Below are positions 1 to 64,000 of a stretch of DNA of 64,000 nucleotides, one piece after another. Numbering within the stretch: the first letter of the stretch is position 1; each line of letters begins with the position of its first letter. The position numbers and the translations under genes are program-made. The DNA comes from Myxococcota bacterium. Its GTDB lineage: Bacteria; Myxococcota_A; UBA796; UBA2385. Below the pieces are notes generated by a model. It ran no database searches. It saw only the letters and a program-made list of their open reading frames with translations, and had not been told where the DNA came from. Location of the stretch: contig JBIJDH010000009.1 in assembly GCA_044344255.1 (NCBI GenBank), positions 1-64,000 of the forward strand. Direction: 5' to 3'.

Positions 1-447
1 AGCCTGGACTGGGCCGACTTCCAGGCCCTGCCCGTCCAGGAGGTGATCCGGGACCTCCATTGTGTGACCACCTGGTCCCGCTACGACAACCGCTGGGCCG
101 GGGTCCGGGTGCAGGAGCTGCTCCAGCGGGCTCGCCCGAAGGCGGCAGCCCGCTACGCCCTCCTCCACAGCTACGACAGCGTCGGATACACGACAAACCT
201 CTCGCTCGAAGATCTCGACCAGCCCGACAACCTCGTCGCCACCCACCACGACGGCGAGCCGCTCTCCCGGGCGCACGGGGGGCCCGTGCGGATGGTCGTC
301 CATCACCTCTACGCGTGGAAGAGCGCCAAGTGGCTCTCCGGCATCGAGCTCCTCGCCGAGGATCGGCGCGGCTACTGGGAGGAGCGGGGCTATCACAACC
401 GCGGCGAGCCCTGGGCGGAGGAGCGTTACGCCTACGACGAGGGCTGA
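1..447 (+). CDS. Sulfite oxidase-family molybdopterin-dependent oxidoreductase (MsrP/YuiH-like), 5' partial
   Basis: Frame open from base 1; motifs DLHCVTTWS, HGGPVR, YAWKSAKWL, GYWEERGYH typical of the Oxidored_molyb family. Confidence 0.85.
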   Translation, partial: SLDWADFQALPVQEVIRDLHCVTTWSRYDNRWAGVRVQELLQRARPKAAARYALLHSYDSVGYTTNLSLEDLDQPDNLVATHHDGEPLSRAHGGPVRMVVHHLYAWKSAKWLSGIELLAEDRRGYWEERGYHNRGEPWAEERYAYDEG

Positions 448-477
448 TCACCGCCCCGGCCTACCCCCGGAGCGCGC

Positions 478-1077
478 TCACTCCTCGGGGAGCAACAAGG
501 CGAAGCGGCTCGGCCGCCAGGTGTCTGCAGCGCCCACCCAGGCTCGCGCCACCCCCTCGATCGCCGACTCCGGCACCGGGCCCCAGAAGCGGGAGTCGAG
601 CGCGCCGTCTCGCGAGTCGGCGAGGAGGTACCAGTGCCCCTCGGGGACCGTCACCTTGCCGGGCTGCTTCCAGGGGGCCCTCAGGCTCGGTCGAAAGCGG
701 GGGAGGAACTTGTTGGCGCGGGCCGGCGGGCGGCTCCAGATCGTCTCCTCGACCACCTTCCAGCCCGCCACGTCGCCCATGTCGCTCTGGCGGACCCGCT
801 TGCCGTTGATCCGCAGCGTGGCGTCCTCCCAGCTCACAGACTCTCCCGCCGCGGCCACGGCCCGCCGAAGCACGACGCGGGCGGGGTCCAAGGGGTCGAT
901 CACCGCGACCACGTCCGCCTTCCGCACCCGATCGGGCACGATCCAGACGTGCTCGCCCGGCTGCAGGGTCCAGGCCATGTCGCTGCCCTCCACCCGCCGC
1001 AGCGGCACCAAAACCGCGACAACGATGAGGCCGAGCAGGCCCAGCAAGGTGAGGCCGATCCAACGGAGGCGGTTCAT
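478..1077 (-). CDS. Signal peptidase I (S26)-like membrane protein with substituted catalytic residues
   Basis: N-terminal TM helix; box-like segments VEGSDMAWTL, VVLRRAVAAAGESV, VPEGHWYLLADSRDGALDSRFWGPVP. Confidence 0.8.
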   Translation of the reverse strand: MNRLRWIGLTLLGLLGLIVVAVLVPLRRVEGSDMAWTLQPGEHVWIVPDRVRKADVVAVIDPLDPARVVLRRAVAAAGESVSWEDATLRINGKRVRQSDMGDVAGWKVVEETIWSRPPARANKFLPRFRPSLRAPWKQPGKVTVPEGHWYLLADSRDGALDSRFWGPVPESAIEGVARAWVGAADTWRPSRFALLLPEE

Positions 1078-1156
1078 CTGGACTCTCTTGAGCTCGGAGC
1101 CCTATCCGATCGTCACCTGGAGGGTGGATGTTATGGCCCGCCCGGGAGGCTCCTCC

Positions 1157-1909
1157 ATGCGGCTCGCGGCCATCCAGTACCGTCCACCGAAGGGGGCGCC
1201 CGAGCGGGCGCGGGTGGAGCTCCAAGCGCTGATCCGCGAGGCGGGCCGCGCTGGGGCTGATCTCATCGTCTGTCCGGAGATGGCCACCACGGGCTACGTC
1301 TGGAGCTCGCCCGCCGAGATCGGGCCCCACACCGAGCCTGCGCGCGGCCCCACCTTCCAGATGCTGGCCGCCTCGGCGCGCGAGGTGAAGAGCTGGATCG
1401 TCTGCGGCTTCGCGGAGCGCTTCGCCTGGCCAGCCGCACAGAAGGCCGGGGCGCCCACCCGCTGGACCCTCTACAATTCAGCGCTGGTCGTCAATCCGGA
1501 GGGGCAGCTCGTCACCTGCTACCGCAAGGTGCTGCTCTACTCGGCGGACACGACCTGGGCGAACCCCGGCTGGCGTCGCTCGGTCACCCCGACCCACTTC
1601 GGCACGATGTCCACCGGCATTTGTATGGACATCAACGATGACGGCTTCACCGACTTCCTGCGCGAAGTGAACCCGGATGTCGTGGCCTTCTGTACAAATT
1701 GGGTGTCCGAGGGCCTCGACGTCGCCGCCTACTGGCGGGAGCGCCTGCAGGGCTGGAGCGGCTGGTTCGTCGCTGGCAACACCTGGGGAGAGGACCGCGG
1801 CACCCGCTTCAGCGGCCGCAGCGCCATCCTCGGCCCAGACGGCCAAACCAGGGCCGAGCTCGGCCCCGAGGGCGACGGTCTCCTCCTGTTCGACACCCTG
1901 ACCGGTTGA
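1157..1909 (+). CDS. Carbon-nitrogen hydrolase (nitrilase superfamily amidase)
   Basis: E-K-C triad motifs CPEM, YRK, GICMD; GGAGG upstream of ATG 1157. Confidence 0.85.
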   Translation: MRLAAIQYRPPKGAPERARVELQALIREAGRAGADLIVCPEMATTGYVWSSPAEIGPHTEPARGPTFQMLAASAREVKSWIVCGFAERFAWPAAQKAGAPTRWTLYNSALVVNPEGQLVTCYRKVLLYSADTTWANPGWRRSVTPTHFGTMSTGICMDINDDGFTDFLREVNPDVVAFCTNWVSEGLDVAAYWRERLQGWSGWFVAGNTWGEDRGTRFSGRSAILGPDGQTRAELGPEGDGLLLFDTLTG

Positions 1910-1931
1910 CGCACGGCGCGGGAGCCTTCGA

Positions 1932-2969
1932 TTGTTCAAACAGACCCCTCGCGCCGAAGACCCCCTGCGGTGGCGGCGGCGCCTGCTCAGCCTGCCTGCG
2001 ATGGGCCTGGGAGCGACCCTCTGGCTGTCGCTGCTCCCGATCTGGCTGCCCCTGTGCTGCGTCGTTGACATGCTCGGGGCGCGGCGCTTCGCCCTCAGCC
2101 GCGCCGGCCTCTTCCTCGCCTGGCTGCTCCATTGGGAGCTGCGCGGCCTCGCCGTGGCGGCCACGACCGGCCTCCGCCGTCGGCTCGGCTGGCCGGAGGC
2201 GCGCTACCTCCGCGCCCAGCACCGCCTCCAGCACCGCTACGCGCGCTCGTTGTGGTGGGCGTTGGAGCGCCTCTTCGGCATGCGGCTGGTCATCGAGGGG
2301 AGCGAGGCACTGGCGGCTCAGGGGCCCACGTTGGCCTTCTTCCGCCACCTGAGCACGGCCGACACCATCCTGCCGATGGTGGCCTGGGGGGCGCCGCAGC
2401 AGGTCTGGTCCCGCTACATCCTCAAGGCCGAGCTCGCCTGGGACCCGCTGCTCGACATCATCGGCCACCGCCTCGGGGTGGCCTTCGTGGCCCGCGGCGC
2501 CGAAGATGACCTCCAGCGCGTGGCCCGCCTCACCGAAGACCTCGGCGCCCACGACGCGGTCGTCCTCTTCCCCGAGGGCACCCGCTTCACCACGGACCGT
2601 CGAGCGGCCCTGCTCCGCCGGCTCCGCGCCGAGGGGCGGGAGGCCCTGGTCCAGCGGGTCGAGCGATACCGACACACGCTTCCCCCCCGAGAGGGCGGCG
2701 CCACCCTCCTCTTCGAGGGGGCGCCCGCCGCCGATGTCCTGCTCGCCGGCCACGTCGGCCTCGAGGGGGTCACCCACCTCACGAGCCTGCTCAACGGGAG
2801 GCTGATCGACCGCGAGGTCCGCCTCCGCTTCTGGCGATGGTCCGCCGGGGAGCTCCCGACGGGCGGACCGGCTCGGTACGCCTGGCTGCTCGACCAGTGG
2901 GAGACGCTCGATCGCTGGGTGGGCGATCAGACCGCCTCCGCGCGCTCCGGCCCTCCCGGCGGAGGCTGA
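1932..2969 (+). CDS. PlsC-like phospholipid/glycerol acyltransferase
   Basis: HLSTAD (HX4D), LKAEL, FPEGTR motifs; hydrophobic N-terminus. Confidence 0.8.
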   Translation: MFKQTPRAEDPLRWRRRLLSLPAMGLGATLWLSLLPIWLPLCCVVDMLGARRFALSRAGLFLAWLLHWELRGLAVAATTGLRRRLGWPEARYLRAQHRLQHRYARSLWWALERLFGMRLVIEGSEALAAQGPTLAFFRHLSTADTILPMVAWGAPQQVWSRYILKAELAWDPLLDIIGHRLGVAFVARGAEDDLQRVARLTEDLGAHDAVVLFPEGTRFTTDRRAALLRRLRAEGREALVQRVERYRHTLPPREGGATLLFEGAPAADVLLAGHVGLEGVTHLTSLLNGRLIDREVRLRFWRWSAGELPTGGPARYAWLLDQWETLDRWVGDQTASARSGPPGGG

Positions 2970-3949
2970 GGCGGGCCCCAGATCGCCGGCTCGAGCCCCG
3001 ACCAGCGATGCAAGGCGGCCCACAGCGCGGCGCGGTCGCCCTCGCCCTCGCGGGTGTCGCGCAGGACACCCGCGGGGCCCGAGAGGTGAGGGGAGACCGC
3101 CTCCCGATCGAACCAGAAGCGCCCCCCCTGCCCGCGGAGCCTCCGGGCGATCGCGAGCCAGATCACCGTGTCCGCCCCCTCGGCCGGGCTGCGCAGGATC
3201 GCGCGGGTGAGCCGGTGAAAGGTGGGGATCGAGGTCGCGACCGCGGGGGTGTCGGCCCAGCCGGGGTGCATGGTGTAGACGTCGATGCCCCGCGGCCCGA
3301 GCTGGGCCTGCCAGAGCTCCCCGAGCACCACCTGGGCTCGCTTGGTGCGCGCGTAGGCCTTCACGCCATCGAAGGGGCTGTCCTCGTTGGATAGCCGCGC
3401 CACGTCAAGCTTCTCGGCGTACATGCCCCCGCTCGACACGAGGATCACCCGCGCCTCGCCGGCGGCCCGCAGGGCCGGCAGCAGCAGGGCGGTGAGGAGG
3501 AAAGGGCCGACGAGGTTCGTGGCCAGCGTGCTCTCGAGCCCCTCGGCCGTGCGGCTGAGCTGGTCGGGGAGCACCCCGGCGTTGTGGATGAGGAGGTGGA
3601 CGGGGGAGGGGAGCGACGCCGCCGCGGCCCCCACCGAGGCCAGGCTCGCCACGTCCACGACGCAGAGGTGGAGGCGGGCGGCCGGCTGCTCCGCGCGGAG
3701 GCGGCCCACCGCGGCCTCCCCCCGCTCCCGGCTGCGGCAGAGCAGCCAGACCTCGGCGCCCCGGCGGGCGAGCGCGCGGGCGGTCTCAAACCCGATCCCG
3801 GAGTTGGCCCCGGTGACGAGTGCGGTCTGGCCGCTCAGATCGACGGAGAGCTCCGCGGGATCGAAGCGAGCGCTGTGGCGGCGGAAGCCGCTCCGGTCGA
3901 AGGAGAGGATGACGGTCTGATCGAGGAGGCGGTCGGTCCAGCGGGTCAT
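2927..3949 (-). CDS. Short-chain dehydrogenase/reductase (DHRS12-like)
   Basis: TGANSGIG, HNAG, SSGG, YARTK, MHPGWADTP. Confidence 0.9.
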   Translation of the reverse strand: MTRWTDRLLDQTVILSFDRSGFRRHSARFDPAELSVDLSGQTALVTGANSGIGFETARALARRGAEVWLLCRSRERGEAAVGRLRAEQPAARLHLCVVDVASLASVGAAAASLPSPVHLLIHNAGVLPDQLSRTAEGLESTLATNLVGPFLLTALLLPALRAAGEARVILVSSGGMYAEKLDVARLSNEDSPFDGVKAYARTKRAQVVLGELWQAQLGPRGIDVYTMHPGWADTPAVATSIPTFHRLTRAILRSPAEGADTVIWLAIARRLRGQGGRFWFDREAVSPHLSGPAGVLRDTREGEGDRAALWAALHRWSGLEPAIWGPPQPPPGGPERAEAV

Positions 3950-3976
3950 GGCCCGCCCTAACGCAGGCGCCGGGCC

Positions 3977-5701
3977 TCAGTCGCCGGCGAAGCCCCAGAC
4001 GCCGGCGTCCACCCGCCCCGTGACCGCGCCGCCGACCGAGGTGTCCGCGCTGTCGAAGGTGAGGCTGCCGTCGAGGTAGGCGGCGAAGACGAACTCACCG
4101 GCGCCGGGCGAGATGGTGTAGAGCGCGGCCGTGGCGGGGCTCCAGTCGAGGGGCACGACGCCCGGCTGAACCTGCGACGTGGCGAGCTGCACATAGGGCG
4201 CGACGATGGTGCCGTCGTCGAGGCTGCCCGTGAGCATCAGCACCGCGACGCCGCCGCCGGCGTCTCCCACCACGGCCGAGCCCTCCGCGAGGGGGTAGGT
4301 GACGTCCAGGTAGTCGAGCACGACGTCGCTCTCGCCGTAGGTGAACAGATCACGGTCAGGGTAGCTGCCCCAGGTGGTGGAGAAGGTGCCCTCGACGGTC
4401 CCCACGAGGCTGAGGCAGGTGGAGGCGCCCGGCTCGGTGAGCGAGGGTGAGCGGTCGTCCCACTCGCGAGACACGTCGGCGAGCCGACCGGCGATCACCG
4501 ACTTCATCGCGGTCAGGCTCCTCTTCCAGCCTCGCTCCTCGCCGAGAAAGGGGTCAAGCACGCCCGCCATGCGGTCGACCTCGGCCTGAAGCGCCTCGGC
4601 GTCCCAGGAGGACGAGGCCACCGCCTGCAGCCGATCGCGGTACGCCTCGAGCCCCGCCTCGGTCGAGGCCACCCGATAGGGCATCCAGGCGTTGGCGACG
4701 ATCCACTGCGGCTGCCCATCCCCGAAGGGGGCGCTGGAGTCGAAGGTGGCGTCGGGCCCCCAGGGGATGAAGGTCAGACGCCCATCGGAGGGGCGGAGGT
4801 ACACATAGAAGTTGTTCCGGTTGCTGTCGTAGCTGTCCCAGTGGCCGGTCAGCACCTCTACGGCCCAGTAGGTCATCCACTGATCCAGGTCGACCACCTG
4901 GGCGAGGGCCTCCATCCGCTCACCCTCTCCGAGGGAGAGGGCCTCTACTATGGGCTCCAGGTGGGCCTGATCGCTGGTGTCCGTCTCTTCGTCGAAGGTG
5001 CCGATCCACCCACCACGGAGGTCGGAGAGGGTGCCCTCGAAGAGCTCGCCTGCATGATCACCGGTGGCGCGGTCGAGGAAGCGCTCGTCCACCGTCTCGA
5101 CGTTGGCGTAGATGCCGAGGTCTTCATCGTTCACGGTCACGTGTACGAAGGAGCAGAGCGGCGCCGCCACGCCAGCGTCCCGGAACACCTGGTAGGCGAG
5201 GCAGGTCCGCATCATCGTCGGATCTTGCGGGGTGTTGTTCAGCGTGAGCTTGTCCCGCCCTCGGAAGCTCTGCCCCTCCACCCGCCCATCGAGCTTGACC
5301 TTCAGGCCCGGCTTCGTCGTGGACTGGGAGCCCATGAGGCCCTTCTTGCGCAGCTCGACCTCTTCGAAGCGCTCACCGTCTACCGTGAGCGAGGCCGGGT
5401 AGTATTCGTAGGGGCTGTCGAAGGGCTGAGCGAGGCAGTCGCCCTTCAGCATCTCGAAGATGTCGCGGGAGGTGTTGCGGAGCGTGTCCCAGTCGGCCGG
5501 ATCGAGGGTGAGCTCGACCTCCATCACCCGGTCCTGCGGGAAGAGGGGGTCGTCGGCGATGGGCGAGGGTGCTCCCGTCTCTACAGGGAGGGGATCGCCA
5601 CCGTCTCCAGGCGCAGATCCCGCCTTGTCACCCGTCGCGTCGGCGCGGCAGGCGATGAGGAGCGCGAGCAGCCCGGGCCAGCCGACGATGAGCGGACGCA
5701 T
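3977..5701 (-). CDS. CotH kinase-family lipoprotein
   Basis: Lipoprotein-like signal (LLIAC); RKKG, LTLNN, GIYANVE, HWDSY..NNFYVY, IPWGPD motifs. Confidence 0.8.
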   Translation of the reverse strand: MRPLIVGWPGLLALLIACRADATGDKAGSAPGDGGDPLPVETGAPSPIADDPLFPQDRVMEVELTLDPADWDTLRNTSRDIFEMLKGDCLAQPFDSPYEYYPASLTVDGERFEEVELRKKGLMGSQSTTKPGLKVKLDGRVEGQSFRGRDKLTLNNTPQDPTMMRTCLAYQVFRDAGVAAPLCSFVHVTVNDEDLGIYANVETVDERFLDRATGDHAGELFEGTLSDLRGGWIGTFDEETDTSDQAHLEPIVEALSLGEGERMEALAQVVDLDQWMTYWAVEVLTGHWDSYDSNRNNFYVYLRPSDGRLTFIPWGPDATFDSSAPFGDGQPQWIVANAWMPYRVASTEAGLEAYRDRLQAVASSSWDAEALQAEVDRMAGVLDPFLGEERGWKRSLTAMKSVIAGRLADVSREWDDRSPSLTEPGASTCLSLVGTVEGTFSTTWGSYPDRDLFTYGESDVVLDYLDVTYPLAEGSAVVGDAGGGVAVLMLTGSLDDGTIVAPYVQLATSQVQPGVVPLDWSPATAALYTISPGAGEFVFAAYLDGSLTFDSADTSVGGAVTGRVDAGVWGFAGD

Positions 5702-8385
5702 CAGAAGTCCACGACAGAGGGATCATCTCCGAGCGGGCGAGGCGGCAGCAAGACGCGAGCCCCCGGCTCGTAGATCTCTACATAACGGGCATAATTTCCC
5801 GTCACCCGCTTCACGTAGTCCCGCGTCTCGTCGTACTCGATCATCTCCACCATCTGGTCGGTCTCGATCTTGCCCACCGAGGAGCGATACCAGCGGGACA
5901 TGTTGTGCGGCCCGCCGTTGTAGGAGGCGACCGCGAAGGGGAAGACGCCATCGAAGCGCTCGAGCAGCTTGCCGAAGTAGAAGATGCCGTAGCGGAGGTT
6001 GGTGACCGGATCCTCCAGCTGGCGCGGGGAGTATCGCGGCTCGCCGAGCATCGCGGCGAGCTTTGCGCCGGTGCCCGGCATCACCTGGATGAGGCCGATG
6101 GCCCCGACGGGAGAGAGGGCGGCGTTCTGGTAGGTGCTCTCCTGGCGCATCAGGCCGAGCATGAGGAAGGGGTCCACGCCGTACCGGCGGGCGTTGGCCC
6201 AGAGCTCGTCCCCCTTGACGATCGGCCAGGCCAGCTTCATCCCGGCGAGGCGGACCTGCTCGTCCGCGGAGCCCTTCCAGACGCCGGAGCAGGTTCGCAC
6301 CGCGTCGTAGTGGTCGCGGGTGTGCAGCACGAAGGGCCGCCAATCGAGCGCGCTGATCTTCAAGCCGACCATGCGCTGCTGGCGGGCGTCGCCCCCGCCG
6401 CGCCGCTTCGCCTCCTGCCACTCCTGGATCGCGTCATAGACGATGCGCCCCGACTCGGTGTACAGACCGGCGGTGGCGAGGTCGTGGGCGGCGGGCATCT
6501 CGGGCCAGATGTCGGCCACGTTGTCTGCGAAGGCGATGAACTGAGCCGCCGCCTGCCGAGGGTCGTACCAGGAGCAGGTCGCGTAACCATCCGGGATCGG
6601 GACCCGCGACTCCGGGAGGAGGAAGCTCGAATCCGCGGGCTGCACCGCCGGCACGATCTGAACCGTGTGTGTCGCCGCCTGGACGGTGGACCAACGGAGG
6701 GTCGACCAGTCCGCCGGCGCCGGGCGGCTGAGCAGCGCCGCGCCGGGGCGCCCTGGGGCGAGCGTCGGCTGCGCTTCGGACCACAGGCCCACCTTCACGC
6801 GGCCCGTCACCTGGGCCGCGGCCTGCGGGGGGAGGGCGGCCGGCGGGGGGCCGCGCCAGCTGCCGTCGCGGAGCCGCCACGCCGTGTCTTGTTTCGGATC
6901 GAGGGTGGGGTCCTGATCGAGGAGCAGCGTGTACCAGCCCCACTCGTCGGCGGAACGGCAGGCCGCCTGGTCAGCCGCCGCACCGGCGAGGTCTCCGCTG
7001 GCCGCTCGGGCTTTGGCGCGCCAGTAGTAGGCCGCGGGGGCCTGTCCTCCCGCTGACTTGAGCAGGAGCTCCCAGGCCGCGATGGCGCCGGCGTAGTCGC
7101 CGGACTGGTAGGCCGCCAGCCCCTCGAGCAAGCGCCCGTGGCGCCCGAGATCGCCGCCCCGCTTCGCGATGCGACCCCAGCGGTCCCGGGCGGCGGCGTG
7201 TTGCCCCGCGAGGATCGCGGTCCAGGCCAGCTCCTTCTCAGCCGAGCGCCAGCGGCCTTGGCCCGCATGCTTCTCGAGGCCGATGGTGGCCCACTCCCAG
7301 GCCTTGCCCTGCTCCCCCTCATAGGCCCACGCGCGGTAGATGCCCCAGGCGGTGTCGGCGTCCGGCTTCTTGGCGTAGTCCGCCGTCAAGGTAGCGGCGA
7401 GCACGTCGAAGTTGCGGGTGCCTCGGGCCAGCCGCTCTTCGTTCTCCTCCACCCAGCGGGCCACCTCGGGGTCGGACTTCGCGAGCGCGCGAAGCTCCTC
7501 GAACAGCGCCCAGGCCTCCTCCAGCTTCCCGGAGCGCCGCAGCGAATTACATCGGCGCATCTTGGCGTTCTTGTCGGTGGGCAGCACGACAGAGAGCCCT
7601 CGCCGGCCGAGCTCATCGAGGGCCTGCTGCACGGCGAGCTCGGTGGAGGGGTAGTTGTGATCGAGCATCAGGTCAACGAGGAGGGGCAGGCCGGCGGCGG
7701 GGTCGCGGCGGGCAGTGCCGAGGGCGATGCCGAGACGCACCTCCTCCTTTCGGGGCGTCTCCGGGTACTTCTCGAGGTAGGCCCGATACGCACCGGCGGC
7801 AGCGCCAGGGTTTCCGGCCGCGGCGTATGCGTCGCCCATCAGCATCAGGCACTCGTCAAAATGGGCGCCCGTCGGCCAAGCCTTCCGGTAGGCCGCGCAC
7901 ACCCCCGCCGCCGAGGAGGCTCGGCCGCGCTGGAGGTCCATCACGGCCTCGTACCAGGCGGCGTAGGGGGCGATCGGCCCGCCGACCTTCTTGGCCTGGG
8001 TGTAGCCAAAGCTCGCCAGATTCCAGTTTCGGAGCCCCATCTGCGAGGTGCCGTAGAGCAGCCACGCCGCCGCGCGCGCCCGGCCCTTTGGCCCCTTCTT
8101 GCTGTCGAGCCAGGGCCCGAGAACGGTCACCACTCCAGCGAGGTCGCCCTCGAGGTACCGGTCTCGAGCCTGCGCGAGGGGATCGGCGGGCGGCGGGGCG
8201 ACCCTGCCCGGGGCGACCGAGGGCGCTCCGGGCAGCACCATCCCGGGCGAAGCCGGAGCCCGGGCCTCCACCCTCGATGAGAGAGAGAAGGCCAAGAGGA
8301 GGGCTAGCCACCTCGGCCTCCCTCCGCATCGAAGGCGCTCAGCCGATGAGCGCATCCACGACCACCGGACCGACCGTGCTGCCAT
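5701..8385 (-). CDS. Soluble lytic transglycosylase (Slt-like) with TPR repeats; start uncertain
   Basis: C-terminal MRQES, AIGLIQVMP, ASYNGG, ETRDYVKRV; helical TPR-like N-terminal region after a signal peptide. Confidence 0.85.
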   Translation of the reverse strand: MAARSVRWSWMRSSAERLRCGGRPRWLALLLAFSLSSRVEARAPASPGMVLPGAPSVAPGRVAPPPADPLAQARDRYLEGDLAGVVTVLGPWLDSKKGPKGRARAAAWLLYGTSQMGLRNWNLASFGYTQAKKVGGPIAPYAAWYEAVMDLQRGRASSAAGVCAAYRKAWPTGAHFDECLMLMGDAYAAAGNPGAAAGAYRAYLEKYPETPRKEEVRLGIALGTARRDPAAGLPLLVDLMLDHNYPSTELAVQQALDELGRRGLSVVLPTDKNAKMRRCNSLRRSGKLEEAWALFEELRALAKSDPEVARWVEENEERLARGTRNFDVLAATLTADYAKKPDADTAWGIYRAWAYEGEQGKAWEWATIGLEKHAGQGRWRSAEKELAWTAILAGQHAAARDRWGRIAKRGGDLGRHGRLLEGLAAYQSGDYAGAIAAWELLLKSAGGQAPAAYYWRAKARAASGDLAGAAADQAACRSADEWGWYTLLLDQDPTLDPKQDTAWRLRDGSWRGPPPAALPPQAAAQVTGRVKVGLWSEAQPTLAPGRPGAALLSRPAPADWSTLRWSTVQAATHTVQIVPAVQPADSSFLLPESRVPIPDGYATCSWYDPRQAAAQFIAFADNVADIWPEMPAAHDLATAGLYTESGRIVYDAIQEWQEAKRRGGGDARQQRMVGLKISALDWRPFVLHTRDHYDAVRTCSGVWKGSADEQVRLAGMKLAWPIVKGDELWANARRYGVDPFLMLGLMRQESTYQNAALSPVGAIGLIQVMPGTGAKLAAMLGEPRYSPRQLEDPVTNLRYGIFYFGKLLERFDGVFPFAVASYNGGPHNMSRWYRSSVGKIETDQMVEMIEYDETRDYVKRVTGNYARYVEIYEPGARVLLPPRPLGDDPSVVDF

Positions 8386-9013
8386 CGGAGAGCCACACCG
8401 TGATCTGCAGGCCCGCGCCCTGCCCGTCGAGGTGGAGGATCCAGCCCTCCCGGCCGTCCTTCAGGCGAGCGGGGTCTCCCACCTTTCGGCTGGTGCCCGC
8501 GGGGGGAGCGGGGGTGACGATAGGCTCACCGTGCTCAATCCACTCGACGTAGCCCCCGCGGAGGCGCCGCGCGAACTTCCAGCCATTGTCCCGAAGCCAG
8601 AGCGCGAGCTCCCGGGAGCCCTGTTCGCCCGTCTGATCGTAGACCGTCACGCGGGCGGTCTCCTTGTCAACCGGGAGTCGATCAAGGTGCAACTTGACGA
8701 GCGGCCCCGGGAGGAGGTGGGCGCCGGGCAACATGCCGCTCACCACCTCTTCGGGGCGGCGCATGTCGATCAGGAAGGGTGGGGTGCCGCCCACGACCTG
8801 GGCGCTCGTCACCGTGCGACCGACGTCTTCTTTGTGGTTCGGCCCCGGCGTGTCGCCGTCGCCGTCCACCAGCTTCGGGATCTTCGTGGGGTCGAAGGTA
8901 GAGGCGTCCCCCTTGGTGCGGTTCTTGGGGTCACGCGCCTCGGTGTCGAATTCCATGTCGAAGAACTTGATGGCGGCCTTGCGGGCCACGGACTTCAAAC
9001 GGTCGCGGATCAT
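8339..9013 (-). CDS. Rhodanese-like domain protein
   Basis: LIDMRRPEE, GMLPGA, LRGGYVEW; active-site loop reads YDQTG; start at MIRDRLK. Confidence 0.75.
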   Translation of the reverse strand: MIRDRLKSVARKAAIKFFDMEFDTEARDPKNRTKGDASTFDPTKIPKLVDGDGDTPGPNHKEDVGRTVTSAQVVGGTPPFLIDMRRPEEVVSGMLPGAHLLPGPLVKLHLDRLPVDKETARVTVYDQTGEQGSRELALWLRDNGWKFARRLRGGYVEWIEHGEPIVTPAPPAGTSRKVGDPARLKDGREGWILHLDGQGAGLQITVWLSDGSTVGPVVVDALIG

Positions 9014-9078
9014 GTCGGGATCTCCCAGTCCCCTGCTTAGCCGCTCTCGGCCGTTTCGGGCAGGCGGGCCAGCGCGCT

Positions 9079-10545
9079 TCAGGGCGCTGAGGCGACCCCG
9101 CCCAACCCAAAACGAGCTCCGGCCGCCAGCCAGGCGGTCTGAACGCGGCCCGGATCGTAGGTGCTGCCGTCCTCTCGCGCGCGGTCCACGCCGAAGCCGT
9201 GGGTGTAGCCGCCGCTGATCTCGAGCGGTCCCGGCAACGGCAGATGCCCACGGACCCCCACCCCCAGGTGGTAGGGGAAGAGCCAGCCTGCGGTGAGCTG
9301 CACCGGCGCGATCCCCGCGAGCACATGAGGGTAGAGCCGGAGCCGGGTATCGGTGGCTTCGGACCCCACCGGCAGGGTGTGATGCTCCCCAAGGGGGAGT
9401 GCGGCATCGACGCCTCCGCCCATCCAAAGCGGGCCCAGCCGAAGCTCGGCCTCGGCGAGCAGCAGCGGCGCGGTGGCGTTCACCGTCGCGATGGTCTCGG
9501 GCGCGCCCTGGTCCTGGTTCCCCAAGAGGAAATTGCCGTCATAGAACCAGCCGGCGCCGACGCCCACCCGCAGCCCGAGCCGCTCCTTCGTGGGGGCCCC
9601 GGAGGTGGGATCGACGAAGACGGCAGCGCTGCCCTCGAGGGTGAAGCGGTGCGGCTGCTTCCGCCCCGGCGTCATCAGCAGCACCGGCGCCTCGAGGGCG
9701 CCCAGGCGACCGACCACCGGCGCGGCGAGGGGCAGGCTGCGCGGTCGCTCCGCGAGCGGCCCGGCGAGGGCGCGCAGCTCAGCGGCGGTCGCGAGGTAAG
9801 GCAGTCTCCCCACCTGCCCGGAGCGCAGATCGAGCTCGGCGCGGACCCGGATCACCCCGCTGCTGTCGATGATCACGACCCGATGGTGGCCGGGAGGCAC
9901 CTGCATGCGATCTACTGTCGCGACGCGGCCATCCACCCACAAGGCGCTCCCCTCTGGCAGGCCGTCGGCGACGATCGTCGCCTCGGGGGCCAGCAGGTGG
10001 CGGGCCCGGGCCTCTTGAAAGGCGAGGAGCTCCGCTTGATCGGGGATCTCGGCCGTCGTAGGAATCCGGTCGGGATCCAGGGCCACGGCGTCGAGCCAGG
10101 CGGCGATCTCTACCGTTGGGCCGCCCGGCTTCGCTCCTCCGCCGGCGGCGCCATCCCCGAGCTCGACCCGATAGGGCGCGGCCGCCGCCTCTGTGGCGAT
10201 GCCCGACTGAAAGTACCGATGCACCGCGTAGCCTTCAAAGAGCAGCGCCTCCCAGAGGACCTCGCGGTCTTCGGGGCGGATGGCGTGGACATCCGCCACG
10301 GCGCTCTGCAGGCGGCGCATGATCTGCAGCTCGCCGTCAAAGACGTCCTTGAGCGGCAAAGTGGCCCGCAGCTCGGAGCGGAGGGCCTCGACCGCGCGGC
10401 TGTCGGCGACAGACCATGCCATGTCCGGGGCGACGTCCTCCGGGGTGGCGAGGGTGTAGCCAGGGGTGAAGGACGGATCAGGCGTGCCGGAGAGCCACAC
10501 CGCCGTACCGCCGGCGAAGGCCTGGGCGACCAGGAGGAGGGTCAT
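9079..10545 (-). CDS. Exported hypothetical protein with PEGA-like domain and C-terminal beta-rich region
   Basis: Signal-like N-terminus; GLPEGSALWVDGR..VPPGHHRV; ATGA overlap with upstream kinase stop. Confidence 0.6.
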   Translation of the reverse strand: MTLLLVAQAFAGGTAVWLSGTPDPSFTPGYTLATPEDVAPDMAWSVADSRAVEALRSELRATLPLKDVFDGELQIMRRLQSAVADVHAIRPEDREVLWEALLFEGYAVHRYFQSGIATEAAAAPYRVELGDGAAGGGAKPGGPTVEIAAWLDAVALDPDRIPTTAEIPDQAELLAFQEARARHLLAPEATIVADGLPEGSALWVDGRVATVDRMQVPPGHHRVVIIDSSGVIRVRAELDLRSGQVGRLPYLATAAELRALAGPLAERPRSLPLAAPVVGRLGALEAPVLLMTPGRKQPHRFTLEGSAAVFVDPTSGAPTKERLGLRVGVGAGWFYDGNFLLGNQDQGAPETIATVNATAPLLLAEAELRLGPLWMGGGVDAALPLGEHHTLPVGSEATDTRLRLYPHVLAGIAPVQLTAGWLFPYHLGVGVRGHLPLPGPLEISGGYTHGFGVDRAREDGSTYDPGRVQTAWLAAGARFGLGGVASAP

Positions 10546-12287
10546 TGACACTGGAGCTGATCTCCTTGCAGGGCGCAGGTGAGCCCGCCGGGGCGGTCGA
10601 CCGACACGGCGGCGGTGCGAGGGACACCGTCGATGGTCGCGCGAACAGTGCAGGCGCCGACCGGGACGTCCCGGAGATAGGCCGAAGTGGAGCCCGACCC
10701 CGAGATCGCACCACAGGAGGCCGAGACCGCGGTCGCAGACTCGACCACGAACTTGACGCCCCGCACGGTCGAGGTCGCGGCCTCCGGTGCGGTCGTGGTC
10801 GCTGCGCCGCCCGCGCTCGCGCCCGCGGAGGTCGAGGCGGTGGAGTCAGAAGTGGTCGTCTTGACCGGCATCTTCTTCTCGGCACCTCTCTCCGCCCCCT
10901 GCTCCGGGGCCCGCGGGTCCGCTGCAGGGGGCGGTTCGGCGAGAGGCGGCGCGACGGTGGTCGCCGAGGCGGCGGTGGTCGGGACCGCAGGCAGGGGCTC
11001 GGCGGGCAGCGAAGGGCTCGGAGCGGGTGTCACCGGCTCCGTGACGGCCACCGATGGGGTGGAGGCCCCGTCCCCCCGGAGGGACGGCCAAAGCAGCCGG
11101 AGCCCGATCCCCACCACCGCCAGGGCCACGACTCCGCCGACGATCCAGCCGGCGGGCCCGCGAGAGGTGGGTGGCAACGTGTCGGAAGAAGGCGGGTGCA
11201 GGGGCCGCGGGGCGGCGGTGATGAGGGAGTCGGTGGAGGCGACGAGCGTAGGGCTGTGGACCTGCCGACCGGGCCCCGAGTCGAGCCCCGCGGTGCCTCC
11301 GGACGTGCGGGCCGCGCCGCTCACGTCGGTCACGTCCTCGTTGAGGATGTCCTGAAGCAAGCGACCCTCCGTCCCTGAGGGATCGGCCATCCGCGGCAAG
11401 AAGGATCGGCAGAAGGTGCGGAGGTCATCGCCCTCCGAGCCCCGGATCAGGCGGCGCACCCGATCGATCACTTGGGGAGCCGTCGGTCGATCCTCAGCCT
11501 CATACGAGAGCATGTCCCGTAGCAGGGACTGGAGACCTCCCCTACACTCGGGGCGTCGCTCCACGAGGGCTTCGACCGCCTCCCGCACCTGGACGTCGGC
11601 CTTCTCCGGTGAGAGCTCGACCCGACCGAAGGGCCGGACCGCGAGGAGCTCGTAGGCGACACAGCCGAGCGCGAAGATGTCACCGGCTGGCGTCTCGGCG
11701 TCTCCAAGGAGGCGCTCCGGGGACATGTACCCGATCGATCCATAGCGGACCCGCTCAGTCTTCGCCTCGCGGCCCTCGAAGCTCGCCCGAGCGATGCCAA
11801 AGTCGAGGACCTTCACCTCGCCGTCCAGCGTGAAGCGGATGTTGGACGGCTTGATGTCGCGGTGTACGACGTGTAGGGCCGGACCATCGTCGCTGGCGCT
11901 GTGGTAGGCGGCGTCGAGGGCGGTCGCCACCGCGCCGATCACCTCGAGGACGGCGTGCAGGGGCATGTCCTCACCCGCCGCCCGCAGGTACACCAGGAAG
12001 CGCTCGGCGTCGGCGCCGGAGATGTGCTCCATCACCACGGCCCAGCGCCCGTCGATCTGCACAAGATCGTCAACCTGGACGATGTTTCGATGACGGAGGC
12101 GACCGAGCAGGCGAGCCTCATCTCGAAGTCGTCGACCGGCGTCGCTCCCACCACCCCACTGGGGATGAAGGAGCTTCAAGGCGACCGGCTTGCGGAACCC
12201 GCCGAGGGACACCATGTCGGCGAGGTACACCGTGCCGAAGGACCCGGTGCCCAGCTCTCGCCGCAACTCGAAGCGGCGGCCGCTCAT
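10542..12287 (-). CDS. Membrane Ser/Thr protein kinase (Hanks type)
   Basis: GTGSFG, VALK, HRDIKPSN, DFG, GYMSPE; TM helix, Pro/Thr/Ala linker, small Cys-containing C-terminal domain. Confidence 0.92.
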   Translation of the reverse strand: MSGRRFELRRELGTGSFGTVYLADMVSLGGFRKPVALKLLHPQWGGGSDAGRRLRDEARLLGRLRHRNIVQVDDLVQIDGRWAVVMEHISGADAERFLVYLRAAGEDMPLHAVLEVIGAVATALDAAYHSASDDGPALHVVHRDIKPSNIRFTLDGEVKVLDFGIARASFEGREAKTERVRYGSIGYMSPERLLGDAETPAGDIFALGCVAYELLAVRPFGRVELSPEKADVQVREAVEALVERRPECRGGLQSLLRDMLSYEAEDRPTAPQVIDRVRRLIRGSEGDDLRTFCRSFLPRMADPSGTEGRLLQDILNEDVTDVSGAARTSGGTAGLDSGPGRQVHSPTLVASTDSLITAAPRPLHPPSSDTLPPTSRGPAGWIVGGVVALAVVGIGLRLLWPSLRGDGASTPSVAVTEPVTPAPSPSLPAEPLPAVPTTAASATTVAPPLAEPPPAADPRAPEQGAERGAEKKMPVKTTTSDSTASTSAGASAGGAATTTAPEAATSTVRGVKFVVESATAVSASCGAISGSGSTSAYLRDVPVGACTVRATIDGVPRTAAVSVDRPGGLTCALQGDQLQCQ

Positions 12288-12375
12288 ACTCGATCCCCCT
12301 GGTCTGGCCAGGGTCGGTCGCCGCGGATGAGCCGTCGGCGGCGGAGGCGGCCTCCGCGCGAGGAGAGGAGCGTGT

Positions 12376-12948
12376 TCATCGCAAGTACTCACCGACAGAT
12401 CCCGAACCCGAGCCCGCTCCACCGCCGACACAGTCCGCCTCGTCGACCACGAACTCGGCGGTGGCGCTCACGTCGATCTCGGTGTGGTCGTTCTCGGCCA
12501 GCACCGCGTTGATGATCACCGGCCCCTCCGCGCCCGCGCCCATGTCCCAGGCGTACCAACTGGACGCGGTGGCCGCCTTGTACTCGTTGTTCACGTACAA
12601 GTGCCAATGGCCGGTTCCCGCCTGATTTTCCGGCATGTCGGTGAAGTCCACCACGTCGACACCACCGATGGCCACCACCACGATGAAGCTCGGACAGACG
12701 TTGATGTCGGTGCGAGTCTCCGGGAAGAGGATCTGAATCGAGGGCTCATCATCGGGGCCGCCGGTGTCCGCGGGGAGGGGAGGCGGGGCGCAGGCGACCG
12801 CCCCGGCCGAAGCCATCGCCCAGCCAGCGGAGCGCAGGGGGCCCGCAGAGGATCGTCGGCGGGGGCGTTCCGGAGGCTCGGCGCCAGGAGGATGAGGGCG
12901 GGCCGGGACCAGACACCAAGCGAGGACGGATGCGAGCAAGGGCGACAT
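12376..12948 (-). CDS. Hypothetical exported/lipoprotein with GHWHLY motif; start uncertain
   Basis: Coding-like composition; GAVAC lipobox-like segment; His motifs GHWH and NDH. Confidence 0.55.
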   Translation of the reverse strand: MSPLLASVLAWCLVPARPHPPGAEPPERPRRRSSAGPLRSAGWAMASAGAVACAPPPLPADTGGPDDEPSIQILFPETRTDINVCPSFIVVVAIGGVDVVDFTDMPENQAGTGHWHLYVNNEYKAATASSWYAWDMGAGAEGPVIINAVLAENDHTEIDVSATAEFVVDEADCVGGGAGSGSGSVGEYLR

Positions 12949-13238
12949 GGGGTGAGCATACTCCAAGCCGGTGAGCGGGGCCGGTGAGTAAAGCTGGGGA
13001 GCGGGCGGGGCATAGCACGCGCGGATGAGCGTGCTATGAGCGCCCTCCGCTGGGTGGCCCGCGGGTACGTTCGCTCCGGACCGACGGTCCAGGGCGAGCC
13101 CTGAGGCCGCTCTGCGAGTCGGGGTCCTCGCGCTCCGCGAAGAGCGACGGCGACCGCCCTCTCCGCGCCCCCTTCCAGCTCTCCATACGACGGCCTGCGC
13201 GGGGTGGATCACCCGTCCCGGCTGGCCACGAGGTCCCC

Positions 13239-13736
13239 ATGAGCCTGTTGAAGTCGATTCTCTTTGGACGCGAGGATGGAATTCGCGCATCGATCCGCCG
13301 CCGGATCTTCGGGGGCGCAGCGAAGGGCGCGGGCTCCAAGGGCACAGCGGCCGTGGCCCCCGATCACGAGCCCCGCCCCGCCGAGGCAGCGCTCGGCCTC
13401 AAGCCGGAGGCCCCGAAGGACGTGACTCCCCCTCAAGGGTACGAGGTCGTCCTCCACAAAGATGCATTGAAAGCCGGTAAAGTCACCGAGATCATCATCG
13501 CGGGCAAGGCCATCGCGGTGGCCAACGTGGGGGGCACCTTCCACGCCTGCACGAACGCCTGCCCCCACGCCGACGGCCCGCTCGGGGAGGGCACCCTGGA
13601 GGGCAGCACGCTCACTTGCCCGTACCACGGCTGGCAGTTTGACCTCCATGACGGCACCTGCTCGACAAACGCCGCCGTCAAGCTCCCTCTCTACGACGTG
13701 CAGGTCGTCGGTGACGCGGTCTGCGTGAAGATCTGA
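13239..13736 (+). CDS. Rieske [2Fe-2S] ferredoxin with N-terminal extension
   Basis: CPHADGPL and CPYHGWQF Rieske motifs; GAGG before ATG. Confidence 0.92.
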   Translation: MSLLKSILFGREDGIRASIRRRIFGGAAKGAGSKGTAAVAPDHEPRPAEAALGLKPEAPKDVTPPQGYEVVLHKDALKAGKVTEIIIAGKAIAVANVGGTFHACTNACPHADGPLGEGTLEGSTLTCPYHGWQFDLHDGTCSTNAAVKLPLYDVQVVGDAVCVKI

Positions 13737-13750
13737 GCGGAGCAGTGGGG

Positions 13751-13778
13751 CGCCCGCCGACGCTCAGCTCGGCGGGCG
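13751..13778 (+). terminator. GC hairpin after Rieske gene, possible terminator
   Basis: CGCCCGCCGA-8 nt-TCGGCGGGCG perfect 10 bp inverted repeat; no adjacent U-tract. Confidence 0.4.
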
Positions 13779-13855
13779 TCGCCGTGTGCTCTCTTTGAAG
13801 TGCTCGCATCGAGCGCTGGGTTGGTCTACAGTCCTGTCGAGCGGCAGGAGTCGGG

Positions 13856-15070
13856 TTGACGCGGAGCGGTCCGGATGCGGTGAGCGGCGAGGAGCCTCGT
13901 CAGGCGCGGGGTGGCCCGCACCCCGTACCTTCCATGGCAGCCTCGATCGCAGCAGACACCGAGACCGCGATCTCCGAGCTCCAACGTCGGCTTCCAGCGC
14001 AAGACCTCGGGCTCGTGTTCGTCTTCTTCTCCTGTCGCCATCGCGCCGAGGAGGTAGCGCGCCTCGCCCGGGCCGCTTGGCCCGACGCCGTCACGCTCGG
14101 CTGCAGCACGGCCGGTGAGCTTGGCCCGCTGGGCATGAGCCGCGGGGGGATGAGCGCGTTCGCCCTGTCCCACCCCGTACGAGCCGCCCTGAGCTGGCTC
14201 CCCGATCTCGATAACTTCAGCTTCGAGGCGGGGAGGGGGTTGGTCCGACAGCTCGCTCACCGCCTCGGGGTCGGCGTCGAGGGCCTGCGGGCGGACCGCC
14301 ACGCCTTCATCACCCTCACGGACGGCCTCTCCACGCAGAGCGAGCGCCTCGTAGCGGCGATCGGGGACGCGGCGCCGACGATCCCCCTCGTCGGGGGTAG
14401 CGCGGCGGACGATCGCGCCCTCCGAGAGACCTGGACCTTCGCGGACGGAGTGGCGGGGGTCGGCTCCGCCGCCGTCCTGCTCCTGGAGCCTGGCTTGCCC
14501 TTCGTCCCCTTCGCGGTGCACCACTTCACGACGACCGAGCGTCGGATGGTGGTCACCGGAGTGGAGTCGAGCGGGCGAGTGGTCCATGAGATCGACGGTT
14601 GGCCCGCCGCGCAGGTGTGGGCCGACCTCAACGGCGTCGCCCTCTCCGACCTCGACCGCGGCGCCGTCCTCCCGAGCGCCCTCCCTCGTCACTTCGCGCT
14701 GTCTGTGGCGGGCAAGCTCTACATCCGCGGGGTGTTGGCGGTTCGCGGCCATGAGCTCGTGCTCGGCGGCGCTGTGGAGGAGGGTATGGTCCTCCACGAA
14801 GCGGTGGCCGACCACATCCTGGAGCGAACACGGGTCGGACTCGAGCAAGCGCTCGCCCCGCTCGGCGGCGAAATCGCAGGTTTGCTGCTGTTCAACTGTG
14901 TTGGTCGCCTCGATCAGGCGCAAGCCCATGACATCGAGGATGCGCTCTGGCGCGCCATGTCCTTCGTACCTGCGGCGGGCTTTCATACCTACGGCGAACA
15001 GTTTGGTCCGCTGCAAGTGAACTATACGCTCACAGGCCTCGCCTTCGGCGGTGGTGTGCGCCGTGCATGA
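13856..15070 (+). CDS. FIST signal transduction protein; start uncertain (ATG 13934 possible)
   Basis: GCSTAGE, LTDGLS, VGGSAAD, FNCVGR, GFHTYGEQ..NYTLT. Confidence 0.88.
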   Translation: MTRSGPDAVSGEEPRQARGGPHPVPSMAASIAADTETAISELQRRLPAQDLGLVFVFFSCRHRAEEVARLARAAWPDAVTLGCSTAGELGPLGMSRGGMSAFALSHPVRAALSWLPDLDNFSFEAGRGLVRQLAHRLGVGVEGLRADRHAFITLTDGLSTQSERLVAAIGDAAPTIPLVGGSAADDRALRETWTFADGVAGVGSAAVLLLEPGLPFVPFAVHHFTTTERRMVVTGVESSGRVVHEIDGWPAAQVWADLNGVALSDLDRGAVLPSALPRHFALSVAGKLYIRGVLAVRGHELVLGGAVEEGMVLHEAVADHILERTRVGLEQALAPLGGEIAGLLLFNCVGRLDQAQAHDIEDALWRAMSFVPAAGFHTYGEQFGPLQVNYTLTGLAFGGGVRRA

Positions 15071-16712
15071 GGCCCCGTCCACCGCCGAAGACGATGAAGG
15101 GCACGAGGAGACCGTGGTGCCCGGTGTGTCCGTGGACGCTCGGGTTGCCCGGCTCGAGGCAGAGCTGGCTGCCGCCCGCCGCACCATCGACGTCCTCGTG
15201 CGACGGGTCGAGCGGCCGAGCGCCGGGCTCAGCCCGGATCGGTTTGCCCTCCAGAGGGTCATCGCCTCCCTCGAGAGCACGGTGATCGCCCGCACCCGCG
15301 CCCTCGAGGACTCCGAAGCGCACTACCGCATCCTGTTCGAGAACAGCCCCGACGCCATCCTCACCCTCGATCGCCAGTGCCACATCCTCACGTGTAACGG
15401 GACCGCCGAACGCGCCTTCGGCCGCTCCCGTTCGGAGCTCGCTGGGGCGCCGATCTCCGCCCTGCTCGACCCCTCCAGCGGCGCCGCGCTCATCGGGCTC
15501 CTCTGGGCCGGTCACACCGGCGTCGGTGACTCCGACGTCGGGCTGCCGGACGGTCGGCGGATGTCCTTCTCCGTCACTCACCTCGACGCAGACCACCTCC
15601 TGCTGGTCTTTCGCAACGTCACCCAGGCCCATCGGCTCGAGAACGAGCTCATCCAGGCCCGTCGCCTGATCAGCGCCGGCCGGCTCGCGGCCCGCCTCGC
15701 CCACGACATCAACACGCCGCTCTCGGTGCTGCTCGGCCGCCTCGAGCTGCTCGAGGCGACCCCACAGAGCGAGGGCACGCTTCGTCAGCTCGGCGTGATG
15801 AAGGACCACTGCGGTCGTATCGCCGGCCTCGTGCGAAACCTGCAGACCTTTGCGCTGCAGAGCCCGCCCCGGCGTCAATGGTTGGTCATGCACGAGGAGC
15901 TGCAGCGGACGCTGACCTCGATCGGGCGTCGCCTCGATCGAGTCAAGATCAAGCTCGAAATCGAGCCGCACGATCTGCGCATCCACGCCGATCGCGCCCA
16001 GCTCGCCCAGCTCTTGAGCAACCTGCTCTGCCACGCCGCCGAGATGAGCCCCGCCGGCGCGGTCGTGCGCGTCCGGGCCACGGACGCCGGCTCTGGCGGT
16101 GCTTGCCTCGTGGTGGAGGACAGCGGCACGAACCTGAACGCCACGGTGCTGTCTCAGCTCCAGGCACCCGACATCGACAGCCGCCAGCCCGACCCTTCAC
16201 TCGGCCTCTCCATCGCCATCGCCTGGACCATCGCCCAGGACCACGGCGGGCGGCTCACGGCAGAGCCTCGCCGTCCGTCGGGCACCGCCTACCGCTGTGT
16301 CATCCCGAGCGGCGAGGGCCCCGTCCCCGAGCTGCCGAGAGAAGGAGAGCGGCGCCCCCGCTCCATCCTGATCGTCGACGACGACGAGCTCCTCTGCGAG
16401 ACCGTGCTCTTGATGCTCTCCGGGGAGGGCAATCGTATCGAGGCCGTCCACTCCGCCGAGGAGGCCCTGGTCTCTCTCAAGCGGCGCAGCTTCGACGTCG
16501 TGCTCACCGACATTCGACTGCCCGGCATGGATGGGGAAGCCTTAGCGGATCGTATCGAGGCCTGGTGGCCGGAGCTCTCGAGCCGCACCATCCTCTGCAG
16601 CGGGGCAGTGCTGCACCCTCGGCGCTCCAATCCCTACCTGCAGAAGCCCTTCACGGGTGACCAGCTTCGCGGCCTCATCCAACGCATCAGCACCCCGACC
16701 TGCCCCCGTTGA
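15051..16712 (+). CDS. Hybrid sensor histidine kinase (coiled coil-PAS-HisKA-HATPase-REC)
   Basis: LFENSPDAI (PAS), AHDINTPL (H-box), ILIVDDD/TDIRLPGMDG/QKPF (receiver). Confidence 0.88.
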   Translation: MVCAVHEAPSTAEDDEGHEETVVPGVSVDARVARLEAELAAARRTIDVLVRRVERPSAGLSPDRFALQRVIASLESTVIARTRALEDSEAHYRILFENSPDAILTLDRQCHILTCNGTAERAFGRSRSELAGAPISALLDPSSGAALIGLLWAGHTGVGDSDVGLPDGRRMSFSVTHLDADHLLLVFRNVTQAHRLENELIQARRLISAGRLAARLAHDINTPLSVLLGRLELLEATPQSEGTLRQLGVMKDHCGRIAGLVRNLQTFALQSPPRRQWLVMHEELQRTLTSIGRRLDRVKIKLEIEPHDLRIHADRAQLAQLLSNLLCHAAEMSPAGAVVRVRATDAGSGGACLVVEDSGTNLNATVLSQLQAPDIDSRQPDPSLGLSIAIAWTIAQDHGGRLTAEPRRPSGTAYRCVIPSGEGPVPELPREGERRPRSILIVDDDELLCETVLLMLSGEGNRIEAVHSAEEALVSLKRRSFDVVLTDIRLPGMDGEALADRIEAWWPELSSRTILCSGAVLHPRRSNPYLQKPFTGDQLRGLIQRISTPTCPR

Positions 16713-16807
16713 GGAGCCGGTCAGGGTGCCGGTGGCGGTGTAAAAGGCGCGCCCGGGGAGGAGCGAGCACGAGGGCTCGACCTCTGGCGGATCAGCGCCT
16801 TCGCTGC

Positions 16808-17044
16808 TCAGTAGTTCGCGAGATCGATCCCAGCTTCCGCGGCGAACACTTCAAGGGGCTTGAAGCGAAGGGTGCGGAGGGCGCGGGTCGAGAGGCGGAT
16901 GGTCACGAAGCGGCTCTCCTTCTCGAACCAGATGCGACGCTTCTGGAGATTCGGGAGCTGGCGCTTCTTCGTCTTGACGTTGGAGTGGGAGACCTGGTTC
17001 GCCACATTGGGGCGCTTCCCGGTGAAGATACATCGGCGGGCCAT
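16808..17044 (-). CDS. rpmB: 50S ribosomal protein L28
   Basis: MARRCIFTGKRP..VSHSNVKTKKRQLPNLQ; GGAGG upstream. Confidence 0.97.
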   Translation of the reverse strand: MARRCIFTGKRPNVANQVSHSNVKTKKRQLPNLQKRRIWFEKESRFVTIRLSTRALRTLRFKPLEVFAAEAGIDLANY

Positions 17045-17355
17045 GATCAACCTCCGACAGTGCGGCTGCGCGGGCAGCGGCAGGGGCGTCGAGAAATGGG
17101 GGAGAAGGGGAGATACGTGCGAGATGGGAAGTGGACCCGGAGGCCCCCAACCCTGTGGGGTGACAGCAGCTCGGAGACCCGAAAGGGAGCTCCAAAGGGT
17201 TCGCTGAACACACCACCCGCGGGCCGCCTGCCCTACCCTGGGAGGCCACGGCCGGCAAGGCCTCACCCCGCCGCCGCCATTGCACGCGCTCGTCTTCCCC
17301 TGCCACGATCACCCGCCACGGAATATCCTCCGAGACCCCGGAGCCAGGAGGACAG

Positions 17356-18087
17356 GTGCCCCGCATCGGACCGTACGTGCTGATGACGTTGGCGGGCATC
17401 ATGCTGCTCTTGGCGATCACGCCCGCCCTTCGTGAGCCTCTCCTCGAGTTGGGCGGGCTCCGCGCCGCCGAGGCCAGCGGAGCCTTCCGGTCCTTCGCCT
17501 TCTTCGTACCCGTCGGCTGCGGGCTGATGATCTTCGGCGTGAGCTGGTTGTGGCGGATCGGGCGGCTGGAGCGAGGGTGGTTCGCCTTCCGGGACGCGCT
17601 CACCCCCCTCGCGGAGCGTGGCCGCGGTCAGGTCCGGCTCGACTACCCCCACCACATCCGCCTCGAGGTCCCGGGTTCCACCGGCGTGTCCTACCTCTTC
17701 GAGGTGGTACCACAGGGACGGGTCGGCGTCTGGGGCACCGCCGGTCGGGAGGCCCGAACGCCACTCGCTGTGGTGCCAGACGACCAGCTCGGCTTCGCCG
17801 CGAAGTGGCCGATCGTGCTTTCCGGCCGCGGCTGGTCGCTGCGCAGCCCCCGCCCCGAGCGAATGCTCCGGCTCTCCGAGGACGCGCCCCTCCAAGCCGC
17901 TCTGGACCTGCTCTTCCGGTCTCCGGGCCTGGTGTTGATCCGGCACGACGAGCGCGGGATCCAACTTCAGCGAGCGCTCGTCGAGGCCGACTTCCTCCCC
18001 CGGGAGGTCGAGCGGTCGGTTGAGGTCTTCGAGCACCTCATTCGATTGAACGGCGCGAATCCCTTGGGCGGCCCCACCGGCGGATGA
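17356..18087 (+). CDS. Hypothetical membrane protein
   Basis: AGGAGG before GTG; two N-terminal hydrophobic helices; coding-like codon use. Confidence 0.6.
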   Translation: MPRIGPYVLMTLAGIMLLLAITPALREPLLELGGLRAAEASGAFRSFAFFVPVGCGLMIFGVSWLWRIGRLERGWFAFRDALTPLAERGRGQVRLDYPHHIRLEVPGSTGVSYLFEVVPQGRVGVWGTAGREARTPLAVVPDDQLGFAAKWPIVLSGRGWSLRSPRPERMLRLSEDAPLQAALDLLFRSPGLVLIRHDERGIQLQRALVEADFLPREVERSVEVFEHLIRLNGANPLGGPTGG

Positions 18088-18154
18088 GCCTGCTGCTCAC
18101 GACCACCGCCCCGCCCCAGGGGCCCGCGACCGCCAGCCGCCAGGGACCGCGCGA

Positions 18155-18370
18155 TCAGATCGTGAAGTCGATGATGACCATCCCGCGCTCGCCGTCTTCC
18201 GGCTCCTCCCCGCCACGAGAAGGACCGTCGGGGTTTGGATCCTCGTAGTCCGGGCGGTGACGGGGCATGTCAGGCGGCGGACGGGGAACCTCGATCCGGA
18301 GCGGAATTCGCACCGACTCGCGGGACTCGCGCTCGCGCCTGATCCGGTCGATGATGTAGGCGTCGAGCAT
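18155..18370 (-). CDS. Small hypothetical protein (71 aa, MLDAYIIDRIRRERE...RGMVIIDFTI)
   Basis: GGAG upstream of ATG; promoter-like element upstream; ordered termini with Pro/acidic centre. Confidence 0.7.
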   Translation of the reverse strand: MLDAYIIDRIRRERESRESVRIPLRIEVPRPPPDMPRHRPDYEDPNPDGPSRGGEEPEDGERGMVIIDFTI

Positions 18371-18403
18371 GTCGACTCCGGTCTCCTGACGTTTCCACCC
18401 TTC

Positions 18404-18431
18404 ACTATAGCACCCGACGCCGGACCCGCAA
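18404..18431 (-). promoter_or_regulatory. Sigma70-type promoter for the small protein gene
   Basis: Minus strand TTGCGG-16 nt-TATAGT with extended -10 TG. Confidence 0.5.
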
Positions 18432-18590
18432 ATCAGACCCGCGTCGGGCCTGCGAGGGGAGTGGGGGGCCTGAGACTCGAAGGGAGACGGGTTCATGACT
18501 TCTCCTCTCGGGGGGGACGGACTGTAGTGGACGAAGCGCCACAAGCTCGGCACCCCGCGTTTGGCTACCCAGGAGACGGGCGGGCCGGGG
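18420..18590 (+). ncRNA. ssrS: Candidate 6S RNA (rod-like structured intergenic RNA)
   Basis: ~170 nt intergenic; CCGGACCCGC pairs with GCGGGCCGG; inner arm GGGAGACGGGTT..CTTCTCC pairs with GGACGAAG..AGCTCGGCACCCC around a central bulge; identity and strand inferred. Confidence 0.45.
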
Positions 18591-18713
18591 GACTTCATTC
18601 ATCGCACCCCCTCTGCGCTCGGCGCCATTCGCCGATGGGTGCTCCACCTGCATCCGTCCACACCGCGCTCTCCCCCGGTTTGCGGACAAATCGGACCAGC
18701 GGCGGTCGCCGGG

Positions 18714-19502
18714 TCAAGGCGTCGGGGGACGGAGGAGGCGGCGAGTCGCCGCCACGAGTGATTCATAGGTACCGAGCGCCTCCGGGGCAAGGGCCGCGAG
18801 CGCGGCGCGATGGGCCGCGAGCACGGCCTCGTCGCCGCGCGCCACCGGGCCGGTGAGGGCCGCGCGGGGGCCCAGTCGGACCGCGTTCTCGATGGAGGTC
18901 AGGGCGAGGGGCGCCAGGAGGCCGGGCGCCTCCTCCGCAGGGACCCCTGCCGCCACCAGCAGGGCCGCCGCTTCGGCGAGTAACGTAGTCGCGAAGTTCC
19001 CCGCCATCACGGCCGCTGCGTGGTAAAGCCGACGGTCTCCCGGCACCTCAAAGGGGGTCCAGCCGAGGCGCAGCGCGAGGGCCCGGGCGACGGCGACCGC
19101 CTCCGGGGAGCCGGCGACCGCCGCAGGCACCGGTCCGCGGAGCGGTGGCCCCGCCTCCGAGCCGGAGAAGGTCATCAAGGGGTGCAGGGAGCCCGCCCGA
19201 GGATGCGGCGCCAGTACGCTGAGATCGGTAGCGCCGGACGCGTGGAGGAGCACCCCCCGCTCCGGAGCTCCGAAGGGCAGCACCTGGGCCGAGACCTCCG
19301 CGATCATTCGGTCGGGGACGGTCAGCCAAACGACCTCGGCCGGCGGGATCGCCTCGCCACGCCCGATCAGCCGCACAGCGACACCTTCGCCTCGAAGCAC
19401 CGCCGCCGCCGCGCGCCCCAGGCGCCCCGGCCCGACGATCACGAGATCCAGGAGACCTCCACCCGCGAGTCCACCCTCGAAGCCCTGTTCAACGTCCGGC
19501 AT
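18714..19502 (-). CDS. Rossmann-like/DUF2520 oxidoreductase
   Basis: VIVGPGRLG, LTVPD, HASGA, SLHPLMTF, YHAAAVMAGNF, LTGPVARGD. Confidence 0.85.
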   Translation of the reverse strand: MPDVEQGFEGGLAGGGLLDLVIVGPGRLGRAAAAVLRGEGVAVRLIGRGEAIPPAEVVWLTVPDRMIAEVSAQVLPFGAPERGVLLHASGATDLSVLAPHPRAGSLHPLMTFSGSEAGPPLRGPVPAAVAGSPEAVAVARALALRLGWTPFEVPGDRRLYHAAAVMAGNFATTLLAEAAALLVAAGVPAEEAPGLLAPLALTSIENAVRLGPRAALTGPVARGDEAVLAAHRAALAALAPEALGTYESLVAATRRLLRPPTP

Positions 19503-19525
19503 CGCGGCTGGTTATCGTCTCGGGA

Positions 19526-20299
19526 ATGACACACCCACTCATCATCGAGCCGCGGGGTCCCGTCACCCTGCTGCGCTTGAACCGGCCGGAGCGGCGGAAC
19601 GCCCTCTCGCCCGAGCTCATCGAAGCCCTCTGGAGCGCCCTCGACGCGCTCCCCCCCGCCTGTCGCGCCGTCGTGATCACAGGGCAAGGAGACCGCTTCT
19701 GCGCAGGCGGAGACCTCGGCGGCGGCGGTCTCCTCGAGGCTGGGTTCCTGGACCAGCACGCCGGTCGCCAGCGCTTCGGCTCCCTCCTCCAGCGCATGGC
19801 CGAGAGCCCCGTCCCGCTCATCGCCGCGGTGAATGGCGAGGCCCTCGGAGGCGGCTTCGGCCTCGCGGCGGCCTGCCACCTGATCGTGGCCGATGAGCGA
19901 GCGTCCTTCGCGCTCCCCGAGCTGCGCCTCGGCCTCTTTCCCCACATCATCTCGCCCGTGCTGGCGAGGAACCTCCCCCGCAAGTTGATCCACGAGCTGA
20001 TCCTGACCGGACGGCGCCTGAGCCCAGAGGAGGGCCGCGCCCACGGCTTCGTCAACGAGGTGGCCCCGGCGGACGGAGCGGTGGAGGCTGCGGTCCGCAT
20101 GGCCTCCCTCATCGCCGAGCGCTCACCGGCGATCGTCGGCCTCGGGCTCAAGGCCATGGCGGCGGTCGAAGATGCGACGCTCCCCGTCGCCATCGCGCAC
20201 ATGGCGAGCCAGCTCACTATCAACCTGCTCACCGAGGACGCCGCCGAGGGCATCTCCGCCTTCTTCGCGAGACGTCCCCCCGAATGGAAGGGTCGCTGA
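19526..20299 (+). CDS. Enoyl-CoA hydratase/isomerase family protein
   Basis: LNRPERRNAL, FCAGGDL, ALGGG, LPELRLGLFP. Confidence 0.92.
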   Translation: MTHPLIIEPRGPVTLLRLNRPERRNALSPELIEALWSALDALPPACRAVVITGQGDRFCAGGDLGGGGLLEAGFLDQHAGRQRFGSLLQRMAESPVPLIAAVNGEALGGGFGLAAACHLIVADERASFALPELRLGLFPHIISPVLARNLPRKLIHELILTGRRLSPEEGRAHGFVNEVAPADGAVEAAVRMASLIAERSPAIVGLGLKAMAAVEDATLPVAIAHMASQLTINLLTEDAAEGISAFFARRPPEWKGR

Positions 20300-21166
20300 A
20301 TGTCGGCTTCCAACCCTGACGCACCGGTCATCGTCTCCGCCGCGCTCACGGGCGTCCTGGCCGACCGGCGCCAGTGCCCCGCGGTCCCCTACACGCCGGT
20401 CGAGATCGCCGAAGAGGCACGCCGCGTCTACGAGGCCGGCGCCACCGTGGCGCACATCCACGCCCGCGAGGACGACGGCACCCCCACCTTCCGCCCCGAG
20501 GTCTTCGCCGCGATCAAGGCCGAGGTGAAGGCGCGTTGCCCGATCGTCATCAACTTCTCGACGGGCACGCTCGACGATGACACCACGCTCCAGGAGCGGG
20601 TGATCCGCGAGTCGCAGCCCGACGTCGCCGCCCTCAACATGGGCACGATGAACTACGCGAAGTACTCGGAGCGGCGGAAAGAATTCGTCTTTGACCTCAT
20701 CTTCCCCAATTCCTTCTCCAAGATCATCCGCCTCCTCCGCGCGATGAACGAGGCGGGGGTCCACCCCGAGCTCGAGTGTTTCGACGCCGGGCACACCAAC
20801 TCGATCGGCCCGCTCCTCGACATGGGCTTGCTCAAGCCGCCCCTGGAGTTCAGCTTCATCCTGGGCGTGCTCGGGGGGCTCCCGGTCTCTGTCGAGGCCC
20901 TCCAGCTGCAGGCCGCGCAGGTCCCCCACGGCTCCATCTGGCAGGTGATCGGCATCGGGCGCATCCAGTGGCGGATGATCGGCGCCGCGCTCGTGCTCGG
21001 CGGCAACATCCGGGTCGGGCTGGAGGACAACTTCTACCTGCCCGACGGCACGATGGCGGCCTCCAACGGCGCGCTCGTCGAGCGGGCCGTCCGCCTCACC
21101 CAAGACGTCGGCCGAAGGGTCGCCACCCTCGCCGAGACCCGCTCCGCCCTCGGCATCCGGGCATGA
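20300..21166 (+). CDS. Beta-keto acid cleavage enzyme (BKACE/Kce, DUF849)
   Basis: ALTG, PYTPVEI, HIHAR, STG, PELECFD, RVGLEDN. Confidence 0.92.
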   Translation: MSASNPDAPVIVSAALTGVLADRRQCPAVPYTPVEIAEEARRVYEAGATVAHIHAREDDGTPTFRPEVFAAIKAEVKARCPIVINFSTGTLDDDTTLQERVIRESQPDVAALNMGTMNYAKYSERRKEFVFDLIFPNSFSKIIRLLRAMNEAGVHPELECFDAGHTNSIGPLLDMGLLKPPLEFSFILGVLGGLPVSVEALQLQAAQVPHGSIWQVIGIGRIQWRMIGAALVLGGNIRVGLEDNFYLPDGTMAASNGALVERAVRLTQDVGRRVATLAETRSALGIRA

Positions 21167-22461
21167 GCGAGCCCAGCGTCCGCCGCGTCCTCATCGCCGG
21201 CCGAGGCTCCGAAGCCCTTCATGTCAACGAGGTCGCACATCGGCTCGGGATGGAGACGGTGCTCCTCATCCGCGAGGCCGACGGCGACGCCCTCTGGCCG
21301 GACGCCGGCGACTTCGCGGTGCCGGTGCCCGCCGGCCCCAGCGGTGACTGGCCCTCGGCGGAGTCGGTGGTGGAGCAGGCCCAAGACGCCGGCTGCGACG
21401 CCGTCTTCCTCGGCACCGGGCGCTTGGCTCGCGACGCGCAGCTTGTCGAGGCGCTGGCGATGGCGGGGGTGCTCACGCTAGGCCCTTGGCCGAAGCAGCT
21501 CCTCTGGCTCGCCAACGCCGTCGAGCTCAGGAACCGAGCCCATGCCCTGCACATCCCCGTGGTGCCGGCCAGCGAGGTCTTCCAGGAGCCGGGCCCCGCC
21601 GAGGCCTGGGTCTCCTGGACCGGCCTGCCCGTCGTCATCCACCCGGCCCGAGAGCAGGCCGGGCGGCGGCCCACCCTGGTCCGCGAGGCGGCCGAGCTCC
21701 GCCCCGCCTTGATGGCGGCCCTTCGCGGGGGGCCCGTCTGGTTGGAGCGGCAGGTGGAGGGCGCGCGCGAGCTCGAGGTCCCGGTGTTCGGCGACGGCGC
21801 CGGCAAGGTCGTGGTCCTCCCCGAGCGGGACAGCACCCTCCGCCTCGGCGAGCGCCCCACCCTCGTCGAGTCCCCTGCGTCCCACCTCGATCCTGCCGTC
21901 CGCGCCGACCTCTCCGCCTGGACCACCCGCCTCGCCGAGGCCCTGCAGTGGCGGGGGGCGGGCTACGCGCGGTATCTGCTCACTCCGGACGGGCGGGCGT
22001 ACCTGCTTCGATTTCGGCCCGGCCTCGGGCACGGCGCGATGGTGACCGAGCTCGTCACGGGCCTCGACCTCGTCTCGGCCCAGCTCCGCCTCGCCGCCGG
22101 CGTCGACCTCGGCTGGAGCGCCGAGCCCATCGCCGCGCGCGGGCACGCCATCTGCCTGCTGCTGGAGGGCGCGGGGGGAGCGGTGGAGGCTGTCCTGACT
22201 CCCGAAGGCGGGCGCCTCGACGCCGCGGTCGTCGAGGGGGATCCGACCCTCCCGGGCGCAGAGCTCGGCCTGCTCGGCGCCCGGGGGCCCACCCGCCAAT
22301 CCTGCATCGTGCGGGCCAAGGCGGCGCTCGACCACTGGCCCTTCCCCGGCGTGGCCCCGGGGAACCCCGCCCTCTCTCGGCTCTTCGACGAGGCCTCCTT
22401 CTGGAGCCACCCCCTCGATCGAGAGGCCGCTCGCCGCATCCTGACGCTCGACCTCGCCTGA
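21163..22461 (+). CDS. Divergent biotin carboxylase-like (ATP-grasp) protein
   Basis: RRVLIAGRGSEA, ARELEVPVFGDG, ERDSTL, VESPA, VTELVTGLDLVSAQLRLAAG; ATGA overlap with BKACE gene. Confidence 0.75.
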   Translation: MSEPSVRRVLIAGRGSEALHVNEVAHRLGMETVLLIREADGDALWPDAGDFAVPVPAGPSGDWPSAESVVEQAQDAGCDAVFLGTGRLARDAQLVEALAMAGVLTLGPWPKQLLWLANAVELRNRAHALHIPVVPASEVFQEPGPAEAWVSWTGLPVVIHPAREQAGRRPTLVREAAELRPALMAALRGGPVWLERQVEGARELEVPVFGDGAGKVVVLPERDSTLRLGERPTLVESPASHLDPAVRADLSAWTTRLAEALQWRGAGYARYLLTPDGRAYLLRFRPGLGHGAMVTELVTGLDLVSAQLRLAAGVDLGWSAEPIAARGHAICLLLEGAGGAVEAVLTPEGGRLDAAVVEGDPTLPGAELGLLGARGPTRQSCIVRAKAALDHWPFPGVAPGNPALSRLFDEASFWSHPLDREAARRILTLDLA

Positions 22462-22538
22462 GCGCGGCGAGGTGCGGCGGGGCAGGGGGCCGTCGGGGCG
22501 GCTTTGACAGCGCTCCTGCCGCCCCATAGACCGCGCCG

Positions 22539-22973
22539 ATGTCTGAATTCAAGCGCTCCGGGCGCGTCGCCGCGCAGGTCCAGTCCGCCATCGCCGACAT
22601 CCTGCTGGGTGAGCTGCGCGACCCCCGAATCACCCCCGTCACCCTCACCTCGGTGCGGTTGAGCGACGACCTTCGGGTCGCGCGCGTCAACTTCTCCCCC
22701 CTCGGCGGACAGGGGGACAGCACCACCATCCTGGCCGGGCTCAACGCCGCGAAGGGGCTCATTCGACGAGAGCTCGGCCGCCGGTTGAGCCTCAAGTACC
22801 TCCCAGAGCTCGTCTTCCACCCCGACGAGAACCTCGAGAAGGCACTCCGAGTCACGGACATCCTCGACCAACTCTCGGCCGGCGGCCAGGACGAGGACAT
22901 CGACGAGGACATCGACGAGGACGCAGAACAGGACGACCTGCAGGAAGACGAGACCGACAAGGTGCTCCCGTGA
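22539..22973 (+). CDS. rbfA: Ribosome-binding factor A
   Basis: LRDPRI, VRLSDDLRVARV, LKYLPELVFHPD; adjacent to truB. Confidence 0.95.
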   Translation: MSEFKRSGRVAAQVQSAIADILLGELRDPRITPVTLTSVRLSDDLRVARVNFSPLGGQGDSTTILAGLNAAKGLIRRELGRRLSLKYLPELVFHPDENLEKALRVTDILDQLSAGGQDEDIDEDIDEDAEQDDLQEDETDKVLP

Positions 22974-23932
22974 GGGCGGGCTTCCTGGTCATCGACAAGC
23001 CCCCCGGGATCACGAGCCACGACGTCGTGGCGATGGCGCGGGCCACCACCGGGGTCGAGAAGGTCGGCCACACCGGCACCCTGGACCCCTTCGCCACCGG
23101 CGTGCTGCCGCTCGCCCTGGGCCCGGCGACCCGCCTCATCCAGTACCTCGACGAAGACCTGAAGGTGTACGAGGCCACCATCGCCCTCGGCGCCGCGACC
23201 GACACTGGAGACCCCACCGGCCAGATCATCCGAGAGTCGCCTGTGCCCGAGCTCACCGTCGAGCAGGTGGAGGCGGCGCTCGCGACCTTCAAGGGCATCC
23301 GGATGCAGGCGCCGCCCCGACACTCGGCGGTCAAGGTCCGCGGGCGCCCCCTGTACGCCTACGCGCGGGCGGGGGAGGACGTCACCGCCGCCGCCCGGCC
23401 GATCCGCATCGACAGCGTGCGCCTCGAGTCCATGGCCGAACGTGAGCTCGTGGTCCGCATCACCTGCGGGCGCGGCACCTACGCCCGCGTACTCGCCGAC
23501 GAGATCGCAGTGGCGCTCGGCACAACCGGCCACCTCTCGGCCCTCCGGCGCGCCCAGAGCGGCATCTTTACCCTCGACGGCGCCCTCGACCTGCCCGGCC
23601 TCTCCCGCATCGTGGCCGAGCGGGACGATTGGCCGGCGGTGCTCCGGCCTTCGCGGGGCGCCGAGCGGGTGGCCTGGCGCCCCCGGGACACCGTCCGCGC
23701 CGAGCTCGCCGGCTGGATGGTGAGCCCCGAGCTGGCCTTGTCCCACATCCCCGCGGTCGAGCTCCATGCCGACGAGGCTCGCCGCATGCAGACGGGGGGC
23801 CCGCCGCCGCCGCCGCCGCGAGATCTGCCCGTGGGAGGGCGGTATCGCCTGCAATTCCAGGGCCTGCTGATCGCGCTGGCCACGCGCGAGGCCGGGCAGG
23901 TGCGCATCGATGTCCGCATGGGCGGCCTCTGA
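22970..23932 (+). CDS. truB: tRNA pseudouridine(55) synthase
   Basis: DKPPGITSHD, GHTGTLDPFATG, CGRGTYAR. Confidence 0.95.
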   Translation: MRAGFLVIDKPPGITSHDVVAMARATTGVEKVGHTGTLDPFATGVLPLALGPATRLIQYLDEDLKVYEATIALGAATDTGDPTGQIIRESPVPELTVEQVEAALATFKGIRMQAPPRHSAVKVRGRPLYAYARAGEDVTAAARPIRIDSVRLESMAERELVVRITCGRGTYARVLADEIAVALGTTGHLSALRRAQSGIFTLDGALDLPGLSRIVAERDDWPAVLRPSRGAERVAWRPRDTVRAELAGWMVSPELALSHIPAVELHADEARRMQTGGPPPPPPRDLPVGGRYRLQFQGLLIALATREAGQVRIDVRMGGL

Positions 23933-23938
23933 GGGCGC

Positions 23939-24580
23939 TCAGGGCGCGGAGGGAGGCGAGGGCTCGACGCCAGCGGTCGCGGCAGCGGCGGCATCTCGCC
24001 TCCGCTTGACCACCCGCCAAATCACGAAGGCGACGAGGCCGATCCCGAGCGCGAGCCCAAAGGTGCGGAGGTGTTCGACCCAGCTCAGGATGTCCTGGAT
24101 GTTCTCGGAGAAGCGCCAGCCGAGGCCGCAGAACACGGCCACGGGCAGCCAAGCCGCCGCGGCATCGACCAGGATGAAGCGGAGCCAGGAGATGCCCGAG
24201 GCCCCGGCGAAGAAGAAGGCGGGGATGCGAGTCCCGGGCACCATGCGAGCGATGACGATGGTCCACGCGCCCCACCGCCGGTAGAAACGCTCGATACGCT
24301 CGACGTCGCTGGGGCCGACCAGCCGGGAGATGAAGCCCGTGGGGTGGAGGCCGAAACGACGCCCGTAGGTCCAGGCGATGCTGTCCGCGCAGAGGATCCC
24401 AAAATAACCCACGAAGAAGGTAGAGATCGCGCTCGCATGGCCCTGCCCGATCAGCACTCCGGCGAGGAGCAGCGTGAGGTCTTCTGGGAGCGGGAGCCCC
24501 AGAGGGGCCAGGATCAACGCGATGAAGACCGCCACCAGGCCATGCTCCTGGAGCAGGTTTTGAATCGCGGACTCTTCCAC
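23939..24580 (-). CDS. DedA family membrane protein
   Basis: LPLPEDLTLL, D..AWTYGR, IARMVPGTR; GTG start inferred. Confidence 0.88.
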   Translation of the reverse strand: MEESAIQNLLQEHGLVAVFIALILAPLGLPLPEDLTLLLAGVLIGQGHASAISTFFVGYFGILCADSIAWTYGRRFGLHPTGFISRLVGPSDVERIERFYRRWGAWTIVIARMVPGTRIPAFFFAGASGISWLRFILVDAAAAWLPVAVFCGLGWRFSENIQDILSWVEHLRTFGLALGIGLVAFVIWRVVKRRRDAAAAATAGVEPSPPSAP

Positions 24581-24645
24581 CGTATAGACCCCCGAGAGAG
24601 CGAAGCGCCTTACCCGCCGGGGCGGCGTCCGGCGAGCGGTGGCGA

Positions 24646-26559
24646 TCAGGGCCCGAGGTCGACCTGGAGGCGGAGGTCGGGCAGCTCCCGATCGGCGGCC
24701 CAGGTCGCCGCCGCCACGAAGGAGAGGCACTGGCAGCGGGAGTGAAAGGAGAGCGAGGGCCCCTGGTTGAGGGACCGCTGCGCCGTCAGGTCGTACAGGC
24801 CCGTCCAGCCGGGGCGCCACTCCCGAAGCGGCCCCGGGAGCTGCCAACCGAGCTCGCCCTGGGCTTGCAGGAGGTCGAGGCGCTCCCCCGCCTGGTGCGC
24901 GATCCCGACGCCGACACGCCCCGGCGCGCCGTCCAGGGCAGCGCGGGCCAGCTGGAGCCGCCGATCGGCCTCGACCGTGACGGTCCACGGTGCCCCTGTG
25001 AAGGCGAGGCGCCCGACCGGATCGAAGCCGCCCGTCCCGAAGGGCGCCGCGAGCTCGGCGCGCAGGGGCACCCCGACGGGATCGAGGAGCCTGGAGCGGA
25101 GGACTGGGCCGGCCGACCAGCCGGTCGGGAGGCGATCGTCTCCGAGCGGGTGTGCCGGCAGAGCCTCAGCCGGCGACGCGCCCCCCCGATCCCGCACCTC
25201 GGCGGCGAAGCCGGCCACGACGACCTGGCGGAGCGAGCCGAGGTCTCCCCAGAGGTCGAGCAGGGCCGCGGCCCCCAGGCCACCCTCCACCCAACCGGGC
25301 CGCTCCGTCCAGCGCGTGGCCCGGGAGCGCCCGGCGAGCACGAGGCGGGTCGGGCCGAGCACGAAGCCCCGATCGAGCTCCACGCGAGCCTGGGTGCGCA
25401 GCCCGAGGGGGTCGGAGCGGGCTCCGTCCCAGAAGGGCAGGGGAGCGCCGCCGAAGCGGGCGTGATCCACCCGCGCCTCCGCCTGGAGGGTGCCACCCCA
25501 CAGCGGCAGCGCCGGAGCGGAGACCACGCCGCTGATCGGCCGCTGCAGGGCATCGGCGGGCATCAGCACGCTCCGACCGTCTACACGGAGGGCGCCGCGG
25601 TGGTCGCCCCAGGCGAGCAAGGCCCGCTGCTCCGACCAGGGGGTGGATCGGGCGAGGAAGTCGCCGCCGTAGTCCGCCTGCACACGCTCGTCGCTGGTCC
25701 ACTGGGCGTCGACGGCGCTTCGCCAACGGCCCGGGGTCCAGGCATGTTCGAGGTCGAGGGCCCCCCGGCCGCCCTCGGCGAGGCGGTCCCAGCCGGCGGC
25801 GACCTGCAACAACCCGCCTTCCTGAGGGGCGAGGGCGTACCGGAGCTCCCCGAGGCCGCGGAGCCCGCGCTCCCCGCGGAGCTCCGGCTCGATCGTCGTG
25901 TCGGCGTGGGGTCCGAGGACGAGGAAGAGCGGCTCACCGAGGACCACGCCGTCCTGCCCGTAGCCGAGGTGCGGCGCCAGCAGCCCGCTGCGCCGATCTT
26001 CGAGGGGGACGCTGATCGGCGGCAGGGGGATAAGGCGCCGCTCACAGACGGAGACCCAGCCCCCCTGCAGGCGCGCCACCCCGTCGATCTCGACCTCGAT
26101 CTGGCGAGCCGAGAGGCTCCACGGCGCCGGATCGCAGGTGCAGAGGCCCAATGTGGCGTCGGTGGCCGACAGTCGTCCGGGTCCCAGCACACGGAGCTCG
26201 GCCCCGGTCACGACCGCATGCTGAGCCGGGGCCTCGAAGCGCGCCCCCAAGACCACCGTGACCCCCTCGCCGAGGGGCACCGTCGCCGACTCGAAGCGCA
26301 GCGCGCCGCTCGGCCCCTGCCAGGCCCCCCGCTCGAGCGCGAGCAGGCCGGTGGCGCGGATGAGGCGGAGCCGCTCCGCCTCGACGATCCGCCCGTCCAG
26401 GGTGAGCTGGACATGCCCGTCGGCGGTGATCACCCCGTCGTCGATCACGAGCCGGTCGGCCGTGACGAGCAGCTCTTCGACGAGGCCGAGGCCGAGGTCG
26501 CTGGCGTTTGCCGGAGCGGCGAGGGCGGCCGCGGCCAGGACCGCGAGGACGGCCCTCAC
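24646..26559 (-). CDS. LPS-assembly protein LptD-like outer membrane protein (divergent)
   Basis: Signal peptide, OstA-like N-terminus, CTCDPAPWSLSA, RRSGLLAP, beta-strand C-terminus with RCQC. Confidence 0.7.
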   Translation of the reverse strand: MRAVLAVLAAAALAAPANASDLGLGLVEELLVTADRLVIDDGVITADGHVQLTLDGRIVEAERLRLIRATGLLALERGAWQGPSGALRFESATVPLGEGVTVVLGARFEAPAQHAVVTGAELRVLGPGRLSATDATLGLCTCDPAPWSLSARQIEVEIDGVARLQGGWVSVCERRLIPLPPISVPLEDRRSGLLAPHLGYGQDGVVLGEPLFLVLGPHADTTIEPELRGERGLRGLGELRYALAPQEGGLLQVAAGWDRLAEGGRGALDLEHAWTPGRWRSAVDAQWTSDERVQADYGGDFLARSTPWSEQRALLAWGDHRGALRVDGRSVLMPADALQRPISGVVSAPALPLWGGTLQAEARVDHARFGGAPLPFWDGARSDPLGLRTQARVELDRGFVLGPTRLVLAGRSRATRWTERPGWVEGGLGAAALLDLWGDLGSLRQVVVAGFAAEVRDRGGASPAEALPAHPLGDDRLPTGWSAGPVLRSRLLDPVGVPLRAELAAPFGTGGFDPVGRLAFTGAPWTVTVEADRRLQLARAALDGAPGRVGVGIAHQAGERLDLLQAQGELGWQLPGPLREWRPGWTGLYDLTAQRSLNQGPSLSFHSRCQCLSFVAAATWAADRELPDLRLQVDLGP

Positions 26560-27827
26560 CCGAGGACGAGGTCCCGCGTGGCCCCTGCGAGGAAGACCGA
26601 GCCCGCGACGATGACCAACGAGCGTCCGTCGCGGGCCAGGGGCAACGCGGCCTCGATGTCACCGGCGGGCAGCACCGGCAGGCCCACCCCCACGAGCAAA
26701 GAGGCGAGATCCCCCGGGGACACCGCGCGTGGGTGCCGACAACGGGTGGTGAGCACCCGATCGACCTGCGCGGACAGGGTCACCGCCACCGAGCGGGCGT
26801 CCTTGTCACCAGACATGCCCAAGAGCAAGGTCCGGGGCCGATCCCAGGGGAGCTCCCGCAGGTAGGCGGCGAGGCGCTGCGCGCCGTCAGCGTTGTGCGC
26901 GCAGTCCACCAACAGGTCAGGGGCGAGCCACTCGAGGCGCCCGGCGTGCACGACCGACCGCAGCCCCTCGCGTAGGGCGGCCTCCGAGACCGGGAGGACC
27001 GCGCCACAGAGCTCCAAGGCCGCGATGGCGACCCCCGCGTTGTCGAGCTGATGCGAGCCCGGCAGCCGGACCTCAAGGTCTCTCAGCGTCAGGCCCAGGC
27101 CCGACCACGCGAAGCGGCCCTCTCGCCCTGGATTCACCCGAAAGTCACGGTCAAACTGAACAAAACGGGCGCCTCGCTCGTGTGCGATCGCCCGGATGAC
27201 GCTCGCCGCGGGGGGGCTGAGCGGACCGACCACCACGGGCCGGCCAGGCTTGATGATCCCCGCCTTCTCCGCCGCGATGCTCGGGATGTCCGGGCCGAGC
27301 TGCTCTACGTGATCCATCGAGATCGAGGTGATCACGCTGACTATAGGGTCGACCACGTTGGACGCGTCCAAGCGGCCCCCCATCCCCACCTCGATCACGG
27401 CCACGCCGACGCCCGAGCGCTGCATCGCCAGGAAGGCTGCCGCGGTCATCATCTCGAAGTAGGTGAGCGCCCGATCGACGGGGGTGCCGTCTTCGAGCGT
27501 GGCCTCTCCCCAGGCGCGGCGGGCGGCGTCGAGCTCGTAGAGGATGCCGCTCAGCTCCAGGTCGGAGATGTCGGACCCGTTGATGTTGATCCGCTCGTTG
27601 ACCTGCTGGAGGTGGGGCGAGATGTATTCGCCCACCCGATAGCCAGCCGCCCGCAGCACCGCGCCGAGCATGCGGACGACGCTCCCCTTGCCGTTCGTCC
27701 CCGCGACGTGGATCACCGGGAAGGCGAGGTGGGGATCACCCAGGTAGGCGAGGAAGCTGCGAAGGCGGTCGAGGCCCAGCCGCACCCCGAAGCGTCCGAG
27801 GTCAGCCAGGACCGGATGATCGATCAC
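26556..27827 (-). CDS. folC: Folylpolyglutamate/dihydrofolate synthase
   Basis: HVAGTNGKGS, SPHL, TYFE, EVGMGGRLDASN, DCAHN; next to accD. Confidence 0.96.
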   Translation of the reverse strand: MIDHPVLADLGRFGVRLGLDRLRSFLAYLGDPHLAFPVIHVAGTNGKGSVVRMLGAVLRAAGYRVGEYISPHLQQVNERININGSDISDLELSGILYELDAARRAWGEATLEDGTPVDRALTYFEMMTAAAFLAMQRSGVGVAVIEVGMGGRLDASNVVDPIVSVITSISMDHVEQLGPDIPSIAAEKAGIIKPGRPVVVGPLSPPAASVIRAIAHERGARFVQFDRDFRVNPGREGRFAWSGLGLTLRDLEVRLPGSHQLDNAGVAIAALELCGAVLPVSEAALREGLRSVVHAGRLEWLAPDLLVDCAHNADGAQRLAAYLRELPWDRPRTLLLGMSGDKDARSVAVTLSAQVDRVLTTRCRHPRAVSPGDLASLLVGVGLPVLPAGDIEAALPLARDGRSLVIVAGSVFLAGATRDLVLG

Positions 27828-28786
27828 GGCGTGACCAGGGGCGGACCTTCAGGCACCCGCTCGGCCGGCACGGCGGGGTCGAGCAAGAGATGCAGGCAGC
27901 GGGCCAGGGTGGCGCGAAGGTCTCCGCGAGGGACGATGGCGTCGACCATCCCATGCTCGAGCAGGTACTCGCTCGTCTGAAAGCCGGGGGGAAGGGCCGA
28001 GCCGATGGTCTGCTCAATGACACGGGGGCCCGCGAAGCCGACGAGGGCGTTGGGCTCCGCGAGGATGAGGTCGCCCAGCATCGCGAAGGAGGCCGCCACA
28101 CCACCGGTCGTGGGGTGAGTGAGCACGCTCACATACGGGCAGCCGGCCTCATCGCGGAGCCGGGCCAGCGCGGCGCAGGTCTTCGCCATCTGCATGAGGG
28201 AGAGGACGCCCTCCTGCATACGGGCGCCGCCGGAGGCGCTGATCACGATGGCGGGCTGACGGGTCGCGCAGGCGCGCTCGAAGAGGCGGGTGATGAGCTC
28301 ACCCACCACCGAGCCCATCGAGCCCCCGAGGAAAGCGAAATTGAAGGTGCCGATCTGAACGGGGATGCCGTCAATCGTCGCCGAGCCCGAGATGAAGGCG
28401 TCGGGCTCACCCGTCTTCTTGCGGGTGGCGATCAACCGGGACTTGTAGGGCTTGGAGTCTACGAAGTGCAGCGGGTCCATCGGGGAGAGGTGCTCGTCGT
28501 GCCGGACGAAAGACTCGGCGTCCACGAGGAGGAGCAGGCGGTCCAGCCCCTCGATCTGAAGGTGGTGGCCGCAGCGGGGACAGACCTGAGCCGAGGCCGA
28601 GAGGGCGTCCTTGTAGAGGACCTCCTTACAGGCCGGGCAACGCACCCACAGTTGCTCCACCGGCGCGCGCTGGCGGGCGCGGGGCAGGGGCTCCGGCGGC
28701 GCCTGTTCGAACCACCGCGGCCCCGCCGCGTCGGACTCTTGGGCTGCCGCAGGCGGCGGCGCCCCACCAGGACCTGAGTTGGACAT
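27824..28786 (-). CDS. accD: Acetyl-CoA carboxylase carboxyltransferase beta subunit
   Basis: CPAC..CPRC zinc finger, GGSMGSVVGE, SGGARMQEG, FAGPRVIEQT. Confidence 0.97.
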   Translation of the reverse strand: MSNSGPGGAPPPAAAQESDAAGPRWFEQAPPEPLPRARQRAPVEQLWVRCPACKEVLYKDALSASAQVCPRCGHHLQIEGLDRLLLLVDAESFVRHDEHLSPMDPLHFVDSKPYKSRLIATRKKTGEPDAFISGSATIDGIPVQIGTFNFAFLGGSMGSVVGELITRLFERACATRQPAIVISASGGARMQEGVLSLMQMAKTCAALARLRDEAGCPYVSVLTHPTTGGVAASFAMLGDLILAEPNALVGFAGPRVIEQTIGSALPPGFQTSEYLLEHGMVDAIVPRGDLRATLARCLHLLLDPAVPAERVPEGPPLVTP

Positions 28787-28858
28787 ACGACCCCATCCAC
28801 ACGATGGCCCGGAGCGTAGCGCGCCGCTCCGAGGCCGTACAGGGGAGGGCCGAGCGGC

Positions 28859-29581
28859 TCAGCCGCGGTCTCCCGCCGCCCGCCGTTGGACCTCCTCCAT
28901 CATCTGCCGCTCCTTCGGATCGGCGCTGGGGTCGAAGTAGACGGTGCGGCTCAGGCCGTCGGGGCAGGTCACGGTGAGCCGATCGATCATCCCGTGATCA
29001 CCCGGGAGCAGCGACTGCTGAATCGGCAAGCGCCCTTTGTCACGGCAGAGCACTTGAGACATCCAGACATACTCATCGCTGATCACAGAGACGGTGACCG
29101 GCCGACCGAGCTGCTGACCGGCGGCCTCGACGCTGGCCCGGGCCTCCGCGGAGAGGTCGGGGAGGATGTGCAGCAGCACACGAATCGCCCTCGGATCCGG
29201 CCCGGGCTCACTCATCTCTCGGAGGAGGAGGTCCGCGGCGCGGTTGAGGTCGCCGCGATCGCCGGCTTCGATGGCCTGGAGCGAGAGCAGCCCGTATCCG
29301 GGCCCGCAGCGACCATAGGCCACCCGCCAATGCTCCGCGGCCGCCACCTTCTCACCGGCCTTCGCCAGCGCCACGCCCTCCGCCACCTCCGCTTCGCAGC
29401 TCCGGTCGCCCCCGACGGGAGGGGGGAGGGGGATCACGGGCGTCGGCGGCCGATGGACGCAGCCAGAGGCGAACAGCGTCGCCAGCGCCACGGCCGCGAC
29501 GACCCCCGGTGACAACCCGACCCACCCTTGCGGCGATGAACCCATGCGGACGCTCTCCCGACCGAGCCACCGGAAGACCAT
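28859..29581 (-). CDS. Hypothetical lipoprotein with helical repeats; start uncertain
   Basis: Lipobox-like FASGC; coding-like composition. Confidence 0.55.
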   Translation of the reverse strand: MVFRWLGRESVRMGSSPQGWVGLSPGVVAAVALATLFASGCVHRPPTPVIPLPPPVGGDRSCEAEVAEGVALAKAGEKVAAAEHWRVAYGRCGPGYGLLSLQAIEAGDRGDLNRAADLLLREMSEPGPDPRAIRVLLHILPDLSAEARASVEAAGQQLGRPVTVSVISDEYVWMSQVLCRDKGRLPIQQSLLPGDHGMIDRLTVTCPDGLSRTVYFDPSADPKERQMMEEVQRRAAGDRG

Positions 29582-29701
29582 AGCACCCTCGCTCCGGCGC
29601 GGCGGTTCCCGCATCCCCCCGTAAGAGTCGGGCTCCCCCTCCCTTGGCCCCGTGTCCTCCGAGGCCGCCCGATACATTCTCGGGCGAACCCAGGCCCCGG
29701 C

Positions 29702-30841
29702 GTGGTAGACGCCCAGTCGTCCTCGCCCCCCCCCAACGAACCCGCCCGAGCGTTCATGGCCCGCCGCTCCTCCCTCGCCCGCCGCATGGCCGCGCATCGG
29801 CGGGCGTGGGTGTGGGTGCACGGGGCGCGACAGCGACGGTGGCTGCTCCGACTGGCCCTCGCCTTCGCCGTCCTGTTCATCGGCGCCCGTCCGGCGGTGG
29901 CGGAGCCGCTCACCTTGCCCAAGGGGGAGGATCCGAGCGCCTGGGCCGAGATCCTGGCGATCGCTGGCCTGGAGATCGGCCCCCCTTCGGGGGGAGCTTG
30001 GGTGGTGGTGCAAGCCCGGGGAGACCGCTGGAGCCTCGTCGTGCTCGACCGCTCCGGACATATGCACGAGGCGACGGTCCCCCTCCCGACGGGAGAGGCG
30101 GAGCGGGAGGAGGTGGCCTGGCTGGCCAGCAGTCTGCTCCGATCCCCGCCGCCGGCACCCACGCCAACGCCGCTCGCCAGCCTGCCGCCGCCCTCAGGCC
30201 CTGCTCCGTCTCCAGCCCCGCGCCCCCGACCCCCGCCCAAGATCGCGCCAGCGCCTCCCCCGCCGCCGCTCTCCGAGGCGGCCCCGCTCGTTGAGCCGAC
30301 TGTGGGGGCGCCCGAGCCCGAGTCGGCGCCGTTCTGGAGAGGGGAGCTGGGCGGGGAGCTGATCCTCGCCGCGGGGCGCCAGGCTGGCGTCGGGGTGCAC
30401 CTCGGCGGTGGTCTCGATCGTCGCGACGGCCGCCTCGGCGCCGCCGCCCGGCTCAGCCTCATCCCCGCCACCCAGCTCCGAGGCCTCGCCGGTGACCGCT
30501 GGCGCCGCGATCTGTACGGGAGCCTCGGGCCCACCCTCCGCCTGGGCGACCAACACCCGCTCCGGCTCGGGCCCACGTTCGGGCTCGCGCTCCGCGCCTT
30601 CGGCGAGGAGGGGGTGGTCGCCAAGCGGCTCTGGATCCCCACCACCGGTCTCCAGGGCCAGTGGTCGCGGCGCGTCGGGCCGGCGCTCCACGTCAGCTTC
30701 AGCGGGTGGGGGGCCATTGATCTGCGATCGACCGAGCTGATCATCGGAGACGCCCCCCCCGACGTACAAGGGCGGTGGAGCGGAGGTATCGGACTCGCGC
30801 TCGGCTGGTCAGAGATCCACAGATCGCGTAAAGCGATGTGA
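29702..30841 (+). CDS. Hypothetical exported protein (Pro-rich linker, C-terminal beta-barrel-like region); start uncertain
   Basis: Signal-like LLRLALAFAVLFIGA..AVA; alternating Gly/hydrophobic strands. Confidence 0.55.
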   Translation: MVDAQSSSPPPNEPARAFMARRSSLARRMAAHRRAWVWVHGARQRRWLLRLALAFAVLFIGARPAVAEPLTLPKGEDPSAWAEILAIAGLEIGPPSGGAWVVVQARGDRWSLVVLDRSGHMHEATVPLPTGEAEREEVAWLASSLLRSPPPAPTPTPLASLPPPSGPAPSPAPRPRPPPKIAPAPPPPPLSEAAPLVEPTVGAPEPESAPFWRGELGGELILAAGRQAGVGVHLGGGLDRRDGRLGAAARLSLIPATQLRGLAGDRWRRDLYGSLGPTLRLGDQHPLRLGPTFGLALRAFGEEGVVAKRLWIPTTGLQGQWSRRVGPALHVSFSGWGAIDLRSTELIIGDAPPDVQGRWSGGIGLALGWSEIHRSRKAM

Positions 30842-30874
30842 TCGTTCTCAACATTTGGGAGCATCGAGGCGACT

Positions 30875-31438
30875 GTGAATCCGCTGACGCCCGAAGCCCT
30901 CCTGTGGAAGGAGGCCCAGGAGGGTGACCCTCATGCCCTCGATCACCTCCTCCGCGCCACGCTCCCTGCCGTGCTGGCGTGGTGCCGTCGTCTCTCCGGC
31001 CCCGGCGTGGACGCCGAACAAGCGGCGCAAGAGGTCGGCATCGTGCTCCTTCGGCGCCTCCACACGATCGGCGCCCCGGAGCAGCTCCCGTCCTGGCTCT
31101 TCTCCACCACCCGCAAGGTGCTCGCGGGTCAGCGACGAAAGGCCTGGCTCCGCCGCTGGGTCCCTGGCGTGCGCGTGGAGGACGTCACCCCCTCCAGCCC
31201 TCCGCAAGTCGAGCAGCGCCTCGAGGCCGAGGCGGTCCGCGGCGTCGTGGCCACGCTCCCAGAAGACCTCCGCGAGGTGCTCGTGCTCTGCGATCTCGAA
31301 GAGCGACCCGACCCCGAGGTGGCGCGCCTCCTGGGCATCCCGGACGGCACCGTCAAGAGCCGCCTCCGGAGGGCCCGCGCGTTGTTTCGCGACCGCGCCC
31401 GCGCCGCCGGCCTCGCCCCGGACGGGGGTGGTCCATGA
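30875..31438 (+). CDS. ECF RNA polymerase sigma factor
   Basis: AQEGD..AL, AEQAAQEV, SWLF, LPEDLREVLVLCDLE, LGIPDGTVKSRLRRAR. Confidence 0.9.
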   Translation: MNPLTPEALLWKEAQEGDPHALDHLLRATLPAVLAWCRRLSGPGVDAEQAAQEVGIVLLRRLHTIGAPEQLPSWLFSTTRKVLAGQRRKAWLRRWVPGVRVEDVTPSSPPQVEQRLEAEAVRGVVATLPEDLREVLVLCDLEERPDPEVARLLGIPDGTVKSRLRRARALFRDRARAAGLAPDGGGP

Positions 31439-32355
31439 TTGACTCGAATGAACCCACGCTCCTCCAGCGGCTGCGTCAGCACACCGAGCCCCAACCCGAA
31501 GAGATCGGGCGGTTGATCCGCGCGGTGCGCAGCGGCGCCGCGGCCCCCACGCAACCCCTCGGGGGGCCTTGGCGATGGCTCTTGCCCGTCGCGGTCGCGG
31601 CCTCCGCCCTGCTGTGGTGGGTCAGGCTCCCCCCACCCGACGTCACGCTCCCGCGCGCAACCCTCCAAGCCGCGGCGGCTACGCTCCCCGAAGGCCTCCA
31701 CCTCGAGGCCTCCGGAGAGGGGAGCATCGAAGGCAGCTCGCTCCACCCACGCCTGCAGTGGGAGCGTGGCTCGATCCGCGTCGAGGTCGACCCCGAAGCC
31801 GGGCTCGACGTCGCGCTCCGCACCCGCGAGGGTGAGGTGAGGGTCATCGGCACCGTCTTCAACGTGAACCGAGACGCGCTCGGCACGCAGGTCTCCGTAG
31901 AGCGCGGCCACGTCGCCGTCACCTGCGTCTCCGCCGCGGGCCCGGAGCGCTCGGTGACCGCGGGGGGCACCACCACCTGCCTGCCCACCACCGCCGGCGG
32001 CCTGCTCGGACGCGCCCGAGCCCTCGAAGATCAAGGCGCGGCGCCCCTCAGCGTGCTCGAGGCGATCGAGTCCGGGCTGGCCCTCGCCGAGCCGGGGGCC
32101 GCGGTCTCCGCGGAGCTGCGCTACCTCCGCATCGACGCCCTCCACCGCGCCGGGCGAGGCCCCGAGGCCCGCGTCGAGGCCGACCGTTTCCTGGAGAGCG
32201 GTGAGAAGCTCCGCCGCGTCGAGGTCCTCCGCCTCGCGGCCACCCTCGACCTCGCGGAGGGCGGCTGCCCCGCCGCGGCCGCCCGTCTGACCCAGCTCCG
32301 AGAGGCGGGAGCTGTCGCCGACGATCCCCTGCTCACCCGCTGCGCCCAGCCGTGA
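31435..32355 (+). CDS. FecR-domain anti-sigma factor with C-terminal helical repeats
   Basis: TM helix; GSIRVEV, VRVIGTVFNV, VSVERGHVAV; ATGA overlap with ECF gene. Confidence 0.82.
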   Translation: MIDSNEPTLLQRLRQHTEPQPEEIGRLIRAVRSGAAAPTQPLGGPWRWLLPVAVAASALLWWVRLPPPDVTLPRATLQAAAATLPEGLHLEASGEGSIEGSSLHPRLQWERGSIRVEVDPEAGLDVALRTREGEVRVIGTVFNVNRDALGTQVSVERGHVAVTCVSAAGPERSVTAGGTTTCLPTTAGGLLGRARALEDQGAAPLSVLEAIESGLALAEPGAAVSAELRYLRIDALHRAGRGPEARVEADRFLESGEKLRRVEVLRLAATLDLAEGGCPAAAARLTQLREAGAVADDPLLTRCAQP

Positions 32356-33845
32356 CGGGCGCCCATCGAGCCCGCCGGACCGGCCCAAGCTCGGCCTCCT
32401 TCACGTGGTCCTGCCTCCCGTGGATCTGTCTGCTCGGGGGCTGCGAGACGGCGGCCGTCCGCTTTGAGCCTGTACCTGGGGAGGCGAGCGGCGGAGGCGC
32501 GTCCGCCGGGGACAGCGGCTTGCCCCAGACCGACAGCGGCGGCGCCAACGACAGCGGCGGCGACAGTGGCGGCGGCGCCAACGACAGCGGTGACAGTGGC
32601 GGGGCGGACAGCGGCGAGGACACCGACCCTCCCGAGCCCTGGGCGGTCAGCGGCTCCACCGACGACGAGGCGCTCGGCGCCGACGGCCTCGCCTGGACCA
32701 CCGATCTCGACGGCGCGGCCCTCCTCGTGGTGGCCTCCCCCTCCGCCGACGAGGGCCGGGGCAGCGTCGCCCTCTTCGATCCCACCGCCGAGGCCCTCGC
32801 TTGGTCGGGCGCCGAGGCCGCCTGGAGCGGCCGAGAAGGGGATGGCCTCGGAGGAGCCCTCCTCCCCTGGGCGCCCGCCGAGGGTGAGCGCTTCGCCCTC
32901 CTCGCCGGCGCCCCCGACGCCGACTTCGCGTCTTGGTACGGCGAGAGCTACGTCTACGAGGACGTCGGCCGCGTCGTCTATCTCAGCTGGCCCGCTCCGA
33001 CCGACGCCCCCTCCATCATCGGCTACTCGATCAATGACGCCTTCGGCGCTGCCCTCGCCGGCGGCGACCTCAACGGTGACGGCCGCGCCGATCTGGCGGT
33101 CGCGGCCCCTGGCTCCTGGGAGAGCCGAGGTCGGGTCTACCTCTTCGACGCCGATCAAGTCGGAGAGGATCTGCTGGCCGCCGAGGCCGACGGCTCCATC
33201 ACGGGTGACGCCCCCGGCGACGCCGCCGGCACCACGTTGAGCATCAGCCCCGACCTCGATCTGGACGGCTACGCCGAGCTGATCGTCTGCTCGCCCGGGG
33301 CTGACTCCGGCCTCTGTGCGGTGGTGCCCGGTGACGCCGAGCTCAGCGGCTTCGACGACAGCCTCGACGAGCGCGCCACCACCCTCATCGTCGGGGGAGT
33401 GGGCGGCGGCCTGGGCCTCGAGGCCGCGCTCGTGACCGTGGACGCCACCGGTGACGGCACCCTCGATCTCCTGCTGGGCGACAGCGTCATCGGTGAGATC
33501 GCCCGCTTCGACGGTCCCCTCGCCGCCGGCACCGCCTCCTGGTCCGACGCGCCCGCCCGCATCACGGGCAGCCCGGGGCTCGGAGGCGCGCTGCTCGTCG
33601 ACCCGGCGACCGACACCCTCTGGGCCGGCGCCCCCGCCGACGGTGAGGGCAAGGTGTGGTCTTCGCCGCTCCCGCTCGCCGACGGCCTTCACGCCGCTGG
33701 CCTCGACGAAGACCTCTCCTCGTGGACGGGAGAAGGTCCTGGGTTTGGCGCCGGCCTCGCCCTCCAAGGCGACCAGCTCGCGGTGGGCGCCCCCGGCGCC
33801 GATGAGGGGAGGGGACAGGTCACCCTCCTGCCCACAGGGCCCTGA
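32352..33845 (+). CDS. FG-GAP (integrin alpha-like) repeat lipoprotein
   Basis: LLGGC lipobox; GDLNGDGRADLAVAAPG, DLDLDGYAELIV, GAPG repeats; DSGG linker. Confidence 0.85.
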   Translation: MTGAHRARRTGPSSASFTWSCLPWICLLGGCETAAVRFEPVPGEASGGGASAGDSGLPQTDSGGANDSGGDSGGGANDSGDSGGADSGEDTDPPEPWAVSGSTDDEALGADGLAWTTDLDGAALLVVASPSADEGRGSVALFDPTAEALAWSGAEAAWSGREGDGLGGALLPWAPAEGERFALLAGAPDADFASWYGESYVYEDVGRVVYLSWPAPTDAPSIIGYSINDAFGAALAGGDLNGDGRADLAVAAPGSWESRGRVYLFDADQVGEDLLAAEADGSITGDAPGDAAGTTLSISPDLDLDGYAELIVCSPGADSGLCAVVPGDAELSGFDDSLDERATTLIVGGVGGGLGLEAALVTVDATGDGTLDLLLGDSVIGEIARFDGPLAAGTASWSDAPARITGSPGLGGALLVDPATDTLWAGAPADGEGKVWSSPLPLADGLHAAGLDEDLSSWTGEGPGFGAGLALQGDQLAVGAPGADEGRGQVTLLPTGP

Positions 33846-33891
33846 GCCGCGGAGAGGGCGACCGTCCCCGATGAGGCGGATAAGGTGCCCC

Positions 33892-34632
33892 ATGCACTCC
33901 GCCGACACCGACCCCTCGGCCCCCGCCTCCGCCGAACCCTCCGCGCTCCGAGCTCTAATCGCCGCGCTGGTGCTCGGCTGGCCCCTGCCCGCCGCCGCCC
34001 GCGAGTGCCGGACGGCCGTGCCGGTGCTGATGGACGGCTTCGAGCTCCGGGTGCCAGACCGCGGCGCCCTCCCGCGCGGCGAGTGTGACCTGCTGGTCAC
34101 CACCACCGCCGAGGGGGCGGTCTCAGCCGTCGCGCTCCTCGACTGCCCGGCGCCGTTGGTGGAGGCGGCCTCTGACCTGCTGCGGGCCCAGAAGTGGCGG
34201 CCGGCCCGGGCCTGCAGGCAGGAGGTCGCCGCCGAGACCGGGGTGGCGGTCTACTTCGGGGAGCCCGGCTCCGTTCGGAACATCACCGAGGTCGTGCGGG
34301 TTCGGGAGCAATTCGTGCCCGAGCTCCCGCCAGAGGCCATCCTACCCGAGGGCCAATACCTGAGCTGTGACCTCCGGATCTACGCAGACCGAAAGGGAAT
34401 CGCCCGGGCGTCCACCCTGGTCGGATGCTCCCGCGTTCGCCCCGTCGGGGGCGACCAGCTCGAGGTCTTGCCCGAGCCGTTGGACCCTGCGCTCCTCGCC
34501 CGCCTCGGGCCGCTGCTCTCACAGGCCGGCGTACGTTGGCGGTTCTACCCCGGCTTGTCCGATATGTCTGCCCTGCCGAGCCCCTTTGACCTCACCCTCG
34601 TCTTCACCCCGCTGAGGGGTCCCGCCGGATGA
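33892..34632 (+). CDS. Exported protein with two putative TonB C-terminal-like domains
   Basis: Two repeats of C-D-L-x-hydrophobic..G..C..W-R (KWRPA, RWRFYP). Confidence 0.45.
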   Translation: MHSADTDPSAPASAEPSALRALIAALVLGWPLPAAARECRTAVPVLMDGFELRVPDRGALPRGECDLLVTTTAEGAVSAVALLDCPAPLVEAASDLLRAQKWRPARACRQEVAAETGVAVYFGEPGSVRNITEVVRVREQFVPELPPEAILPEGQYLSCDLRIYADRKGIARASTLVGCSRVRPVGGDQLEVLPEPLDPALLARLGPLLSQAGVRWRFYPGLSDMSALPSPFDLTLVFTPLRGPAG

Positions 34633-36167
34633 GCCGACTCGCGCGCCCCTGGCATGGCCTCCGGGTCACCCTGCGCATGGCCGGGGTGGTCGTCGACCAA
34701 CAGGTGCATTGGCGCGCATGGGGCGCTTTGAGGCTCAGCCCCGAGGGGACGGCGGGCTGGCCGCAGGGCGCCCCCGCGCTGACGGCGATCTGGGAGGGCC
34801 GAGAGGCGGTGCGCCTCGAGTCCCCGGCGCCCGGGGGGCCCTCCGGCCGCCTCACCCCCGGCGGCCACCTCCGCTGGGCCGAGACCGAGGGCGTGCAGCT
34901 TGACCTCGATCTCATCCCGCGAGAGCCGGCCCTCCGCTGGTCCCGCGACAGCGGCGATCTCCCCCTCGCCGTGCTGGTGCTGCTGCTCAGCGTGAGCGTG
35001 AGCCAGCTCAGCGTGCTGTGGGAGCTCTTCGGGCCCACCACCTCCGTCTCCGCGACGGCGACGGGTATGGAGCCCGACCCGGAGACCATCGCCCGCTTGC
35101 TCGAGCGAGACCTCGAGGGAGCGGAGGAGGGTTACGCCGAGCGCGCAGAGCGCGCCGAGCACGCCGAGGGGGCCCCCTCCTTTTACATGCCAGCCGGCAA
35201 CCAAGGCACGCTCGGGAGGGCCGGGGGCGGCGCCACGCAGGGTAACGGCGTCTCTCGCCCCGAGACGGAGAGCCTCGCCGACGAGGCGGCCGAGGCGCTG
35301 GCCGAGGCGGAGCTGCCCGAGCCCCCAACGAAGGGGGCCCCGGAGCCCCCGCCAGAGGCGCCGACAAACCTCGACCCCGGCCCTGTCCCCGAGCCCCTGC
35401 TCGCGGATGCCGAAGAGCCGCCGCCCCCGGAGAGCGCCGATGAGGCCCCCTCGCCGATGGAGCGCTTCATCGGCTGGGGCTTCCGCGACTGGTTCGACGT
35501 GCGCGACGCCCGCCCGGAGAACGAGCACCGGATCCGCCGCGAGCTCGACGTCGCTCGCCGAAGGTTGCGGATCAATCCAGATGATCCAGGAGCGCTGAAC
35601 GTGGTGGGCTACTATTCCTACCTCGCCGAGAACCAGGAGCTGTGCCGGGAGACTTATCAGCGTTACATCGAACTTTATCCTGAAGATCCAGCAGGCTACA
35701 ACAACCTCGCGCTCACCTACAAGCGCAGCGGGGAGTACCAGACCGAAGAGGCGATGTACCGAAAGGCCCTGGAGCTCGACCCCCTCGACGTAAACGTCCT
35801 CAACAACCTCGCGGTCAACCTCGCCCATCAGGGGCGTTACACCGAGGCCTTGGAGTGGATGGCCCTCCTGGAGGAGCTCGACCCCGGAGACCCTTACGCC
35901 GAGCTCCACCGCGCGAAGATCCACGCCGCCATGGGCCACCGAGAGCGAGCCTACCAACACCTGAAGGACGCTCTGGAGGGGATGAAGGATCTCGACACCC
36001 TGCACCACATCGAGTTCCGCCAAGACCTCCGCGTCGATCCCGTCTTCGACGAGCTGCGCAGCGAAGACCGCTTCGCCCGGATCCTCCGTAAATATTACGG
36101 TAAAGAGGCTGACTATCTGCTGACCGGCCGAGACCGCCGCGCCAGACGCGGAGGGGAGGGTGGTTGA
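34629..36167 (+). CDS. Membrane-anchored TPR protein
   Basis: TM helix, acidic Pro-rich linker, TPRs (GYNNLA, VLNNLAV), terminal DPVFDELRSEDRF. Confidence 0.8.
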   Translation: MSRLARPWHGLRVTLRMAGVVVDQQVHWRAWGALRLSPEGTAGWPQGAPALTAIWEGREAVRLESPAPGGPSGRLTPGGHLRWAETEGVQLDLDLIPREPALRWSRDSGDLPLAVLVLLLSVSVSQLSVLWELFGPTTSVSATATGMEPDPETIARLLERDLEGAEEGYAERAERAEHAEGAPSFYMPAGNQGTLGRAGGGATQGNGVSRPETESLADEAAEALAEAELPEPPTKGAPEPPPEAPTNLDPGPVPEPLLADAEEPPPPESADEAPSPMERFIGWGFRDWFDVRDARPENEHRIRRELDVARRRLRINPDDPGALNVVGYYSYLAENQELCRETYQRYIELYPEDPAGYNNLALTYKRSGEYQTEEAMYRKALELDPLDVNVLNNLAVNLAHQGRYTEALEWMALLEELDPGDPYAELHRAKIHAAMGHRERAYQHLKDALEGMKDLDTLHHIEFRQDLRVDPVFDELRSEDRFARILRKYYGKEADYLLTGRDRRARRGGEGG

Positions 36168-37248
36168 GCTCGCCGTCACCCTCCGCTTTCACGGTCGGGT
36201 CGTCGAGCGCCGAAACCTTGAGGTGCGGGGCGCGATCACGCTCGGTGAGGGCCCCGACAGCGTCCTGCCCTTTGAGGGCGGGCGGCTGGTCGTGGCGCGA
36301 GAGGGGGCTGCGCTCCGCTGCGGCGGTCGCCGGCTCACCGCGGGGGAGCAGATCGAGGTCAACTTCGACACGGTCGAGCTCACGCTACGGCACGTCGTCT
36401 CCCGTCCCACCCTCTTCGGGCCCCACCTGGAGGGCGTCCATCCGCTCTTCGATCGCCGTGCCCTGCTGCTGGGCGCCCTGCTGGTGGCGAGCCTCGCCTG
36501 GGCGCAGTCCGCGGCCTCCTGGGGCGACCGACCTGAAGCGGTTGATGCCGTAACCCTCGTAACCAGCGACCTACCACCGTCCGGCGAGGCGCCACCGCTG
36601 CGGGGGCACCACCGCGACCCGAGCGAGGTCGGGGAGATCTGGTACCGGTGGTATCGACGCGTGGTCCCTCGGGGTGACGCCGAGCGGGCCCGCGCCCAGC
36701 GACGACTGGACCAGCGCCCCGAGGACGCCGACGCCCTGCTCGTCCTGGCCCGAAATGCGGCCAACGCGGACGAAGACGCCGAGGCCCGACAGCTCTACCT
36801 CCGCCTCCTCACGCTCCGCCCGGACGACCACCGGAGCCGGCGGCGCCTCGCTTGGGTCGAGCAGCGCCTCGGGGAGGCCGAGGCCGCGCTTCAGACCCTG
36901 GACGCCATCCCCGCTGAGGCCGACGAGGCCCGGGAGGTCGCGGCGATGTGGGCCCTGCTCCTCGTCCGCACGGGCCAGACGGACGCGGCGGAGCGGGTCC
37001 TCGCGCCCCTCGATCCGGAGCACCCGCTCGTCGCCTACGCCGAGGCCCAGCTCAGCCTCGCCCGCGGGGAGCTCGAAGCTGCGGTCGACCAGCTCTCGAC
37101 GGCCTTGCTGCGCCTCGACCGGGCCTCCCCCGAAGATCAGGTCGAGATCCATCGAGAGCTGGCGCTCGATCCCGCCCTCGCCCCGCTCCGCAGCTCCGCG
37201 CGGATCCGCCTGCTCGCGGCGCGCCTGCTCAAGCCCACCTCGGGTTAG
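36160..37248 (+). CDS. Membrane-anchored TPR protein (paralog-like of upstream gene)
   Basis: Beta-rich N-terminus, TM helix, TPRs, terminal DPALAPLRSS. Confidence 0.75.
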   Translation: MVELAVTLRFHGRVVERRNLEVRGAITLGEGPDSVLPFEGGRLVVAREGAALRCGGRRLTAGEQIEVNFDTVELTLRHVVSRPTLFGPHLEGVHPLFDRRALLLGALLVASLAWAQSAASWGDRPEAVDAVTLVTSDLPPSGEAPPLRGHHRDPSEVGEIWYRWYRRVVPRGDAERARAQRRLDQRPEDADALLVLARNAANADEDAEARQLYLRLLTLRPDDHRSRRRLAWVEQRLGEAEAALQTLDAIPAEADEAREVAAMWALLLVRTGQTDAAERVLAPLDPEHPLVAYAEAQLSLARGELEAAVDQLSTALLRLDRASPEDQVEIHRELALDPALAPLRSSARIRLLAARLLKPTSG

Positions 37249-37256
37249 GCCACCGC

Positions 37257-37766
37257 ATGTCCGCTCCCCGTGTCGCCGTCTACGCTGGATCCTTCGACCC
37301 CATCACCGCGGGTCACCTTGACCTCGTGAGGCGGGCCACCTCCCTCTTTGACCGGGTGATCCTGGCGGTGGGCTACAACCCGGCCAAGCGCTCGGTGCTC
37401 CCCCTCGAGACCCGCCTCGCCGTCCTCCGCGAGGTCTCCGCAGATCTCCCGGGCGTGGAGGTAGACAGCTTCCAGGGCTTGCTCGTGCATTACTGCCGCA
37501 GCGTCGGCGCGACGGCCATCCTCCGCGGCCTCCGCGCGGTGAGCGACTTCGAGTTCGAGTTTCAGATCGGGCTCGCCAACATGGACATGGCGCCCGAGGT
37601 CCAGACGGTCTTCCTGCTCACCGAGCCGAAGAACATCTTCATCTCGTCGTCGCTGGTCCGCGAGATCGCGACGAACGGCGGCGACGTCTCCCGCTACCTG
37701 CCCCCACCAGCCCACGCCGCCTTGATGGCGGCGCTCAAGCCGGCGCCACCCACAGGGCCCGCGTGA
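37257..37766 (+). CDS. coaD: Pantetheine-phosphate adenylyltransferase
   Basis: YAGSFDPITAGH, RGLRAVSDFEFE, ISSSLVREI. Confidence 0.97.
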   Translation: MSAPRVAVYAGSFDPITAGHLDLVRRATSLFDRVILAVGYNPAKRSVLPLETRLAVLREVSADLPGVEVDSFQGLLVHYCRSVGATAILRGLRAVSDFEFEFQIGLANMDMAPEVQTVFLLTEPKNIFISSSLVREIATNGGDVSRYLPPPAHAALMAALKPAPPTGPA

Positions 37767-38616
37767 GGGCCTCCGCCACATAGTTGGCGGCGCGCTGGTG
37801 CCAGGCGCGGAAGCCAGCCCCGCCGATGGGGTTCAAGAGCTCGAGCACGCCGAAGACACGGCCGTCGGCGATAAGCGGGACGGCGAGGATCGCGCGGGTG
37901 GTGTAGCCCGTGACGGCGTCCACCTCGCCAAAGTGCTCCTGCCGCTGGCCCACCTCGTGGACCGTGAGGGAGGCACCTCGGCGGCGGACGAGGCCGGCGA
38001 TGCCAGCGTCCTCTGGGATCTCGATCGACAGCAGCGGCGCCGAGCGGGGGCCCCGCGCCGCCGCGAAGCAGAGGGTGCGGCGCCGAGGCACGTGGATCAG
38101 CACCGCGGCGCTCTCTGCGCCGACGGCCTCGAGCAAGATCCCGAGCGCGGCGTCACTGTCGACCCCGGGGGATCCGAAGGTGCCGAGCTCGGCGGCCTGG
38201 GCGCGGAGCCGCTCGAAGGCGTGCACCTCGCTCAGGCGGGCGACAGAGACAGGCGCGGACGGGGCCTCCGTCGCCTCGCTCGGGCGCGCAGCGACGAAGA
38301 TGTCGATGTCTCTCGTGATGTCCAGCTCGCCGGGACCGCTGTGATGCCCGCGCACCGCTCGACCCCGGAGGGACTCGACGATGCGAAAGTCACCGTTCGG
38401 GCGAAGCTCACAGAGCACCTCGCCGACCGCGTCCGGTCCGCACCCGAGCTCTTGGAGCACCTCATCGACCACGGCCAGCCAGCTCGCGGAGTGGATCGTC
38501 CGGAACGCCGCTACGAAGGTCACATCGCCTTCAGAGCTCGAGCCCGGCTCCCACTCAAGGTCCCAGTCCACCTCGCCCCCCGGATCGGCGGGTAAACCAA
38601 CCAGCTGCTCCCCCAT
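37735..38616 (-). CDS. GAF domain protein
   Basis: GIAGLV, VDAVTGYTTRAILAVPL, GVLELLN; GGAGG upstream. Confidence 0.82.
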   Translation of the reverse strand: MGEQLVGLPADPGGEVDWDLEWEPGSSSEGDVTFVAAFRTIHSASWLAVVDEVLQELGCGPDAVGEVLCELRPNGDFRIVESLRGRAVRGHHSGPGELDITRDIDIFVAARPSEATEAPSAPVSVARLSEVHAFERLRAQAAELGTFGSPGVDSDAALGILLEAVGAESAAVLIHVPRRRTLCFAAARGPRSAPLLSIEIPEDAGIAGLVRRRGASLTVHEVGQRQEHFGEVDAVTGYTTRAILAVPLIADGRVFGVLELLNPIGGAGFRAWHQRAANYVAEALTRALWVAPA

Positions 38617-38669
38617 GATGTCCCTCCGGCTTTGACAGGATAACCCGCAGCCATCGTTCGGGAGCCGGC

Positions 38670-40538
38670 ATGTGTGGCATCATTGGGTACCTGGGTCCTC
38701 GTCAATGTACGCCTGTCCTCCTTGAGGGGCTGCGTCGCCTCGAGTATCGGGGCTATGACTCGGCGGGGATCGCCGTCTACGACCGTGGCGCCTTGCAGGT
38801 CATCAAGACAGTGGGCCGCGTGGCCGATCTCGCCGCCAAGGTGCCCGCCGATCAGCAAGGTAGCACCGGCGTTGCGCACACCCGCTGGGCCACCCACGGC
38901 GGCGTCACCGACGAGAACGCCCACCCGCACCTGGACAGCTCGGGCCGAATCGCGTTGATTCACAACGGCATCATCGAGAACATGAACCCGCTGAAGGCCC
39001 GCCTCTTGAGCGCGGGCGTCGAGTTCCGTTCGGAGACAGACTCCGAGGTGCTCGTCCAGCTCATCGGGCGGTACTACTTCGGACAGGTCATCCCCGGAGA
39101 CACCCTGCCGCCGGACCTCGTGCGGGGAGACCCCCTCGAGGCCGTCCGCGCCGCGCTCACACGGGTCCGCGGCACCTGGGGCATCGCCGTGCTCTTCGCA
39201 GACCACCCCGACCTCATCATCGCGGCGCGGAACGGCTCCCCCTTGGTCGTCGGCCTCGGCGACGGCGAGACCTTCCTCGCCTCTGACCCCCACGCCCTCG
39301 GCCCCTACACCCGTCGAGTGGTCTTCCTCGAAGACGGCGATCTCGCGCGCCTCGACAAGAACGGCGTCGAGACCACCCGCCTCGGCGGCAGCTTGTCGCG
39401 CCCGAACGTGCACATGTTGGAGGAGGACTGGAAGGACGGGGATCGCGGCGACTTCCCCCACTACATGCTCAAAGAGATCCACGAGCAGCCCGACGCCCTC
39501 CGGCAGTGCCTCCGCGGCCGCGTCGTGGTGGAGGAGGGGCTCAGCCGCTTGGGCGGCCTCGACCTCTCCCCCCGTCAGCTCACGGGGATCCCGCGCGTCG
39601 GCCTCGTCGGCTGCGGGACGGCTTGGCACGCCTGCATGGTGGGGGCCAACGCCATCGAGCAGCTCGCCCGGATCCCGGCCTCTGCCGAGATCAGCAGTGA
39701 ATTCCGGTATCGTAACCCCGTGATCGACCCCGCGGCGCTCTTCCTCGCGGTGAGCCAGTCCGGTGAGACCGCCGACACCCTCGGCGCGGTGAAGGAGATC
39801 CAGCTCAAGGGCGGGACGGTGATGGGCGTGGTCAACGTGGTGGGCAGCTCCATCGCCCGCACCACCGGCCGCGGGGTCTTCATCCACTCGGGCCCCGAGA
39901 TGGCCGTGGCCTCGACCAAGGCCTTCTCGAACATGGTCGCGGCCCTGTACCTCTTCGCGCTCCAGCTCGCGCGCTCCCGCTCGCTCTCGCTGCCGGCTGG
40001 GCGCGCCTTCGCCGAAGACCTGCTCCGCATCCCGGATCTCGTGGAGCAGTACCTCTCACGGCCCGGCCCCATCGACGCGATGGTGCGAATGGTCACAGAC
40101 TCCCGGATGGTGCTCTTCCTCGGCCGCGGCTGCTCGGCTGCGGTGGCCGCGGAGGGGGCGCTCAAGCTGATGGAGGTGGCCTACATCCCGTGTATCGCCT
40201 ACCCCTCAGGCGAGATGAAGCACGGCCCCATCGCCCTCCTCGAGAAGGGGAGCCCCGTCATCGTCATCGCGCCCAACGACTCGCTCCGCGACAAGAGTCT
40301 GTCGAACCTCCAGGAGTGCCGCGCCCGCGGCGCCCGCATCATCCTCATCCACTCGGAAGGAGATGATGAGGCCGCGAGCTACGGCGATGTCTGCATCGCC
40401 GTCCCGCACACCTCCGAGCTCCTGAGCCCCCTCGTGACGGTCCTGCCGCTTCAGCTCCTCGCCTACCAGACGGCCCTGGCGCTGGGGCGAGACATTGACC
40501 GCCCCCGTAACCTCGCAAAGTCCGTAACAGTGGAGTAA
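38670..40538 (+). CDS. glmS: Glutamine-fructose-6-phosphate transaminase (isomerizing)
   Basis: MCGIIG, HTRWATHG, SQSGETAD, VASTKAF, PRNLAKSVTVE. Confidence 0.98.
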   Translation: MCGIIGYLGPRQCTPVLLEGLRRLEYRGYDSAGIAVYDRGALQVIKTVGRVADLAAKVPADQQGSTGVAHTRWATHGGVTDENAHPHLDSSGRIALIHNGIIENMNPLKARLLSAGVEFRSETDSEVLVQLIGRYYFGQVIPGDTLPPDLVRGDPLEAVRAALTRVRGTWGIAVLFADHPDLIIAARNGSPLVVGLGDGETFLASDPHALGPYTRRVVFLEDGDLARLDKNGVETTRLGGSLSRPNVHMLEEDWKDGDRGDFPHYMLKEIHEQPDALRQCLRGRVVVEEGLSRLGGLDLSPRQLTGIPRVGLVGCGTAWHACMVGANAIEQLARIPASAEISSEFRYRNPVIDPAALFLAVSQSGETADTLGAVKEIQLKGGTVMGVVNVVGSSIARTTGRGVFIHSGPEMAVASTKAFSNMVAALYLFALQLARSRSLSLPAGRAFAEDLLRIPDLVEQYLSRPGPIDAMVRMVTDSRMVLFLGRGCSAAVAAEGALKLMEVAYIPCIAYPSGEMKHGPIALLEKGSPVIVIAPNDSLRDKSLSNLQECRARGARIILIHSEGDDEAASYGDVCIAVPHTSELLSPLVTVLPLQLLAYQTALALGRDIDRPRNLAKSVTVE

Positions 40539-40582
40539 CGCCAACTCTCACGGATACGCCGCTCGACATTCCCGAGGGGGCC

Positions 40583-41953
40583 TCACTCGAGGGTGGTGGG
40601 CACCGACCAGAGCGCGCCGTCGAGGCGCCAGAGGAACCGTCGGTCGCCACAGCGGCGCTCGGCGTCGATCCCCAACATCGCCACGAGCGCGGCCTGCTCC
40701 GGCCTGTCCAGCGACGGGGGCTCGACCTCTGGGGGCGGCGCTGCGGTCGAGCCTTGGGACGGGCCCCGCTCGTCGACCACCAGCTCACCGGTCTCGAGGG
40801 AGGCGCGCAGCCACCCGGCCTCGCGGAGCAGCCACAGGTGCCTCCCGTCCCAGGCTCCCTCGAGCGGAGGATCGGCCTCGGGGAGCAAGGCTGCGGGCAG
40901 GCTGTGGTGGGCGAGGGGCTCGCACTCCGCCGACAGGTGAGAGAGGGTCTCTCCGATGAGGGCTGCCCAGCCGGCCTCCCCGAGGGAGACGATCAGGTCG
41001 GCAGACAGCTCGGGCAGGCTCGGGCTCGCGGCGCCGGTCCGGAGGTCCCAGACACGCCCGCCGGGGCCGGCGAGGCGGTCATCGGCGAGGGTGGGGGAGG
41101 TGGGCACGAAGCCGTCCGCGCGGAGCTCCCCCTCGAAGGTGCGCAGCTCACCGGTCGACTCATCGAGGAGCAGCGGCGCGGGATCGAAGCCCACCGGCGA
41201 GAGATCGGCGCCCTCGGCGTAGGTGAGCACCCCGCCTGTGCGGGTGTCGATCAAGGCGAGCCCCTCCTCACAGCGGACGATGGCCCGCTGACCGTCGGCC
41301 GAGAAGCGGGCGCCATCGAGCTCGAGGGCGATCTCCACCGGCACGGGCAGACCGCCGGGCGGCAGGGCCCACTGGCCATCGCGGCTGAGCAGCAGCGCCG
41401 CGCCGCACGGCCCGGCGACCAGGCGCCGCACGTCACTGTTGAGGGAGCCGGCGGATTGGGGGCGCCCACCGGGGGACATCCGGTATAGGCGCTGCTCATC
41501 CGCCCAGATCAGGCCCGGCTGGTCGGTCCAGAGGCCCAGCAGGCCCTCCCGCGGCCCGATCGGCAAGCGCAGGGGCGGTGCGCCCTCTGCAGCGGGTAAC
41601 ACAATGTTATCCGCCCCCTTTCGCCAAGCGACGAGCCCTGCACCAAGCTGGGGCGCGCGGCCGATCCCGCTGATCGACCGCTCCCCGAGCAGCGAGCCGT
41701 CGGGGTCGAGGCGACGGAGGCGCAGGCCGGTGGGCCCCCCCGAGGTCAGCAGGGTCCAGCCCTCGGCCGTGGGCACGAGGCCCAGCACGGCCCCCGTCTC
41801 GACGAAGGTGGCGACCGATCCGCGGAGCAGGAACAGCCCCTCTTCGAAGGGCCAGCAGATCACGCCCTCCGCGGCGATCAGCGCGTCGGGGAGGCCGGGG
41901 GCGAGGAGGCGCGGACCGACGCCCGGGCCCCAGCCGAAGAACAGGCGGTTCAT
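40583..41953 (-). CDS. Hypothetical beta-propeller-like protein
   Basis: ATGA overlap with upstream gene; beta-rich, FSADGQR and VWDLRTG segments. Confidence 0.55.
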   Translation of the reverse strand: MNRLFFGWGPGVGPRLLAPGLPDALIAAEGVICWPFEEGLFLLRGSVATFVETGAVLGLVPTAEGWTLLTSGGPTGLRLRRLDPDGSLLGERSISGIGRAPQLGAGLVAWRKGADNIVLPAAEGAPPLRLPIGPREGLLGLWTDQPGLIWADEQRLYRMSPGGRPQSAGSLNSDVRRLVAGPCGAALLLSRDGQWALPPGGLPVPVEIALELDGARFSADGQRAIVRCEEGLALIDTRTGGVLTYAEGADLSPVGFDPAPLLLDESTGELRTFEGELRADGFVPTSPTLADDRLAGPGGRVWDLRTGAASPSLPELSADLIVSLGEAGWAALIGETLSHLSAECEPLAHHSLPAALLPEADPPLEGAWDGRHLWLLREAGWLRASLETGELVVDERGPSQGSTAAPPPEVEPPSLDRPEQAALVAMLGIDAERRCGDRRFLWRLDGALWSVPTTLE

Positions 41954-43119
41954 GGCTTCCTCCCGAGGGCGACCACGTCGCCGTTCGCCAGCCCGACGTA
42001 GATGAAGCCGCGAGCGATCGCGGGCGCGCCGGTGATCGGAGAGATGAGGTCGAGCGTCCAGATCTCGCCGCCGTCGTCCTTGTCGAGGCGGTGCAGCCTC
42101 CCGTCGGCGTCGCCAACGTAGACGCCGGTGCGGGAGATCGCAGGGCTGCTGCTCCAGGCGTCCTCGTTGATCGCCGTCCAGGTGAGTGAGCCGCTGCCCA
42201 GGTCAATCGCCAGGAGTTGCCCACCCATGGTCGCCAGGTAGACCGCGTCGGCGAGGGCCGGGGCGGCGGCGGGGGCCGAAGGGGCCTGACGCGACCAGAG
42301 GCGGCTCCCATCCGAGGCGTTGAAGGCGGCGACGCCGCCCGGCCGGCCGTCCTTCTCGGCGTAGGCCGCCACCACCACCTGACCGTCCGTGACGGGGTGC
42401 TCGAAGCCGGGACCGGGGAGGGGCACCCGCCAGATCACCCCCGCGTGGGTGAGGCTCACGAGCTCCCCCCCTTCCGTGCTGACGAAGAGGTGCGTCCCAT
42501 CCGAGCAGCCGCCGTAGCGGGCCCCGGTGGACACGGGCACGGTCCAGCCGGTCTGGCCGTACACCACCCCGTCTTCGCCCACCCAGGCGAGCTCCTCACC
42601 CACCTCGACCGCCGCGCCGCGCGCCGGGGCTGCGGAGAGGAAGCGCTGCGCCGCCGAGCCTCGGCCCTCGTGCAGCAGGGCCGCGCCCCCCGAGATCAGC
42701 CCCACGGCCAGCCCGCGGCCTGTCAGCGCCACCGGCCCGCTCGGGCCGAGCGGGTTGGCCCAGCGCTCCACCCCATCGACGCCGAGCGCGTGGACCGAGG
42801 CGCCGCCGACCACGAACAGCGCGCCGCCCTTGATCGTGATGGGCTGACTCACCGGTCCGCCGGTGCGGAAGCGCCAGAGCGGGCTGGGAGAGTCCGTGGG
42901 GCCATCCTCCCCGAAAGACCGCCGCTGCTCGGACCAGGCGCCGCCTTCGATCTGCGCGGCGGCCACCACGACCGCTCGCCCATCCGTCGGGGCAGCCACG
43001 GCCACGGTCCGGCTCCGCGCCGGGCCGGTGGAGCAGGCGGCCAGGGACGCCAAAGAAGCCCAGGCAGCCAGGGCGGCGAAGGTCAGCAGGGACGAACAAG
43101 GTGCGGCAGGGGTGGACAA
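41950..43119 (-). CDS. PQQ-like beta-propeller lipoprotein (BamB-like); start uncertain
   Basis: LAAC lipobox; repeats such as AFNASDGSRLW, AIDLGSGSLTW, LDKDDGGEIW. Confidence 0.78.
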   Translation of the reverse strand: MSTPAAPCSSLLTFAALAAWASLASLAACSTGPARSRTVAVAAPTDGRAVVVAAAQIEGGAWSEQRRSFGEDGPTDSPSPLWRFRTGGPVSQPITIKGGALFVVGGASVHALGVDGVERWANPLGPSGPVALTGRGLAVGLISGGAALLHEGRGSAAQRFLSAAPARGAAVEVGEELAWVGEDGVVYGQTGWTVPVSTGARYGGCSDGTHLFVSTEGGELVSLTHAGVIWRVPLPGPGFEHPVTDGQVVVAAYAEKDGRPGGVAAFNASDGSRLWSRQAPSAPAAAPALADAVYLATMGGQLLAIDLGSGSLTWTAINEDAWSSSPAISRTGVYVGDADGRLHRLDKDDGGEIWTLDLISPITGAPAIARGFIYVGLANGDVVALGRKP

Positions 43120-43190
43120 GGGCGGAGCTCCGTCAAGGGCGCCGCCTAACCCCGGTGCCCGCCTGCCGCCGGACCGCTGACGTAGACCGC

Positions 43191-43220
43191 TTGACGCGGC
43201 ACCGGGCGGCGCGGTACCAA
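43191..43220 (+). promoter_or_regulatory. Possible sigma70-type promoter of the BMC operon
   Basis: TTGACG-18 nt-TACCAA in the divergent intergenic region; imperfect -10. Confidence 0.3.
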
Positions 43221-43306
43221 AGGCCACCCGACCGATGAGCCGGGCGGCGACCCCATGGTCGATGGACCCGTGGGACCGATGGATCTCTGGTTGAATGAGG
43301 TGCGGT

Positions 43307-43921
43307 TTGTCAGTCACGCTGCGTGGGTATGCCTTCCTCGACAGCCTCCAGCCGCAGCTCGCGGCCTTCACGGGCACCACGTGTCGCGGCTTCCTCCCCT
43401 TGGCGGGCCAGGCCTCGCTGTGGATCGAGACGGCCCCCGGCATGATCATCAACCGCGTCACCGACGTGGCCCTCAAGGCCACTCGCGCGGTGCCTGCGGT
43501 CCAAGTGGTGGAGCGGGCCTTCGGCCTCCTCGAGATCCACCACGACGACAAGGGAGAGGTGGTCTCGGCCGGGGAGGCGGTGCTCGCGTACCTCAACGTG
43601 AAGGAAGAGGATCGGGTCCGCCCCAAGGTGGTCTCCAATCAGATCATCCGCGCGGTCGAGCCCTACCAGGCCCAACTCATCAACCGCAACCGCAACGGCA
43701 TGATGCTCATCCCCGGGCAGAGCCTCTTCATCCTCGAGGTCGAGCCCGCCGCCTGGATCGTGGTCGCGGCGAACGAGGCGGAGAAGGCCGCGAACATCAA
43801 CCTGATCAACGTGCAGCCCTTCGGCGCCTTCGGGCGCCTCTGGATGGGCGGCTCCGAGTCCGAGATCGACAGCGCCCGCGACGCCGCGATCGCCGCGATC
43901 GAGGCCCTCTCGGCCCGCTGA
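43307..43921 (+). CDS. BMC shell protein, permuted tandem-domain trimer (BMC-T dp; CcmP/HO BMC-T2-like)
   Basis: [45 protein letters not shown] start after GAGGT. Confidence 0.93.
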
Positions 43922-44033
43922 GCCCTGTCCTCGCGGGCGATTTCCCTCTGAATGATCTCCTGATTTCTGGTCTCCCGCTTTCACTCCGACCCCACAAGTT
44001 CCGATCCCACGAAGGATCAGATGGAGAGTTCAA

Positions 44034-44324
44034 ATGGCTGATGCACTCGGCATGATCGAGACGAAGGGCTTCGTCGCCATGGTCGAGGCCGCCGACGCGA
44101 TGGTCAAGGCGGCCCGTGTGGAGCTCGTCGGCTTCGAGAAGATCGGCGGTGGCTACGTCACCGCGATCGTCCGCGGCGACGTCGCCGCGGTCAAGGCCGC
44201 CACTGAGGCCGGCGCCCGCCAGGCCCAGCGGGTCGGTGAGCTCGTGAGCGTGCACGTCATCCCGCGCCCCCACGAGAACATCGACGAGGTCCTCCCGCTC
44301 GGCCGCACGCCCAAGAAGGCCTGA
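44034..44324 (+). CDS. BMC hexamer shell protein (BMC-H; EutM/PduA/CcmK family)
   Basis: [36 protein letters not shown]. Confidence 0.98.
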
Positions 44325-44327
44325 CCG

Positions 44328-44699
44328 ATGAAGCTCGGGCGGATCGTCGGCACGGTCGTCGCGTCCCGCAAGGACGAGAAGATCGAGAGCCTCCGGCTGT
44401 ACGTGGTGCGCGACGTCTCCGTGGCGCTCGCCAACAAGGACAGCTTCGTGGTCGCGGTGGACGCGGTCGGGGCGGGGGTGGGCGAGCTCGTGCTCTACGC
44501 CAGCGGCTCGTCGGCCCGCCAGACGCGGGCCACCGAGGGCCGCCCGGTAGACGCGACCATCATGGCTATCGTGGACCAGGTTGACCTCGAGGGGCAGCTC
44601 GTCTACGACAAGCACACCGAGGCGAAGGCGGAGATCGCGCGCCGTAACGCCGCCTTCGAGGCGACCGCGGGGCAGACCGCCGGAGAGGGTGAGGGCTGA
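44328..44699 (+). CDS. BMC pentamer vertex protein (BMC-P; EutN/CcmL family) with C-terminal extension
   Basis: [40 protein letters not shown]. Confidence 0.96.
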
Positions 44700-46111
44700 T
44701 GTCCACCGCCAACGTCGATATCACCGATGTCGTGGAGAAGGTCCTCGCCCGAATGAAGGGTGGAGACCTCGGCGCCCCGCGCACCGAGCTCCCCTCCCGC
44801 CCCCTCGGCGTGATGAAGTCGGTCGACGACGCCGTCGCCGCCGCGGGCATCGCCCAGCTCCAGCTCGTGGCGCTGCCGCTCGAGAAGCGGCGGGAGATCA
44901 TCGCCAACATCCGCAAGCGGGCCGCCGAGAACGTCCACACCATGGCCAAGATGGCGCATGAGGAGACGGGGCTCGGCCGGGTCGAAGACAAGATCAAGAA
45001 GAACCTCCTCGTCATCCACCGCACGCCTGGCCCCGAGATCCTCGAGCCCATCGCGATCACCGGCGATGACGGCCTCACGCTCATCGAGCGAGCCCCCTAT
45101 GGGGTCATCGGCTCGATCACGCCGAGCACGAACCCCACAGAGACCATCCTGAACAATGGGATCGGGATGGTCGCCGGTGGCAACGCGGTCGCCTTCAACG
45201 TCCACCCGGGCGCCAAGAAGACGAGCGCCTGGTGCATCGATCTCATCAACCGGGCCACCATCGAGGTGGGAGGGCCCGAGAACATCATGACCTGCGTGGG
45301 CGACCCCTCCATCGAGTCGGCCGGCCTGCTCATGAAGCACAAGTCCCTCCGCATGCTCGTGGTGACGGGCGGCGGGGCGGTGGTGCAAGCGGCCATGCGG
45401 AGCGGCAAGCGCGTCGTCGCAGGCGGCCCGGGCAACCCCCCAGTGGTGGTCGATGAGACGGCCGATCTCGATCGGGCGGCGCGGGAGATCCTGACCGGCG
45501 CCAGCATGGACAACAACATCATCTGCGTCGATGAGAAGGAGGTCTTCGCCGTCGAGAAGATCTTCGACTCGCTGATGGACAAGATGGAGGCGCTCGGCTG
45601 CGTGCGGGTGCGAAACCACCAGATCACCCGCCTCGAGAAGGTGGCGCTCACCCCCGACAAGGAGCACACCAATCGCGACATGGTGGGCAAGTCGGCACGA
45701 GAATTCCTGAAGCAGGCCGACATCCCCTTCAAGGGTGACCCGCGGCTCATCATCTGCGAGGTGCCCTTCGAGCACCCCTTCGTGCAGCACGAGCTGCTGA
45801 TGCCGATCCTGCCCTTCACCCGGGTCAAGGACGTGCATGAGGGCATCGACTTCGCCGTGAAGGCCGAGCATGGCTACGGCCACACGGCCAGCATGTACTC
45901 GCGCAACCTCGACAACCTGCACCGGATGGCCAAGGTCATCAACTGCTCGATATTCGTGAAGAACGCGAACCACTGCGCGGGCCTCGGCTACGGCGGAGAG
46001 GGCTACACGAGCTTCACCATCGCCTCACCGACGGGGGACGGGCTCACGACGGCCCGCACCTTCACGCGGGAGCGCCGCTGCACCCTGGCCGGCTACTTCC
46101 GGATCGTATGA
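44699..46111 (+). CDS. Acylating aldehyde dehydrogenase (EutE/PduP-like)
   Basis: [58 protein letters not shown]-terminal amphipathic peptide. Confidence 0.95.
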
Positions 46112-46116
46112 GGCCC

Positions 46117-46713
46117 ATGACCGAGTCCCCCGCGCTCGCGATGGTGGAGGTGGACTCGGTCGCCCGTGGGCTGCGCACCTTGGACGCCCTCGTCAAGAAG
46201 GCGCCGGTGCGGATCCTGGAGGCGAACCTCATCGAGCCGGGGCGCTTCCTGATCCTCTTCGCCGGCGGTGTCGGTGAGGTGGACGAGAGCTTCATCGAGG
46301 CCGTCGCCGTGGCGGCGGAGGAGCTCAGCGATCGACTCTTCCTGGCCGACGCGCACCCCGCGATCCTCCGCGGGCTTCGCGGATACCTCGATCTCCGGGG
46401 CGCAGACGACATGGACTGCCTCGCCGTGATCGAGGGGAGCCGAGTCGCCTCGACGCTTCGGGCGGTCGAGCGCTCGCTGAAGGAGGCCGATGTCAGCCTC
46501 GCCGGCCTCCGGGTGAGCGGAGGCCTCGGCGGGCGTGCCTACTACGTGGTCTTCGGGGCCCAGCATGACGTCGAGGCGGCGATCGAAGCCGGCAAGGCGA
46601 TCCTCGAAGAGGCGAGACAGCTGAAGAAGGTCGAGATCATCCCCCGCCCGCACCCCGAGATGGTGACGTGGCTGCTGCGTCCGCCGCCCTTCGCGGTGGC
46701 TCGGGAGGGCTGA
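46117..46713 (+). CDS. BMC tandem-domain trimer shell protein (BMC-T s; PduT/HO BMC-T1-like)
   Basis: ALAMVEVDSVARG, PGRFL, GLGGRAY, IIPRPH; alternative ATG at 46108. Confidence 0.9.
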   Translation: MTESPALAMVEVDSVARGLRTLDALVKKAPVRILEANLIEPGRFLILFAGGVGEVDESFIEAVAVAAEELSDRLFLADAHPAILRGLRGYLDLRGADDMDCLAVIEGSRVASTLRAVERSLKEADVSLAGLRVSGGLGGRAYYVVFGAQHDVEAAIEAGKAILEEARQLKKVEIIPRPHPEMVTWLLRPPPFAVAREG

Positions 46714-46991
46714 TGGAGCTGGCGAGAGTGCTGGGCCGCGTGGTCTGCACGGTGAAGTACGAGACGCTCACGGGCGTGCGCATGCTGGTCATCCAGCCCG
46801 TGGACGCCGCGGGGGCCGCTCAGGGCGAGCCGATCGTGGCGACCGATCCCCTCCAGGCGGGGCCGGGTGACCTCGTCTCCTGGGTGGGCGGCCGCGAGGC
46901 GGCGCTGACCCTGCCCAACACCTACGCTCCGGTGGACGCCTCGATCGTCGAGATCGTCGATCATGCGTGGTCGGACCGGAAGTACCTGTGA
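46713..46991 (+). CDS. BMC pentamer protein (BMC-P)
   Basis: MELARVLGRVVCTVK, ATDPLQAGPGD, PVDASIVEIVD; GGGAGG RBS. Confidence 0.93.
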   Translation: MELARVLGRVVCTVKYETLTGVRMLVIQPVDAAGAAQGEPIVATDPLQAGPGDLVSWVGGREAALTLPNTYAPVDASIVEIVDHAWSDRKYL

Positions 46992-47007
46992 ACCCCGGGA
47001 GGTCCCC

Positions 47008-47319
47008 GTGATCCTCTGTCGAGTCGTCGGCAACAGCGTCGCGACGGTGCGGCACCCCTGCTACGTCGGGCGGAGCGTGATGGTCGTCCGGCCCGTCCAG
47101 CCTGACGGCCACACGATCGCAGGCGACGAGTTCCTCGCCGTCGACGCCGTGCAGGCCGGCCCCGGAGACCTCATCCTCGCCTCGCGGGAGGGCAACACCG
47201 CCCGGCAGCTGCTCGGCACCGACAACGACCCCTTCCACGCCGTCATCCTCGGCGTGGTGGACGAGGTGAGCGACGAGACCCGCGGGATGCGGGGCACCCT
47301 CGGCGGGGGCGCGCCTTGA
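47008..47319 (+). CDS. BMC pentamer protein (BMC-P)
   Basis: CRVVGNSVATVRH, AVDAVQAGPGD, REGNTAR, ILGVVD; GGAGG before GTG. Confidence 0.92.
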   Translation: MILCRVVGNSVATVRHPCYVGRSVMVVRPVQPDGHTIAGDEFLAVDAVQAGPGDLILASREGNTARQLLGTDNDPFHAVILGVVDEVSDETRGMRGTLGGGAP

Positions 47320-48098
47320 GCCTGCCCATCGACGAAGAGCAGCTTCGGACCGAGATCGTCGCCCGCTCCCACCAGCTCTCTGCCCGCGGCTGGGTGGCGA
47401 ACCACGACGGCAACCTCACCGCCCGGCTCGGCGGCGGGCGCACCCTGGCAACCCCCACCGCCGTGAACAAGGGCGACGTGCGGCCGGAGTGGCTGATCGT
47501 GCTCGACGAGTCGGGCAAGGTGATCTCCGGCACCCGCAAGCCCTTCGGCGAGCTGGTGCTGCACCGCGCGGCCTACGCGGCGCGGCCTGACATCGGCGTC
47601 GTCTTGCACGCGCACCCGCCGCACGCGACGGCCTTCGCCCTCGCCGGGCAGCCGATCGGCCACCCCTTCCTCGCCGAGGCGGTGGTGAGCCTCGGCCCTG
47701 AGCTGCCGCAGATCCCCTACCGGCGCCCCGGCAGCGAAGAGACCAGCCGCGAGCTGGCGGCCGCCCTCCAGCGCGCCGACGTCGTGATCCTCGAGGGGCA
47801 CGGGCTGCTCAGCGTCGGCGGCAGCTTCGAGCAGGCCTTCCTCCGGATGGAGCTGGTGGAGCACCTCGCCCGCTTGAGCTGGCTCGCCCGCCCCCTCGGC
47901 GGCGCCCGCCCCCTGCCCGAGGCCGACGTCCGCGCGCTCGCCGAGAAGGGCCGCCCCGCCTCCGCTCCCGACTGGAGCGGCGGCGCCCACGGCCCGGCCA
48001 GCAGCCCCTCGCTCGCTGCGGGCGCGCCGCCGCCCAGCCCGGCTCACCGGCCCGACGTGCGCTCCCTGGTCGAAGAGGCGATGCGCCGGGCGCGCTGA
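47316..48098 (+). CDS. Class II aldolase/adducin family protein (FucA/AraD-like) with C-terminal extension
   Basis: DGNLT, ATPT, GELVLH, LHAHPPHATAF, GHGLL metal-binding motifs. Confidence 0.92.
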   Translation: MSLPIDEEQLRTEIVARSHQLSARGWVANHDGNLTARLGGGRTLATPTAVNKGDVRPEWLIVLDESGKVISGTRKPFGELVLHRAAYAARPDIGVVLHAHPPHATAFALAGQPIGHPFLAEAVVSLGPELPQIPYRRPGSEETSRELAAALQRADVVILEGHGLLSVGGSFEQAFLRMELVEHLARLSWLARPLGGARPLPEADVRALAEKGRPASAPDWSGGAHGPASSPSLAAGAPPPSPAHRPDVRSLVEEAMRRAR

Positions 48099-48112
48099 GG
48101 TTGAGGCTACCC

Positions 48113-48844
48113 TCACTGCAGGGCGGCGAGGTTCGTGTACGGGCGGGGCGCGCGCCAGTGGATCGCGGCCGCGACGCCGTAGAGGGTGGTGGTGGCCGGC
48201 GAGACGCCGTAGTCGGTGACCCAGTCGGAGGTGGTGGAGAAGCTGTAGACCGTGCCGCCGTTACCGCCCGTGGAGCCCGTCGGGGTCGAAGCGGAGAAGC
48301 TGGTCTCGGTGGGCCCCATCACGGCGCCGGCGAAGAGGTCGCTGTACAGCCAGCGTTGGGCCTGAACGGCGCCACCGGCCAGGTTGCCCATGTAGCTCAC
48401 CACGACGTCGGCCTCGCCGTCGAGGTCGAGGTCGCCGAGGGACACCGCGAGGGCGGGGACGCCGTGGTTCGCCGCGTCGGTGGCCGAGAAGAAGGCGGTG
48501 GGGAGGCTCACCCCATCGATGACGAGCAGGCCAGGCTGGGGCGTGACGGCGGCCAGATCGGCCTCGACCATCCACGCGGCGAGGGCGCTGGCCACGAGCG
48601 CGTCATCGGAGGTGTCCCCCCAGAGGCCGTCGAGCGAGCCCTCGGCGAGGCGCGCGACACAGAGGCTCTTGGAGCCTCGCTCGTTCAAGGTGCTCAAACC
48701 GTCCGCGTCCGCACAAGCCACGCGTGTCGATGCGACACCCGAGGTGGAGCCGGTGAGGGGGCTCGGAGAGGCCTGGGCCACTGCCCCAACAGACACTGCG
48801 ACAAAAGCAACACAAGAAGCAGCACAAATTGTGAAGAGTCGCAT
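48113..48844 (-). CDS. Hypothetical secreted protein
   Basis: GAGG before ATG; signal peptide ending AQA; one GDLDLDGEADVVV FG-GAP-like motif; Ser/Thr-rich tail. Confidence 0.65.
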   Translation of the reverse strand: MRLFTICAASCVAFVAVSVGAVAQASPSPLTGSTSGVASTRVACADADGLSTLNERGSKSLCVARLAEGSLDGLWGDTSDDALVASALAAWMVEADLAAVTPQPGLLVIDGVSLPTAFFSATDAANHGVPALAVSLGDLDLDGEADVVVSYMGNLAGGAVQAQRWLYSDLFAGAVMGPTETSFSASTPTGSTGGNGGTVYSFSTTSDWVTDYGVSPATTTLYGVAAAIHWRAPRPYTNLAALQ

Positions 48845-48981
48845 GGTGTCCTCGGTTTGTTTCGGGTACACCACACTAATGCACGAGTCGTGCCAGCCTT
48901 CCAGGTCCGGCGGCGGCCTGAGGACCGCCAAACACCTGCACAGCGCGCCTCTCTACGGCTGCTGTGCAGAACTGTTCCGAC

Positions 48982-49013
48982 CCGCGGCTCCGCGGCTCCG
49001 CGGCTCCGCGACT
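48982..49013. repeat. 8 bp tandem repeat (CCGCGGCT x3 plus CCGCGACT)
   Basis: Read directly, adjacent to glpD stop codon. Confidence 0.85.
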
Positions 49014-50875
49014 CAGCCTTCGACGGCTGGGGCCAACGGGCTCGCGGCGGCCCCCGCGGAGGGCTCCGCGGCGACCGGCGCGGCCTCCTCCTTCCAGCGG
49101 CGGCTCTTCGCGACCTCCGCCCGATAGGCGTCGGCGGAGCGTCGCCGCTCTTCGGGGCTCCAGCCGAGCAGGGCGGCCATCCGGTCGGCCACGAGGTCGA
49201 TCACGCCGAGGCCCTGGTCCGCTGCGCGGAAGAATATCTGGACGCGCCGCTCCATGAAGTCGGTCACGGTCTCCGCCATCTCTCGCTTCACAGCCCAGTC
49301 CACCTGGGCCATGATCTCCGGCCGCCCCGGCGCCAAGGGTTGGGTCAGCAGCTGCTCGGTGCGGGCGTAGGTGACGAGGTCGATGGCCAGCGTGCCGTAG
49401 CGGTCGGTGAGGTACTGGCAGGTGGCCTCGGGCAACAGCCCGCCGGCGGCCGCGACGACCTCCTTCACGATCACGCTGCCGTCGTCATTCTCCGGCCAGC
49501 CGATCGCACCGGGGAGGGGGAGCTGCTCGGTGTGGACCACGCGCAAGGGGGGCAGCGGGTGCCCAACGAGCTGGAGCCACTGCAGGGCCGCGCCGACCAC
49601 CTCGGCCCCCATCCGGCGGTGGGTGGTGAGCTTGCCGCCAGCGATGCTGATGAGCCCGTCGGCGTCGACGGCGATGACATGCTCTCGAGACACCTGAGAG
49701 GGTGAGACCCCCTCGGCGCGGATCAACGGCCGGAGGCCGGCCCAGGTCGAGGTGATGTGCTCGGGGCGGACGTCAGAGTCGGGGAAATAGGCGCGCACCG
49801 CCTCGAGCAGGTAGTCGATGTCGGAGCGAACGGCGCAGACGTCGCGGGGATCGCCCTCATAGTCTGTGTCGGTGGTGCCGATGTAGAGCTGGTCGCCCCA
49901 AGGGATGATGAACAGGACTCGGGCGTCGCGTGGATGGGTACAGACGACCACGTGCTCCAGTTGGATGCACGTCGCCGGGATGACGATGTGCACCCCCTTG
50001 GTCGTGCGGAGCTGGTGGCTCGGCGTTGGACCCATCGAGCGGATGAGGTCGGACCAGGGGCCAGTGGCGTTGACGACGGCGGCGGCGTGGATGTCGATGG
50101 TCCGCGGTTCGACCGAGGCGTCGAGCGTGTCTCGGGCCCGCACCCCACAGATGCGCCCGCCCTCATTTCGGAGCAGCCCCACCACCTTGCCGTAGGTCAG
50201 CAAGGCCGCGCCGTGCTTGGTGGCGTCCAACATGGTCTCGAGGGTGAGCCGCGCGTCGTCGGTCATGCAGTCCCAGTACAAGGGGGCGCCGTGGAGGCCT
50301 CGCTTCTGGATGGCGGGTGTGCAGGCGATGACCTTCTTCTTCGACAGGGTCCGGTGCCACTTGGGGGACCGGAAGAGCGCGAGGCCCTCGTAGACCATCA
50401 GCCCCACTCGGAGCTTGTTGATGCCTACCGGACTGTGATCGTAGATCGGGAACAAAAAGCCGAGCGGGCGCACGAGGTGGGGGGCGAGGTTCTGCATCAC
50501 CCGCCGCTCGCTCACGGACTCAAAGACGAGGGAGAAGTCTCCCTGCTCGAGGTACCGGAGGCCGCCGTGGATGAGCTTGGAGGAGCGGGAGGACGTGCCC
50601 GCGGCGACATCTTCGGCCTCGATCACCGCCACGCGGAGGCCCCGCAGGGCCGCGTCTCGGGCGGTGGCGGCGCCGATCACGCCGCCGCCGATGATCAGGA
50701 GGTCAAAGGTCTCCCGGCCGAGGCGCTCCCAGGTCCGCTCCCGGGGGGAGGGAGCGAAGGGGGCAACGGAGGCCGGAGACGTCGACCCGGCACGGGCAGA
50801 GACCGCTTGGGCAGCAGCTGCAGGAGAGGACACAGCATGGGCGGACACTGTGGCTCCAGGGGCACGAGGGATCAC
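49013..50875 (-). CDS. glpD: FAD-dependent glycerol-3-phosphate dehydrogenase/oxidase; start uncertain
   Basis: IIGGGVIG, GTSSRSSKLIHGGLRYLE, TDDARL, NATGPW, GTTDTD, WAGLRPL, GGKLTT. Confidence 0.9.
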   Translation of the reverse strand: MIPRAPGATVSAHAVSSPAAAAQAVSARAGSTSPASVAPFAPSPRERTWERLGRETFDLLIIGGGVIGAATARDAALRGLRVAVIEAEDVAAGTSSRSSKLIHGGLRYLEQGDFSLVFESVSERRVMQNLAPHLVRPLGFLFPIYDHSPVGINKLRVGLMVYEGLALFRSPKWHRTLSKKKVIACTPAIQKRGLHGAPLYWDCMTDDARLTLETMLDATKHGAALLTYGKVVGLLRNEGGRICGVRARDTLDASVEPRTIDIHAAAVVNATGPWSDLIRSMGPTPSHQLRTTKGVHIVIPATCIQLEHVVVCTHPRDARVLFIIPWGDQLYIGTTDTDYEGDPRDVCAVRSDIDYLLEAVRAYFPDSDVRPEHITSTWAGLRPLIRAEGVSPSQVSREHVIAVDADGLISIAGGKLTTHRRMGAEVVGAALQWLQLVGHPLPPLRVVHTEQLPLPGAIGWPENDDGSVIVKEVVAAAGGLLPEATCQYLTDRYGTLAIDLVTYARTEQLLTQPLAPGRPEIMAQVDWAVKREMAETVTDFMERRVQIFFRAADQGLGVIDLVADRMAALLGWSPEERRRSADAYRAEVAKSRRWKEEAAPVAAEPSAGAAASPLAPAVEG

Positions 50876-50950
50876 GGGAGGCGGTCGGCGGGCTGCGGTC
50901 GGATATCCCGGAATGTCGGCCCCGTCTCAAGGTCGGCGACGGTCCGGCGC

Positions 50951-53506
50951 TCAGCGGGCGTCACGGCAGAGCCGGATCCCGAGGGAGTCCCGACGCCGAT
51001 TGGCGGGCTGCTCCCACCGGTTGGCGAGCTGACAGTCGCTGGCGCTGTAGATCCAGGTGCCGCCGCGCTGGGTCCGCCGATCGTCGGGTCCAGCGACCCT
51101 CCGCTCGGCGCGGCCGTCCCCGCCCACCGCCGGCCCCTCCGGACGGAAGGGGTCCAGGCACCAGTCGCTTGTGTTGCCCGCCATCCCGCGGAGCCCGAAG
51201 GGGCCCTCATCCGTCGGGAAGTCCGTGACGCTCACCAAGGTGGGGCGGCCTCGGTGGGAGGCCCGCATCGCGCAGAAGGAGGGGTCAAGGGTGCGCCCCC
51301 AAGGGTACGCCCTCCCGTCCGCGCCGCGGGCCGCGCGCTCCCACTCGAGCTCGTGGGGGAGGCGCCAGCGACCGACCTGGCCGGCGGCGAAGGCCATCGC
51401 GTCGAACCAGTCCACCATCACGACCGGCCAGTCCGGCTGCCAGAGGTCTCCGTCGCTGTCGGGCTGCAGGAAGTAGCGTCCGCTGGGGGTGCGACCGTAG
51501 ATTATCGAAGCCTCGGTCTGATCATTCGTCACATATCGAGGCGCGTGTCGCTGAGCCCGGTCCCCCTCTCCGGCCGAGACAAGGGCATTCAGCCACTCGA
51601 TGTAGTCAAGATTCGTAACCGGGAATCGCCTGAACACCATCGCATCTACCCACACCCTCTGCAGAGGCTGGGCGGCCTTCACGACCGGATCGGCGCTCCC
51701 CGCGAGGGACCAACCGGCCGGTACGTAGCGGTCGCGCGGATCCCAGCCCTCCGCCGGCGGAAGCCAGATCGGCGCAGGCTCCCGGCCCCCTGGTGGCCGA
51801 CCGTCCATGTGCTCCGTGCGCCCGATGCGGACGGGATACCCGACGGGGATCCTCCCCGGAGCACGGAGGAGGAGGTGGTAAGACCCCATCGGGAGGGGCA
51901 CAGAGATGAGCGGCGTGTGCCCGAGCCGGCGGAGCGGGCGGGTGACGAGGCGCCGATCCACCTCCTCGTAGACCTCCAGCCAGACCTCGGCTCCCGGCGG
52001 GTCGGTGAGCAGGGTGAGGGCCCCTCCACCGTCGATCCAGCGGGCGTGCGTGCCGTCGTCGTGGCGCCGCAGCCGCGCCAGGGCCTCGGCCACCGCCGAG
52101 CGGTCGCCGCGGGCCTCGGCCTCCTCGTGGCGCGCGCGGTAGTGGGCGGCGAGCGCGGCGTGGGCCTCCGAATGTTCCGGATCTCGCTCCAAGGCCGCGT
52201 ACAGCGCCTCGCGCCAGGCCGCCTCTGCGGTCCGCGCCTCGTCTTCGAGTGCGGCGGCGCGATCCTCCAGGGTCCAAGCCCTTCGTCGCTCCGGCCCGCC
52301 GGCCTCCGGCCGCCCCTCCCAGATCGCGGCGGCCTCCGAGCGAAGCCCGCAGGCGGCAGCGCGGAGGGACTCGGCGCGGGCCCGCTCGCCCTCCGCCTGA
52401 CAGACGAGGACCTTCGCCTGCTCTCGACGGCGGGCGCCCGCGAGCCAGGCCGTGAGGCCAGTGACGAGGAGGCCGGCGTGCGGCAGTCGCTCGCTGGGCG
52501 CTTCGATCATCGCGGCCTCGACCAGCTCGGCCAGCTCCGCCGGCCAACGAGAGTCATCGGCGCCGATCCGCCCCCGCAGCACCTCGGCCAGGATGCAGCC
52601 GAGGGCGAAGACGTCAGAGGGGGGGCCGATCAGATCAATCGCACCCCGCCGCTGTTCAGGCGACATGTAGCCAGGAGATCCCACCACGTCGCCCATCCGG
52701 GTGCTGCCCTCCGGCGACGGCGCCGCGGCGGAAGCCGGGGCGAAGGCAGCCGGGAGATCGGTCGTGGGCAGGTCGGTCGTGGGCAGGTCGGTCGTGGGCA
52801 GGTCGGTCGTGACCGGCAGGCTCGATTCGAGGCGCTCCACCGCCGCCGGAGGTGCGCCCGTCTCCGCCCGAGGCGAGCCCAACCGGCGCCCGGCCGGGCC
52901 CACGACCCGCGAGATGCCCCAGTCCATCACCAACACCTCGCCGAACTCGCCGATCATGATGTTGGCCGGCTTGAGATCCCGGTGGATCACGCCGCGATCG
53001 TGCGCATAGGCGACTGCCTCACAGACCCGGAGCAGCACCTCGACGAGGCGCCGCAGCTCCACGGGATCCTCGCCCGACCCGACGCTCCGGCCGAGCGCCT
53101 CCTGCAGCGTCTGCCCGATGACCTCCTTCATCGTGAAGTAGGGCCGGCCGTCGGCGAGCACCCCGCGATCGTAGATCGGCACGATGCCGGGGTGCTGCAG
53201 GCCGGCGCAGATGCGCGCCTCGGCGAGGAAGCGCGCCAGGACGCCCGACCGCGGCGAGAGGTCAGCGCGCACCACCTTCATCGCCACGTCGCGGTCCAGC
53301 AGCCGGTCATGAACCCGAAGGACCTCGCCCATCCCGCCGATGCCAAGGCGCCCCTCGATCTGGTAGCGCCCCCCCTCAGGGGCACCCGCCCGCTCCCCAC
53401 CGATGGGCGACGGCGGCCGCAGCGGCGGCTCGGTCCGAGCGGGGGGCGCCAGCGGCGCGGCGCTGCGGCGCGACGGAGCGGCGGTGAACTTCGATCGTGG
53501 CCCCAT
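50951..53506 (-). CDS. Ser/Thr kinase fused to FGE-sulfatase (SUMF1-like) domain
   Basis: GIGGMG, HRDLKPAN, DWG, GYMSPE; PVTNLDY, RLPHELEWERAARG, MAGNTSDW, RGGTW, GIRL. Confidence 0.92.
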   Translation of the reverse strand: MGPRSKFTAAPSRRSAAPLAPPARTEPPLRPPSPIGGERAGAPEGGRYQIEGRLGIGGMGEVLRVHDRLLDRDVAMKVVRADLSPRSGVLARFLAEARICAGLQHPGIVPIYDRGVLADGRPYFTMKEVIGQTLQEALGRSVGSGEDPVELRRLVEVLLRVCEAVAYAHDRGVIHRDLKPANIMIGEFGEVLVMDWGISRVVGPAGRRLGSPRAETGAPPAAVERLESSLPVTTDLPTTDLPTTDLPTTDLPAAFAPASAAAPSPEGSTRMGDVVGSPGYMSPEQRRGAIDLIGPPSDVFALGCILAEVLRGRIGADDSRWPAELAELVEAAMIEAPSERLPHAGLLVTGLTAWLAGARRREQAKVLVCQAEGERARAESLRAAACGLRSEAAAIWEGRPEAGGPERRRAWTLEDRAAALEDEARTAEAAWREALYAALERDPEHSEAHAALAAHYRARHEEAEARGDRSAVAEALARLRRHDDGTHARWIDGGGALTLLTDPPGAEVWLEVYEEVDRRLVTRPLRRLGHTPLISVPLPMGSYHLLLRAPGRIPVGYPVRIGRTEHMDGRPPGGREPAPIWLPPAEGWDPRDRYVPAGWSLAGSADPVVKAAQPLQRVWVDAMVFRRFPVTNLDYIEWLNALVSAGEGDRAQRHAPRYVTNDQTEASIIYGRTPSGRYFLQPDSDGDLWQPDWPVVMVDWFDAMAFAAGQVGRWRLPHELEWERAARGADGRAYPWGRTLDPSFCAMRASHRGRPTLVSVTDFPTDEGPFGLRGMAGNTSDWCLDPFRPEGPAVGGDGRAERRVAGPDDRRTQRGGTWIYSASDCQLANRWEQPANRRRDSLGIRLCRDAR
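52751..52810. repeat. 15 bp in-frame tandem repeat x4 encoding TTDLP
   Basis: GGGCAGGTCGGTCGT x3 exact (52766-52810) plus one degenerate copy. Confidence 0.92.
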
Positions 53507-53556
53507 CGGGCGGAGGGTAGGTCTCTTCCGAAGCCCGCGCAAGGCTCAGCGCGCCT

Positions 53557-56532
53557 TCACCACGCGGCGCCGAGCACGCTCCGCAGGTCGCGACCCCACT
53601 CCACCTCGACCCGATCCCGCAGCGGCCCCGCCGCTGCCCTCAGCACCGCCATGTCCCAGCTCCGGAGGGTCCCGTCCCAGGAGCCCGAGAGGAGCGTGGC
53701 GCCGTCGGGCGAGAACTCGAGCGAATTGACCCGGCCGCTGTGGCCGATCAGGGTCGCGATGGCCTCGGGCTCCGCGAGGCTCCAGACGTGCAGGTCGCCG
53801 CTCAGGTGCCCCGACGCGAAGGTCTGACCGTCCACGCTCGCGGCCAGCTCATTGACGGGAGAGGTCACCGGCCAGGTCCGCGTCGTCTGTCCGTTCGGCC
53901 CGATGAGCTGGATCTGCACGCTGGTGCCGATCAGCGTCTGTGCGCCAACCGGGGCGACCGCCCGAGCCTCGGGGCGCGCACCCAGCCTCGTGGCCGTGGC
54001 CACCTCACCGTCTTCGATCCGCCAGACGACGTCCTCGGCGGCGATGGCGGCCGCCCGCGCGCCGGTGGGATCTCGCTCAAGGTCGGTCATGGACTCGGTC
54101 GCGAGCGTCAGGGGCTCCGCAGCGGCGCCGGGCCGGTCTCGAACCTGCATGAGGCGTGGATCATAGGAGGCGACGATCCAGCCCGCGCGCGGGAGCCCGA
54201 TCAGCCGGCGGACCTTCACGCCGGGGAGCTGGGCCTGCACCGCGCCGTCCCGGACGTCGTAGACGGGCTGGGAGTCCGTCGTGACCGTCCCGACGGCGAG
54301 CCGCTGCCCGTCGGACGAATAGGCGAGATCCTTCACCACCCCCGTCTGCGCCCGCCAGCTCTGCACCGTGGCGCCCGTGGCGCGAGACAAGACGTGCACC
54401 CAGCCGTCGCCGAGGCCCACCGCCACGTCGGCGCCGTCTGGAGAGATGGCGAGCGCGCCCACGCCCTCGGGGAAGCGGACCGACGCCGGCGCGGTGACGT
54501 CAGGGATGAGGCGATCTTCCGCGTGGTCCGACACGACGCGGAGGGTGTGATCGGCGGTCTGCCAGCGGAGGGGCCCGGGGGGACCGTGGATGCGGCCGAG
54601 CTCGGCGCCGTCTGCGAGGTTCCACACCACCACGAGGCCAGCGTCGGTCATCGCGGCGCCGCGAGTCTCGCTGATCTCCAAGCGGCGGATCGACTGCTCG
54701 GGGAGGCTGAGCGCCGGCGCCGATCCGTCGAGGGGGCGGATCTCACCGCGCAAGGTGCCCACCCAGAGCCGCCCATCCGGGCCCTCCGAGAGGCTCATCG
54801 GCGCCCCCTCCGACGGGGGGATCCGCCCGAGGAGGCGAGGCTCCGCGCCCACGCTCCCCTCACGGATCGCGCCATCGGAGCAGCCGATCACGAGGCTCCC
54901 CGACCGCCGGACGAAGACCGAGAGCCCCTTCTGGTCTTTGGCGCAGGTGTGATCGACGAGCACGGCGCCCGTCTGGATCTCCACGAGCGTCTCTCGTCCC
55001 GTCCCGAAGCCCACGAAGCGACCGGGGAAGGCCGAGTCTCCAATGCGTCGCGGAGCCAGGAAGGGCAACGCGATCCGCTCTGGCTCAGCCGGCGGCTCCC
55101 AGCGCCAGGCGGCTCGCTCCCGATCGAAGAGCACGATGCGACCCGCGCCATCGAAGCCCGCGGTGTCGAAGTCACCCGCCGCGAAGGCGCGCAGTTCGTC
55201 TGGCGCGAAGAGGTCACGGACCTCCACACCATCGGGCCGGAGGCAGAAATAAACAGTGGCATCGGGCGAAAGATCGCTGTTCGGGCAGCCCTCCAAGCGG
55301 GGGCCGCGCCGGAGCAGCCGGAAGTGCGGCAGGAGGGACTGTCGCGCGAGGATGCCGCGGGCGATCGGGCTCGGCCCGTGGACGATCGCGTTCGCGGCCA
55401 GGATCTCGGCCTCCATCTCCCGACCGGCCCGGGCGGCCGAGAGGGCCTGGGCGGCCAGCGCGGCCCCGAGCGAGCTCTCCGCCTCCGCCTGCGCGGCGAT
55501 GGCCAGCCCCTCGGAGCGACGGGCCCGGCCCTGCTCCGCCACCGAACGCGACCAGCCCCAGGACACCGCGAGCGCCAGCGCGACCGAGGCGACGGCGCCG
55601 ACGCTCAACGGGAGCCGGAAGGTGTGGGTGGCCCGCCGCAAGAGCTCACGCGTGGAGTAGGCGTAGGCCGCGACCCGGCGGCCCTCAAACCAGGCGCGCA
55701 GATCATCGGCGAAGGCCCGCGCCGAGGGGTACCGGTCTGCGAGCTCCGGCGCGAGGGCCCGGTGGGCGATGGCGGCCAGCTCGGGCGGCACCCCCGGCGC
55801 GACCTCTCGGAGCGGAGGCACCGGACCGACGGCGGGGGGGGCACGGCCCGAGAGCAGCGTGAAGAGCACGGCTCCGAGCCCATAGACGTCGGCTCGGGTG
55901 TCGATGGGGCCCGGTCGGCCCTGCTCCGGGCTCATGTAGCCCGGGGTGCCCGCGAGGCTGGCGCCGGCCGCCTCCTCGAGGGTGCAGGCCAGCCCCCAGT
56001 CCGCGACCACGGTCTCCCCTTCGGGGCCGACCATGATGTTGCTCGGCTTGATGTCCCGGTGGAGGACCCCGCGGGCGTGGGCGTGGGCGATGCCCTCCGC
56101 GGCCTCCAGCACATGCCGGACGAGCCGAAGCTGCTCGGGGCCGGAGGGTGAGGTGGCGATGGAGTCGGCCAGGGAGCGACCGGGGAGCCGCCGCATCGCG
56201 TACCAAGGCCGCCCGGACTCGTCGAAGCCCGCGGCGTAGACCGGCACGATGTTGGGGTGCTCGAGCCGGGCCGTGAGCGCCGCCTCTCGGGTGAGGCGCT
56301 GCGCCGCTCGCGGATCGCCGGGGTGGGCGGTCTTGAGCGCCACATCCCGGCCGAGGCGTCGATCATGGGCGACCCGCACCTCGCCCATGCCGCCGCGGCC
56401 GAGCAGCCCCCCCACCTCGAAGGTGGGCCCTGGAGCCCCCTCCGGCGACGGGGTCTCGCCGGTGAAGCCCGCGCCGCTCAACGGAGGCGGCGTGGAGCCG
56501 AAGCTGCCGCTGCGGAGGGATCGCCGGCTCAC
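53557..56532 (-). CDS. Ser/Thr kinase with WD40 beta-propeller region
   Basis: GRGGMG, HRDIKPSN, DWG, GTPGYMSPE; hydrophobic segment; GHSGRVNSLEFSPDG..SGSWDGTLRSWD. Confidence 0.92.
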   Translation of the reverse strand: MSRRSLRSGSFGSTPPPLSGAGFTGETPSPEGAPGPTFEVGGLLGRGGMGEVRVAHDRRLGRDVALKTAHPGDPRAAQRLTREAALTARLEHPNIVPVYAAGFDESGRPWYAMRRLPGRSLADSIATSPSGPEQLRLVRHVLEAAEGIAHAHARGVLHRDIKPSNIMVGPEGETVVADWGLACTLEEAAGASLAGTPGYMSPEQGRPGPIDTRADVYGLGAVLFTLLSGRAPPAVGPVPPLREVAPGVPPELAAIAHRALAPELADRYPSARAFADDLRAWFEGRRVAAYAYSTRELLRRATHTFRLPLSVGAVASVALALAVSWGWSRSVAEQGRARRSEGLAIAAQAEAESSLGAALAAQALSAARAGREMEAEILAANAIVHGPSPIARGILARQSLLPHFRLLRRGPRLEGCPNSDLSPDATVYFCLRPDGVEVRDLFAPDELRAFAAGDFDTAGFDGAGRIVLFDRERAAWRWEPPAEPERIALPFLAPRRIGDSAFPGRFVGFGTGRETLVEIQTGAVLVDHTCAKDQKGLSVFVRRSGSLVIGCSDGAIREGSVGAEPRLLGRIPPSEGAPMSLSEGPDGRLWVGTLRGEIRPLDGSAPALSLPEQSIRRLEISETRGAAMTDAGLVVVWNLADGAELGRIHGPPGPLRWQTADHTLRVVSDHAEDRLIPDVTAPASVRFPEGVGALAISPDGADVAVGLGDGWVHVLSRATGATVQSWRAQTGVVKDLAYSSDGQRLAVGTVTTDSQPVYDVRDGAVQAQLPGVKVRRLIGLPRAGWIVASYDPRLMQVRDRPGAAAEPLTLATESMTDLERDPTGARAAAIAAEDVVWRIEDGEVATATRLGARPEARAVAPVGAQTLIGTSVQIQLIGPNGQTTRTWPVTSPVNELAASVDGQTFASGHLSGDLHVWSLAEPEAIATLIGHSGRVNSLEFSPDGATLLSGSWDGTLRSWDMAVLRAAAGPLRDRVEVEWGRDLRSVLGAAW

Positions 56533-57428
56533 GTGCGATCTTCAACCCGGTCGTGGGGGTAGAGGAAGAGCTCGACCGTGCCGCTGCCGTCCGCCCGCAC
56601 GAGGTCCGCGCGGAGACCGGCGGCCCGAAAGCGCCGACGGAGTCGGGACAGCAGCGTGTCGAGGCGGTTGCGGCGGAGGAAGGCGTCGTCGCCGTCCGGC
56701 CAGAGCTCCTCGGCCAGCACGGACCAGGAGACGGGCCCGTCGATGGCCACGAGCTCGGAGACGAGGCGCGCCTGCAGCCCCCCGAGGGTGACCGGCACCC
56801 CCCCTTCCCGGTGGATGTGAACGGTGTCGAAGGCGGCCACGATGTGCACGGGAGCGTCAAGCTCGCCTTGCCGCCGGGTGGCGCTGTGCCCTGCATCATG
56901 GAGCGGGATCTCGACGAGGCGGAGCGGCTCTCCCCCGACGAGCACGACCTCCCCGGCCTGCAGCGGGGCGGCGGCCTCTCCGGGCTTTCGCGCCATCCAG
57001 CGCTCGCCGGTGGTCCATATGTGCAATCGCGCGCCCTCCTGCCAGCCCGCGGAGAGCCGGACGTGGGGGTCTGCCAGCACCGAGCAGACACCGGGGAGCG
57101 CCTGACGCGGCAGCGTGGGCCCTTCGACCCCGAGGACGTGATCCGGTAGGGAAACCTCGAGCACCTCGAGCTCCACCCCGCGGGCGAGCTGCACCCGAAG
57201 GCCCGGCCGGATCGCGACGTTGGCCTGCGGCTGCCCCTCCACCGCGAGGCGCCCGCGGAGCGCGATGAGCTGGAGCTGCCCCTCCCGGAGGCTGAGCATG
57301 GCGTGGGCCTCACTGACCCGCCCGTCATCGAGCTGCAGCGCCGCCGACCAGACCCGCCCGACGATGTCGCCGTGGACGAGCTCGTGAACGTGGCCTTCCG
57401 GATCTCGAATGAGGGCGTAGGCGTGCAA
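56529..57428 (-). CDS. FHA-domain protein with C-terminal winged-helix-like DNA-binding domain; start uncertain
   Basis: VGR..DGRVSEAHA FHA signature; LAEELWP..LDTLLSRLRRRF resembles an OmpR-type wHTH; GTGA overlap with kinase. Confidence 0.75.
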   Translation of the reverse strand: MHAYALIRDPEGHVHELVHGDIVGRVWSAALQLDDGRVSEAHAMLSLREGQLQLIALRGRLAVEGQPQANVAIRPGLRVQLARGVELEVLEVSLPDHVLGVEGPTLPRQALPGVCSVLADPHVRLSAGWQEGARLHIWTTGERWMARKPGEAAAPLQAGEVVLVGGEPLRLVEIPLHDAGHSATRRQGELDAPVHIVAAFDTVHIHREGGVPVTLGGLQARLVSELVAIDGPVSWSVLAEELWPDGDDAFLRRNRLDTLLSRLRRRFRAAGLRADLVRADGSGTVELFLYPHDRVEDRT

Positions 57429-57621
57429 ACCGGCTCCGGGGACTGCTGAGGTGACGGAAGCGGGGCGGAGGGCAGGCGAGGGGAGCCGCGCCCGTCGGGT
57501 GGAGTATCGCCCAGCGGGGCCGCCCGCGCCGAAGACACCCCCGGGTCCGGCCCCCTCGTCGTGAGCTTGAACCGAACCCTCCGACGGCTTAGACGAAGAT
57601 ACCGCCGTTTGGAGGGGATCG

Positions 57622-60600
57622 ATGTCCGCCGGGAAGCCTGATGGAAAGTCTGCTGGAGCCCGCACTACAAGTTCGGCCCAGAGCGCCGACGCTTCGGCGA
57701 CCCACCCCATCCCCCGGTGGCGCGAGCTGCCGCGGCCGGTCGAGCTCGAGGAGGAGGTCCTCCGCTTCTGGAAGGAGGAGCACATCTTCGAGAAGAGCCT
57801 CGAGGCCTCTCGCGGGCGGCCCAGCTTCGTCTTCTACGAGGGGCCCCCCACCGCCAACGGCACCCCGCACAACGGGCACGTCCTGACCCGGGTGATGAAG
57901 GACCTCTTCCCCCGCTACAAGTCGATGCGCGGCTTCCACGTCGAGCGCATGGCCGGCTGGGACACGCACGGCCTGCCCGTCGAGGTGGAGGTCGAGAAGG
58001 AGCTCGGGATGCGGGGCGGGGCCGGCACCGCCTACCGAAACGCCCGCGAGGCCGTGCTGGCTTACGGCCTGGACTCCTTCTCGCAGCGCTGCATTGAGTC
58101 GGTCTTCCGGTACACCCAAGAGTGGGAGACGCTCACCGATCGGATCGGCTTCTGGATCGATCTGAACGAAGCCTACGTCACTTACCACCGTGAGTACGTC
58201 GAGAGCGTGTGGTGGGCCTTGGCCGAGCTCCACAAGAAGGGGCTGCTCTACCAGGGCTACAAGGTGGTGTGGTGGTGGCCCGAGGGCGGCACCGCCCTCT
58301 CGAGCGGCGAGGTGGGTGACGGTTACCGGGACGTAGACGATCCCAGCGTCACCGTTCGTTTCCCCGTCGTCGGTGAGCCGGGGGTGAGCCTGCTCGCCTG
58401 GACCACCACGCCCTGGACGCTGCCCTCCAACGTCGCCTTGGCCGTCGGCCCCGACCTCGACTACGCCTACGTCCGCGTCGGTGAAGAGACGGTCATCGTC
58501 GCCCACGCGCTCAAGCCCGAGGGCGAGGTGCAGAAAGTGGTGAAGGGCGCGGAGCTGATCGGCCTCCGCTATGAGCCCCCCTACCGGATGGGCGATCCCG
58601 GCGGGAAGCACTGGCAGGTGGTGGGCGCCGACCATGTCCGCACCGACTCCGGCACCGGCATCGTCCACACCGCTCCCGCCTACGGCGAGGATGACTTCCA
58701 GCTCGCCAAGGCCGAGGGGCTCGGCCTCCTCGCCCTGGTCGGCCCCGATGGCCGCTTCGTCGAAGCCGCCCCCGAGTGGCTCCGCGGCGTCCACTTCAAG
58801 GCCGCCGACAAGCCGATCATGGCCGAGCTCAAGGGCCGCGGCCTGCTGTACTTCCAAGGCATGGTCCGACACTCGTACCCGTTCTCGCCGCGCTCCAGCG
58901 ATGACCCGCTGATGCAGTTCGCCCGCCCGGGCTGGTTCATCCGCACCAGCACCTCGAAGGAGCGGGCCCTCGAGAACAACGCGACGGTGAACTGGCTCCC
59001 CGAGCACATCCAGGACGGCCGCTTTGGCGACTTCCTGAGGAACAACGTAGACTGGGCGCTTTCGCGGGAGCGCTTCTGGGGCACCCCGCTCCCGGTCTGG
59101 GTCTGCCCGGCCTGCGGCGCCCAGGAGGCCTTTGACAGCGTCTCCGCCCTCGAGCGTCGCGGCGCCAGCGGATTCGATACGAACGTGGACCGGCACCTTC
59201 AGGTTCACAAGCCCTGGATTGACCGTGTGACGGTACCTTGCGCCGGCTGTGACGGCACGATGAGCCGTGTCACGGAGGTGATCGACTGTTGGTTTGACTC
59301 CGGCTGCATGCCCTTCGCGCAGTTCGGCTGGCCGCACCACAACCACGAGCGCTTCAAGGCGGCCTTCCCCGCCGACTTCATCAGCGAGGCCATCGACCAG
59401 ACCCGCGGCTGGTTCTACTCCCTGATGATGATCTCGACGCTGCTCTTCGACGACGAGACCTGCGAACGCTTTGGCCTCCCGGCCGCCGGATACCCGCGCC
59501 CCTTCAAGAACTGCATCGTGCTTGGTCACGTCTGCGACATGGAGGGCAAGAAGGAGTCGAAGTCCTCGGGCAATTACACGAGCCCCGACATCGTGCTCCG
59601 CGGCCGGATGAAGATGCGCGTCGTCGCCGACGCGTCCTTGCAGCGCGGGCAGGTCGGGATGGTCAAGGCCGCGGTGCGCAGCATCGACCTCTCCAAGGAC
59701 GAGCGGATGTCGCTCTGCCACGAGGAATTCGGCGCGCGCACGCTCCCCGTCTCGCTGGTCGCCGGCCCGTCCCGCGGCAAGGAGACCGTCGCGCTCCACC
59801 CGAGCGACATGGCGGAGCTCGGCATCACCACGCACTGCTGGCTGATCGCCCCCTTCGATCCGCCCGGGGCCGACGCCTTCCGCTGGCTGTTCTACGCGAG
59901 CAACCCGCCCTGGACGAACACCCGGATCTCGCTGCGCGGCATCCGCGAAGGCCAGAGGGAATTTCATCTCCGGCTGGCCAACGTCTTCCAGTTCTTCACG
60001 ATCTACGCCACGATCAGCCGCTTCGATCCCGAGAACGACACCGTCGCCCTCGACCAGAACGTGCTCGATCGCTGGGTGCTCGGCGAGCTCAACCAGCTCG
60101 TGTCCACGGTGTCCTTGGAGCTCGATCGATACCGCACCTACGAGGCCGCTCGTGCCATCGCCGGCTTCGTCGACGGCCTGTCGAACTGGTACGTTCGTCG
60201 TTCGCGCTCGCGGTTCTGGGGAGACGGGCCCGACACCCGCGCCGCCCTCTGGACGCTCCACGAGGTGCTCTCGACCCTCTCCCGCCTCATCGCGCCCTTC
60301 GTGCCCTTCATGGCCGAGGCGATGTACCAGCGCCTCGGGCTGCCCGCCGAGAGCGTCCACATGACCCAGTGGCCGAGCCTCCGCGGCGTCCCGCTGCCGG
60401 AGGGGGGCGAGGCCCTCGCCGCGGACATGGCGCTCATCCGTGAGCTCGCCAGCCTCGGCCTCGCCGCCCGCTCGAAGGTGGGGGTTCGGGTGCGCCAGCC
60501 GCTTCAGGCCGCCGAGATCATCCTCCCCGACCCCAACCGCGGGGAGCGCCTCCAGCCCCTGCTCGGCCTCCTCAAGGACGAGCTCAACGTTCGGTTCATC

Positions 60601-61158
60601 CACTTCACGCAGGAGGCTGACCGCTTCGTCACCTTCCGCTTGAAGCCAAACTTCCCGCGGCTGGGGAAGACGCTCGGCAAGGACATGAAGGCCTGCGCCG
60701 CCGCCCTGGCCGCCGCGGACCCCTCCCAGGTGCGCCAGGCCCTGCTGATCCACGGTGGCTGGGACGTCGTACTGCCGGGCGGCGTCGCCCGCCTCACGGG
60801 CGAAGACGTGGTGGTCGAGGTGCAGCCGCGGGAGGGCTTTGAGGCCGCCGGCTCGGCCACCGCCGTGGTGGTGCTCCACGCAGAGCTGGACGACGACCTC
60901 CGCGAGGAGGGACTCGCCCGCGAGGTGATGAACCGCATCCAGACCGGCCGCAAGGAGGCCGACCTCGGCTACACCGACCGCATCACCGTCGAGATCGCGG
61001 GCGGGGCGGCGCTCGTCGCGGCGGTTCAGCGTTTCAACACCTCCCTCGCAGAGGAGACGCTCTCGCTCGCCATCGTGTGTGTCGTGGACGAAGGCGCCGG
61101 CGACCGGGTCGACGAGCACCCCTTCGCCCTCTCCATCACCCGCGTCAGCCGGGCCTGA
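57622..61158 (+). CDS. ileS: Isoleucine-tRNA ligase (type 2-like)
   Basis: FYEGPPTANG, HNGH, GWDTHGLP, WTTTPWTLPSN, DWALSRERFWG, DQTRGWFY, GADAFRW, SNWYVRRSR. Confidence 0.97.
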   Translation: MSAGKPDGKSAGARTTSSAQSADASATHPIPRWRELPRPVELEEEVLRFWKEEHIFEKSLEASRGRPSFVFYEGPPTANGTPHNGHVLTRVMKDLFPRYKSMRGFHVERMAGWDTHGLPVEVEVEKELGMRGGAGTAYRNAREAVLAYGLDSFSQRCIESVFRYTQEWETLTDRIGFWIDLNEAYVTYHREYVESVWWALAELHKKGLLYQGYKVVWWWPEGGTALSSGEVGDGYRDVDDPSVTVRFPVVGEPGVSLLAWTTTPWTLPSNVALAVGPDLDYAYVRVGEETVIVAHALKPEGEVQKVVKGAELIGLRYEPPYRMGDPGGKHWQVVGADHVRTDSGTGIVHTAPAYGEDDFQLAKAEGLGLLALVGPDGRFVEAAPEWLRGVHFKAADKPIMAELKGRGLLYFQGMVRHSYPFSPRSSDDPLMQFARPGWFIRTSTSKERALENNATVNWLPEHIQDGRFGDFLRNNVDWALSRERFWGTPLPVWVCPACGAQEAFDSVSALERRGASGFDTNVDRHLQVHKPWIDRVTVPCAGCDGTMSRVTEVIDCWFDSGCMPFAQFGWPHHNHERFKAAFPADFISEAIDQTRGWFYSLMMISTLLFDDETCERFGLPAAGYPRPFKNCIVLGHVCDMEGKKESKSSGNYTSPDIVLRGRMKMRVVADASLQRGQVGMVKAAVRSIDLSKDERMSLCHEEFGARTLPVSLVAGPSRGKETVALHPSDMAELGITTHCWLIAPFDPPGADAFRWLFYASNPPWTNTRISLRGIREGQREFHLRLANVFQFFTIYATISRFDPENDTVALDQNVLDRWVLGELNQLVSTVSLELDRYRTYEAARAIAGFVDGLSNWYVRRSRSRFWGDGPDTRAALWTLHEVLSTLSRLIAPFVPFMAEAMYQRLGLPAESVHMTQWPSLRGVPLPEGGEALAADMALIRELASLGLAARSKVGVRVRQPLQAAEIILPDPNRGERLQPLLGLLKDELNVRFIHFTQEADRFVTFRLKPNFPRLGKTLGKDMKACAAALAAADPSQVRQALLIHGGWDVVLPGGVARLTGEDVVVEVQPREGFEAAGSATAVVVLHAELDDDLREEGLAREVMNRIQTGRKEADLGYTDRITVEIAGGAALVAAVQRFNTSLAEETLSLAIVCVVDEGAGDRVDEHPFALSITRVSRA

Positions 61159-61182
61159 GCGCGGCCCCACAGACGGACCTGG

Positions 61183-62067
61183 ATGATCGAGCAGAACCTC
61201 CCCCCCGACATCATCCGGGTGCTGTCCTTCCACGGGCCGGCCGACGTCGGCGTGGGAGAGGGGAGCCACAGGGCGGGGGCGCGAATCTCCATCGCGCCCT
61301 TCGAAGATAGGATCTACCTTCTATTTCGCGCAGGAAACCCGATTGAGGCGGCGCTCTTGCGGAGCAACCGGGTGGAGCTCCAGGCCAAGAAGCCGGACGG
61401 CAGCTATCTCTTGCGGATCAGCGGCCGAGGACACGCGGGCCGGCCCCTCGGAGGGCACCCCGATCGCGGCGCCATTGAGCCCTGGCTGCCGGAGGGGATG
61501 CGGACCCACGGGGTGATCGCCGCTCCCTTCACCCCGGAGGAGATCGACTTCTCCCGCGCCGAGGGCGACGACCGGGCCCGTTACTCGGGCCGGACCCCGG
61601 CCGGGAAGCGCCGCCCCTCCGCCAGTGCCGCCTGGCTGCGCGCCGCGTACGGTGGCTTCGCCGGTCTGCTCGTCGTGCCCTCCCTCGTGGTGCCCTGGCT
61701 GTGGCTCACGCTCCAAGGCGCGGAGTACTTCGCCCGCCTGCCCGCCTTCTTCATCACCACCTTCGCCGGCCTGGTCCTGCTCGGGGCCGCCCGCCTCAGC
61801 ACCTTGCCCTTCGCCTTTCGGCGGTGGCGGTCGTCGCGCGCCCGGGACACCGACGTCCCGGTGCTGCTGGAGGCGCTGCTCTCTCCGACGGAGGTGGGGC
61901 AGGTCGCGGCGGCGGGCGGTGTCTTGGCGGTACTGCTCTTGCTGCAGATCGCCTGGATCTGGGGCGGGGGCCTCCTGCTGATCGCGCTCTTCGCCAATGG
62001 GGCCTGGTTGGTGGGCCCGGCCTCCTGGGCGCACCTCACCATGGGCAAGCCCGAATCGACCTCCTGA
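61183..62067 (+). CDS. Hypothetical membrane protein (soluble N-terminal domain plus about 4 TM helices)
   Basis: Follows ileS by 24 nt; hydrophobic C-terminal half. Confidence 0.65.
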   Translation: MIEQNLPPDIIRVLSFHGPADVGVGEGSHRAGARISIAPFEDRIYLLFRAGNPIEAALLRSNRVELQAKKPDGSYLLRISGRGHAGRPLGGHPDRGAIEPWLPEGMRTHGVIAAPFTPEEIDFSRAEGDDRARYSGRTPAGKRRPSASAAWLRAAYGGFAGLLVVPSLVVPWLWLTLQGAEYFARLPAFFITTFAGLVLLGAARLSTLPFAFRRWRSSRARDTDVPVLLEALLSPTEVGQVAAAGGVLAVLLLLQIAWIWGGGLLLIALFANGAWLVGPASWAHLTMGKPESTS

Positions 62068-62108
62068 GCGCTCGTTGTCCCGCGACCTCACCTCTGCCCG
62101 GAGAAGCC

Positions 62109-63167
62109 GTGTCCATCGTCCTTAAGGGAAACAGCCCCTCCGCCCTGACCGCCGGGATCCTCCTCCTGTCCCGGGCGCGGAGCTTCGGTCAGCGCTTCTC
62201 GGTCGAGGTCCTCGGAGATCCCGATGACATCACCACGGTCGTCGGCCCGGCGATGGTCCACAGCCCCGTCCTCGCGAGCTGCGGCATCGGCCGAGAGCTC
62301 GGGAGCGGCGCGCTGGTGATCCTCCCCGGCCCCTCCTCGGAGGACCTCGCGGTCAGCCTCTCGCCGGACGGCACCGGTCCCTGGTTCTGGGTCGACCGCG
62401 CCGGGCAGGGCTGCCACCCAGCGACCCAGGCCTTCATGCGCTTCTGTCGAGCGCCTGCCACGCGAGACGCCGGCCGGGCCCTCCGCCGGGCGCTGACCAC
62501 CCTCGGCGTCGCCCCCGAGCCCTCCGTGCTCGACCTCCTCTTCGGCGCCCCGGCGACCCCGCTCCAGCGCCTCGCCCTCTCGATCCGCGCCGGGCGCGCC
62601 CTCGGAGTCCAACCGGAGAGCGGGGTGACCCGCTACCTCGGCCCGGCGCATGACGGCCTGCCGGACCCGCTGCCCTCTCCTTGCCGCCCCGACGACCTCC
62701 GGGCCGCCTTCGACGACGGCCGTCTGCGCGGCATGGTCGACCGCCTTGGCCTCGGCCTCCAAGACGGCGTGCAGGACTGGCTCGACAGCGTCCGCCCCTC
62801 CCTCGAGGAGCCCGAGAAGGCCGAGCTCCTCGTCGCCCTCGCCGAGATCGGGAGCCATGTCACGTCGCTGCCAGCCCACGCCATGCTTCCCCCCCTCGAC
62901 GCGGCGATGGACGCCGTGGCGGTGGGGCTCGGCCCCTCCCTCGGCGCCGCCGGGCCGGCCAGCGACGCGAACCGCGCCCTGGTCGACACCTTCCGCTTCC
63001 TCGGTGGCCGCTTCACCCAGACCCCGGTGGCCCACCCGTACGCCCTGGCCACGGAGCCGCCGCCCAAAGATCGGCTGGCGCGCTGGATGTGGTTCTGTCG
63101 GGCCACCCGAGAGGCCGCCGACACCGCCGATCGGCTCTGGCGTCAGGTGGTCGACCCGCCGCAATAG
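62109..63167 (+). CDS. Hypothetical protein; GTG start inferred
   Basis: Long ORF with strong GC3 bias, co-directional with ileS. Confidence 0.6.
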   Translation: MSIVLKGNSPSALTAGILLLSRARSFGQRFSVEVLGDPDDITTVVGPAMVHSPVLASCGIGRELGSGALVILPGPSSEDLAVSLSPDGTGPWFWVDRAGQGCHPATQAFMRFCRAPATRDAGRALRRALTTLGVAPEPSVLDLLFGAPATPLQRLALSIRAGRALGVQPESGVTRYLGPAHDGLPDPLPSPCRPDDLRAAFDDGRLRGMVDRLGLGLQDGVQDWLDSVRPSLEEPEKAELLVALAEIGSHVTSLPAHAMLPPLDAAMDAVAVGLGPSLGAAGPASDANRALVDTFRFLGGRFTQTPVAHPYALATEPPPKDRLARWMWFCRATREAADTADRLWRQVVDPPQ

Positions 63168-63271
63168 GGGCCGGCCTCCGGAGGGATGGCTCGGACGGCG
63201 CGCCTTGACAAATGAGCGGTCCGAAGCGATGACAGGAACGTCAGGAGTCCCCCACTCGCCCGGTGCCCCGT

Positions 63272-64000
63272 TTGGATGAGCCCCGCCAGGATGACCTCGA
63301 GAGGATGCCCGATGAGCTCGGGGAGGGCGGGGGTCCGCGTGGAGACGACCGCGGGCGCCGAGGTCCGCCGATGCTGCGCGGAGGGCGCACCCTCCCGCCC
63401 GACATCCTGTACCACGCGACCAGCGAGCGCCGCATCCAGAAGGTGGTCGCGGCTGGCGCCCTCGACGTGAAGGGTGGCCGAGCGGTCTTCCTCTCCCGCT
63501 TCGAGTGGCAGGCGTGGCAGGTGGCCCATCGGCAGGCCACGGACGCCGCCGTGCTCTTCATCGACGCCTCCCGAGCTCGACGCGACGGGGTGCGCTTCGA
63601 GCGCAACGCCCAAGGCCTCTGGCAGGCCACCAGCATCCCGATCCGACACGTCTTGAACCTCCGTGAGGGCTTCGCCGAGCAGGTCTCGGCCGGCGGCGTC
63701 CCGGTCTGGTTCGGCCCCGACGGCCCGGAGCTCGCCCTGATCCGAGTTCACCGTCGCTCCGGCACCACTTGGGAGGTCGCCAAGGGCAAGCTGGAGCTCG
63801 GCGAGACCCCTGCCCAAGCCGGCATGCGCGAGGTCTGCGAGGAGATGGGCTACCCGTTGGAGCTCACCGTGATGCGCGGCCTCGGCGCTGTGCGCTACGG
63901 CTTCACCACCCCGGACGGCGACCCTCGACTGAAGACCCTGCACATGTTCCTCTTCGAGACCCCGACCCGCGTGGAGACCTTCGCCCCAGCCGGCGGAGAG
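63272..64000 (+). CDS. Tpt1/KptA NAD-binding-lobe + NUDIX hydrolase fusion, 3' partial; start uncertain (63272/63305/63371)
   Basis: Manual translation: PPDILYHATS..VFLS..VLFIDASRARRDGVRF..GLWQATSIP then GKLELGETPAQAGMREVCEEMG Nudix box; no stop before window end. Confidence 0.8.
   Translation, partial: MDEPRQDDLERMPDELGEGGGPRGDDRGRRGPPMLRGGRTLPPDILYHATSERRIQKVVAAGALDVKGGRAVFLSRFEWQAWQVAHRQATDAAVLFIDASRARRDGVRFERNAQGLWQATSIPIRHVLNLREGFAEQVSAGGVPVWFGPDGPELALIRVHRRSGTTWEVAKGKLELGETPAQAGMREVCEEMGYPLELTVMRGLGAVRYGFTTPDGDPRLKTLHMFLFETPTRVETFAPAGGE

Follow-up and report, generated by a model that had tools for sequence, protein, structure and literature searches.

The operon of a type II HO microcompartment in a Myxococcota bacterium is complemented by tagged enzymes encoded elsewhere and may serve deoxyribose-5-phosphate breakdown

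An eight-gene operon of a Myxococcota bacterium almost certainly forms the main locus of a bacterial microcompartment (BMC) of HO type II. Judged from the sequence, the organelle probably works as a dispersed SPU-like metabolosome (we put the likelihood at about 65%), where deoxyribose-5-phosphate would be split by DeoC and the acetaldehyde trapped as acetyl-CoA. The HO organelle serves as the chief structural model of BMC shells and its function was called enigmatic in 2021, when an SPU-like role with deoxyribose-5-phosphate had also already been suggested for it.

The operon lies at positions 43307-48098 of the window, the 64,000-nucleotide stretch of DNA that was analysed. Eight co-directional ORFs on the + strand, all confirmed as genes by ORF calls and profile searches, are separated by 112, 3, -1, -4, -1, 16 and -4 nt in operon order. 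All eight products passed their Pfam cut-offs (PF00936 three times, PF03319 three times, PF00171 and PF00596). The operon is real, far beyond chance, as the first-pass annotation had proposed. It has the following features:

43307-43921, + strand: BMC-Tdp, main-locus double-stacking trimer, orthologue of HO-5816 (Pfam and PDB match)
44034-44324, + strand: BMC-H, orthologue of HO-5815 (Pfam and PDB match)
44328-44699, + strand: BMC-P (P1), closest PDB match an HO shell pentamer, C-terminal tail variable
44699-46111, + strand: aldehyde dehydrogenase (ALDH), CoA-acylating, EutE/PduP subfamily, catalytic Cys276 present
44717..44755, + strand: predicted N-terminal encapsulation-peptide-like helix of ALDH, residues 7-19
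46108-46713, + strand: BMC-Ts, PduT-like tandem protein, pore cysteine absent (EPG motif)
46713-46991, + strand: BMC-P (P2), member of the pentamer triplet (Pfam)
47008-47319, + strand: BMC-P (P3), member of the pentamer triplet, GTG start (Pfam)
47316-48098, + strand: class II aldolase-family protein (AldA), PF00596, HO-specific clade
48054..48092, + strand: predicted encapsulation-peptide-like helix at the AldA C-terminus (residues 247-259), following a linker rich in Pro/Ala/Ser

The genes flanking the operon on either side lie on the opposite strand and are unrelated to BMCs. A PQQ-repeat protein, glycerol-3-phosphate dehydrogenase and glmS were considered as operon-tied and rejected; glmS was found upstream in 5/35 relative loci and the others in 0/35. 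Neither a sigma-70-type promoter nor a terminator scored above chance at the operon.

The locus is HO-type, as had been claimed. In PDB, Tdp, H and P1 matched best to shell proteins of Haliangium ochraceum: HO-5816 (E 8e-88), HO-5815 (E 1.7e-45) and chain 5v74_A1 (E 4.5e-27), respectively. BMC-Ts matched PduT best (E 2e-26) and entry 5dih more weakly (E 5e-19); a PduS partner for it was not found in the source genome. The only BMC-H, the three BMC-P and the only BMC-Ts of this genome are all within the operon. Another contig encodes a satellite Tdp that shares 51% identity with the one in the operon (G000:C19:18642-19286, where G000 is the source genome). It was missed by the genome-wide PF00936 search and recovered by tblastn; in PDB it matches 5V76 best, whereas HO-5816 is the top match of the main-locus Tdp.

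We assign the operon to type II HO because the definition of this type agrees point by point. Type II HO was catalogued by Sutter 2021 (PMC8217296) with 11 loci, 5 of which have the aldolase in the main locus. One BMC-H, three BMC-P in the same operon, one BMC-Ts, a main-locus Tdp with a distinct satellite Tdp, an ALDH with an N-terminal encapsulation peptide (here predicted) and the absence of PTAC are all shared, and so is the PF00596 aldolase in the main locus, found in about half of type II. Within the operon nothing differs. The available part of the catalogue describes one PF00596 aldolase per locus and mentions neither a second, unlinked tagged aldolase nor an altered AldA pocket. Assignments to EUT (EutB/EutC with an EutL-type shell protein) and PVM (PTAC, PF06130, with a fucose/rhamnose upper pathway) were rejected, these features not being found in the source genome. 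Filing as SPU was also rejected: DERA (PF01791), with its tag-like helix, lies outside the BMC locus on contig C46, and the system would only work like SPU.

The layout is ordinary for the lineage. AldA is encoded directly 3' of the third pentamer gene in 20/29 readable relative loci, and the other 9/29 have a seven-gene operon without aldolase. In gene order the operon corresponds to the main locus of type I (Tdp-H-P-ALDH-Ts) with the type I satellite (P-P-aldolase) appended; elsewhere in the phylum, more distant genomes have the two as separate loci. Compared with the type I HO organelle of Haliangium ochraceum (PDB 5V74, 5V75, 5V76, 5DJB), the parts list is shared and Tdp (main and satellite), H and P are orthologous, whereas P-P-aldolase is a satellite in type I and Ts is only distantly similar. 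The interpretation of the first-pass annotation therefore holds in part. The HO type, the parts list and the consolidation of parts that are split in Haliangium stand. The consolidated order had been thought novel and is already catalogued and common. The operon had also been thought nearly self-sufficient; it is not, since one more shell gene and two additional tagged enzymes are encoded elsewhere in the genome. Its proposed use as a compact shell chassis adds little, since Haliangium ochraceum shells are already a model system.

To find cargo, we scanned 7385 N-termini and 7385 C-termini of the proteome with a 13-residue profile, so that all tag calls are predictions. Four enzymes topped the scan: ALDH, DeoC, AldA and a second class II aldolase, AldB, encoded on another contig (G000:C26:165194-166120). 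With the full profile, the ALDH helix ranked second among 7385 N-termini and the AldA helix second among 7385 C-termini; leaving out their own seeds moved them to ranks 10 and 15, respectively. The N-terminal helix of DeoC was at rank 2 of 7385 even with the DeoC seeds left out, and the AldB tag at rank 14 with its own family left out; the lower ranks that ALDH, AldA and AldB reach in this way count against the reading. Similar C-terminal tails are carried by the AldA proteins of relatives. Among the lower-ranked matches that were checked, 4 ORFs had no NCBIfam match and the others were an aminotransferase and an efflux adaptor; none was taken as cargo. ALDH scored 640 bits against PRK15398 (cut-off 403) and is 48% identical to E. 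coli EutE, an acetaldehyde dehydrogenase. AldA and AldB are the only PF00596 proteins of the source genome. The source genome and its relatives provide a short, testable list of four tagged enzymes, and tagged DeoC and AldB point to the breakdown of nucleic-acid sugars.

DeoC, the deoxyribose-phosphate aldolase (G000:C46:10146-11024; TIGR00126, 262 bits, cut-off 117), is encoded directly upstream of thymidine phosphorylase. A DeoC match was present in 35/41 related genomes. In 29/29 relative loci fetched, deoC was followed by a pyrimidine-nucleoside phosphorylase gene, with a 1.2-kb gene between them in 8; this gene encoded phosphopentomutase DeoB in 2/2 tested. An arrangement with deoC adjoining thymidine phosphorylase is also that of the ordinary cytosolic deo pathway, which counts against the DeoC reading. 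DeoC tracks the HO organelle across the phylum: in a sample of 151 genomes, it occurred in 59/60 with this ALDH versus 27/91 without, counts that overstate the support because kin are not independent and that include at least 4 ALDH-positive genomes with SPU-type loci carrying DeoC in the locus. As exceptions, one ALDH-positive genome (G044) had no DeoC match, and an extended DeoC was seen in 5/27 DeoC-positive, ALDH-negative genomes.

In distant loci that share the Tdp-H-P-ALDH-Ts-P-P order, DeoR and a fusion of RpiB with DeoC precede these genes, and some of the loci also carry a phosphomutase, a nucleoside phosphorylase or a class II aldolase. In three Oligoflexia loci (L039, L046, L051), DeoC, Tdp, AldA and AldB are encoded in one run. 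In comparison with SPU5 and SPU3 (PMC8217296; PMC11585597), the shell/ALDH order of SPU3-like loci and a DeoC with N-terminal tag are shared with our system, and the SPU5-like Oligoflexia loci carry AldA and AldB orthologues in tandem. An SPU DERA has been shown to be active, according to the part of PMC11585597 available. Different from SPU, our DeoC lies outside the locus and PduS and DeoR are missing. Many SPU types, though not SPU5, have a linked or tagged RpiB (PF02502), whereas the single RpiB of the source genome (147 aa) has no extension and is encoded between fabF and glyA-like genes.

In the pathway we propose, nucleoside phosphorylases and a phosphomutase in the cytosol would convert deoxynucleosides to deoxyribose-5-phosphate, which would pass the wide Tdp pores into the shell. 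Encapsulated DeoC would cleave it, yielding glyceraldehyde-3-phosphate plus acetaldehyde, and ALDH would convert the latter to acetyl-CoA. The deoB gene was not found in the source genome, which counts against this pathway; the only candidate that might replace it is of the phosphohexomutase family (C70). CoA and NAD would have to be exchanged across the shell, because PduL, stand-alone Pta, AckA and PduS were not found in the source genome. AldA and AldB would be accessory cargo alongside DeoC. With less certainty, AldB would most plausibly cleave a ketopentose-1-phosphate formed by MtnP and MtnA and supply this ALDH with another aldehyde; AldA may be altered in its substrate pocket or serve a structural function.

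The linked aldolase had been regarded as a clue to the function, and this is probably misleading: among the enzymes of the set, AldA diverges most, and it may not be the signature one. Its metal ligands E79, H98, H100 and H162 are kept, and the positions of FucA Ser71/Ser72 are Phe77/Gly78, altering the phosphate loop (Ser71 to Phe). In a FastTree analysis (171/202 rows), AldA formed its own HO-specific clade; the long branches of the reference enzymes leave their own placement unsure. It is unlikely that the operon is functionally complete, with AldA as signature enzyme for a possibly unphosphorylated or differently phosphorylated substrate and DeoC and AldB as side cargo. This view is favoured by the conservation among the closest AldA homologues of the catalytic Glu (120/120), of the three His (120, 119 and 120/120) and of an invariant His-Asp at FucA positions 26-27. 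AldA also adjoins the P2-P3 pair in 16/20 phylum loci fetched, and it has 1926 protein matches at E<=1e-30. However, the third His is replaced by Asn in 7/55 AldA-like rows, including 3 genomes of family f36 in which AldB was not found among the 17 candidates scored per genome, the AldA gene is missing from the operon in the nine relatives mentioned, and only 29/41 HO loci have an aldolase (PMC8217296). Assays of AldA on its own may address the wrong enzyme.

As a tentative extension of the DeoC reading, AldB, perhaps with AldA as partner or scaffold, might cleave 5-deoxyribulose-1-phosphate, methylthioribulose-1-phosphate or ribulose-1-phosphate supplied by MtnP and MtnA. The source genome encodes an MTA phosphorylase MtnP (TIGR01694, over cut-off) and two MtnA. 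MtnD (ARD) and MtnB were not found in it, AldA being far below the MtnB cut-off. This is the gene pattern of the DHAP shunt (MtnP or MtnK and MtnA without MtnB/MtnD); since fucose/rhamnose genes are missing as well, AldB may act on a 5-deoxy- or methylthio-ribulose-1-phosphate. Neither aldolase was found physically linked to mtnA: mtnA was within 1.5 kb of an aldolase gene in 0/30 MtnA loci, one AldB-like gene was 2.5 kb from mtnP (L378), and only distant relatives (38-42% to AldB) adjoin mtnA (L347, L398, L399). The available parts of the papers on DrdA (PMC6079011) and Ald2 (PMC10986504) describe the DHAP shunt and 5-deoxyribose salvage with the same MTA phosphorylase, MtnA and class II aldolase and no MtnB/MtnD, the former noting such clusters in Myxococcus xanthus. 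In those accounts the pathways are cytosolic. In the source genome the genes are unclustered, and AldA and AldB fall outside the FucA/Ald2 branch. An obligate AldA-AldB heteromer was considered and is doubtful, since AldA occurred without AldB in genomes of family f36, where 17 candidates per genome were scored. In the literature searched, neither the separate AldA clade with its altered phosphate loop nor this salvage pattern was found, and no BMC link beyond the 2021 catalogue and shell-only work. If true, the organelle would be a two-inlet nucleoside-salvage compartment with an encapsulated DHAP shunt, processing S-adenosylmethionine by-products or RNA-derived ribose inside the shell. The model BMC would then have a complete enzyme list, and what was long considered its aldolase would turn out to be an altered or inactive paralogue.

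A PVM-like role is improbable. Here the class II aldolases would cleave fuculose-1-phosphate or rhamnulose-1-phosphate and ALDH would convert lactaldehyde to lactyl-CoA; PVM and GRM5 use PF00596 aldolases likewise, AldA homologues are automatically named L-fuculose-phosphate aldolase, and a member of the wider aldolase group adjoins fucI-fucK-fucU in 1/80 metagenome loci. But the source genome and relatives argue against fucose or rhamnose use: fucose isomerase occurred in 0/41 genomes, and in the source genome rhamnose isomerase and PTAC were not found, tblastn did not find FucI or FucU, and the only FGGY kinase is glycerol kinase. In the tree, AldA and AldB also branch at a great distance from E. 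coli FucA. Equally improbable is that the class II aldolases condense triose phosphates derived from the DeoC product to fructose-1,6-bisphosphate. This direction is proposed, in the part of PMC11585597 available, for SPU types with class II aldolase and Tdp, but PF00596 has the FucA fold, no FBP-aldolase family was among the NCBIfam rows shown, and no triosephosphate isomerase was among the top tag-scan matches. Use of ethanolamine or propanediol through a distal EUT/PDU module is the least probable, despite an EutE-like ALDH and four HO loci with EutBC (PMC8217296), as EutB, EutC, EutL, EutS and EutQ, like PduL and PduS, were not found in the source genome (95% complete).

Finally, the BMC-Tdp gene starts with TTG and has an in-frame ATG at 43295. 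The TTG start agrees with the HO N-terminus and is preceded by a purine-rich stretch.

The eight reading frames proposed in the first-pass annotation were all confirmed in position, plus-strand orientation and tight packing. The operon and the frames around it lie as follows:

43307-48098, plus strand: BMC-Tdp, BMC-H, BMC-P (P1), aldehyde dehydrogenase (ALDH), BMC-Ts, BMC-P (P2), BMC-P (P3), class II aldolase (AldA)
44616-44699: charged C-terminal tail of P1, about 28 residues, differing in sequence and length among relatives
48113-48931, minus strand: flanking frame of 272 aa, no Pfam or NCBIfam match
40583-41953, minus strand: flanking frame of 456 aa, no Pfam or NCBIfam match

The eight operon proteins matched Pfam above cut-off (three BMC, three EutN/CcmL, one Aldedh, one Aldolase_II). 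The best PDB matches were HO-5816 of Haliangium ochraceum (HO) for Tdp (E 8e-88), the hexamer HO-5815 for BMC-H (E 1.7e-45) and an HO shell pentamer for P1 (E 4.5e-27), and the Ts protein is PduT-like with the pore cysteine absent. The ALDH belongs to the CoA-acylating EutE/PduP subfamily (PRK15398, 640 bits), is 48% identical to E. coli EutE and retains the catalytic cysteine. In four freshwater metatranscriptome runs, short RNA-library contigs were near-identical to the operon, some of them spanning adjacent genes. This is weak evidence for transcription, since DNA may be carried over into RNA libraries and the window itself was used to choose the runs.

The arrangement had already been catalogued. 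In its accessible text, Sutter et al. 2021 (PMC8217296) divides 41 HO loci into type I (30) and type II (11), and views the type I satellite (two BMC-P and an aldolase) as a fission product of the consolidated arrangement. With a threshold of E<=1e-80, 34 of 41 genomes matched the ALDH, among them 20 of the 21 in the same family. Gene order was then read by tblastn on regions from all 33 relatives and counted by hand from the output. All eight genes stood in the operon's order on a single contig in 13 relatives; the same order had a 678-bp gap ahead of the aldolase in one, spanned a contig break in another, was truncated by contig ends yet consistent in three and missed only the upstream Tdp in two. 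The aldolase was located apart from the shell/ALDH operon in nine, and in four the contig was cut ahead of the third pentamer. From this tally, 20 of the 29 loci that could be read have the aldolase next after P3. The synteny survey that the first-pass annotation had proposed thus found the consolidated order to be common among relatives, and its suggestion of a novel locus was not borne out. We conclude that the operon is real and intact and an ordinary example of type II HO. In more distant phylum members the split type I form predominates. A genome of the same class carries H-P-ALDH-PduS-Ts-P-P-aldolase (L357, G080:C126), a form with PduS that resembles SPU5, a sugar-phosphate (SPU) type.

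Nor is the locus nearly self-sufficient, as had been supposed, because a satellite Tdp, an extended deoxyribose-phosphate aldolase (DeoC) and a second aldolase (AldB) are encoded on other contigs of the genome (G000). The second Tdp, on C19, was missed by the Pfam search and recovered by tblastn; it is 51% identical to the operon Tdp, with 5V76 as best PDB match. Two PF01791 proteins were found. One, without an extension, resembles fructose-bisphosphate aldolases of class I, and the other is DeoC (TIGR00126 over cut-off) with an N-terminal extension of about 70 residues, its gene lying directly upstream of the thymidine phosphorylase gene. The two PF00596 proteins are AldA and the unlinked AldB (G000:C26:165194-166120; L011 1117-2043, minus strand), 35% identical to each other. 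AldB ends in a cysteine-containing linker followed by a helix; the CxxCxxC-like motif before the helix is kept in most relatives and could bind metal. Cysteine clusters also occur in DeoC extensions of distant genomes and are absent from DeoC of G000's order. PduL, PduS, EutBC, AckA and a stand-alone Pta were searched in the 95% complete genome and none was found; its sole Pta-like domain belongs to a malic-enzyme-like frame.

Terminal helices were scored against a 13-residue profile, for which 109 tag-like helices from relatives served as seeds. Among the N-termini of 7385 G000 frames, DeoC ranked first and ALDH second, and among the C-termini AldB ranked first and AldA second. When own-family seeds were omitted, the ranks were 2 for DeoC, 10 for ALDH, 14 for AldB and 15 for AldA. 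Since the seeds were selected by an amphipathic-pattern rule, the scan shows the mutual likeness of the four tails, and their targeting to the shell is a prediction. The sole iron alcohol dehydrogenase was not among the top matches.

The distribution of DeoC follows that of the organelle. DeoC was matched in 35 of 41 relatives, and a nucleoside phosphorylase lay downstream in all 29 loci fetched from the 34 relatives with a match. The three f4 genomes among the 41 are without shell, ALDH, AldB and this DeoC. In a phylum sample of 151 related genomes, whose counts are not independent trials, DeoC was present in 59 of 60 ALDH-positive genomes (at least 4 of them SPU-type, with RpiB-DeoC inside the locus) versus 27 of 91 ALDH-negative ones. 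By a hand count, the match began at or before query residue 63, and so covered part of the N-terminal extension, in 56/59 versus 5/27. Five type I genomes were inspected, and in each of them DeoC, whether unlinked or adjacent, starts with a tag-like helix. G023, G148 and G160 have extended DeoC and aldolase matches and lack an ALDH match, likely because of assembly gaps, as in G023 shell genes lie close to the end of a contig. Three f19 genomes (L366, L367, L371) have an opposite-strand pyrimidine-nucleoside phosphorylase 2-3 kb away from the satellite P-P-aldolase. In 8 of the 29 relative loci one gene separates deoC from the phosphorylase, DeoB in both of two tested, unlike G000:C46 (L094 7918-10022), where deoC-deoA has no intervening deoB. 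A search of G000 for deoB found none; its place may be taken by a 732-aa member of the phosphohexomutase family encoded on C70 (L236 846-3044).

Distant loci (Calditrichia, Neomarinimicrobiota and others) are SPU3-like, with the same shell/ALDH order and DeoR plus an RpiB-DeoC fusion in front, and three SPU5-like Oligoflexia loci carry the run DeoC-Tdp-AldA-AldB. Taken together, we consider SPU-like deoxyribose-phosphate catabolism, with the cargo dispersed over the genome, the likeliest function (probability roughly 0.65). The accessible text of the 2021 paper already suggests an HO/DeoC link in two sentences (PMC8217296). An SPU6 DERA was demonstrated to be active by Dwyer et al. 2024, whose accessible text does not mention Haliangium (PMC11585597), and a 2025 preprint, as far as accessible, assigns related loci of Myxococcota and archaea to SPU (PMC12747264).

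The two aldolases were compared in a FastTree tree of 171 of the 202 proteins collected. A separate clade of 52 rows (support 99) holds AldA together with the first Oligoflexia copy and the satellite aldolases of type I loci, and AldB clusters with SPU3-type aldolases and the second Oligoflexia copy. E. coli FucA, OtnC and an mtnA-adjacent aldolase of an E. coli strain appear distant from both. The phosphate in FucA is presumably bound by Thr43, Gly44, Ser71 and Ser72. In the 120 closest AldA homologues (FucA numbering), Glu73 and three histidines are retained, positions 26-27 are His-Asp, position 44 is Ala in 117, and position 71 is Phe, Met or Pro in all 120, never Ser; G000 AldA additionally has Gly at 72. 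His155 is replaced by Asn in 7 of 55 AldA-like rows. AldB retains Gly44, Ser/Thr71, Ser72 and all metal ligands, with Ala at 43 in G000's order. The operon-linked AldA is thus the odder enzyme.

For the two aldolases, an encapsulated DHAP shunt is one possible role. G000 encodes MTA phosphorylase and two MtnA; MtnD was not found in it (5 of 41 genomes were positive, none within its family), nor was MtnB, AldA and AldB being its only PF00596 proteins, so the MtnA product has no canonical route. An aldolase yielding DHAP and acetaldehyde or methylthioacetaldehyde can stand in for MtnB/MtnD (PMC6079011, PMC10986504); the word 'microcompartment' is absent from the accessible text of both papers. 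Against the shunt, 30 MtnA loci showed no physical linkage to an aldolase, and BMC-less genomes also have MtnA. We found no literature linking a BMC to the shunt, in a search mostly outside subscription journals. Fucose isomerase was not found in any of 41 genomes nor rhamnose isomerase in G000, whose only FGGY kinase is a glycerol kinase. Also against the shunt, the wider aldolase group in metagenome loci lies mostly beside shell genes (BMC-H neighbour 25/80, mtnA 1/80, fucose genes 1/80), so clade membership does not fix the substrate. Two plasmid relatives (38-42% identity) adjoin mtnA. AldB, the altered pocket of AldA and the possible shunt are leads that make HO function, for which we favour deoxyribose-phosphate catabolism, more directly testable.

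AldB was matched in 32 of 41 relatives. Genomes with two aldolase matches are common throughout the phylum, but f36 has mostly AldA alone. Downstream of AldB on G000:C26, the frame of a 504-aa membrane protein (L095 7684-9198, minus strand), which has no NCBIfam match, overlaps the stop of AldB, and a similar frame lies beside AldB in 15 of 28 relative loci. G024, which lacks both shell genes and MtnD, keeps a 206-aa untagged AldB relative (L147, G024:C86) that can serve as a natural cytosolic-form control.
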